Origin: Alloascoidea hylecoeti
Lineage: Eukaryota
DNA length: 48,717 nt
Direction of reading: 5' to 3'
Assembly: GCA_001600815.1 (NCBI GenBank)
Contig: BCKZ01000001.1
Span: 2,080,804 to 2,129,520, forward strand
Below are positions 1 through 48,717 of this stretch, piece by piece. The notes beneath the pieces were generated by a model. That model searched no databases and was not told the origin of the DNA. It was given only the letters and a program-made list of their open reading frames with translations. Position numbers and translations under genes: made by a program. Position 1 is the first letter of the stretch, and each line of letters starts with the position of its first letter.

Positions 1-921
1 ACGTGTTTCAGAGAATCTCATTGAAATTGCACATATAAGAGCAGTTATGGAATAAAATAAGACTTCCTTATCTTTAATTATGGGAGGGTATTGTTCAATA
101 ACTCGATCATATTGAATCTTAAAGGCATCTTTATGAATTATTGTATAAATAGGATTTATCTCATCGAAGAAATATGCCAGGAGCCCATCGACTTGTTTCT
201 GTATTATGAAATTGAAGGCTGTGATGATACCAACAGGTCGAGGTTTCAAATAATGTCTCCCTCCAAGATTGAACCCATATGTTTGTAATCGAGGGACTTT
301 GATCTGGCTTTTGAATTCATCGGGCAAAGACTCATGTAAATTCTTTCCAAGTGCAGGCGTAAGTAACATGTGAGGTCTTCTTAAAACCCGTGCTTTGGAG
401 GTTGATAAAAATATTTGTTTAGCTAGTTGTATTTCTTCTTCAGATTTTGCTGAGCCATTAAAACCCGTACGTGTATTCTCAGTAGCCCTCGAGTTTGAAT
501 ATCGTAATTCTTCTTCTAATTGCGAGACTCTGTTTTCTAACATGTGAACATATGAAGGAGGAGGACCTTGTGTAAGATATGGGCCAGTGATTATAGGATT
601 ATTTGTGTATAACGGCGTCCTGGATTGATCTTGAATTGGTGGAGGAGGCGGCTGTAGCTGATAATTCATAAGATGACTTGGGGTGGTTGTCACTATAAAC
701 TCTTGTTTGTTCATAAAACCTTTAACCTCATGGTATTGGCATAACTGGTGGTGTTTGTCACATGGCTTACATGGTAAGCATCCATCACATTTGATCTTGT
801 GTCGTTTACATCGATTGCAAGCACGAGCTACTCGTTGTCGTTTTGTTCGATTTATTTGTTTATCTGGAGTACTTCTATTTTCATTTTCATCGTGTGGACT
901 TTCAGCTGAATACATTGACAT
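1..921 (-). CDS. Zn(II)2Cys6 binuclear-cluster transcription factor, 5' part (runs off the left edge)
   Basis: Manual translation from ATG 921 gives MSMYSAESPHDENE...KRQRVARACNRCKRHKIKCDGCLPCKPCDKHHQLC, which fits CX2CX6CX5CX2CX6C, then a coiled coil (LENRVSQLEEEL). I traced the frame open to about position 240. The ORF track lists nothing here, consistent with no stop inside the window. Confidence 0.93.
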   Translation of the reverse strand, partial: MSMYSAESPHDENENRSTPDKQINRTKRQRVARACNRCKRHKIKCDGCLPCKPCDKHHQLCQYHEVKGFMNKQEFIVTTTPSHLMNYQLQPPPPPIQDQSRTPLYTNNPIITGPYLTQGPPPSYVHMLENRVSQLEEELRYSNSRATENTRTGFNGSAKSEEEIQLAKQIFLSTSKARVLRRPHMLLTPALGKNLHESLPDEFKSQIKVPRLQTYGFNLGGRHYLKPRPVGIITAFNFIIQKQVDGLLAYFFDEINPIYTIIHKDAFKIQYDRVIEQYPPIIKDKEVLFYSITALICAISMRFSETR

Positions 922-1194
922 TTTAAGTCTGAGTGCATGTCAGAGTTATTACTTCATTCTACTAAGAGAAAGTGAGAAAAACGAATAAAGGTTCATTACG
1001 TAATATCTTAATTATAATTAACAGCATATTATTATAAATCGTGGATCCTTTAAATTTCTCTTAAATTAAAAACCAGTAACATTAATTATTATAACATATT
1101 CAATAATTCAAATCAACAAGCTTAAATGTCTTAATATAAACATATACTAATTTTGATATGGATATGTTTAGATAAAAGCAAAAACAATTTTTAA

Positions 1195-4100
1195 TCAAAA
1201 TTTCTCTATAAACTGACTCTTCCTGGCATCATCTACCTTAGATTCATAATCACTTTCATCATCAGTTTTGGGATGAAGAGATTCTTCTTCATCTTCTCCT
1301 GCAATGTCTGTAGTAAATACGGTTGCTGGTTGAGTAGAATCGGAGTTATTATGGGTTACTTCAATATTAAGGGGATCTGTGTTAGAAATAATCCCGGCAT
1401 CGACAGCTGCTCTAATTGCGACTACAGCAGCCTGCTGATCTGTTTGGCCTTCGATAGGTTCAACCGTCAATTTAGTACTGGCTTCTGGGTTGATAGTTTG
1501 GGCTGTGTCCTTTATTCCATTTAAGGTAGTTGCTTTTTTAGGATTTGCAGCATAAATCTTTTTGGCACTACTAAACCCTTTAAAAAATGACTTGAGTTTT
1601 GAAGGTGAGGTTGAACTGCTTGTGGAGGCAGACGTTGAAGCTATGGGTGATGATGGAATACCACTATTTATGCTTTCAAGTCTTTGATTAGAGTTTGTTG
1701 AATCAGATGTGTTGGTTCCGTTTGAAGAAGACGCAACACTTTCCTCTTGTTTAGATGCAACAAAATTTCTTGAAAGTTCGGGAATATCATTTTTCTCTTG
1801 TTCCAAGTTTTTCAATTTCTGTTCTATGTCCTTGATATACTCCTCGGTCTTAATCTTTTTGGTCTGTCCTTCAGTGAGTTTATCCAATGAAGTCTTGTAT
1901 GAAACTTTAGCATCTTTAAGTCCACCTTCCAAGTTTTTTATATCTGATTCGACCTTTAAAACTTCCTCATCATCTTTCTCTTGTATTTTAGGGGATTCCG
2001 AATCTTTTTTAGTTTCAATTTTTTCAGCAGCTTCACTCGTTTCCGATTCATTTTCTAGTAATTTATCATCTGATGTTTTTACTTCTTCTTCGGTAGGAGG
2101 AATTATTTCCCCTTCAATAGGAGTAATCGTTTGTTCCTTATTTGATAGAGTTTTGTGCTTCTCTTCTAACTCTGAAAGTTCATTTTCCTTTTCTTCTACC
2201 AAATTGTTAGCTTCATCGTATGATACTTGTAATGTTACCAATGATTTGACTTCAGATTCCAAATCAAGTTTATGTTTCTTTAAAATATACTCCAATTTTA
2301 TTTTATCATCTTCCCATTTGGTGTGCAATAGTTCTTCTATTAGTTGTTGTCGCTTGATTGGATCAATAGGATTACTTATTCTTCTGGTTTCTTTTTCGTT
2401 TGAAGTAGCACTGTGTGTATGGAGTAAACGAAGTAAAGAATTCTTCTCTTTTTGACCATTTGTTTTATCGACATTTAACTCTTTGGTTCCACCAACTAAA
2501 CTGAATACAAGATCATCAATTTGTTGGTCTTTAAGAGAAATCTCTTCTTGCTCTTCATTTGTAAGTTTTAATGCAATAATCAACTGTTTTCTTTTTTCTT
2601 CTTCAATTTCTAAAGCCAACTTAGCTTCTTCAGCTTCATGTCTAGTTTTTTCTAAATCAAGTTCAATTTTTTTAGAACCTGCTTCTGCTTTTGAGGCCTC
2701 TGCTTCCTTGATTTTCAATTCGGTTTCTGCTTTAGTAATTCCTTCTCTGGCCTTTTCAAGTTCAGCTCCATCACTTGCTTCCTTTTCAGCTTGAATTGCT
2801 AATTCTAAATTATCTTTGGCTATTTTCACACTATCATTAGCAAGAGATTCTAATTTTTCTGACAACTTAGCCTTAGTTTCTTCTGCTTCCGCCAATTTAT
2901 TGGCCACATCTGCAGTCGCTAAAGCTTCCGAGAGCAATTCATTTTGAACATCAAGTGCAGCTTTATCCTTAGTCTCAATTTCTTTTAGACGCTCCTCTTC
3001 TGCTTTAGTAGTAGCATGTAAATGATCACGAATTTCCTTCTCCCTTGCTAATTTTTCATCATAGATTTGTTTCTGCTTTCTTTCTTCTTCAAGCAATGCT
3101 AAACGATCTTTTTCTTTTATTTCTTCAAGATCTGCTATATGTTTACTTTTCTCTTCATTTAGAATTCTCTTCTCTTCAGCTTTTTTGGAACGTAATTCTT
3201 CTTTTCTTTCATTATCAATTTTCTTTTGTTCATTTTTCTCAGCTTGACGTTCTTCTTTTTCCTTTTGTTTTTGAGCATGTAAAGCTTCCTTTTCAGCCAA
3301 TTTATGTTGTCTAAGTTCCTCTTCTTGTTGTCTAATTACTTCATCAGCAGCACGTTGAGCTTCGGCCTTTTCACTAATCTCATCCAAGACAGGTTTCACA
3401 AATTTTTGAGCAATAGCTTCAGCTTCTTCTTGAGTGATAAAAGCACCTCCTCCTAGATTTATTTTATTAGAGTTTCTAGAACGTTCTTCATGGCTTTGAT
3501 TAGCAATTTTGATGGCTGCTTCATTGAATGCAATATTTGAGTATAGGCTTGTTTCGCCAATATTTTTATTTATATTTAGCAAAGTCTGATCAGCTCTTCT
3601 TCTAGCTTCTGCTAAAACTTGTGGATCTGTAATTGATGGTCCTCCAAAATTAGTTCTATCTCTTTCAGATAATCTATCCTGAGCATTCTTAGCAGCCAAA
3701 GAATGTAATTGACTAATAGAGAATGTCCTGGCACTAGCTGCTTCTCTTGGATCAGAAACTGAAGCATATATAGAATCACTGTCTTTGTATACTTTTGCAG
3801 AGACTGACTTTGTGATATGATCTGAAGCAGATACATTGCGCTCCTCTGCAAATTTATAAACTTCTGGAAGTGCAGAAGCTGCAAATTGGGATGCGGGAAC
3901 TGAATGGGCAAAAGAAGCAGCATTGGAAGAATATGTACCTTTTCCTGAGATAGTTTCACGAATTTTGATGTCTGGGACGAATTCTCTTACGGCGTGAGCG
4001 GCATTAGCAGCAGCCGGCGATTCCTTTGGAGTCCAGGCTTTTGGAGAGTACTCTGATGAACGACCAAAAGTAGCAAGTGCTGCTTTTTTCCCGTCGACAT

Positions 4101-4605
4101 TGACCTCGGGTTTCCAAATATTGACCGAGAGATTCGAGCTGGTGGCAAGTTCGGCAGCAGCCCCCGAAGAGTTGCTAGCTACACCAACAGACGGAGCAGC
4201 AGGTGATTTGAATTGACCATATTTAAGCTTTGATTTATAAGTGGCCTCTTCGGATAATGGAGCCCCAGTAGCTCTATAGGCAGAACCAATTGACCCCTTT
4301 GAATGTGAATGGCTAGTGGGGATACCTACGGTTGGGGTTGCTGGAGAAACAAAGACCCCATTTTTCAATTTGGCTTTGTATATGGCTTCCTGAGACAATG
4401 CAGCGCCATTGGTTTGATACACATCAGACTTTCTGAGATGGTGTGGTTTTTGTGATTTTGGATCTGATAAGCTTGCAGCTGCAAGAGCCGCGGAAATGGG
4501 AGTACGAGGCTGTGACTGCAAAACAGATTAGTCATCGGCCAAGAAGCAAGTTGAAGCAATAAAAAGAAAAATACTCACATTATCGGACAGTGGAATTGGA
4601 GGCAT
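1195..4605 (-). CDS. EIS1: Eisosome protein Eis1-like, with long coiled-coil C-terminal region
   Basis: Exon 1 is 4605-4579 (MPPIPLSDN). The intron is 4578-4516 (GTGAGT...GACTAAT...CAG, phase 0) and exon 2 is 4515-1195. Eis1-type motifs: YQTNGAALSQEAIYKAKLK and KINLGGGAFITQEEAEAIAQKFVKPVLDEISEKAEAQR. Confidence 0.85.
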
Positions 4606-6061
4606 TTTCTGGGAGATAATTATAATGGTGGAGGAGGGGATATTTCCAGAAGAGTAACTGCTTTTATTGTTTTTCAGTTGCTCTGCAGGTGTGACGCTAG
4701 TACGTCATTTAGCACTTCTGACTTCATCCATCTCTTCCTCTACACGAGGATCCTAACTGGCACTATTTTGATATATATCTTACTCCACGCTCGGTAGGAA
4801 TCCTCAAAATGTATTCTTACTCTTTCTTAGACATTTGGTTTCGTCACTGATACCAAGAGAATGATCAATTGCAATTATTTCTACGCGTAATTTCATCATC
4901 ACTATGTATCCATTTAAAAGTAAAATAAATTTGAAATCGTGGTCGGATCCCAGCCGTTAGAATTCTGTTTAGAGGCCTTCCTCTTAGTACCGAGAGCCCG
5001 ATTTTCAGTTTGTTGATTTCTAGATAAGAAAGGTAACTACCGGCAGCTGTCAATTGTGATCAAAGCTGCTGTCTTTGTAGTTGAAGTTCTTGTATCTCTT
5101 GTAGAATCTCCATTTATATGAATGCGAATTTCTTATACGCCCGCAATTTCTATCACGTTTACCCTATGAATTTCTCTTCCTCACCAAATGTGGTAATGGT
5201 ATAACTTATATTCTATGGAATGCAATTGATTATGTTTCTCGAAGAATCAAGACAATATTTCAGCTCTATAATACATGTAAGCTTACATGATATAATACAT
5301 GAAGCTATACCATACGGGGTCATGGCTCCTGAGGGTATAATAGTAGGTGCCTAATTGATTTCAATTGATTGCAATTATATTTTTGGAGTCATTGACAGAT
5401 GTTCAACAACAGCATATGATGCTCGTTAATCCAGTAATTGTAAACAGATATAGTTTATAAAGTAACCTCTTCCATCATCCTGCACAGGCAGCAGCTTTAA
5501 TTGGTTAATCGTGTAATTATAAGGACTCTGAGCACATGAATTTCCATCTTGATCATGATTCACCTGCTTGACATTGGCTGCCGATGAACCGGTGGGAGGC
5601 AGAATAAATTAAGCCGTGGTCGTAGTCTAATACTAATTATACTACAGAAAAACTTCAGATATGATGCGTATCATTAGGATATCAAGCGCTACGTGACTTT
5701 ATAGAAATTGTTTGATTTTTGACCTTCAGTTGTAATTGATATTTCATAGTTTCACTCGGACCGATTACAGGACAAAATTAACCCTCATTGAAAGTCATTA
5801 TCCATGGCCAATTACAATCGGAGGGAAGATGAATCTACCTCATTCTTTGATGATTATATTTAATTTCTTTAAAGCGTTATAACAGTCATTCAGTAGCTAT
5901 GGCTGCGCTCTCAGGCTTTTATATGATAAAATTTTAAAATTATCTGATTGTTTCTCCTACGCAAAGGAATATTTATTATTGTGATATTTTTACATACCTA
6001 TGCAACCCAAACATTAATTTTGCGTGCATCTTCTTTGGAGTCTTCGTTCAAATGGGTTAAA

Positions 6062-6067
6062 CACGTG
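6062..6067. promoter_or_regulatory. E-box CACGTG (Cbf1-type) upstream of CAC2
   Basis: CACGTG about 90 bp before the CAC2 ATG. Confidence 0.55.
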
Positions 6068-6155
6068 GGTGGATGTATTACATAATCGATCTTCACCCGT
6101 ACACCCCGAGTGGTTATAAAGAGAAACCTCCTTCTCCTTCGTAGTTGGAAGAATA

Positions 6156-8713
6156 ATGAATGCATCGACAATTTCAGTTCATTGGCACGATGAAGGCCAG
6201 CCAATATATACCGCTGATTTCCAACCTTTGTCTGTGGCGGCCGGGTCAGTCGGTGCTAAATTATCTCCTCGTTTAGCAACTGGTGGTGGTGATAATAACG
6301 TTAGGGTACGCGAAAACAATTTAATACTAATATATTGCTATCTAACAAACTAACTTTTTGTATAGATATGGAGGCTAATTTATAATAATGAAAAAACGTG
6401 TATTAAATCCGTTGATTATTTATGTACTTTATCAAAACACACTCAGGCAGTCAATGTTGTTAGATTTGATCCTACAGGTATGGTTGTGTCTTACAAGTGC
6501 TCTTTTATCAAAACATCAATGACTAACTTTCTTTTTATTGGCCTATTTTAGGCGATATCTTGGCATCTGCTGGAGATGATGGTAACGTTCTTTTATGGAC
6601 TCAATCTGATAAATTAATCAAAGAATTTGGTCAAGATTCTTCTGATTTTGAAGATTCAAAAGAAACTTGGAAATTAAAAAATGCTTGTAGATCAAATACA
6701 TCTGAAATTTATGATTTAAATTGGAGTCCAAACTCTAAATTTATTATAACTGGTTCAATGGATAATATAGCAAGAATTTATAACTCAAGTAATTGTCAAT
6801 GTATTAGACAAATTGCTGAACATAATCATTATATTCAAGGTGTTGCATGGGATCCAAAAAATGAATTTTTAGCAACTCAATCTTCTGATAGATCCATTCA
6901 TATTTATTCTCTAAAAGATAAAGATGGTTTATTTACATTAAATAATTATTATAAATTTTCAAAATCTGATGTTTCAAGTAGAAAATTAACATCAGCATCA
7001 TCATCAACATCAACAGCATCAATGTCAACATTACAAAGCCCAAAATCAAAAATATTTCAAAATAATAATTTAGATGATGATATTGATAATTCATTTCATC
7101 ATCAACCAATTGCAAGTCCAATGAGACCACCTTCACACTCAAGAAAATTATCAACCAGTTCAACCAGTTCAATTCGTACAATTGGAACAACAACAACAAC
7201 GGTATCACCAAATCCTTTATTATTACAATCATCATCAGCGTCATCGGTATTACCTATTCCATTACCTGCTGTTAGAACTATGGAATCACCATTGATTAAT
7301 TTAAAACAATCTTCAATTTTTTATCATAATGAAACTTTACCATCATTTTTTAGAAGATTAACTTTTTCACCTGATGGATCTTTACTTTTCACTCCATCTG
7401 GTCTCTTTAAAACTTCATCTACAAATTCAAATTCAAACTCAAATTTACGCTCGAATTCTCAATCCCAATCAAGTCCTTCAATAATAGATTTAACAACAAA
7501 TACGAATACATTAAATAATGACAAAGAAAAGGAAAAAGAGCAAGAAAGAGATGAGATTTCAAATACTGTTTTTATTTATAGTAGGGCAGGTTTAAATAAA
7601 CCACCAATTGCTCATTTACCAGGTCTTAAAAAACCATCAGTTGCAATTTCATTTTCACCAATTTTTTATAAATTAAGAAAAACATCAGTTAAAACACAAA
7701 ATTTAAAATTAGGTATTAAAAATATTAATATAAGTGAAGGTGAAAATAGTAGTATATCCAAACTTAAAATTCATGATAAAGAAAATAAGAATAGTAAAGA
7801 AGAACAACAACCAGTATTTAAATTACCATATAGAATGATTTATGCAGTTGCAACACAAGACACTGTTATAATTTATGATACACAACAAAAATTACCAATT
7901 GGTATTGCAACAAATTTACATTATGCAATATTTACTGATTTATCATGGTCAAATGATGGTAATACTTTATTAATTACTTCAACAGATGGATTTTGTAGTG
8001 TTGTTGTTTTTAAAGATGGTTTATTGGGTGAAGTTTATAATATTGATAATAATGTTAATGTTTATGATGAAAAACTGATAAATAATGATTCTTTAATAAA
8101 AAATAATTATAATAGTTTGCCTCCACCACCTACAACACCAAAACATATTGATACTTTTATGAATCATAATCATAATCATAATATACAATCTTTTTTCAAT
8201 TCTACAAATACAAATAATGAATCAAATATAATTTCATCATCATCATCATCATCACCACAAAAATCAATATCAGATATTCTTACCCCAACTGTTTCAACAA
8301 TACCGAGTGTTGTTTCAATTGGTGGTGGATTTCAATCATTAACAACACCACCCCATACACCTAGTACTGCACAAGTTAGTATATCATCATGGGTTAATTC
8401 AACACAAACCGCTGTTTCTAATAATAATAATAATAAAGGAAGAAGTAATAGTAATGATAATACTATTAGACGTACAGATACTATAATTGATATCGATGAA
8501 GATATTGTTTTGATTAGTGATGATGAAAAATCAACAGAAAATGAAAATGGCTCAATTATAATTGATAATGAATCTCAAAATTATGATAATAATATTAATA
8601 ACAAAGAATATACGAAACAAGAACGAAATATTGGTGAGAAATCAAAGGATAGAAATCAAGATGATAAAGAAAAGAAGAAAAAACGAAGAATTGTTCCAGA
8701 ATTAATATCATAA
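6156..8713 (+). CDS. CAC2: Chromatin assembly factor 1 p60 subunit (WD40)
   Basis: Exons 6156-6305, 6366-6477 and 6552-8713, with GT-AG introns and CTAAC branch points; the frame is preserved. Motifs: RLATGGGDNNVRIW, LSKHTQAVNVVRF, ETLPSFFRRLTFSPDG, NLHYAIFTDLSWS, C-terminal KKRRIVP. Confidence 0.95.
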
Positions 8714-9188
8714 TATATCAAATTAGTAATTAAATAAACAATATTAATAATGAATGGTTTTATCGGAAAAGGAAAATCAACAACCTATAATTAATTAGGA
8801 TCTATTATATTAACAAATAACCAATGATTTTTATATAATATCATCACATCACATACCATACAAAAGAGTATAGTCTATAATTGTCAAGTTGATATTATAT
8901 ATGTTTATACGAAAATTTGATATAATTAACACAATTAGCTTTAAATATGCTATAATATCTTTTTTGTTTATATTTTGTTTTAATTTACATCCGTACACAT
9001 AACTAAATATTAATTTTAAAATTGAGTTCTGTTTAAATTATACAATTGTAATTACAGGCAGTTAAAAATAAAAACACCTCGTCGTGTATTATATTTGATA
9101 CGTTGAATCAATAATAAAAGAAAAGTTATATATTAAATTTAAATATATAATCATAATAAATTGTCTTCCATTACAATTAATATTAATA

Positions 9189-9842
9189 TCACTCCACAGT
9201 CTTACCAACAACATCACTTTGTAATTTTTGTTGAAGTTTTATTCTTGCTCTTAGTTTCATTATTTCACGATGGTTTTTTAATTGCTCTTCTCTTTCTCTC
9301 TTATCCTTTGACCATTTCATTTTTGGTAGCTCAGGTAACTCAGTAGGAATAGTAGTATTTATAGCAACTTTTGATGTGTTCAAATTTGAAGTTTTCTCTT
9401 TAGATTGATTATTAGATGTTGATGACGAAGTAGTAGTTTGATTATTTGTATTCGAACTTCTCTCACGATCAGTTTCAACAGATAATTCTGTATTAGGTGG
9501 CATAGGTAAAGTACCATCCCGTAAAAACCTTTCAACAGTTTCTTCAACATTCCCAGTTCTTTCTAGATCATATCTGATTTGTTCAGTATTAAGAGTCGGA
9601 GCAATAGCCATAACGACTTCAATCATATCTTGATTTACAACTCTTCTCCTTCTTTGTTGCGATCTACCAGCACCACCAGACCCTGAACCATTAGCAGCAC
9701 GACGTTGGTTTCTTTGCGCTGTTGAGTCACGACGGCTCTGTTCATCGTATCCTTGTATATCATCAGAATTTAGGAACCAACGGATGATGATAAAAGGTAT
9801 AACTAGAATAGCAGCAAAAGCAATTGTGGAGGTGTCCATCAT
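9189..9842 (-). CDS. CUE1: CUE-domain ER membrane protein (Cue1/Cue4, Ubc7-recruiting)
   Basis: N-terminal TM segment, CUE domain (VNQDMIEVVMAIAPTLNTEQIRYDLERTGNVEETVERFL) and a C-terminal basic helix resembling the Ubc7-binding region. It converges on CAC2, as CUE4 does in S. cerevisiae. Confidence 0.88.
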   Translation of the reverse strand: MMDTSTIAFAAILVIPFIIIRWFLNSDDIQGYDEQSRRDSTAQRNQRRAANGSGSGGAGRSQQRRRRVVNQDMIEVVMAIAPTLNTEQIRYDLERTGNVEETVERFLRDGTLPMPPNTELSVETDRERSSNTNNQTTTSSSTSNNQSKEKTSNLNTSKVAINTTIPTELPELPKMKWSKDKREREEQLKNHREIMKLRARIKLQQKLQSDVVGKTVE

Positions 9843-10015
9843 TTTTACAGAGGAGAGTACTAAAGATTGATGATACTGGAGAAAGTGAGTATGGATTGTT
9901 CAGGTCAGGAGCCCGATATGTGGAGTCCCGGGTGCACACGTGTCAAGAGCCGTCCCGATTTAGATGCGTTTATGGCCATCGATTTTCTCCTTTTCTTCCC
10001 TAAAAAGTATACAAA
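9843..10015. promoter_or_regulatory. 173-bp bidirectional promoter CUE1/SAP30 with CACGTG
   Basis: Divergent ATGs; CACGTG at 9937-9942 and AGGTCAGG at 9902-9909. Confidence 0.7.
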
Positions 10016-10513
10016 ATGCCTCCAAAAGCAACCACTTCTTTAAACACCGGAAACCATTCGTCCCGGGCCTCTGTTAAAGCTCGACAGGCTGCTCAACAAG
10101 CTTTCCTTGCTCTTCATATAAATAAAGATGGACCGTATAAAAAACAGCTGCCCGACCCGATGGATTTTGAGTCTTTGCCTTTATCGTCGTTACGCAAAGC
10201 GAGAGATTTATATGGGTTGAACACTCCATCCTGTCACTCTTTTGAAGGTGAACTTTTGAATAGCAAAATTGGTAAGAAAACTTATTCTTATAAGAATAAT
10301 AAAGATGCAAGAGTTTCAAAAAAAGAATTGGCGGATGATGTAAAAAAATATGTCATGGAACAACCAATTCGAGAAACTGAAGTTATTGTTAATTTCTTAT
10401 ATGCTGTTCATCATAAAGGTATGTTTATCTTTTTATTTTTTACAATGTAGATTGTTTTCTAACTAATATTATTCTAAATAGATCGGGCATTCAAGTTTCA
10501 ATTTGATCAATAA
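10016..10513 (+). CDS. SAP30: Sin3/Rpd3L complex subunit Sap30
   Basis: Exons 10016-10418 and 10482-10513 (intron GTATGT...ACTAAT...TAG) give the C-terminus ...AVHHKDRAFKFQFDQ*. Sin3-binding motif: DFESLPLSSLRK...SKKELADDVKKY...ETEVIVNFLYAV. Confidence 0.88.
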
Positions 10514-11375
10514 TGGTATTATTATGGATAAATATACTATTTTGATTATATATTATGAAGATTACTTTACATTTAAATCTCATATGTTCTTTTGGGTTGA
10601 AAAGAAATGATTGTATTTTTCAAAGTGATATAATAAAGCTTAATAGGTTTTATATATTAATTGATATATTACGCATCTCATCCATCCTATTTTATATATC
10701 ATATGTATTATTGTTATTTTATTCATGTTTTTATACTTGTGATCGATATTGTTTGTTTTCTTATTTATTTATATTTAATATCTATGAAACTACTGTTTTT
10801 TAACTTACTATTTATATAACTTGTTACCAACTTGTTTTAGTTCATTTTTCAAATGGGTTGGTTAATACCAATATTAATGATAATAATGTAATAAATAATG
10901 ATTCTTTAATTAATAAATATGTTGTGTTTTTTCTTCTAATTATTAGAAAAGTCTAAAGATTTTGAATATCCTTATAAGTTTTGTGTTTGATCAAGAAAAA
11001 AGTAGAGCAAACATAAAATCGATAAATATAAAATATATAAAGGTGGTCTAATAACTACAGAATATACCCTACTTTCTTCTCTGGCTGTGAACTCACATCA
11101 CGACATAAGTTTATTAAAGGAACTTTCGATCAAAGTATTTAATATTTTAAGAAAAAACTTGAGTTTACGGAGAAAAAAAGAGTGATTTTTTCTTTTTCAA
11201 TTCCTTCTTGTACACGATTCCTTCCTGTTTAGGGAATGCAACACCCAAACATAATCAAAGCCTTGCAATTTGCAAGACCTTACTTAACTTTCACTCTAAC
11301 TACTTTTTTTTTCATAACCACCCCCTTCCCAAGAAAACCGAGTTTTCGTCCTCATATATTTGTTATTTGATCATC

Positions 11376-14008
11376 ATGTCATACCCAGATAGGGCATTTC
11401 AACTTCTCGCTGATGAATATCCTTTGGCAAGTGTAAAAACTCCTACCCTTTTCGGTTTGGAAAAATTTATTGTGAACACCGGAAAAGACTGGTCTGAATT
11501 TAGTGATGACGAGACACCTGGTAAGGCAGATGATAGTTCTGACAATGATACGCTGGAAGCCAAAAACCATGATGATAGTATGGATGAAAATGATGTTATA
11601 ATGGTAAGTTATTCTAATATCAAGCTCATGAATCTATTGTGTTTTAACAATGCTTATTTCTATAGTCCACGGCTGTTACAGATGAAGGAATACATCGAAA
11701 AAGACCATCCGATTTCCCATTAGTTCGTGCTTCAAATCCTTCTGTGGATGGTGATGAAGATATGCCAGCAATAGGATCTTCTCCGAACAAGAAACGCAAA
11801 ACTTCTTTACATGTTGACACTGGTGAAACAGACACACATTCTACTTCTACAACTGCTTTTTTAAACACTAACAGCTTGATAACTGAAAATGGTATTCTAT
11901 CACTCAATAATGCTATTCTATCACTCGATAATGGTGAGTTGCTTGGTCTAAATGCTCTTTCTGGTTCTGAACTTGTTCTCACTCCTTCTGATCTACCAAT
12001 GCAAACGAATCTCTTTGCTTCCACCTTTCAACAACAACCGCAGCAACAACAACAACAACAACAACAACAACCGCAGCATCAGCAGCAGCAACAGCATTTA
12101 CCCTCCAGCACGTCAGTATCACCTAATCATAATGGTATCACAGATTCTTTTATTCCCAATACTCCACCACCAGATATTGATGCTAATCCAGAGGTTCAAA
12201 ATTATAATCAACTTCCACTTCCCTCACCAACCGCCTCTCCTGTCCATGATTCGTCGTCTCCTTCGACGGATCTTAATTTCGAAAAACATAAGGATATAAT
12301 ATCAAGATTATCACTTTCTGATGCTTCAAGCGGATCAAGAGTAGATGATATCGAGTCATCTTTTCAAGAACTTTGCCCTCGGCAAAAAAATTATATTATT
12401 TTTAAATTATTACGTCGTTTAGATCGTAAAATATTATCAGCAATAAGTAATGAAATTCAACCTGCTTTACGACATGATATTTTATTAAAAGTACCATTAG
12501 AAGTTTCTATCAAAATATTATCATATTTATGCTATAAAGATTTAGGAAATGCTGCACAAGTTTCAAAATATTGGAAAACTCTTGTTGATTCTGAAAATGT
12601 TTGGAAAGCATTATTAAAAGTTGATGAATATGAAACTACAGAAGAAGATGTTGATCAAGCGATGAAACGAGGTTGGAGTTTGGATGGTGATGATATTGAA
12701 CCAGTGGATTTTGGTTTGAATAGTTCTGTGGAACATGTTGAAAGTAAAGATAATAAAGGTTCAGTTTATAAAGCAATTTATAAACGTAGACATATTTTAC
12801 AACAAAGATGGATGGATCCTAATTCAAAACCTCGTCGCATATCTGTTCCAAGTCATGGACGACATGTTGTTACTTGTTTACAATTCGACAGTGACAAGAT
12901 TGTAACTGGTTCAGATGATTTAAACATCCATGTATATAGTACAAAAACTGGTGAACTAAGATCGGTTCTAAAAGGTCATGATGGTGGAGTTTGGGCATTA
13001 CAATATACTGATAATATCTTGGTATCTGGTTCCACAGATAGAACCATACGAATCTGGGATATTAAAAGGAAGAAAACTACTCAGATATTATATGGTCACA
13101 GTTCTACAGTTCGTTGTCTTGAAATTATAAAACCTGTAGCAGATGGTGTTAATTCAGATGGTTCAATTATTTATCGCCCTCCTTATCCTCTCTTGGTTAC
13201 TGGATCAAGAGATCATACTTTACGATTATGGAAATTACCACAAGAAGGAGATAGTGAATTTCTTCCAGAAACTACTGATGCAGCCAATCCTTATTTTCTT
13301 CGAACATTACAAGGCCATTTAGATAGTGTTAGGACCGTCGCAGCATATGGAAACACCATTGTTAGTGGAAGTTATGACACATTTGTTAAAGTATGGGAAG
13401 CTGACACGGGAGAATGTCGTTTCACATTGAAAGGACATGAGCAAAGAGTTTATAACGTTGTTATTGATAAGGAAAGAAATAGATGTATTAGTGGTTCTCT
13501 CGACTTTTCAGTTAAAATTTGGTGCTTAAAAACCGGAGCTTGTCTTTACACTTTAGAAGGACACACATCATTGGTTGGATTGCTAGATTTGAATAATACC
13601 GCTTTAGTATCAGCAGCTGCTGATAAGACAGTGAGGATTTGGGAACCTGAAACAGGTAAATTTCTAAAGTTACTTAAAGGACATACACAAGCAATCACTT
13701 GCTTTCAACATGATCAATTTAAGCTTGTTAGTGGATCTCAAGGAATGCTAAAATTATGGGACATTAAAACAGGAAAGTTTGTTAAAGACTTGTTACATGG
13801 TGTTGATGGAGGAGTTTGGCAAGTTAGATTTGATAGACGACGATGTGTTGCCGCTGTTCAAAGAGGGGAAAATACGTCTTCTATTGAGATTTTAGATTTT
13901 GGGTATAACGATGGACCTGAGGAAATCAAAGAGGATGATGAAGAAGATGAAAATATGCAAATGCATATGGGTCTTGGTCTTGGAATAGGTATGACGGATA
14001 CGGCCTAA
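11376..14008 (+). CDS. CDC4: SCF F-box/WD40 substrate receptor Cdc4
   Basis: Exon 1 is 11376-11603, the intron 11604-11665 (GTAAGT...TAG, phase 0) and exon 2 11666-14008. F-box DILLKVPLEVSIKILSYL, then WD40 repeats (HVVTCLQFD, LKGHDGGVWAL, VSGSTDRTIRIWD). Confidence 0.95.
12029..12095 (+). repeat. CAA/CAG poly-glutamine tract in CDC4
   Basis: QQQPQQQQQQQQQQPQHQQQQQ is encoded by CAA/CAG runs. Confidence 0.9.
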
Positions 14009-14719
14009 ATAATTTTTATAGCTGGGTAAATTTTAATTCATAATTGTTATGATGGTCACCTGATGTGATATTACTAATCTGCAGGTATGTAGGTTACTAA
14101 TATTTTCTAACATGTCCACCAATACCTCCACATTGTCTACAATGAGTCTACATTTCCAATCCTTGTTCTGTCAAGATTGCCTAAATATAGGTCGTTCTGA
14201 ATCTGCTTGTGTAAAAATATAGATGAAGACAATAAAGGTTCCGCGGCAGCCTGACAGCTTTAATTCGTGAGATAGTTACTGCGTATACGGTTATGGCCAT
14301 ATCTAGCAGAAAGAACCGTTCTCCTTCCGGTCAACAGTAGTCACAGAGCAATGTAGTAGACCATACGCACGTGGTGTTGTAATCTTTTCGTTCTTTTCGT
14401 TCTTTTCATGGCCTTGGATATTTCCACAGATACCCATTTGTCGTAGATGTCTCCAGCAAGTATAAAGATAAAGATATTAATACAGCTTCATTATAATTAT
14501 CGATTGTGTTCCATTTTTGCAAGACTAATGAGAGATGAGATTTCATTTTGTTCCATAAACGCATAGAAACGTAGACTTAGCCACAGAATGTAATTAAAAT
14601 TGATGGCTGGGTTATTAATAGCTACGATTGTCATTGAATTATAATACTGTAATTCTTCAACTTTTTATTTACGACTTGGAAACCTCCTTCACCACCACAT
14701 TATCAATATCAGTATCAAC

Positions 14720-15343
14720 ATGGAACACACAGGGAAATCTATGGTAGTCGGAAATCGTCTCGTTTCTTTGTTTGAGATCATTTTAAGAGCGGTGATTTTC
14801 ATCTGCAGTGTTATTGCATTGGCCTTGATAGCAAAAACTGCAACTGAATTTGAGAGTTCGATAGTTAACTACGGGATCTTCACAGCCGTCTTCTCTCTAT
14901 TATTTGGTTCAATTTTTATGTTCTTAACTTACATTATTAGAGCAAATTCACTACAACATCCAATAATAAAATTATTGCTCGATGTATTAAATCTCATATT
15001 TACGTTCATCGCTGGTGTTTTCATTGCTGATTATTACAGATTTTCTTGTTCTGGCTACTTATATCAAAATAGAGTTGCATTCAAATGGGATAGTTCTGGT
15101 TGCAAAACTGCAAAAGCCTCATCCGCTTTCTTTTTATTTCTTGCAGTATTATATCTACTGACATCTATTGGTTCGGTTCATAGTGTTGCTAAAAACGGAA
15201 TGTTTTATAATGAAGGTAGAACTAATTTGAATGAGAATGAAAGCTATAGAGATAGAGATGCTGATAAGAGTATGACTCCCGGGAGTGGAAACGATACTAT
15301 CAATATAGTTCCTGCACCTAGGCCTAATTCCTATGAAGTTTAG
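14720..15343 (+). CDS. MARVEL-like four-TM membrane protein
   Basis: Four hydrophobic helices with MARVEL-like patterns: ILRAVIFICSVIALAL, VNYGIFTAVFSLL, LDVLNLIFTFIAG, CKTAKASSAFFLF. Confidence 0.8.
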   Translation: MEHTGKSMVVGNRLVSLFEIILRAVIFICSVIALALIAKTATEFESSIVNYGIFTAVFSLLFGSIFMFLTYIIRANSLQHPIIKLLLDVLNLIFTFIAGVFIADYYRFSCSGYLYQNRVAFKWDSSGCKTAKASSAFFLFLAVLYLLTSIGSVHSVAKNGMFYNEGRTNLNENESYRDRDADKSMTPGSGNDTINIVPAPRPNSYEV

Positions 15344-15620
15344 GATAACACATTAAATTCAATATTCAAACTTAACCCTATAATTTCCATAATTATAAAA
15401 ACCCAAAAAATACTATTTGTTTAATATCTGTTACTCGTGGCATCGTTATAATATATTAAATCAGGTACTTTATTATTAGTGGTGGCTATGCCAACAATAT
15501 CAGATCATCCACTTCACGGCCATGATGTAAATCTATATTTATATTTAGCACAACTATCTTTTTCTCCTTTTAAAGTTTCTTCTTTTCTAACTCTAATATA
15601 TGTCTTAAACCTTTTGTAAA

Positions 15621-17881
15621 ATGAGTTATAACCATTCTTATTCCAGAACAAATGATTCACCATTTGATATTTCAAAATTAAATAATACTAATGTTAATGA
15701 TATTGATGAGGTAGCAATTGATAATTATAGATTATCTAAATTTGGAAAACTTTTATTATGGATTAATATAATTGTAAAGATTTTCCAATATCTAATATCA
15801 ATTATATTGATTGGTTTGTTATCAAAGATTATAACAGAGATGTCTTCATCGATGGTAACTTATTGGTATGTTTTTAATATAAAATTCATATAGCTGTTTG
15901 ATATATTAATATTAATTGAATGTATTTTTTAAAATATAGTTTAGTCATTTCTTGTTGGTCTATATTAATACCATTGTTTTGTTTCATTTATAGTTTAATG
16001 TCAAAAAACTATTTTCCAATAGTATCTTTAATCCGAGATTCATTAACATGTTTCTTAGCATTAATAGCAGGAATTTTATTACTTCTATATTATAAAAATA
16101 AAACATCAGACGGGATAACATACTATAATTCAACTTCTGGAACTTCAACTAATCAATATTCGTGTTATTATAAAAATGAATGGATTGTATGTTCTGTTGG
16201 AATTGGTAAAGCAGCTGCAATCTTTTTTTTAATTTTAACTGGATTGTTTTTAATTTCGGTCTTCATTGATATTTATGATGTAAATAAAAAAGGTTATTTG
16301 AATGATAAACATGGGAAAAAAAAAAAACACCATCATAATACTGATCTTGAATTTGGATCTACAGCTGGAGATCAGAATCAACCTCAAAATCAAATTACAT
16401 ACGATCAATTGTTACCAGATAACAATATTAGTGAACCACCTGCTCCACAAATGGAATGGAATATGAACTTCATCTCAGATGCACCGCCAAATAAGCATAA
16501 AAAGAAACAGAAACATAATAACAATAGTAATACTAATAATATTGGTACCACGGAAATCGATGATCATGATCAATTACAATCACAAAACAATGATACCCAC
16601 GAAGTTCAATTGCATCAACCAGAGATCACTTATAGTCCGCAAAATAATAATTATACAGGCCAATATTATACAAGACCGAGTCCAGAGTTAAAACTATCTG
16701 CTATACCTACCTCTAAACCAGTACCTCAAGTTCAAATACAGCAACCATCAATTACCTATAGCCCACAGACTAATAATTATACAGGCCACTATTATACAAG
16801 ACCAAGTCCAATTTTAGAACCATCTTTTATACCTATATCAAAACCAGGACCTCAAATCAAAGTTCAGATGTATAATAAACCTACGGTACCAATTGATGGT
16901 AATCATAAAAATGAACATCATCAAACGTTAGATACTTATCATGTCAATCAAGTAAGGCCATCTATTCCATATCCATTAGCTCATGAACATGGTAAGTATC
17001 AATCACAACAAGCTCATATTACTTCAAGTTTAAATGGGAATGGTATTGATGTTGCTGGGTTGATTAGCCCGATTGAGAATTTAAATATTCCTGATCAATC
17101 GCTTAAGCCACATAAATATTCCAATCATAATCAAGATTATAATAGAGATAACAAAAATAAAAAGAATAAACAAACAAGCTCTGCTTTGTCTGCTTCTATT
17201 CCTGTTGATGATCTAAAACCTTCAAGAAAGCATTCTGACCATTCTAAACCATCTGGCACAGAACAAACACCAACAATAGCTACTCCACATTCAAATCCCT
17301 CAAACTCCCATACTCATTATGATCACCAAAATCGTCACAGAAAAAGTCATATTCACCATCATCATAATTCAACATCAACACCAATAACTGACCCAAGCAC
17401 CTCTGATAAACCACCTTCGACTCCAATTACTAAGCCTAAGCTTAAGCCCCACGTTTCAATTGATACAGTACCAACTATTATATCATCAACAAAAATAAAA
17501 CCAAATGAAAAAAACAAGAAAGATCAACACAAATCACATAAGTCGCATAAGTCACATAAATCACATAAATCACATAAAGTAAGTGAGTCGTATAAGCCGC
17601 ATAAATCAGATAAAATACAAGAAAATACTAATACAGACCCTACTAAAAATCCCAATTATAAGCACAAGCCAATTGCAACGACTAAACCAATAATTCCAGT
17701 TTCAATTTTAAAACCAACAAAAACAGTAGCAACCGCTACAGGAACAATGACACCATATCCGGTTATTGATAACTATATTATAAATAGTGATGATTCGGAT
17801 TCTCCTCCAAGCGTATTTTATTTTCCTGAATTGGGTATAAGAGAATTTAAAGGAGAAGTAAAGGAGACGATATTAATATGA
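15621..17881 (+). CDS. Second MARVEL-like membrane protein with a long His/Pro/Lys-rich low-complexity tail
   Basis: Exon 1 (15621-15865), a phase-2 intron (15866-15939, GTATGT...TAG) and exon 2 (15940-17881) join two ORF-track entries. The four-TM pattern matches the upstream gene (SSMVTYCLVIS, RDSLTCFLALIAG, GKAAAIFFLI). Confidence 0.75.
16601..16852 (+). repeat. 126-bp (42-aa) in-frame tandem duplication
   Basis: QPEITYSPQNNNYTGQYYTRPSP and QPSITYSPQTNNYTGHYYTRPSP; TTATACAGGCC occurs at 16651 and 16777. Confidence 0.9.
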
Positions 17882-18469
17882 TTTTAACTGATGAGTATTA
17901 GGTGTACCGGCATACAGTTATAAGCTTATCAAATTTGGGAGTATTATATCCAATAATAATGTAAAATAAAATATAGTTACGTCAAACTACTTCGTTCATT
18001 AACTGCTAAATAGTTAAAAATTATTGAATTATGCCTGCGAATTTAATTGCAAATGAGTTCTAATAGTTTCAGTCTCACAAGACAATTAAATTTTGTATTT
18101 TACTTAATGTCAATTACAAGGGCTAGCTACGAATACGTTTGTTACTTGTTACCATATAAACTTTATATTCGTTAGCTATTATAAAAGGCCAAAGTTTATG
18201 TATCATGTCAGCAATCTACAGCATTTCTATGAGATAACATAAAGTCAATTATAATGATTACTTTATAGTTAAACAATTATAAGCTTATAGTAAAAGTCAT
18301 ATATTATAATAAAAACAACCCCACATTTTTTGTCAATCAATAAATTGATATATATATACAGCATCTTTTTTAATTTTTTTAATTTCTACCTTTTCATGTT
18401 TTATGATAATTAATCTCATATTACTTGTCAATGTTGCCATTACCAGTGGTGATGAGATAATATCTATAA

Positions 18470-18754
18470 TTAGATACCGAGATTTGTATCATTCTGATAA
18501 TCATCATAAACTTTATCCCAATGATTTTCCTCCTTTTTCGATTTTGAAGAATTTAAGTCTGCACCTGAACCCACTTGATTTTGTGAGTTGGTTGTTTGTT
18601 TGCTGTCCAGTTTATCGATCTTCGCTTCTAGATCCGTTACCTTGTTAGATAATCCCTTAACCTCATTAGATAAGCTTTTAACTGTATTGATCAGGTCGCT
18701 GACTGCTGATTCAGTAGCGTCTGCTACAGGTTTGGTTTGGGATTTTGGTTCCAT
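18470..18754 (-). CDS. Small hypothetical coiled-coil protein (94 aa)
   Basis: ATG in AAAAATGG context, a TATA-like element about 145 bp upstream, and a clean heptad (LINTVKSLSNEVKGLSNKVTDLEAKIDKL). No family recognised. Confidence 0.55.
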   Translation of the reverse strand: MEPKSQTKPVADATESAVSDLINTVKSLSNEVKGLSNKVTDLEAKIDKLDSKQTTNSQNQVGSGADLNSSKSKKEENHWDKVYDDYQNDTNLGI

Positions 18755-19378
18755 TTTTGATAAATATTAGATATTTATAATTAAGTTTGTATATAATGTC
18801 TCTTTGTATTGTCTATGAATCTATCCCAATAGTTGTGGTAGTCCGGAGTTGTTCCAAAATCAAAAAGAAAGATCAATCAATAAACTTCAAAATTTATATA
18901 AAGTCCTTGTTATAATTTAATAAGTTACTTTTTCCACAAGAAAACAAAAGGAGAACTATATGTAGATCTAGAAAGTCACATGCTTCTTTTCAATACCACA
19001 ATCTGATTTTTAAATTTGTAGGCGCAGATACGATTGTGGAGTTTATTATGTTTATATTCGCTTCTTAACAATGGCCATTGAATCATTCTAAGGCTAAATT
19101 AGGGCACACCACGGAATATGGAACCGAAGATTTGGGAGTATTGCAATTGTTGATGAGCTCGAACTTTGAAAAGTCAACATATATTATACACTAAATAGTA
19201 ATTATAATACATATTATGCTTCATTGGTATTATATAAATTCTTATAGCAAATCATAATATAAAGCTATTATTATTCCAATTTAATTGATTATAATTTTGG
19301 AGTTTTTTAATTAGTATTTAAATTTTGTTTGATGGGCATTTAGCTTTTTTGTAATTGTAACCATAACTAGATATTCGT

Positions 19379-19888
19379 TCAATCTTTAAGAATCTGATCA
19401 GAAAATATCTCTCGAAAAATTAGATCCTGAGAACTCCATTTTTTGGAGTCTTTTGCAAATTATCTTTTCTCTTCTTCAGATGAATCAATACAGCCAACTG
19501 AACGATCCCTCGAAGTCATAAAACTTAGTAATCAACTAACATGGAGTCAATAGTCATCTGTAAAAAGAATTATACCATGGTATTGCCCATCTTCGTAAGG
19601 TGTACCAGTAGGACATCTAAAGCACAGTTAAGACACGTATATAATTAATTAATTATAACAATCGCAAACTTTCACAAAAATCTTACTCTAAAATATTTCT
19701 TTCATTAGGGCGGCCCATTATATATTTTGATGGATTTTCCATCAAAGATCTGTATTCATCTGCAAGCTTTATAAAGAGAAATTGATAGTTAGAGTATGAA
19801 GTTATCAAGATTTAGTATATATCATTATAAGGATAGAGAGACTTACTCTTCTTGTAGCTGTTCTGCTTATTTCGCGCTGGTTAGCCAT
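19379..19888 (-). pseudogene. UBC6: Ubc6-family E2 ubiquitin-conjugating enzyme pseudogene (copy A)
   Basis: Exons 19888-19847, 19766-19687 and 19616 onward, with GT-AG introns, give MANQREISRTATRR-LADEYRSLMENPSKYIMGRPNERNILE-CPTGTPYEDGQYHGIILFTDDY* (TGA 19549-19547). Next comes LLSFMTSRDRSVGCIDSSEEEKR*FAKDSKKWSSQDLIFREIFSD. The WHYIIT segment and the catalytic-Cys region are missing. Confidence 0.88.
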
Positions 19889-19943
19889 AATCGTGGAGTT
19901 GCTAAGTTAAAGGAAAGGTGAATTATATTTATACACAGCGCTA

Positions 19944-20512
19944 TCTAACCCTGCGCCCTCAATTAAATATTTATATGAAGAATTAAAAAAACCCAACATC
20001 ATATTTTTAAGTGCACCCTGAACTTCTCTACATTGTCTTACTTATAAGTAGCATTTGTTCATTGTAGTGTATAATAATTATACTTATAGATGTTAATGGT
20101 TTACACAATATTGATTTTGATGGAGGTGAATATCATCGGATAGTAACTTTTCCACCAGATTATGATTATACATCTAACTACCACAAATTAAGGTAATGTT
20201 AATTGGTATATTTAAAGTGAATTATAAGTTCTGCTATCTTTTTTTTTTTAATTTTTAATCCTCCATTACTACTGATACTGGTTCTTAACATGACTATATA
20301 GAGCTATTAAATTTATGATAATTAAATCAACACATGCTATGATAACGAGCGCTTAATTTTGTGGTCGTGATACTTCAATTGAAAAGGAGTTCACCGAACA
20401 ATCTAGAGAGTGAAATTTTATATATAAAATGTTAACGTTCAAAAAGCATTTTCCTGAGTGGATGAATAAGTCTGAACAAGAAACTGAAATTATTGATTCA
20501 CTCCTTGCTTGA
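19944..20512 (+). pseudogene. Second Ubc6/UBE2J-family E2 pseudogene (copy B), divergent from copy A
   Basis: Fragments SIKYLYEELKK/NPTSYF*VHP, VNGLHNIDFDGGEYHRIVTFPPDY (20092-20163; cf. UBE2J1 VRGPPDSDFDGGVYHGRIVLPPEY) and EKEFTEQSRE*NF...FKKHFPE (about 20380-20458). Stops and frameshifts are present, and I found no catalytic core. Confidence 0.7.
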
Positions 20513-21577
20513 TAGTGATATTACAATCATGGCTTTCAGATTGGGACTCATTTTTTTTTTTCATTCTGTATTAAATTTGATATACGTACTGTTTCACATA
20601 CATTGCATACGGTAACTAGTTCAACCACTACAGATGAAGATTTTCCAGTTAATAACGATTGTGATTTGTTTTTACTTTCCTATGCAATCTTCATAAAATA
20701 TTATACCAACATTTGAAAGCAAATGTAGTTAGATACTATCTTAATTTGTTGACATTATTTCAACTCATCTAGATTATAAAGTCAATTAGTATTACAATAC
20801 ATGCCTATCATATATTAATACATGTACTATGCATACTATTATTTTTACGATTATGTATAAATTACGTATCTTCAAAACAATTGCAACAACTATAACAAAA
20901 CAATAAAAACTGATATCGATATAATGCTATATATTCTGCTTTTGTGTCACACTATAACTATTATAAAAGGTATATCTTGCTATATTTAATTTCATTGTTA
21001 CTCCAAAACTCAATGACTAGATAGCAAATTGAGAATACCTCATTAGGTGCGTGGCTACCTCAAAATTGAACTCGAATCTCAATTTTGAAATCAATTGCAA
21101 ATATGGTGTAAGCATATTCTCATTCAAATTAACTTCAATTTAAGATACTAGCCTCGGAATCGAAATTTGTTATAATAATATTACATTTCCAATTGGTTAA
21201 CAATAATAAATACAGACGTAATATTAATTAGAATGAATCCAATTCTTTTTCTTCTGATTATTATAATTATAATTATAACATATAAAGATTATATTTTTAT
21301 TCTTTAGATAAGTTTTAATTCTAGAAGTCAAATGCTCAAATGTGATAACAAACTTAAGATATAAGTTAAACAAACGAAACAAAAAAAAAAAATTTGAAAG
21401 AATAAATTTTAAAAGGATTAAAAAAACGACTAAAACAATGGGGGTGAGAAATTTTCAAAACAGTACAAATAATTAAATAAAATAGGATAAAATTTAAATT
21501 GAAATAGAGTACAATAGATATGATATAACAAAAACTTAGATTTGTTTTTCTTTTCTTTTAATCTTTTTAAATTTTTA

Positions 21578-24500
21578 TTAAAATGGTCTTCCTCTTTCAA
21601 TAGCAATTAATGAAGATGTATGAGAGGAAGATAATAACGGTTTGTCATGATTGTTAATTATTTCATCATTTTCATTATCATGATCATATTGAGAAAATGA
21701 ATTTGTTGATTCACCTCTTGATGATCCTAATAATGACATTGAATTATTATTTTCTAAATCATTTTCTATTTCATGCTCATTGTTTTCATGTTCATCTCCA
21801 TTTGAATTGTCATTTTCTTCAATTTCAGGTAAGTTCATATCAATTGTTGTTTTGATTGGACTTATTGAACCGCCAATACCATTTGCACTACTACTAGTAT
21901 TAGTATTAGATGGAACTTCTTCATAATCATCATCTTCCTCTTCTTCAATTACACTGCCTTTCGTTGATGCATTTGATGTAGCACCTTTTCTTCTTAAATT
22001 TCTAAGATTTGAATTCCTACTGGCATTATTATTTTTACTATTCAAAGAATTATTCAATCTTCTACTATGATAGCTTGCTGTTGGTGACCCACCTAACGCA
22101 GTTTTTCTTTTCCGTAAGAATGCGGATTGTTGAACAACTGATATCGTACCAGTTGTTGTACTTGGGAAAGCAGTATCACCACCATTTCTAATTGGGGTTG
22201 AAGTTCTCATTGTTGCTCTACTGCTCATATTACCCCATTGCATATAATCAGGCGATGAAGTTCGATAACTGTAGGTTGAACTTTTTGTTGATGATTGACC
22301 AGAAGTCGAAGAGTTTGTCGAAAGCCTTGATAATGATCTTTGATGTGATGATGAGAATGATGATGAAGTTTTTGACCTACCTGGTTGTTTCTGTTGCTGT
22401 TGCTGTTGAGAGTTAATTGAATTTGATGAAAGTTGAGAGAATAGTGATGCATTTGAAATTTCAGAAAACTGAGAGATTTGTGAAATTGGCCTTGGCATTT
22501 TTTTAAGCCATAAGTTTTGTGGAGATATATTATTTGCTGGATCCTGATCTAATGGGGTTGTTCTATTATTTGGAGGAGTTGTGGTTGAGTCATTTAAAAT
22601 ATTAAAAGCACCATTTACTGAAGTTGGAGTTACCTGTTGTTGTTGACCATTGTTATTACTAGTACTTATAACATTATTTATAATGTTATTATTGATATTG
22701 TTATTTCCATTATTTGAACTATTATTATTATTATTTTGTACTTGAAATGATGATAGGTGATCTTCATTCAATAATGGTCGAGTAGGAGGTTTTTTCTGCA
22801 TTCTATGAACCCAAGATTTAAAGTTTGTCAATTTTAGAAATTTATTCTTTTTTGATTTTGACATTGTATCTCCCAAAGATATTATAACGTCATCTGATGA
22901 TTGATTTGTTTTTGAAGTTGAACTATCATTTGAATGAATACCAGTTGTAGAATTTGTATGCTCTGAATGATGAGAAGATTTTCTACCCTCATTATTAATT
23001 CTTAATTCATTTTTATTGTTATTTTGTATAGAGTTTTCACTTGTTTTTTCCAAATCATCCTTGTTACTATGGACCAATCTAAATAAATCATGAGCACTTT
23101 TTGCTTTAAATAATTCATGACCAGCACTTTTTTTCTGTTTAATAGTTTCGTTTTCTTCAGGATCTTCTTTAATACTACTTGGTCTTGTTATTATTGGAGT
23201 TGATGAATTTGTTGTGGTTGTATGAGTTACTTCAAGAGTTATTAATCTTTCAACTCTTGGGGTATGAGAATTTCTTCTTGTTCTTGATCTTGAACGTTGC
23301 ATACTATTTCTTCTTGAAGTACCAGAAAGTGCATTTTTACGTAATTCTTTTTTCTTTTCTCTTCTTAATAATAATTCCCAATTTGCAGATAATGAATCAC
23401 AAGAATTATTTACAACACTTTTCATCAATAAATCAGTATCAATATGAACATTTTTTAATTTTCTAATCAAATGTCTTTCAAGTTTAGTTGAGAATGGTGA
23501 AGGTTGTTTTAAATTTAAATAATTTAATTCATCTGAACCATATGGTTCTAAGAATTCATCTTCTAATATATCCTTAATTGTTAATGAAGATCTTTTCTCA
23601 GGATCTTTATTTAATAGTTTTACAACTAAATTTTTAGCATCAGTTGGAAGTGAAGTTGGATAATTTGGTTCCTTTGTAGTTATTTGTAATTTCATAATTT
23701 CTTCATCATCTTCATCAAATGGCATTGTACCTACTAGTAAAGTAAAAAGAATTATTCCTAGTGACCAAATGTCAATTGCAGGACCTGAATATTTGTGTCT
23801 TAAAATTAACTCTGGGGCCATATAAGCTGGGGTCCCACATATTGTATCCAATAAAGTTCTTTGTTCATATTCTCTTGCAAAACCAAAGTCGCTTAATTTG
23901 ATATTTAAGTGCCGATCTAATAAGATATTTTCAAGTTTCAAATCACGATGTGTACAATTTAATTTATGGGTATAACCCACAGCACCTAAAAGTTGAGAAA
24001 ATAATTTTTTGGTTTCTTCAACTTCAAGTTTTTTTTTCTTGGCTAAATGATCGAATAATTCATTTCCTATTTTAATGTAAAGTTAGTTATTTTTGTATAT
24101 ATAGCAGAAAAATAATAATAATATAATTAATAGTCTCAGGCGATCTGGAGATAATAAAATAAATATAATCAGGAACCAAAACATTCTGATATTAATATTC
24201 ATGTACACAACACATACCATCACAATATTCCAAAACCATCCAAACCGCTGTTTCTGTTATGATATATTCGTATAATTTTGTAATGTGTGGATGATTAAAT
24301 TGTCGATGATAGAATATTTCTTTAACGACATTTGGGTCATCTTTTTGGCCTGATTTAAGAACCACCTTTTGATGAAATTAGTAAGTATGATATTTCATCT
24401 AAAATAGATCGAGGGGAGTACAAAATAAAAAAAAACATACTTTTGTCCGAGTGAATATATGATACGCTAGAAATACTTTACCGAAGCTTCCTATAGGTGA

Positions 24501-24757
24501 TTTGATATTAGCTGTTTTGATTTTTGGATAAAAATAGCAGGAGAATTAATTACCTTCGCCGATGAATTTAACGATTTTATAATTTCCAATTTGTTTTAGT
24601 TCGTGGGAGCAAAAATCTGTATATAATTTATTAAGGGATTCGGCCAACTAAAAGCAATAATTAGCGAAAAGTGATATAAACCTAAATATAGACAAAGATG
24701 ATATTTTACCTGAGCTTTTGCATTTTGGGAGTTTAATTTACTTCTCCTGGAAGTCAT
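21578..24757 (-). CDS. CAMK/AMPK-related Ser/Thr protein kinase, S. cerevisiae YPL150W type
   Basis: Five exons (24757-24710, 24647-24554, 24490-24441, 24365-24218, 24066-21578) with consistent phases. Motifs: IGNYKIVKFIGEGSFGKV, KDDPNVVKEIFYHRQF, HRDLKLEN, DFGFAR, CGTPAYMAPE. Long Asn/Ser-rich tail. Confidence 0.93.
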
Positions 24758-24992
24758 TCTGTGGCATATTTTACACGAAATGAAATAAAATGATTTTCTT
24801 TTTTGTTATTTTCCTTTAAATCTTGTAGTAATTAATTTTTGGATATAACGAATATAATGGAAATACAAAGCAGAAAGGGAAAATCAAAATGAAATGGAGG
24901 AGGGCACGTGAAGGTCAGGTGCGTAACAAGATAATAACTTAATAAGAAAGATATATATCATTTTTTTACCGTTTTATACCATCTTCAGATAT
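24758..24992. promoter_or_regulatory. Bidirectional promoter kinase/MET7 with CACGTGA
   Basis: Divergent ATGs about 235 bp apart; CACGTGA at 24905-24911 is followed directly by AGGTCAGG at 24912-24919. Confidence 0.7.
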
Positions 24993-26601
24993 ATGATTAA
25001 ATCAAAAATGGTCGCTAGAACGTATGCTGTAAGCTATTACCATTCTAATTATTCTTATTTATATACATTTCAAACTAACCCATAAAACAGGATGCTGTGA
25101 ATGCTCTAAATTCACTTCAATCAAACTTTGCAACCATTGAAGCTGTCAGAAAATCAGGAAACAGAAAAAATGTAAGGGGGATTCTGGAAATGGCTGAATG
25201 GGCAAGAAGAATTGGTTATAAAGTATGTTTTTTCACTCTGTTTAATTTCTTATTTATGGAAAACTAACAAATAAACAAATAAAGCCGTCTGATTTTGACT
25301 CATTGAATATTATTCATGTTACTGGTACTAAAGGTAAAGGATCAACATGCGCATTTACACAATCAATCCTTCAACAATATCAACCATCTCTAATTAAAAA
25401 AATTGGTTTGTATACTTCTCCTCATTTAAAATCTGTATGTGAAAGAATTTCAATTGACGGGAAACCAATCAATGAACAATTATTTGCAAAATATTTCTTT
25501 GAAATTTGGGATAAATTATCAACAACAAAATCAGATGTAAATGAATTTCCAACATTAAGTGAAAATGAAAAACCTGCCTATTTTAAATATTTAACTTTAT
25601 TATCCTTTTATATCTTTTTAAAAGAAGGTGTTGATACTGCTATTTATGAAGTTGGAGTTGGTGGTGAATTAGATTCTACAAATATCATACATAAACCAAC
25701 CGTTACTGGCGTTTCTGCTCTAGGGATTGATCATACTTTCATGCTAGGTAGCACTTTAAAAGAAATAGCTTGGAATAAAGGTGGGATTTTTAAAAATGGT
25801 GCAAAGGCATTCTCTGTTAATCAACCAAAGGAAGGCTTAGATGAATTAAAGGTTAGAGCAAAGGAAAAAGATACCACTTTAACAATTGTTGAACAAAATC
25901 CATTACTTGATAATATCAGACTTGGTATATCTGGTGATTTTCAAAAATCAAATGCTTCTTTAGCAATTGAATTATCAAAGGAGCATTTAAATAAATTAAA
26001 TATTAAGATCGATTCAAATAATGGAACTTTGCCAAAAGAATTCATAAAAGGTTTAGAAAATGCAAATTGGCCAGGTCGTTGTCAAACAATCATTGAAGGT
26101 AATATCAATTGGTATATCGATGGAGCACATACTAGAGAAAGCATTATTGCCTCGACAAATTGGTTTAAGACTATAACTTCTAAAAATATAACACATCGTA
26201 TTTTACTGTTCAATCAACAAACCCGTGACGCCAATTCATTAATTAACCATTTAAATGGGGTGCTACAACCTGAGGATATTAAATTTACGGAAGCGATTTT
26301 TACAACAAATAAGACTTTTTCAAATGGAGCTTATAAGCCTGATTTGTTATCATTAAATACTTCAAAGGAACAGGTTGATGATCTGACAATTCAAAAAGAT
26401 TTAAAAGAAAATTGGAACAAGAATATCGATTCTAATACAAAAACTTTTATCTTTAAAGATATTGAGGATTCTATTAATTTGATTAGAAAACTTTCAAATG
26501 ATGTTAAAAATGAAGAAAATGGAATTGAGAATGTAATTGATGTTTTTGTAACTGGTAGTTTACATCTTGTCGGTGGTGTTTTGGTAGTTTTAGATAAATA
26601 A
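24993..26601 (+). CDS. MET7: Folylpolyglutamate synthetase
   Basis: Exons 24993 (or ATG 25008)-25028, 25091-25222 and 25285-26601. Motifs: RTYADAVNALNSLQSN, IHVTGTKGKGSTC, YTSPHL, DGAHT, VTGSLHLVGG. Confidence 0.95.
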
Positions 26602-26876
26602 ATTTTAGATTATAAATATAGAATAACAAGTTAAATTGATCTTCTGATTGTTTCGGATTGCTAATATTATAATATATTGTATGTAGATCAGTTGATATAA
26701 TGATAATATAAGAATGAGAATATCCGATATAGGCTCATATGGCGATATAACAGCAGTGTTAGTGCATATGGGGGTGTTACCGCGGTTGTCATATGTAAAC
26801 TCTAGCATTAAACTTTTGTATAAGAAGGTTTTCCAAGCCTATTTTCTACATCAACAATTGATTGCTACTGAACAAA

Positions 26877-27914
26877 ATGTCCTTCAATCCAGATAATGAA
26901 CCATATAATAATCCATCGGTATCAAGAAAAGTTGCCTTTATAACAGGTGGACATTCAGGAATTGGGTTTTATACGGTTCTTCATTTATACCTTCATGGTT
27001 ATGATGTTTATTTAGTTGGTCGTTCAAGGTCAAAAATGGAAGAAGCAATCATTAATATTAAAAAGGAAGCAGAAAAAAGAAGAGAATCTCAATTTGAAAA
27101 GGATAATTCTTTAAAAAATTCAAGATTTTTAGGTAAAAAATTAGATATTATTATGATTGATTTATTAGATTTAAAATCAGTTGAAGATGGTATTAAAGAT
27201 TTTATTTCAAAAGAAGATAAACTTGATTTACTTATTAATAATGCTGGTATTATGGGACAAGAATTTGAATTAACTAAAGATAATTTTGATATTCAATTAC
27301 AAACAAGTTATATCTCACATTTCTTAATAACTAATCGTCTTTTACCATTATTGAAAAAATCAATTGATAATGATCATGAACATAATAAATTACCATTACA
27401 ACAACCAAGAATTATAAATCTTTCATCGATTGCCCATATTTATTCATTTAAATATTTTCCAATGGATTCAACATTCAATTATAAACCAACTATCTTATTT
27501 ACTTGGTTTAGATATAGCAATGCAAAATTAGCAGAAATTCATGCTACAGAAATCTTAGCAAAGAAATATCCAGATATCTTATCACTTGTTGTTCATCCAG
27601 GTATAATAATGGAAACAAAACTATGGGGGCATTGGAGAGATGAAAATATTCTTGGTAAATATCTTTATAATCCTTTGTTTAATTTAGGAAGCAAATTATT
27701 TGGTGTCACAACTGAAGAAGGATCATACGCAACTTTGAAAGCTGCTTTATCTCCTTCTTTAACTACTGAAAAAGATAATGGTAAATACTTTGTTACTCTA
27801 GGTGTTGAGCAAAAAGCAAGTGGAATTGCTCGAAATATGGATTACGCTACAACTACTTGGAAATGGACTAACGATGAATTAGAAAAGAGAGGTTATCATC
27901 TGGACTGGAATTAG
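26877..27914 (+). CDS. ENV9: Short-chain dehydrogenase/reductase, Env9 type
   Basis: ATG at 26877 in AAAATG context. Motifs: TGGHSGIGFYTVLHLYLHG (Env9-like), LLINNAGIM, YSNAK (YxxxK), VHPG. Confidence 0.88.
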   Translation: MSFNPDNEPYNNPSVSRKVAFITGGHSGIGFYTVLHLYLHGYDVYLVGRSRSKMEEAIINIKKEAEKRRESQFEKDNSLKNSRFLGKKLDIIMIDLLDLKSVEDGIKDFISKEDKLDLLINNAGIMGQEFELTKDNFDIQLQTSYISHFLITNRLLPLLKKSIDNDHEHNKLPLQQPRIINLSSIAHIYSFKYFPMDSTFNYKPTILFTWFRYSNAKLAEIHATEILAKKYPDILSLVVHPGIIMETKLWGHWRDENILGKYLYNPLFNLGSKLFGVTTEEGSYATLKAALSPSLTTEKDNGKYFVTLGVEQKASGIARNMDYATTTWKWTNDELEKRGYHLDWN

Positions 27915-28712
27915 AGAAACAACAATTGGTTATATAAATATAACTCAAATGCAAATATATTATACAATTAGATAGTAATACGTAATAAGTTATATATCGA
28001 CAATACAGTATCAATTCATTTTTAATTAGATAAATATATAAGGTGAAAATCAAAAATCAAGCTCAAGGCATACTTTTTATAATTTGAAAAAATTTGAAAA
28101 AAATGTAAACCTACACGTATTCTTATAAATAGTTAACTGAATAACCCATTTGCATCTTAAATATGAGTCGCAACTCCCGTGTTTTAAGCTCTAGATCTTC
28201 CAGAAAATATACTTAAACATAATTGCTCATTAATATTGAATATTAAACTTAAGCTGAACCTTGAAATAATGATATTGGTGGTTGAGCTTGGAAGGTGGAA
28301 TTCAAAGTTGCAACGTTGTCCTGTCTGAATACACTCATTTCACTTAATTTAGGCCATTAAGGATACAAATTTTTGCCCATATCCATATACAATTTTACCC
28401 AAAGCTGTTCCATATCTTTGTTTATTAACGGGTCATACGAGTAGTAAATTACTAATTACCATGATATCATAGTATATAAATACATCTATGTTAATTGCCA
28501 CAAACTTTCAGATAATAGTTACTTGCAAAATACTTAAGGGGAAGTTTGCATGTAAGGCTACCGTATCGTAAATCCACAAACCTACTGGTAAATTAATCCG
28601 GGTGATATTTTTTGTCAACGTTAATTTAGCCATGGCAATATAATTTATATTTATAATACGCTGTTCTTTAAATTTTTCATATTCATTCATTTATCAATCT
28701 CAATATATATAA

Positions 28713-29756
28713 ATGGACTCATTTCTAAAAGAATTACCTAAATGTGAACATCATGTTCATATTGAAGGAACTTTATCCCCAGAACTTTTATTCAAATTGG
28801 CCCAAAGAAACAATATCATACTACCATCAACTTTCCCACAAACAGTGCCGGATTTATATGAGAAATATGTAAAATTTTCAAACCTACAAGAATTTTTAGA
28901 TTCTTATTATATTGGAATGTCAGTCTTAATTCATGAAAATGATTTCGAAGAATTAACTTATAATTACTTTAAACATGCTTATGAGGATGGTGTTCAACAT
29001 ACAGAAATTTTCTTCGACCCACAGGCCCATTTAGTTCGAGGAATTGATTTTGAATTATTAATTAATGGCTTTAATAGAGGTAAAAAAAGAGCAGAACAGG
29101 ATTTTGGTATATCTTCAAAACTTATTATGTGTTTATTACGCCATTTACCAGGTATTGATGGTTTAAAAACAATCGATTTGGCAGAATCTTTTTATAGAAG
29201 TGGTGATATTAATGGTTTAGGATTAGATTCTTCAGAATTAGGATTTCCTCCTGAATTATTTAAGGAATGTTATGAAAAAGTGCGAAATTTTAACATAGAG
29301 GGTATTAATTATACAGCACACGCTAGTGAGGAAGGTCCTGCTCAATATACTAAAGATGCTTTAGATCTTTTAAAAGTTGAAAGAATCGATCATGGATATA
29401 GAACAAGTACTGATGATGATCTATTAAAAAGATTATCAAAGGAAAGAATAATGCTATCAATCTGTCCCTATTCAAATCTGAAGTTAAGTGGAATTGATTC
29501 TATAAAAGATTTACCGCTACAGAAGTTTTTGGATTTTGATGTTCCTTTTAGTATTAATAGTGATGATCCAGCTTATTTTGGTAATAATTACTGCCTTGAT
29601 AATTATAAAGCAGTACATGAAGCTTTTGGGTTCTCTATTGAGACATGGTGTAAGATTGCTTATAATTCAATTGAAGGCAGTTGGATTACAAACGAAAGGA
29701 AAAATGATTTAAAAGAAAAAGTCGATATAGTGAAAAAGAAATATTTGTCATTATAG
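28713..29756 (+). CDS. AAH1: Adenine deaminase
   Basis: Motifs LPKCEHHVHIEGTL, EIFFDPQAH, TAHASEEGP, RIDHG, CPYSNLKL, INSDDPAYFG. Confidence 0.95.
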   Translation: MDSFLKELPKCEHHVHIEGTLSPELLFKLAQRNNIILPSTFPQTVPDLYEKYVKFSNLQEFLDSYYIGMSVLIHENDFEELTYNYFKHAYEDGVQHTEIFFDPQAHLVRGIDFELLINGFNRGKKRAEQDFGISSKLIMCLLRHLPGIDGLKTIDLAESFYRSGDINGLGLDSSELGFPPELFKECYEKVRNFNIEGINYTAHASEEGPAQYTKDALDLLKVERIDHGYRTSTDDDLLKRLSKERIMLSICPYSNLKLSGIDSIKDLPLQKFLDFDVPFSINSDDPAYFGNNYCLDNYKAVHEAFGFSIETWCKIAYNSIEGSWITNERKNDLKEKVDIVKKKYLSL

Positions 29757-29985
29757 GCTGTGGAATAAATATAATATATTATTTTCTATTTTTATCTTTA
29801 TTTATTAATATATATATCCGTTAGAGTATCCGATTTTTTTGTCGGGCCGGGCCCATGTAGTGCCTGGTCGTTTCCAGACCAACGGAAACCTAATAATCAG
29901 ATCTTATAAAAAGCGTTATTTCCCCGTCTTTCTTTCTTGCTTCTTCATTTATTTATTCTTCTAATTTAATCGATCTACTAATACA

Positions 29986-30468
29986 ATGGGTGAAGCTGAT
30001 TCTTTTTATGGTTCTTCCGATAGGGACAGAGACAACAATCGTGGACAATATAATCAAAACCAAGGTTACCAACAATCTCAACAAGGTCAAGAAGGACAAG
30101 AAGGTGAGCGTGGTGTTGGAGGAGCAATTGTTGGTGGTATTGCCGGTGGGGTTTTAGGTAAACTTATGGGACACACGAAATCCGGTGCTGCCGCTGGCGC
30201 AATGGCCGGTCTCTTTGATCACCAAATTAAGGACAAACTTACTGGTGGGAGCAATAACCAACAACAACAATATGACCAATATAATAATAATAATCAAGGG
30301 TACAATCAAGGTTACAATAACCAAGGCTATGGTGGCTATAATGATGGATCCGGAAGAGGATTACCTCCTCAAGGTCCACCCCAAGGTCCTCCTCCTGGTT
30401 ATCCACCCCAAGGTCCTCCTCCCGGTGGTTTTTATAACGGTCCGGGTGGTCCAGGCGGTCGTTGGTAA
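29986..30468 (+). CDS. Gly/Gln/Asn-rich glycine-zipper protein, S. cerevisiae YNL208W-like
   Basis: N-terminal FY, GERGVGGAIVGGIAGG glycine zipper, Q/N/Y/G-rich region, PPQG repeats and C-terminal GGRW. TATAAAA lies upstream at about 29905. Confidence 0.8.
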   Translation: MGEADSFYGSSDRDRDNNRGQYNQNQGYQQSQQGQEGQEGERGVGGAIVGGIAGGVLGKLMGHTKSGAAAGAMAGLFDHQIKDKLTGGSNNQQQQYDQYNNNNQGYNQGYNNQGYGGYNDGSGRGLPPQGPPQGPPPGYPPQGPPPGGFYNGPGGPGGRW

Positions 30469-31703
30469 TTATAAAATAAACCTCCAACCAGATCATAAAA
30501 CAGCTTTATGACGCTATTTCTGCGTGTCTATATAAAACTTATATGTTGCATCGCAGAATTATTAAATATTATTGTCTTCTTTTTAATGTCTTTTGTTTTA
30601 ACCAAAAAAAATTATTCGTTTTACAGTGGTTCAAATCTTTAAAAGAAACCACACAAAAAAACATTTTATTTTACATTAATTATAAATATTATAAGTTTTT
30701 TATTTATTATGTAAATCGTATATAAGCGAGGTGTAACTTATATTTTAATCGAAAAAAATTGTTAAAAACTACATTTGAAATAGATGATACATGTGAAACA
30801 AGTTGACAATGAGGTTTATCGTAGGGTTAATTAGACAAATTACATCTACCGTAATACACTCATAAATTTATAATAGATCGATGTAGTTTGCAAGCATTTT
30901 AATTCAAAGGTACGGTTAATTGATAAAGCTTAGGGTTCGCTAACTATTACATGTATAATTATCATGTTGACAATACCTATATAATCCCAGAATAATTAGT
31001 GCAAAACATACGGCAAATATTAGTAATCATTTCAGAAGCTATTTACCAGAGAGATTATTTATCAGTGAAATTGTGAAGAATTATCGGTAGTTGGAGTAGT
31101 AATTCTTCAGTCGGCGGAATCTCTTACGTAGACGAATATTCTAGTTCTTATTTGTTCTAAAATCTTCCATTTAGTGCTATAAAGAAGCTTAAGCTCAAGG
31201 TGGATCAAATTTAAATAGATAGAACGGGAACTTCAATCCGTGTTGCAATCAAGTTGGGAAGCTTAAGTCACTACTTTAAGTCTCCACTACTCTAGACAAG
31301 TTTTCTTTGCGCCTTCATTATATATCCCTATTCTCTGGTATATCAATGATGAACCATTTGATTAGCTCTCATTTTTTGGTTTTTGACACATTTAACAGCA
31401 ATATTACATGTAATTGAAGCCATCTAAACTTCAGGGTTTTCCAAAGAGGCATTTATTTAAATGAGAATATCTATATAATGAATTGGTTCTATTGAAGGTT
31501 TTGTGGAACGTATATCAGGGGTCATTTATTAAAAGCGTAATAATGCATTGAATTAACACTAGCCGCCTACAGAACTCTATTTGTAGTTTGATATTCTTAT
31601 AAATATGCACGATTACCACTCTTTTTTAGTACCATGAACCCGTATTTATTTTGTTCACTTTGCTATCTACCCTTTTATTTATCTTATAAAATTTAATCCA
31701 AAA

Positions 31704-33785
31704 ATGATATTATCGGTGACAGACCTCCCAGATGAAATCATAAGTCTCATATATTGTTATCTTCCTCTACTTGATAGTTATAACTTCAGCCGCATCTGCA
31801 AGAGCATATTCTACAAAAATTATTATAATAATGAAGATCGTATTCCTAACTTCGATATGGTTTTAATGTTTCGAACGGTAGAAAACAGTCACCTCCCTAG
31901 TATTCAATTAAGGAAAAAATGTCATAAAATTAGAGAAAACCTATCGAGAAAAACAGAGATCATTAATGTTACCGATTTTAATATTTTCAAATGTCCAGAT
32001 TTTAAAAGGATAATTACTCCAGCTAGAGCAAGTTTAGATAAAATTATCGATGGGCATTCCGTAAACAGAAGAGACTCAGAAATATTGTCTCTTGTTGGAC
32101 CTGGAAGCTTTGACCTTAATCTTGTAAATTGGGATTTTGAAATTGATGATGATGATAGCGATACTGCTATTTCTAGAAATGTTGATGATGATGTTGCTAT
32201 TTCCCAACATGATGCCGAAACGTCAACACTCGTTCAATTGATTTCCTGTAGAAGTGTGATGAATTCAGTCAAAGGTCGGAATATGTTTACAATAAAGGAA
32301 CCTACTACACTTCTTGCTAAACTACTCAAAAATACTACTAGACTTTCTCGAACATTAGATTTATACGACTGGGAAAATATCGCACTAGTTGAAAGGATCG
32401 AGAAACATTGGAGCATGAACATAGATTTCGACAAGTGTAAGATCACCGAAAAATTAATTTATAGGAGTAATAATGGAAGTGAAAACGAAATTGATGAAGA
32501 TGATGAGAACTTTGATAATGACCGAGATGAAGATATAAGCAACGATGAAGAAAACACTGTACCTAGTAATACCACTAATGATCGGAACATTGATAATGAA
32601 TCATACAATTCTCAGGATGATAATAGTAATAACGAACTTAGAGATAATTCTAGTGAAGATATGGAAACCGAAGGTGTTGAAACATATAAGCAAAATGAGT
32701 TTGAAATAAGTAGACTGAAATATTTGGAATTTATTTCTGCTACTTTTGAAAATTATATAGTTTTGTTTACCAGTATTGGGACCAAACCAAATGTCATTTC
32801 TTGTTATATGGTCAACGATCACGACGAATCTGAGTCTGAATCTGGGTCCATTTCTGAGCCTATTTCTGAGTCAGATAAAGAATCTACATTAATCTGGGAA
32901 AACAAGTTTATTGATAATCAACAGTTGGAACTGTCCGCTGGATTTACTTCATCTATTAAAGTCAGCGGCCATTTTGTTTTCGTATCTTTTGAAGATAATG
33001 ATTCACCCGAAACTATTGGTTATTATGTCTTCTCATTAGAAACAGGTAAGCTTTTAGGATCATTCAAACTCAAACCCGATGATAAGGAACTTAATGATAT
33101 GGGGTATGCCTACGAAAGGAGTGAAATTAGTATTCTTGGAACTCATATATTTCTCGATAGATATTTCTACCAAGATAATGGAATAGGGGAATATCCATCA
33201 TGGTATCAATTGCTATCAATGCCTGTTGAATCATTCATAAGTCAACTAGATACAAAATGTATTCATAGCGAGATTGTTATTACTACCACCTTCCAAGACC
33301 AATCTTATACATCTTCTAAAAATCATCTTCTAGAAAGTATGCATATGCATAGGATATCAACAAAGACGGAATCTAAATACAGAGCAGATAATTTTGAAGA
33401 GTCTGGTTGGAAAATAATATTTCAAACACCTCCAATTAGAGATTTACGTCGAACATTAGATTATGAGGAAATCACTTGTCTCGATATTATTCCTTATTTC
33501 TGGGGAAATATAATAGCTCTTCTGATTCTTTACGAAGTGGATGATCCTCGTTATCCCGAAGACGAATTGGAATTTTTATTTCTATGTGATACAGTATCGG
33601 GTGAACGTAAATATATCGAATTCGGATACTGGGATCGAAACGTTCACGGAGGAATAATGTTAGTTGATGACAGGATGAATTTTGTGATGTTAGGTGATGG
33701 ATTTGTAGAAGTTCCATTGGGCATAGAAGATATTGATGTGGATACTGAAGACATAACAAATGATCGTAGAATTCATGTAGCATAA
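31704..33785 (+). CDS. Orphan F-box protein, acidic
   Basis: N-terminal F-box (DLPDEIISLIYCYLPLLDSYNFSRICK) in a 693-aa intronless ORF with an Asp/Glu/Asn-rich insert. The C-terminal domain was not recognised. Confidence 0.75.
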   Translation: MILSVTDLPDEIISLIYCYLPLLDSYNFSRICKSIFYKNYYNNEDRIPNFDMVLMFRTVENSHLPSIQLRKKCHKIRENLSRKTEIINVTDFNIFKCPDFKRIITPARASLDKIIDGHSVNRRDSEILSLVGPGSFDLNLVNWDFEIDDDDSDTAISRNVDDDVAISQHDAETSTLVQLISCRSVMNSVKGRNMFTIKEPTTLLAKLLKNTTRLSRTLDLYDWENIALVERIEKHWSMNIDFDKCKITEKLIYRSNNGSENEIDEDDENFDNDRDEDISNDEENTVPSNTTNDRNIDNESYNSQDDNSNNELRDNSSEDMETEGVETYKQNEFEISRLKYLEFISATFENYIVLFTSIGTKPNVISCYMVNDHDESESESGSISEPISESDKESTLIWENKFIDNQQLELSAGFTSSIKVSGHFVFVSFEDNDSPETIGYYVFSLETGKLLGSFKLKPDDKELNDMGYAYERSEISILGTHIFLDRYFYQDNGIGEYPSWYQLLSMPVESFISQLDTKCIHSEIVITTTFQDQSYTSSKNHLLESMHMHRISTKTESKYRADNFEESGWKIIFQTPPIRDLRRTLDYEEITCLDIIPYFWGNIIALLILYEVDDPRYPEDELEFLFLCDTVSGERKYIEFGYWDRNVHGGIMLVDDRMNFVMLGDGFVEVPLGIEDIDVDTEDITNDRRIHVA

Positions 33786-34229
33786 ATGTTATGTTTAAAT
33801 TTTATAGGAAATATGGAGAATGTGTATAATATAGCAACTGATCGCGATTACATAGCTATAAGTTTTATGGCCCAATTGGAAGTCTAATTATTTGAATACA
33901 TAAATAAACTACATATTTTAAAAATGGTAATTTGCACCAATGAGTAGTTATCTTGAAAGGTAGTGATAACTTTCAATCATACGTATTGGCCTCTCTTTCG
34001 ATTGTTCATTTCCAAAAAAAGTTATGACTCTGAAAAAAGTATTAACTTCGACTTTATGTCAAACTTTAATCACAAAACTAGTAGGATTTCTGGTGAGCAA
34101 TTCAACCCTGAGATGGTCCATTGAATCCGATAAGAAAATGATTTTGAGCTCTCTAATTGCTAAATTTCTGTAAAAGCAAATATTATCAACACTGCAGTCT
34201 GTATATTCTTCATATGATTCTACCTCCTA

Positions 34230-34500
34230 CGTGGAAGAAAGCCAATAACTACACACCTAAGCACTTGGCATGTTTGGCACTTGCTGACCGTGACTGGCAT
34301 TGTCACAATCTCGTGCTGCCTAGATACAAAGCAAAAGAAAGTCCTTTACCTCGTCGACAAGATTGGCGAAATGTTCGGACTCGAGATAATTTTCATACAA
34401 AATAATGCTCCCACAAAACTGGTGATATCATACGTGGTTGGAAGAGGAGATAATTGAAGTGATATACATGCCACAGATTCAGCCGAGAATATTCATCCTG
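34230..34500 (+). mobile_element. Degenerate Tc1/mariner-IS630 DDE transposase relic
   Basis: RGRKPITT...HVWHLLTVTGI...IIFIQNNAP, then a frameshift to WLEEEIIEVIYMP. The order is colinear with Tc1 motifs GRPRKTT, MVWG..S..G, FQQDNAP.H and WL....IEVL.WP. Confidence 0.55.
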
Positions 34501-35267
34501 ATATGCTGTCATAAGAGGTCACGACCTTTGTTTTCCTTCATACAAAGTATTTTCCTACTTTAATAAAATTAATGGAAGTGTTAATCTGAAATTACTGAAT
34601 TGATATCCAATAGGCAGTGTTATTTGGGTGTACGAATGTCCAAGGAGACGAGCTCAAAAATCTATAATAATGTGTTGATAAAAAATTTATGCTAATTGAA
34701 TTAATCACTCGAATATAAAATTGTAGACACACTTACTGTTCATCAATTTACCAATCACAGTGTTCATATGTATAAGCTTTTATAGGAATTTTGTATGTTT
34801 AAAACTCATATAATAGAGAAGGTCTAGAACGAATCGGATTGTAAGTTACAAGGAATACAGCGATCGATCTTTTTTATATCATATTCCATTTAATTTCCAA
34901 ACCAAAGTCTAACAGTTAAATTATATTATACCACACGAAACAATATTATATTGCAATTGATATCGATATCCGTTTTGAAACTATACTATTATAAGGTATT
35001 TTCTTGATGTCAAGGGGTTTGAATCATGGGATAGAAGATTAAGAGCAGATGAATGTCCATCTTATATAAGTTAGTTATACTAAGCTGTCTATTTAAAACG
35101 AGGCTCAAATGATGTGACAAATCCTCAAGTCAATCAAATTAACGTTAGTAATGTTACCTTACACCCAGCCACTCAACTGGAAAAAATATAAATTTCACCA
35201 AACCTTTTTAAGTTTCATTTTCCTCCATTTTTTTTTTAGCTATATAAGATTCTTTCTGGATTATATA

Positions 35268-37232
35268 ATGGGACAAAAACGTAAATTGGATGATTCTATA
35301 GATAAGAACGAGAGTCCACAAAACTTCAAGAGAAAAACAATGGATACTTCATCTTACAAGAATAGGCAATCTTTTTGGTCAAGTTATTACAGAGCTAATG
35401 GGAAGCATGCAGACGATATTAAGAACGACAATGGAGATTCAGTATTAGGACAACGTATGTTGAGATCAGTTGATCTTGAGAAGTTAGAATATGCGGTCGG
35501 CCAAGTTTTTCGTGGCATAAAAACCATTTTGAAACTAGCCCCTACAGAGGAAACAGTTGAAAAAATTGTTAATAATCGTGATTCGAACCCTGATATGGCT
35601 GAGTTGGTTAAACGGTCTAAAACTGTATTAGCTGTAAGGTTGAGAAAACTATACAATGAAGGTAAAATGGAATTATTTGATGAACTGTTGAGGTCTATTG
35701 AGCTTGGAGACTTATATGATTTAAAGCAGTTGGAGACAGGCACAATTAAGCTTGACACACTAAAGCTTGATGTGATTAATCTTTTACCAAATATTGATTC
35801 TCCTATTCAGTATAATGGTAATGAAGTAGAATCTACCGACCAACTGGCTGACATTATCCAAGCTCATATGTTCTCAACTAATTCTCAAATGCAATTGACT
35901 GACAAATTTCAAAGCGAGGAAAATGCAAATACTAGTGCAAATGAACTTGAAAATAATAAACAAATAACACCATCTGATGATGATACCGAGAAAAAAGATA
36001 TCAATACAGATATATCTAACATTGAAGATAATTCATGGCCCCCAAAACTACCTGAAATCAAGGATGTAAAAATTCGAAATTTAGTATTTACACACAAATC
36101 CTATGTTAATGATAAAGTTAATCTAACAAATACAGAAAAAGTCAAATTAAGTAATGAACGTCTTGAATTTCTTGGTGATTCTATTCTTAATCATTTAACA
36201 ACATTAATTGTATATCAAAGATTCCCTGATGTCGATGAAGGTATATTAACCATAACTAGATCAAGTATTGTTAATAATAAAACTCTTATACAATGGGCAC
36301 ATTTATACGGATTTGAACATCGAATGAGATCAGCCTTGAGTCTTGATCAAGACCATTATAATACAAAAATTTATGCAGATTTGATAGAATCATATATCGG
36401 AGGATTATTTCTTGAAGATAAATCGTATGATAGAATTCAACCATGGTTGTATAAATTGATGGAACCGTTACTTCAAATAAATGTAACGAAAGTACCGATT
36501 GCTAAAGGTGTACAATCATCTATAGAAAGACAGGCAAAGAATGAACTTTATGCATTAATTGGTTGTGCAAAATATACACCAACTTACAAAACTATCAGTG
36601 AAGAAAATACTGATACCGGAAAACTTTTTGAAGTAGGTGTTTATATCGAAGATGAATGCTTAGGTATGGGGAAAGGAACAAATTTAAAAGAAGCTGGGTT
36701 ATCCGCGGCAGAGGATGCTCTAAAAAATCACGAATTATTAGAGAAGTATGCTGCGCTTAGAAGATCAACAAGTAAAACTGAATCAGTTATTGCAAGGAGT
36801 AAAAATGATGCCACGAACTCAAATGTATCAAAAAAGAAAAGTAGTCAAAGTCTATCAAACAATTCAAATCTAGAAGATGTTAACAATAATAAAGAGAGCG
36901 TAGAAGGAAATGAATATGAAAATTTGAATCAAATTAGACAGATAGATGGTGCTCCAAAACCTTTAGCAACTCAAATTCTTGATATTCAAATTGATCTGAA
37001 TGCAAAGAATATTATTTATAGTGTATTAGCAAAGTACAATTTAACACCAAAATATATTTGTATACCAATCAATTCATCAATGAAGAGAATGATGATAACA
37101 GCAAATGATTTAATATTAGGTATTGGTGAAGCAAGTACCAAGAAAAAGGGAGAAAGAAAAGCCGCAATGAACGCTTTGAATAATAAAGAAATGCTAGAAT
37201 ATTTGCGCACTACTTATACTTCAAAAAATTGA
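35268..37232 (+). CDS. Budding-yeast RNase III with Dcr1 (non-canonical Dicer) architecture: NTD + one RNase III + two dsRBDs
   Basis: NTD LEKLEYAVGQV...LAVRLRKL; WPPKLPEI; signature NERLEFLGDS and YADLIESYIGGL; dsRBD1 AKNELYALIG...GKGTNLKEAGLSAAEDAL; dsRBD2 AKNIIYSVL...GIGEASTKKKGERKAAMNAL. The start is placed at ATG 35268 (MGQKRK). DCR1 versus RNT1 orthology is unresolved. Confidence 0.9.
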   Translation: MGQKRKLDDSIDKNESPQNFKRKTMDTSSYKNRQSFWSSYYRANGKHADDIKNDNGDSVLGQRMLRSVDLEKLEYAVGQVFRGIKTILKLAPTEETVEKIVNNRDSNPDMAELVKRSKTVLAVRLRKLYNEGKMELFDELLRSIELGDLYDLKQLETGTIKLDTLKLDVINLLPNIDSPIQYNGNEVESTDQLADIIQAHMFSTNSQMQLTDKFQSEENANTSANELENNKQITPSDDDTEKKDINTDISNIEDNSWPPKLPEIKDVKIRNLVFTHKSYVNDKVNLTNTEKVKLSNERLEFLGDSILNHLTTLIVYQRFPDVDEGILTITRSSIVNNKTLIQWAHLYGFEHRMRSALSLDQDHYNTKIYADLIESYIGGLFLEDKSYDRIQPWLYKLMEPLLQINVTKVPIAKGVQSSIERQAKNELYALIGCAKYTPTYKTISEENTDTGKLFEVGVYIEDECLGMGKGTNLKEAGLSAAEDALKNHELLEKYAALRRSTSKTESVIARSKNDATNSNVSKKKSSQSLSNNSNLEDVNNNKESVEGNEYENLNQIRQIDGAPKPLATQILDIQIDLNAKNIIYSVLAKYNLTPKYICIPINSSMKRMMITANDLILGIGEASTKKKGERKAAMNALNNKEMLEYLRTTYTSKN

Positions 37233-38780
37233 TTTTATTATTTTGAATTTTGAGAAGTATAATAATGTATGGATGTATACGTATATGTTCAAATTGATCT
37301 TAATCGCAACAAATAGATTATCGCACATTTAATATGACTGCTACCAGTCACTAGCCATACCGTAGTATTCGGCACGATTTACGGAAATTGGAAGACAAAA
37401 GGAGGAATTAAGGAGAAGACGAGGAGGAGTAAAGCTTGTTGTGGGGTTTATTATACCCGTTCCATGAATCCTGTCTGTTCTGAGAGTTACTCGTTGAACC
37501 TGTGGCAGTGATTCAGGAATGTCAGGTTTAAGGTGAAAACTACCAAATCACAACACTATATATAGGAATAACCTCTAAAGGAAAAATTTGTTCCTCTAGA
37601 ATAATGGAGGTTATTTTACAGTTCATTTATTAGTTCCTGATGGTATGAAGAACCATTACCGATCTATATCATCTCAAGAATTTCTTTTCAAAATCTCTCT
37701 GGAAAAATCAAAAGAATTTCAACACTAGGGAAAAATGTGTCCACAATGCCAAAATCACTTCACTTCACTTCAAAATTAAAGATGACAGAAGGTAAATGAA
37801 TTGCAATTGTAAAGCTTGTCTTTTCAAATTATTTTTTGCACTTCTTTGTCAAAGATTTTGTGCCCATGTTGGCCTCTAGATTTCTCAGTTAAGAAATAGG
37901 TTACATCTTGCATTCAAACACGTGATGTACACGCAAAAGAAGCAATATTACCTATCCTATCTAGATCAGTGCATGTATATGCATATTAGACTAATTCCTC
38001 ATGCGATAGTAAATACCGTTGGATGCATATGCATATTCCTGGAGAGTAAAATTTGGAGAAAAAAGTTGTTCATTTTCAGTGACGCTCGCCATATTACAAA
38101 AGGCAATGTTACAAATGAATTGATTCGAATTTTAACTTTCATAGTTTAATTATAATTAGAAATTGTTATAATTTTACACTATAATTTCCTCTATTGTGAA
38201 TAATTTGTTAGGTATAGTGATGTGTATGTACGCAGTTAACGTAAGTTTTATCCAATGTTAGATGTTTATAATTATTCAACTAGATGAAAACAGCTAATTA
38301 TAACTATAGTACTAGTTCTGTGGCCGACATTCATATTATAGGATATATAGATTATCGTGTGCATAATCACCGTAATTATTATATACGTTGATGAAATCAT
38401 AATACTGATCATAATAATAGTTATACTACATATCGTAAAAATATATCAATAATGATGCTAATACTTATACAATTTCGAATTGTAAGTTTATAAATATACA
38501 AATAAAATATTAAAATTTAAAAGTAGCTACAACAGAGAGCAGCATCAATTACAATAACAAGGTAAAATAGATCAATAATTTATGATAATAAACCAGGAGT
38601 GGTACTGTAAAAAACAAGAAAAAACAACTTTTGAGTAAATAATTTATGTTGAGGTCAAAAATAGAAATGTGAATATTTATATAAAGATAAATTTTTTGAA
38701 TGATAAAAGTTCTTGAACAATTTTAACTTTCAAAATTGGAACGCTGACCAGCAACGAGATTTGTAAATAACCTAACCTAT

Positions 38781-39269
38781 TTAAATGATACCAGCTAAAA
38801 TTCCAGTAAGGCATACTACTCCAATGGTCATCCAAGCTTTTTGTTTCCCAGAATGAAATGGATTTACCTTGGTAGCGGATGATGAAGAATTTGAACTTTT
38901 AGACACAGTTGCTTGACTAGCACTAGCAGAAGAACCATAGCTAGAGGTAGGTTGGGCGGAGTCTCCTTCTGAAGCTGTTGAAGAAAATGTCAATGGTTGA
39001 ATTTCTGATAATTGTAAAGATGATGGTTCTGATGAGGTTGAATTTTGAAAAATATTTGAAGAGATTGTTATTAAAGGAGCATTTGCACTAGCAGTAACTA
39101 TAGGTATGGAGCTATCGAACAAAAGACCGGTTACTTCGGCTGAAGCTGTAGATTTGGCAACGTTGGATGTATCAAACAGGAGGTCAGTTACTTCGGCTGA
39201 AGATGTAGATTTGGCAATTTTGGAAGTATCGATCAAAAGAACAGAAGATAAAACGGCGGTTGCGGGCAT
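38781..39269 (-). CDS. Small Ser/Thr-rich surface protein with C-terminal GPI-signal-like hydrophobic tail
   Basis: S/T/A-rich, ending NSSSSATKV...WMTIGVVCLTGILAGII. TATATA lies about 110 bp upstream. The N-terminal signal is weak. Confidence 0.6.
   Translation of the reverse strand: MPATAVLSSVLLIDTSKIAKSTSSAEVTDLLFDTSNVAKSTASAEVTGLLFDSSIPIVTASANAPLITISSNIFQNSTSSEPSSLQLSEIQPLTFSSTASEGDSAQPTSSYGSSASASQATVSKSSNSSSSATKVNPFHSGKQKAWMTIGVVCLTGILAGII
39114..39232 (-). repeat. 57-bp (19-aa) tandem repeat in the S/T-rich ORF
   Basis: TTACTTCGGCTGAAG at 39131 and 39188; DTSKIAKSTSSAEVTDLLF and DTSNVAKSTASAEVTGLLF. Confidence 0.9.
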
Positions 39270-41490
39270 TGCAATGTTTATTTTCTCTGTAGGTTAAAGA
39301 AGTGAAAAGAATAATTATAAGGAGTGACAAACTTGATTTTATAAAAAGAGGAGAAGAAGAAGAAACTTTTGGTAGTATATATAAGATTTGAAGGTAAGGC
39401 TTGCCTTTGGAACTTAATTAGGGTTGATGTTTTATAATTATAATTAACAGCACATTCTTTAGTATCTGTGTTGTTACGTGTAGCCGTGAACAATATGATG
39501 TAACAGTAACTAAACCTCCAAACACGGAATAACTAAGCTGACCGGTATATGCACAATGCAGGAACTTGCCTCCTCAAACTTTAATTATAATATCAAGATT
39601 AACTTTTCAGGCACCAAATTTGTTTACAATTACGGGGAATTTTAAATGTAAATCGTTGACCGTCATCGCAACAACTACTTCAGCTCTAAGCCCAACCAGC
39701 AAACTTCATGAAGCCAATGTCACCCCTTCATGAATGTAATGCCATCTTTTTCTCTGAGCCTTGGTTCAGGTTTTTGAGTCATGATCATTGTTCATTCAGG
39801 CACGCTTTCTTAGATGTTATACTTGTAAGTATGCAATATAAGCTGAATTTAATGATATTGATGCAATAAATTTATAGCTAATTATATTAGTACTAGTTAA
39901 AAGCATTATATTAACCTATTATTATGAGACAATCTAATATATCTGGAATGTAAGGATTGTTTGTAATTGTATTCATAAATAACTAACTAAGCTCTTACAT
40001 AAAAATACTGATTTTATTTTTTAAAGTCTTCCTCGAATTAGATTCTTAAAAAAAACTTGAATGGTATTTGTTAATATCATCGATATCCTATTTTATAATT
40101 AATTAGAATTTTGAAGATGTATACATTTTGAAGACCAACGAAACAGACTGAAAAATTTAATTTGTAATTAGGTAGAAGTAATATATCGATATCTGTTTCT
40201 TAATATATTGAACCCAATATGTTAATTGCATCTTTTGCCTCTCATAGCTCAGCCCTAATTAGGTTTCTCGAGTTTAATTATGGTTAACTGAGAATTCGAT
40301 AATTATAAACTTGGCCCTGCCAAAACTATCAAAAATATCTGATGCTTTTTAATCTCAAACGTTTATCATATCCTTTAAAACTCTAACTTGTTAGAAAATG
40401 ACATAATAACTTTATCAAAATCAACATCATGATACATATACTGGCACAAACTACATTATCAACAAATATGTTAATAAATATGTAAAAAATTGCTCGCTAA
40501 GTGTACTGACCATCATCTTATTGGTTAGAAATTCCTGATTATAAAACTTACAATTAGAATTTTTTGATCTAAATAGACCAGAAGCCCTATATATAAAAAT
40601 AATATTATTTATTGGAACTGACATTGTTTCATATATAACCCCAAATATAACCATATATATGTCATGATAATTATAACGAAGTTATGATAGGCAACCTACT
40701 AGGCACTGGCATCAATGTAAGTTGAAATTATAAGCAATCAATTAGAAGAAAGTTATTCGCGATTTTTTCAAATTCACACAGTTTAACTTATAGATGTTAG
40801 CTACATGTATATATATAATTATAAATCTTATAGGGTTAATATATTTTTAGGTCTTATATCATGTTATATATATTGTAACATATATACAATTTATAAATTT
40901 AAATACTGATATTGATATTGTAAATTTCTCTGGATATACAATATAGGAAATTGATTATAACCTCGATATACGACTCGATGGCCAACTTTTGTGGAACATT
41001 AATTAATTACATAAATATACCTATATTGCAATTGACGATCATTATAGTACTCTCCGGATCCAAATGTAAAGCCTCGGTAAGTAACTACAATCTATTGCCC
41101 CGAAAATAAATTTAGAGGCAGATAGCAGTTGCATACATTTATAGTATACTGTTCATCAGATATAAATATTAAAGTGCCTCAAGTGTGCCATATGATATAG
41201 CAATATAAATACTCATTAGATAAGGGATATATGGCGGTCTCACCATAGAAATTGTGTTGGGCAGACAAAATCAAATATTCCTGGCTTGTAAGTAAAACAA
41301 CAGCGTATAACCTTACTGTATTAGATTGATTGCAATTGTTCCTTTTATACATATATTATATTGGACTTGTTCTTTCAACCCGACGAGCCTCCCCATGGGT
41401 TTCATGGTTTCATTTTAATGTTTAATTATATATCTTCCGATTTATAAGTAGTACAGCGATGTCATGCCGCTTATTAGTGACCTGTATACT

Positions 41491-41746
41491 CTTGATTCTG
41501 GTGTAGAAGCTTATGGCTCCACGAAGGAGATTTTATCACATATTTATAGGAATTTTGATGTCAATTCTTGGAAGAAAACAACGATGTTGAAGTCTGGGTC
41601 AGAAATCCAAAGGTGAAGGAAAAGTCAATCTTGATGTTATTTTGAAAGATTTGAGAACACTATTTAGACAAATTAGAGATGAAAAGATTAATTGTCCCGA
41701 TTCCGAAAATAATTATATTTCAGACTTTCTGATAACAGAGAAGTGA
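41491..41746 (+). mobile_element. Possible decayed Ty1/copia gag fragment
   Basis: Two frameshifted segments, STKEILSHIYRNF and KVNLDVILKDLRTLFRQIRDEKINCPD, loosely resemble copia gag helices. They form a coding-like island in AT-rich DNA. Confidence 0.3.
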
Positions 41747-43098
41747 ATAAAATTATATGTAAAATTATATTTACGGGATATTCTTTTTTTTAAAAAAAAT
41801 AAAAGTTACTATTACTTAGTACTAGTGTATTTATCTCAATTATATATAAACCTATCTACTTTAAATTATTAAAAAGGTTAAAGATCAATTATATTTAAGA
41901 GAAAGTCAGTAGTACTGATCTGCTTAAATAGTAGAGTACTTGGATTGAAGCTAGGTTAGGTAATGACAAAATCCAGATAATAACAATAGCAAAGCTTCTA
42001 TAATTCTTTCACCATTATGAAGAAATTCTGCGGCTGAAATGTAATATGTATTCATTCAGTTTCATGAAAGCTCCGAACATAGCTAAATTCTAGATAAATA
42101 TACATGAGATCGAGATTCATATAGATACAAATATCGATACATATGATGATTATAAATTGAACAATCGGAGTTAGGTATTTTTACCAGAAAGGTTATCTTA
42201 ATGCGACTATGAAAGGTGTTTTATACGAAGTTATGGAGCTCGAGTCTCTCACATAATCGGAAGACAAATCACGTTAACTATTAGATTCAATGTTTTGTCA
42301 AATTAATTTCAAATTGAATATGCTATAGGATTATAATTAATTAGTTTTTTTTTTTTACTTTGATACTAAGCTCGTATAATTAAATACATTTATGTTTTGA
42401 ATGCTATAGCTATATTACTAATATTAGTATTTATAAATTTATATAAACTAAGACTTTTAGTATATAATACATCATATATATTATGATGATAACCCAATTA
42501 AACCCATAGCTCTATATCTATTGCATATAATAAGACCACCTCGACATTTCGGATTTTTTCGGATCCTTTTACATAATAATATATATAATAAGAATATTTA
42601 CTAAACCTGGGTAACTACATAGGCGATTGCAGTTCCTATTGCATATAATGGTATGTTTAGGTATAAGGTACTTACTGTATATATAATCAATCGTCATCAA
42701 TAATATATATACCTTATATTATAAGACTGACACCTGCACCATACATGTGTCATATCATGATCAATAGAAATTAATTATCATTAATTATCGATAAGAGTTA
42801 ATACTCTTTTTCATTACTTCATTCACAATGAAGCTAGAATAAGGTATAAGTACATATTAACTATAGAAACCTATTGGTGAGAAATATGTAAGATACATAC
42901 ATTTGGAGAAGGGGCAAATGTAGTAATTAGCCAACTCTTTGCTGCCTTGAAAGTAAAGCCGCCAAATAACCCCATCTGGTTGCTAATTAATTTTGTACCT
43001 AATTGATTACCCGAATATCACAACACCAACATTTTACTTACTACATAAAGTTTTAAACTTTTTTTCATAAAAAACAATAAAATAAAAGAACAATAAAA

Positions 43099-43746
43099 AG
43101 TGAGGTATTCGGAAACTTTTTTTTTACCAAGAAGGATCGTCATATTAACTGTATTATTTAATAGTGGGTGCCTATAAATATGTCTAAGAATTAAGCAAAA
43201 AGAAGCAATCTGATGTGTACCGTTTCTTACATCGTTGCTGGGAATATCGTCAATTTAATGTCATCCATAGAGCTTCTAGATCATCTCGTCCTGATAAGGT
43301 TCGCCGAAAGGATTTGCCGTGTTTCGTGTTCGAGTCCGTCGAGGTAGTAGAAAGAGACCAAAGGACGCTACAAATGGTAAGCCAACTAATCAAGGTGTTT
43401 CTCAGCTGAAATATCAGAAATCTCTTCAATTAACTGCAGAGAAACGTGATGGGCGTGAAGCATACAACTCAATTGTACTAAACTCATACTGGGCTAACCA
43501 AGACTTTACATATATAGATACTTTGAAGTTATTCTACTTGATCCACAGCATAAGGCCATCAGAAGGGATGCTAGATACAATTGGATCGCTAACCCAGTTC
43601 CTGAACACAGAGAACAAAGAGGTCTTATATCTCTAGGCAAGAAGAGGAGAGGTATCAAGAAAGGACATCGTCACACAAACACAAAGGCAGGTAGGAGACA
43701 CACTTGGAAGAAAAACAATACATTGAGTTTGTGGAGATATCGTTAA
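43099..43746 (+). pseudogene. RPL15: 60S ribosomal protein eL15 pseudogene retaining a start-codon intron
   Basis: A(43099), intron 43100-43164 (GTGAGG...TATTAAC...TAG), then TG GGT GCC TAT AAA gives MGAYKYV* (TAA 43185-43187). It continues KKQSDV, WEYRQ, RVRVRRG, NSYW, YFEVIL, and NTLSLWRYR* (43746), with two frameshifts and small deletions. Confidence 0.96.
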
Positions 43747-44116
43747 TAAAATACTCTTTAATGCTTAATTAATATTCCAATTTGTAAATTTAAATAATAT
43801 AATTCAGCCATAATGATATTCAATCATTGACAGAGACGGATAAATTATAGATGTAAGAGTGTTATTAGAACTCTAATAGCGTATCTATACACAACGCTCC
43901 TGAAATTTATGAGACACATTTAGATTTAGCTATACATGTAGTATCTATTGCCGTTAATACAACGGTCCCTGAATTGCAACTATTTTGAGACTTGTTCTAT
44001 AAAAACAAGACAATTGAAACAATTACAACAACATCCAAACAAGTTAAGGTAGATAACCAAATATCAAATCTGTTTGAATGAGTATTAATTATTGTTATTT
44101 ATCACACGATAAAGCA

Positions 44117-44129
44117 TCACGTGTGACCC
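44117..44129. promoter_or_regulatory. TCACGTG (Cbf1 consensus) upstream of ADE16/17
   Basis: TCACGTGTGACCC about 90 bp before the ATG. Confidence 0.6.
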
Positions 44130-44212
44130 CCAAAAACAAGTTTTAAAAAGACGATCTTTCTTGCTATAATTGTTGCTTCATAGTGCCTCGAAGTCTTCCT
44201 TCTCACAATCAA

Positions 44213-46177
44213 ATGTCTGGAGCTGAGAATCGAAAGAAAATTGCGATCTTGTCAGTTTATGACAAAACTGGGTTACTAGATCTGGCAAAAGGATTAGTCA
44301 AAAACAATGTTCGAATCCTTGCCTCTGGAGGAACAGCACGCTTAGTGAGAGATGCAGGCTTTCCAGTTGAGTAAGTAAGAATTTTAAGAATATTCAGGTA
44401 TTTCAAATGTCGAGAGACTGATTTGTAACTGGTATTTGAGAATTCCAATCAAATTGAGTACGGATTAAGCTTATCTCTTTGTTTTCGGTTGTGAAAAGAA
44501 TCAAATCAAATCTACGTATATTAATCACTAACACCCTTCTTTAAACTATATAGAGATGTCAGCACCATCACACACGCCCCTGAAATGCTTGCTGGAAGAG
44601 TAAAGACCCTTCATCCTGCAATTCATGCCGGAATCTTGGCTAGAAATATTGAGTCAGATGAGAAGGATCTTGCCGATCAACATATTGAAAAAGTAGATTT
44701 TGTTGTATGCAATTTGTACCCATTCAAGGAGACCATATCCAAAATTAATGTTACCATTGATGAGGCTGTCGAAGTAATTGATATTGGTGGTGTAACGTTG
44801 CTCAGAGCAGCTGCTAAGAATCATAGTCGTGTTACCATTTTGTCTGACCCAAAAGATTACCCAACTTTTTTAGAGGAATTAGATAAGGGAGAAATCTCTG
44901 AAAAGTCTCGGGAGATATTAGCTTTGAAAGCATTTGAACACACTGCTAATTATGATGTAGCAATTTCAGATTTCTTCAGAAAACGATATGCCGAGAGTAT
45001 TTCACAACTACCTTTACGATATGGTGCAAACCCACACCAAAAACCTGCCCAGGCATATGTCACAGATGGTACTTTACCCTTTAGGGTATTATCAGGATCT
45101 CCTGGTTATATAAATTTATTAGATGCTTTAAATTCATGGCCTTTGGTAAAAGAATTGAGTGCTTCTTTAAATCTCCCAGCTGCTGCCTCTTTTAAGCATG
45201 TTTCGCCTGCAGGAGCAGCTGTTGGAATTCCATTATCTGAGGCAGAAAAAAAAGCTTACTTTGTTGATAAAGAAGCGTTTTTATCACCATTAGCAAGTGC
45301 TTATGCACGAGCCAGAGGTGCTGATAGAATGAGTAGTTTTGGTGATTGGATTGCACTGTCGAATATTGTTGACGTTTCCACCGCTCGGATAATTTCGAAA
45401 GAAGTTAGCGATGGTGTCATTGCTCCTGGTTATGAACCAGATGCATTGAATATTTTGAAAAGAAAGAAGAACGGTAGATATTCTATACTTCAAATTGATC
45501 CATTATATAATCCAGAACCTTATGAATCTCGACAAGTTTATGGAATCACACTCTCTCAGAAAAGAAATGATGCCATTATAAACTCAGCGTCTTTCACTGA
45601 AATAATTTCACAAAATAGAGATCTAACAGACAATGCAATAATTGATTTGACAGTAGCAACAATAGCTCTAAAGTACACACAATCAAATTCTGTATGCTAT
45701 GCTAAAAATGGAATGGTGATAGGTTTGGGTGCTGGCCAACAATCAAGAATTCATTGTACTCGTTTAGCAGGAGACAAAGCAGATAATTGGTGGTTGCGCC
45801 AAAACCCTCGTGTTTTGGAATTTAAATGGGCTAAAGGAACCAAAAGATCAGACAAGAGTAATGCAATTGACTTATTTGTTACCGACCAAATTCCAAAGGA
45901 AGAGCCTGAAAAAAGTGAGTATGAAAATAAATTCGCGAAAGTGCCTGAACCTTTTACTAGTGAAGAACGACAGGGGTGGTTATCAAAGCTTGATTTTGTT
46001 TCAATTTCCTCTGATGCCTTTTTCCCCTTTCCCGACAATATTTACCGGGCTGTTAAGAGTGGAGTAAAATATGTCGCAGCGCCATCAGGGTCAATTCAGG
46101 ATAAATCTGTCTTGGCCGCTGCAGATTCTTTTGGTCTTGTTTATTTGGAGAACAACATTAGACTTTTCCATCATTAA
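44213..46177 (+). CDS. ADE17: Bifunctional AICAR transformylase / IMP cyclohydrolase (ADE16/ADE17)
   Basis: Exon 1 is 44213-44370, the intron 44371-44553 (GTAAGT...CACTAAC...TAG) and exon 2 44554-46177. Motifs: [52 protein letters not shown]. Confidence 0.97.
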
Positions 46178-46738
46178 GATCACAGACTTTTGAACAGAAT
46201 TTATAAGTACCTAGAAATCGGTTCTGCTTTCATCTACATAAATTTGCCTTATATCTATTTATTATTGTTAACTGGTGTTATCGCATTGTTTATATCTGCT
46301 CGTTCTTTTTAATTCAAAACTCTCTTCTTTTTGTGATATATTGGATATATAACTGTGTTAAGTATAAAATTATTACTGGCGATATAATGATTGCAATAAT
46401 AATTGCCATACGTATATCATTTTAATGTGTAATATTTGTAGTATGCATAGTACTGTGATTGGTTATATCTCGTTTATAAGGTTATATTGTCAACTATCAT
46501 ACAAAATAATAAAAGATACTATGGTATTATAAATAAGGTAGAACTTGTATAATTATATGGGTATGAAAATAAACATCCTGACATCACACGTGTTTTTAAC
46601 CTTTCATATGTAAAATAATTCAATTTCTGTTACTATACCATTACGCAATTACTATTGTTTTTGAATATGCCGGCAGACAGGTAAAATGAAATCTAATCAT
46701 CAAGTAGTATGACATCTTATACCGATAGAAGGCAGAAC

Positions 46739-47623
46739 GAAGTCTGCCACTTTTGTGTTTCACTCATATAAAGAAACATACAATTTATGAAAATAAAATC
46801 TTGATTAAATGCGCAGTCCTCAGGAAATATTACTAAATAAAATATAAACAAGATTCCTTAACCTGTGGAAACATCACTAGAGACAATTAGGTACAGTAGT
46901 AAACATGCCCTCATTTTGCTTCTCCAACTAGTTTTAGTCGCATTGACATAGATATGATGCGAGGGGCTGTCAAGGGGTAATTGAACTAGCTAATCCTACA
47001 AGCCTGACAATACTACCGAGAGACGATCCTTGGCCTTCTTGAATCTACGTTTCATTACGGCTTACTATGAATAATTTTTGTCTGGCCACTTTTGAGCCTT
47101 TACCAAACGGTTTTCGATGGGATTTAGAGGTCATGGGCCAACATAGTTGTTCCATTTGATTCTCTTCCTGGTTTTTTGATATAGGGATTGGAGAGGTGTA
47201 CTATTAAAGAATACTACCCTCAGATAAAAGGTTGATATCCGTTATACATGTACTACTTTTTTGATATGCATATACACCTCCGAATAAGCCTTTCCTTCTC
47301 CGAAGCAGACGAATATCGCGTGTTTTCTATCAGACCTTTTTGTAATCCTCCTATTAGAACCCTATGATCAGTCGAAGATACATGTGGTGGCTTGTCACTT
47401 GGGTTTCCATAATGTAGAGCGAGATGTTTTGTAAAAAGGCCAGACGCGTTTCGCGGTACCGGTATTCTAAAGAACACCTACAATTCTGTCAGTTTTAGAT
47501 AGGCACGACATTATACGAAGAGATATACGAGATATTACATATGCTCGGTAGTGAGCCGAGTCATTCTTATGGGCAAGAATGATTAAGGTTTCGTCAAAAG
47601 CTTCAAAAAAAGTGGCAGACTTC
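46739..47623 (-). mobile_element. Internally deleted, decayed Tc1/mariner DNA transposon with residual inverted repeats
   Basis: A perfect 16-bp inverted repeat: GAAGTCTGCCACTTTT (46739-46754) and AAAAGTGGCAGACTTC (47608-47623). Between them the minus strand reads GSIL**YTSPI...EENQMEQLCWP, then a frameshift to LNPIEN (about 47110-47127) and VW*RLK, matching FQQDNAP...WP.SPDLNPIENLW..LK. Confidence 0.8.
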
Positions 47624-48024
47624 CTAACACCTGCACATGGACAAAACTCACCATATCCAACCTACTGATAGTCACCAAATACAATAGGATGGATAGCTCA
47701 CTGATGGAAAAGGTATACATATGTAGATCTCAATGATTGATTATTTAAGTGATAATCCATATGGTAATCTATAAGTTATGGATAATAAACCCTGTTTACT
47801 ACTCTCTTGCTGATCCTCTATCACATATTTTAAGGTTTGATATATCTTATATTTATGGGTAGTAAATTAAATCATTAAATCAACAGTCATCAATTAACAA
47901 TTTCAAGTAAAAGGCCGTTCACGGATAATCAATTATGCCCGAAACATCTATCTTACTATGCTATATTTATAGTTTAACTTTTTCGAGGAAATAAAGTTAC
48001 GATATACTACCCATCATAATATTG

Positions 48025-48166
48025 TTGCAAATCAAAACGCCATGATATATTATGTATCGAAAAAAATCATTGCAGCAAGAAGATTTTGTAATCTATTGCA
48101 ACTCAAACCGCCATGATATATTATGAATCGAAAAAAGAATTATTGGACCAAAAACACATTGTAATC
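48025..48166 (+). repeat. About 71-bp imperfect direct repeat (2 copies) in a promoter
   Basis: TTGCAA.TCAAA.CGCCATGATATATTATG.ATCGAAAAAA...TTGTAATC starts at 48025 and at 48096. Confidence 0.9.
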
Positions 48167-48247
48167 CTTTTTCTATAAAGGATCTGAATATCAATCCTTT
48201 TTTTAAAAAACTATCAAACAGTCAAAGCTTCAATTAATTGCAAAGAA

Positions 48248-48717
48248 ATGAGAATCAACTACTGCTTGACAGCTTTATTTGGACTTGCAAATATTGCACA
48301 CGTTTATTCGATTGATTGTCCTCCCGAACCATATTGTCCGGATTCAATTTGTGATAATGAAATAACCCTAGTTACTGCAGAACCTAGGTATCAATTTGGT
48401 CTCCTTGAGGGATTTAGTGATACTTATAATGTTGACTTNACTGATGTTGTTAAACCTTATAAGCCATCAGATGTTCTTATAATCTACTATACTTCAAATA
48501 TACATGAACAGGATGTTTTGTACAACAAATTGCTCGAAGTCGATAGAATTGGAAATGATACTGACCAATTTACGTTTACAGCTAAAATGGATACACTCGT
48601 TACACCTCCTCTTTTTGGTTACACATGTGTTGGACGCGTTTCTATTGTGGTTGTATATTGTGTTGATTGGGATCCCGTCTCTGGTCACTGTATAGCTGAT
48701 CATCAAGCTATTCACAA
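48248..48717 (+). CDS. Secreted/cell-surface protein, possibly a Flo11-domain adhesin (runs off the right edge)
   Basis: Open from ATG 48248 to the edge, with one N at 48439. Signal-like MRINYCLTALFGLANIAHVYS, a Cys-rich start, and LYNKLLEVDRIGNDTDQFTFT resembling Flo11 LYGYNENTYLIDNPTDFTAT. Missed by the ORF track. Confidence 0.7.
   Translation, partial: MRINYCLTALFGLANIAHVYSIDCPPEPYCPDSICDNEITLVTAEPRYQFGLLEGFSDTYNVDXTDVVKPYKPSDVLIIYYTSNIHEQDVLYNKLLEVDRIGNDTDQFTFTAKMDTLVTPPLFGYTCVGRVSIVVVYCVDWDPVSGHCIADHQAIH

Follow-up and report, generated by a model that had tools for sequence, protein, structure and literature searches.

In a window of 48,717 nucleotides from the yeast Alloascoidea hylecoeti (the whole stretch of DNA that was analysed), we find an unprocessed pseudogene of RPL15, the gene of the large-subunit ribosomal protein eL15, and it occupies the conserved budding-yeast position 5' of ADE16/17. 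The evidence below makes it very probable that RPL15 and ADE16/17 underwent a lineage-specific duplication, followed by the late death of the RPL15 copy in the window.

Structure and lesions of the RPL15 pseudogene

When yeast eL15 (P0121, 204 residues) was compared to the window by tblastn, residues 1 to 203 were matched across three reading frames, with identity at 150 of the 198 aligned residues. The Pfam family PF00827 (Ribosomal_L15e) was also matched in three pieces, at 43188-43409 (profile 8-49, E = 7.3e-07), 43298-43636 (profile 56-126, E = 2.6e-20), and 43498-43746 (profile 126-187, E = 4.3e-21). The earlier note had described a premature TAA, two frameshifts, and deletions in this gene, as well as a 65-nt intron splitting the start codon between A and TG, and the sequence and tblastn bear out each of these (Table 1). 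The TG lies at 43165, directly 3' of the intron, and no ATG stands immediately 5' of GGT GCC TAT AAA (G2 A3 Y4 K5).

Five lesions are present, namely, a TAA, deletions of 6, 19, and 6 nt, and an insertion of 2 nt; 11 codons are wholly or partly missing, and the indels sum to -29. Among the 97 columns in which 25 functional fungal eL15 proteins all agree, the pseudogene departs at 17, 9 being changed (among the 89 columns still covered) and 8 deleted, and the consensus residue is still present at 151 of 191 positions. A functional eL15 gene is a single open reading frame of ~204 codons in which the invariant residues are kept, a description that the window copy does not fit.

Table 1. Coordinates of the RPL15 pseudogene, its lesions, and the adjoining ADE16/17 gene in the window
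Feature	Position	Strand	Basis or detail
RPL15 (eL15) pseudogene, whole	43099-43746	+	466 nt 5' of ADE16/17
RPL15 exon 1, last base (A of split start codon)	43099	+	A/GTGAGG at 43099/43100
RPL15 pseudogene intron, 65 nt	43100-43164	+	GTGAGG...TATTAAC...AATAG; GT..AG; splicing inferred
RPL15 pseudogene exon 2, broken frame	43165-43746	+	Pfam PF00827 in three frames; tblastn
Premature TAA at codon 8 (consensus Glu)	43185-43187	+	YKYV*EL versus YKYLEEL
6-nt in-frame deletion junction, two codons of R24-V25-R26	43235-43236	+	tblastn FLHR--CWEY; gap-free match of second copy stops at 43235
19-nt frameshifting deletion junction, at 43308/43309	43307-43310	+	codons 51-57, LGYKAKQ, all invariant columns
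6-nt in-frame deletion junction, V75 P76	43360-43361	+	tblastn RKRP--KDAT
2-nt frameshifting insertion (AT) in TATATA run	43514-43515	+	frame +2 ends at 43513; frame +1 resumes AGA TAC TTT at 43516
RPL15 original stop TAA	43744-43746	+	sequence
Spacer between RPL15 pseudogene and ADE16/17, 466 nt	43747-44212		sequence
ADE16/17 (AICAR transformylase/IMP cyclohydrolase), intact, 593 aa	44213-46177	+	Pfam PF01808 and PF02142
ADE16/17 exon 1	44213-44370	+	spliced translation
ADE16/17 intron, 183 nt	44371-44553	+	GTAAGT, CACTAAC, TATAG
ADE16/17 exon 2	44554-46177	+	spliced translation, one terminal stop

The adjoining ADE16/17 gene has what a functional copy is expected to have, namely, a full-length spliced open reading frame and the conserved residues. 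Its Pfam E value is 2.9e-84, and homologues from yeasts match it at 44237-44371 and 44555-46174. Of the 252 columns that do not vary among 118 such homologues, it retains 248; its mean identity to these proteins, which were chosen as the best matches to the window copy, is 79.4%. The possibility that TAA is read as an amino acid was rejected, as ADE16/17 ends at TAA after a conserved FHH.

Since the intron is kept, a poly(A) tail is missing, and the gene lies at the parental locus, the window RPL15 is not a retrocopy, as the earlier note had maintained. The sequence 3' of the stop is TAATAAAATACTCTTTAATGC, which holds no A tract, and the second copy described below also enters intron-like sequence at the same junction. 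A processed pseudogene would have no intron, a poly(A) tract, and an unrelated site, but here an intron and the ancestral neighbor are present; real lesions, an intron whose splicing is predicted, and a kept genomic context are the features of an unprocessed pseudogene.

Two readings under which this gene would not be dead can be weighed at this point. The lesions are real DNA and not an assembly error, because three public data sets reproduce them letter for letter. These data sets come from three studies overall: X1 is a metagenome, and X2 and X4 carry the same organism label but differ in sample and study, although X4 is possibly the same strain sequenced again. Their contigs over the pseudogene show no other letter and no gap, identical contigs span at least 43020-44339 in all three, and no variant contig was found at the lesions. 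An RPL15 that is intact in the organism and broken only by assembly or sequencing is thus very unlikely: the 2-nt insertion does fall in a TATATA run, a typical error site, but five independent lesions and nine replacements in invariant columns would have to be explained in the same way, beside an ADE gene that is clean. It is also highly improbable that the locus is still expressed or used, be it as a non-coding decoy in RPL15 splicing feedback or through readthrough and frameshift recoding. The GT..AG intron boundaries and the upstream region are kept, as such a use would have it, but seven invariant residues (LGYKAKQ) are deleted, and the stop and both frameshifts would all need recoding. 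Moreover, the branch-point-like motif reads TATTAAC, whereas the intron of ADE has CACTAAC, and is, judged by its letters, degenerate or weakened.

The conserved locus and the second copies

The position of the pseudogene is a conserved one: of 19 yeast-like loci from metagenomes, 16 have eL15 directly 5' of ADE17, at a distance of 0.5 to 2.7 kb and on the same strand. Moreover, the locus tags of RPL15 and ADE16/17 are consecutive in Nakaseomyces glabratus and Millerozyma farinosa, so the ancestral locus proposed in the earlier note finds support on both counts. In one Lipomyces and one Wickerhamomyces species, the RPL15 and ADE16/17 contigs are equally long, which suggests that they are one contig. 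The pairs RPL15A-ADE16 (YLR029C/028C) and RPL15B-ADE17 (YMR121C/120C) are adjacent in this same order in S. cerevisiae; the source name 'YMR121C RPL15B' was met among the eL15 cluster members. Beyond RPL15-ADE, no neighbors common with other yeasts were found, bar a WD40 cross-match, and no tRNA genes were found in the window. Pfam revealed no other gene relics in the window gaps among the 116 of 162 small open reading frames scanned (18047 onward), the only clear match being an upstream exon of a kinase gene. One gap frame, 18473-18766, gave six weak Pfam matches, all under Pfam's cut-offs.

X1, X2, and X4 each contain one additional RPL15 contig at a depth equal to that of the window copy (60.7 versus 57.7 in X2, 8.2 versus 8.5 in X4, and 8.74 versus 10.1 in X1). 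This second RPL15 is known from two aligned stretches and two 30-letter ends, ~220 of roughly 612 coding bases. It differs from the window at 11 of 74 positions over 43162-43235 and at 25 of 147 over 43518-43664, and of its 16 codons for which differences are listed, 10 encode the same residue. Between the two stretches it has 311 letters versus the 282 of the window; in an intact eL15, codons 25-127 and a further 2 nt make up exactly 311 nt, the indels of the window amounting to -29. The second copy has H156, K157, and T165, all invariant in the 25 functional eL15 proteins but replaced by P, E, and I in the window, and its end past 43664 reads as in-frame eL15 coding sequence. The match starts at 43162 (TAG/TG) and is preceded by unlike, intron-like sequence in which CGACTAAC forms a branch-point-like motif ~25 nt 5' of the TAG/TG junction. 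The two copies were rejected as alleles, given a difference of 15 to 17% and unlike flanks.

The earlier note had argued that a functional copy must exist elsewhere, eL15 being essential, and the equal depth, canonical spacing, and consensus residues of the second RPL15, over the ~220 coding bases seen, speak for this claim. Going by these features, the second RPL15 is probably fully intact and expressed and would supply eL15. Its 30-letter intron end had no exact match in metagenome contigs; its protein was not among the 97 and 56 candidates scored in the protein collection with the C-terminal piece of the pseudogene as the query, nor among the listed members of ten eL15 clusters (40 members per large cluster).

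A second ADE16/17 contig, again at equal depth, is found in X2 and X4. Its end past 45933 encodes the VEIPTPLTSE stretch of protein P0002, which is identical to the window ADE protein at 452 of 530 positions (85%) with no gaps. A protein scan guided by P0002 returned 80 fungal loci, none of them from this organism, with a best identity of 83 to 84%. All 21 ADE codons with listed differences are synonymous between the two copies, indicating that both have been under selection and that their split is old. In a tree of this one gene, built by a quick search, the window ADE and the second copy are sisters (SH-aLRT 93), with branch lengths of 0.21 for the window copy versus 0.074 for the second copy; unique departures number 40 in the window copy versus 19 in its partner (P = 0.006). 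The window locus thus looks like the weaker of two duplicated loci, because its ADE copy, though still functional, evolves faster than its partner.

Duplication and probable late loss

RPL15 and ADE16/17 would each have been copied at the DNA level after the split from every other sampled yeast, the RPL15 intron being duplicated along with its gene, and most likely both genes were copied as one block, in what we infer to be one event. Selection would then have maintained both RPL15 copies through the larger part of the period that followed. The window copy probably lost constraint fairly recently, given that 9 of 89 covered invariant columns are replaced and 151 of 191 residues still match the consensus. 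It would since have acquired a nonsense codon and four indels and changed at residues that are otherwise invariant, while eL15 would now come from the other copy. The pattern is that of ordinary fractionation, the late loss of one old duplicate. Among the alternatives raised in the earlier note, fractionation is favored over simple relocation because ADE16/17, too, has a lineage-specific second copy.

We regard it as unlikely, though well worth weighing, that two separate events were involved, in which RPL15 was copied alone to another place, where it outlived the original, and ADE16/17 was duplicated independently. The second RPL15 contig continues 2.3 kb 3' of the gene without any piece of it aligning to ADE in its 5' half, which hints weakly at separate locations for the second copies. 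That absence says little, as no contig at all gave an alignment over this half of the second ADE, which the aligner or its filter missed wherever it lies. Two neighboring genes each with exactly one extra copy at equal depth also argue against separate events, as do their similar nucleotide identities of 83 to 85% for RPL15 and 83 to 85% for ADE (aligned parts, bounded below by an 80% cut-off).

More doubtful is the idea that a whole-genome duplication or hybridization within this lineage left two ancient homeologous regions, of which the locus would be one. RPL15-ADE16/17 might then be the tip of an undescribed ancient event in a budding-yeast lineage that stands isolated and whose genome measures ~25 Mb, a conjecture to which we give a similarly small chance; such an event would be distinct from that of Saccharomyces and from the three in Dipodascales that were reported in 2025. 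Second copies of both neighbors are present, the divergence is old, with synonymous sites nearly saturated, and the X2 Logan contigs total 24.7 million letters, a large figure given that budding-yeast genomes typically measure 9 to 15 Mb. On the other hand, this reading draws on the partners of two genes (42600-46300), no relics came to light in the window gaps, and the ADE tree groups Geotrichum with Trichomonascus and Blastobotrys and not with this organism. That further ancient yeast duplications were reported only in 2025 (PMC12424943) speaks for this reading, but the 400-species screen of that preprint singles out only Dipodascales lineages besides the known event. A duplication restricted to this lineage, followed by late loss of the window RPL15, remains the account that we prefer.

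Comparison with known systems and significance

The same two neighboring genes are doubled in the genome of S. cerevisiae, where RPL15A-ADE16 and RPL15B-ADE17 are ohnolog blocks of the yeast whole-genome duplication. The order, RPL15 and then ADE, and the strand are common to S. cerevisiae, by its ORF numbers, and to the window. One RPL15 copy is minor in both organisms, and in S. cerevisiae this is RPL15B, RPL15A alone being essential. According to PMC7357790, Rap1 and Fpr1, which bind the promoters of most ribosomal protein genes, do not bind that of RPL15B. Unlike in S. cerevisiae, the duplication here is independent and lineage specific, one RPL15 is dead and not merely weak, the start-codon intron is found in both copies, and adjacency is known for the window pair alone.

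The unprocessed pseudogenes of hemiascomycetes (Lafontaine and Dujon 2010, PMC2876123) are likewise syntenic, carry stops and frameshifts, and arose after duplications that left a functional paralog. In the main text of that survey, 'rpl' does not occur and 'ribosomal protein' occurs just in a cited title, and unlike the cases treated there, the pseudogene here is a ribosomal protein gene. Mammalian processed ribosomal protein pseudogenes and the retroposed ribosomal protein duplicates of fission yeast, as covered in PMC6993855, are also dead or extra copies of such genes, but the window RPL15 differs from these retrocopies in its kept intron, its lack of a poly(A) tail, and its parental locus. 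Yarrowia lipolytica has, by the count of PMC13309789, 42 start-codon introns, which are linked to high expression and which, as here, begin right after one of the bases of the ATG. Unlike in Y. lipolytica, a different yeast lineage, the intron of the window survives in a dead gene with its branch-point-like motif apparently weakened.

Ribosomal protein genes are usually retained in duplicate after yeast duplications and are the class most strongly retained by genome duplications, as stated in PMC12424943 and PMC6993855. The locus offers a clean, datable case in which a duplicated ribosomal protein gene died when its duplication lay far in the past. The two-gene neighborhood that exists twice in baker's yeast was duplicated on a separate occasion in a distant yeast, a natural replicate for asking which of two ribosomal gene copies persists. 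Annotators must not call the window locus the RPL15 of this organism, and the genome is flagged as worth a genome-wide test for an unrecognized large-scale duplication. If a whole-genome duplication or hybridization did take place, the window would belong to a recessive subgenome that is still losing even the ribosomal protein duplicates that others preferentially keep.

The RPL15 pseudogene and its surroundings

The eL15 profile PF00827 was matched by three reading-frame pieces at 43099-43746 (+) that jointly cover profile positions 8-187, and tblastn aligned residues 1-203 of the 204-aa yeast eL15, with 150 of the 198 aligned residues identical. We found, in the sequence and by tblastn, all of the lesions that the earlier note had claimed (a premature TAA, two frameshifts and deletions), as well as the 65-nt intron splitting the start codon. 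The locus is an unprocessed pseudogene: since the intron and the parental neighbor are retained and no A tract follows the stop, a retrocopy is ruled out, as already proposed.

Four public sequencing runs, namely, X1 (a wood-decay metagenome), X2 and X3 (two runs of one "organism A" sample) and X4 (labelled as the same organism but from a different sample and study, and possibly the same strain), contained at least 91% of the window's sampled words. X4 is independent sequencing. X1 and X2 both carry a flag marking them as the window's possible source, which can be true of no more than one of them. Contigs of X1, X2 and X4, aligned over 42600-46300, covered the pseudogene with no other letters and no gaps. 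Assembly error, which reads with an intact RPL15 at the locus would have indicated, is thus excluded for practical purposes, all three runs showing the broken gene.

Positions of the RPL15 lesions and of other features in the window
Feature	Position	Strand	Details
First base (A) of the split Met1 codon	43099	+	
RPL15 intron	43100-43164	+	65 nt, GTGAGG...AATAG, then TG GGT GCC TAT AAA
Premature TAA	43185-43187	+	codon 8
6-nt deletion	after 43235	+	
19-nt deletion		+	removes LGYKAKQ (codons 51-57), shifts frame
6-nt deletion	after 43360	+	
2-nt AT insertion	43514-43515	+	in TATATA run, second frame shift
Original RPL15 stop	43744-43746	+	
ADE16/17 intron	44371-44553	+	183 nt; GTAAGT, CACTAAC, TATAG
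Shorter MARVEL-domain gene	14645-15343	+	
Longer MARVEL-domain gene	15920-17881	+	653 aa, weaker match
RNase III ORF	35118-37232	+	704 aa; PF18497 (Rnt1-type N-terminal domain), one RNase III domain, two dsRNA-binding motifs
Stretch upstream of RPL15 pseudogene	39294-43098		3.8 kb without ORF >84 aa; small ORFs without Pfam match
Frame running off window end	48188-48715	+	176 aa, open, without Pfam match
Sole N of window	48439		inside the 48188-48715 frame

With a G+C content of 26-39% in 2-kb steps, the window is AT-rich; its gene content is typical for budding yeast and includes genes for a zinc-cluster factor, an Eisosome1-domain protein, a CAF1B/HIR1-type WD40 protein, a CUE-domain protein, a SAP30-like protein, an F-box/WD40 protein, two MARVEL-domain proteins, a kinase, an adenosine/adenine deaminase-family protein, an RNase III with two dsRNA-binding motifs and AICARFT/IMPCHase. 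It holds no tRNA genes, and a Pfam scan of its gaps (small ORFs from 18047 onward) found no further gene relics. The emptiness of the 3.8-kb stretch is unusual for this window. The domain layout of the RNase III ORF is presumably that of budding-yeast Dicer (Dcr1) rather than Rnt1. The two MARVEL-domain genes adjoin, and the much longer one is possibly a tandem duplicate of the other with a new tail.

That RPL15 lay ancestrally beside ADE16/17 is borne out by other yeasts. Scanning metagenome contigs with P0002, the second ADE16/17 protein copy, returned 80 fungal loci, none of them from Alloascoidea hylecoeti. Among the 19 whose ADE protein was at least 77.5% identical to P0002, 16 had eL15 on the strand of ADE, 0.5-2.7 kb upstream; the remaining three comprised two with <600 nt of upstream sequence and one (L080) with 10 kb that contained no eL15. 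None of the 61 other loci, from more distant fungi, had eL15 near ADE. The locus tags of ADE17 and eL15 are consecutive both in Nakaseomyces glabratus (A03201 and A03223) and in Millerozyma farinosa (002361 and 002360). The longest contigs recorded for the two genes have equal lengths in Lipomyces japonicus (45,887), as they do in a Wickerhamomyces record (37,381), suggesting that each of these pairs lies on one contig. This conserved adjacency makes the RPL15-ADE pair an old budding-yeast feature and places the pseudogene at a conserved site; the window and those yeast loci had no other neighbors in common. At L007, a metagenome contig locus of another yeast with a coverage of 2.6, the eL15 upstream of ADE17 (938-1266) keeps only residues 1-67 and 160-203, joined out of frame with codons otherwise well kept, and reflects either a second RPL15 breakage next to ADE16/17 or faulty assembly at low coverage.

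Second copies of RPL15 and ADE16/17

A functional RPL15 had been expected elsewhere. One more contig in each of X1, X2 and X4 matched 43162-43235 (11 differences in 74 letters) and 43518-43664 (25 in 147), at depths of 60.7 (X2), 8.2 (X4) and 8.74 (X1) versus 57.7, 8.5 and 10.1 for the window's own; as the depths agree in three data sets, including an environmental one, this contig belongs to the same genome. Between the matched parts it has 311 letters and the window 282, the four indels of the window gene summing to -29. Since 311 is exactly the length of this part in an intact eL15 (codons 25-127 plus two bases, codon numbering from tblastn), the second copy shows no net frame disturbance here. 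Differences were listed in 16 codons, 10 synonymous and six nonsynonymous; at three of the latter the window encodes P, E and I, against H156, K157 and T165 in the second copy, which are invariant across 25 functional fungal eL15, and at a fourth the second copy shows the consensus residue, R12. Its sequence upstream of 43162 is unlike the window's and reads ...CGACTAAC...TTATTC before the common TAG|TG, which resembles a branch point with a 3' splice site at this shared junction, and 3' of 43664 the eL15 coding sequence continues in frame. About 220 of some 612 coding bases were seen in the alignment, so that full intactness is extrapolated from these; judging by the contigs, the expected second copy exists and is probably intact, with an intron at the same junction. 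An exact search of metagenome contigs with its 30-letter intron end gave no matches, and no second eL15 protein was among the matches listed in the protein collection, including ten eL15 clusters. No part of the X2 contig, which runs ~2.3 kb past the gene, aligned to the 5' half of ADE16/17, an absence that carries little weight because none of the contigs supplied the second ADE copy's 5' half.

The window's ADE16/17 starts 466 nt downstream of the pseudogene. With its intron spliced out it is intact and encodes 593 aa, the only stop being terminal; yeast homologues align to either side of the intron. An equal-depth contig in X2 and X4 matched it at 45325-45447 (18 differences in 123) and 45632-45933 (50 in 302). 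Because the loose end of this contig past 45933 encodes the stretch VEIPTPLTSE of P0002, this NCBI protein is the second ADE16/17 copy. P0002 is 85% identical to the window protein (452/530, no gaps), and the remaining homologues among the matches listed are 78-81% identical. A 41-row tree joins the two copies as sisters (SH-aLRT 93), on a lineage of their own that falls outside the well-supported Geotrichum-Trichomonascus-Blastobotrys group. The differences listed for 21 ADE codons were all synonymous, showing that both copies are under purifying selection and that their synonymous sites are heavily diverged. On this sequence evidence the duplication is old but lineage-specific.

The window ADE copy has changed about three times faster (branch 0.21 versus 0.074). 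Against a consensus of 118 homologues, it departs uniquely at 40 positions and P0002 at 19 (p = 0.006); these homologues were chosen as the best matches to the window copy, a choice that would bias against such a result. In 252 columns invariant across the 118 yeasts it carries four changes (E to V, K to R, H to N and P to S) and P0002 one. Relaxed constraint or a diverging role may explain the faster change. At 45314-45354, where the Logan contigs of both loci break, 41 letters are identical in the two copies, with double depth in X2 (116.4); this may be a mere conserved run or the trace of past gene conversion.

Timing and significance of the RPL15 loss

The favored branch of the earlier interpretation, which is supported as a whole, is the fractionation of a duplicated segment. 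Against 25 functional eL15, the pseudogene has 9 changed and 8 deleted of 97 invariant columns and 25 residues absent from all functional rows (0-13 for functional rows, leave-one-out), and 151 of its 191 covered positions still show the consensus residue. The nine replacements, out of 89 invariant codons covered, correspond to a few per cent neutral change per site, while the ADE pair differs synonymously in roughly half of the codons in the aligned parts. Given this contrast, both RPL15 copies would have been kept through most of the period after duplication, and the window copy released from constraint late. This timing is a rough estimate rather than a computed date, and would be distorted by codon bias or by gene conversion between ribosomal protein paralogs, as described in PMC6993855.

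The closest parallel is baker's yeast, where RPL15A-ADE16 and RPL15B-ADE17 represent the same block doubled, with one RPL15 copy weak. RPL15B is dispensable there. According to PMC7357790, it is without the Rap1 and Fpr1 binding typical of most ribosomal protein genes. Yarrowia has 42 documented introns within start codons (PMC13309789). A 2025 preprint (PMC12424943) describes three further ancient yeast genome duplications, all in Dipodascales, with ribosomal proteins enriched among retained duplicates; the 41-row ADE tree gave no sign of an affiliation of Alloascoidea hylecoeti to those clades. The RPL15 finding is real, tidy and ordinary in kind, and its wider interest would hinge on large-scale duplication in this lineage, if true.
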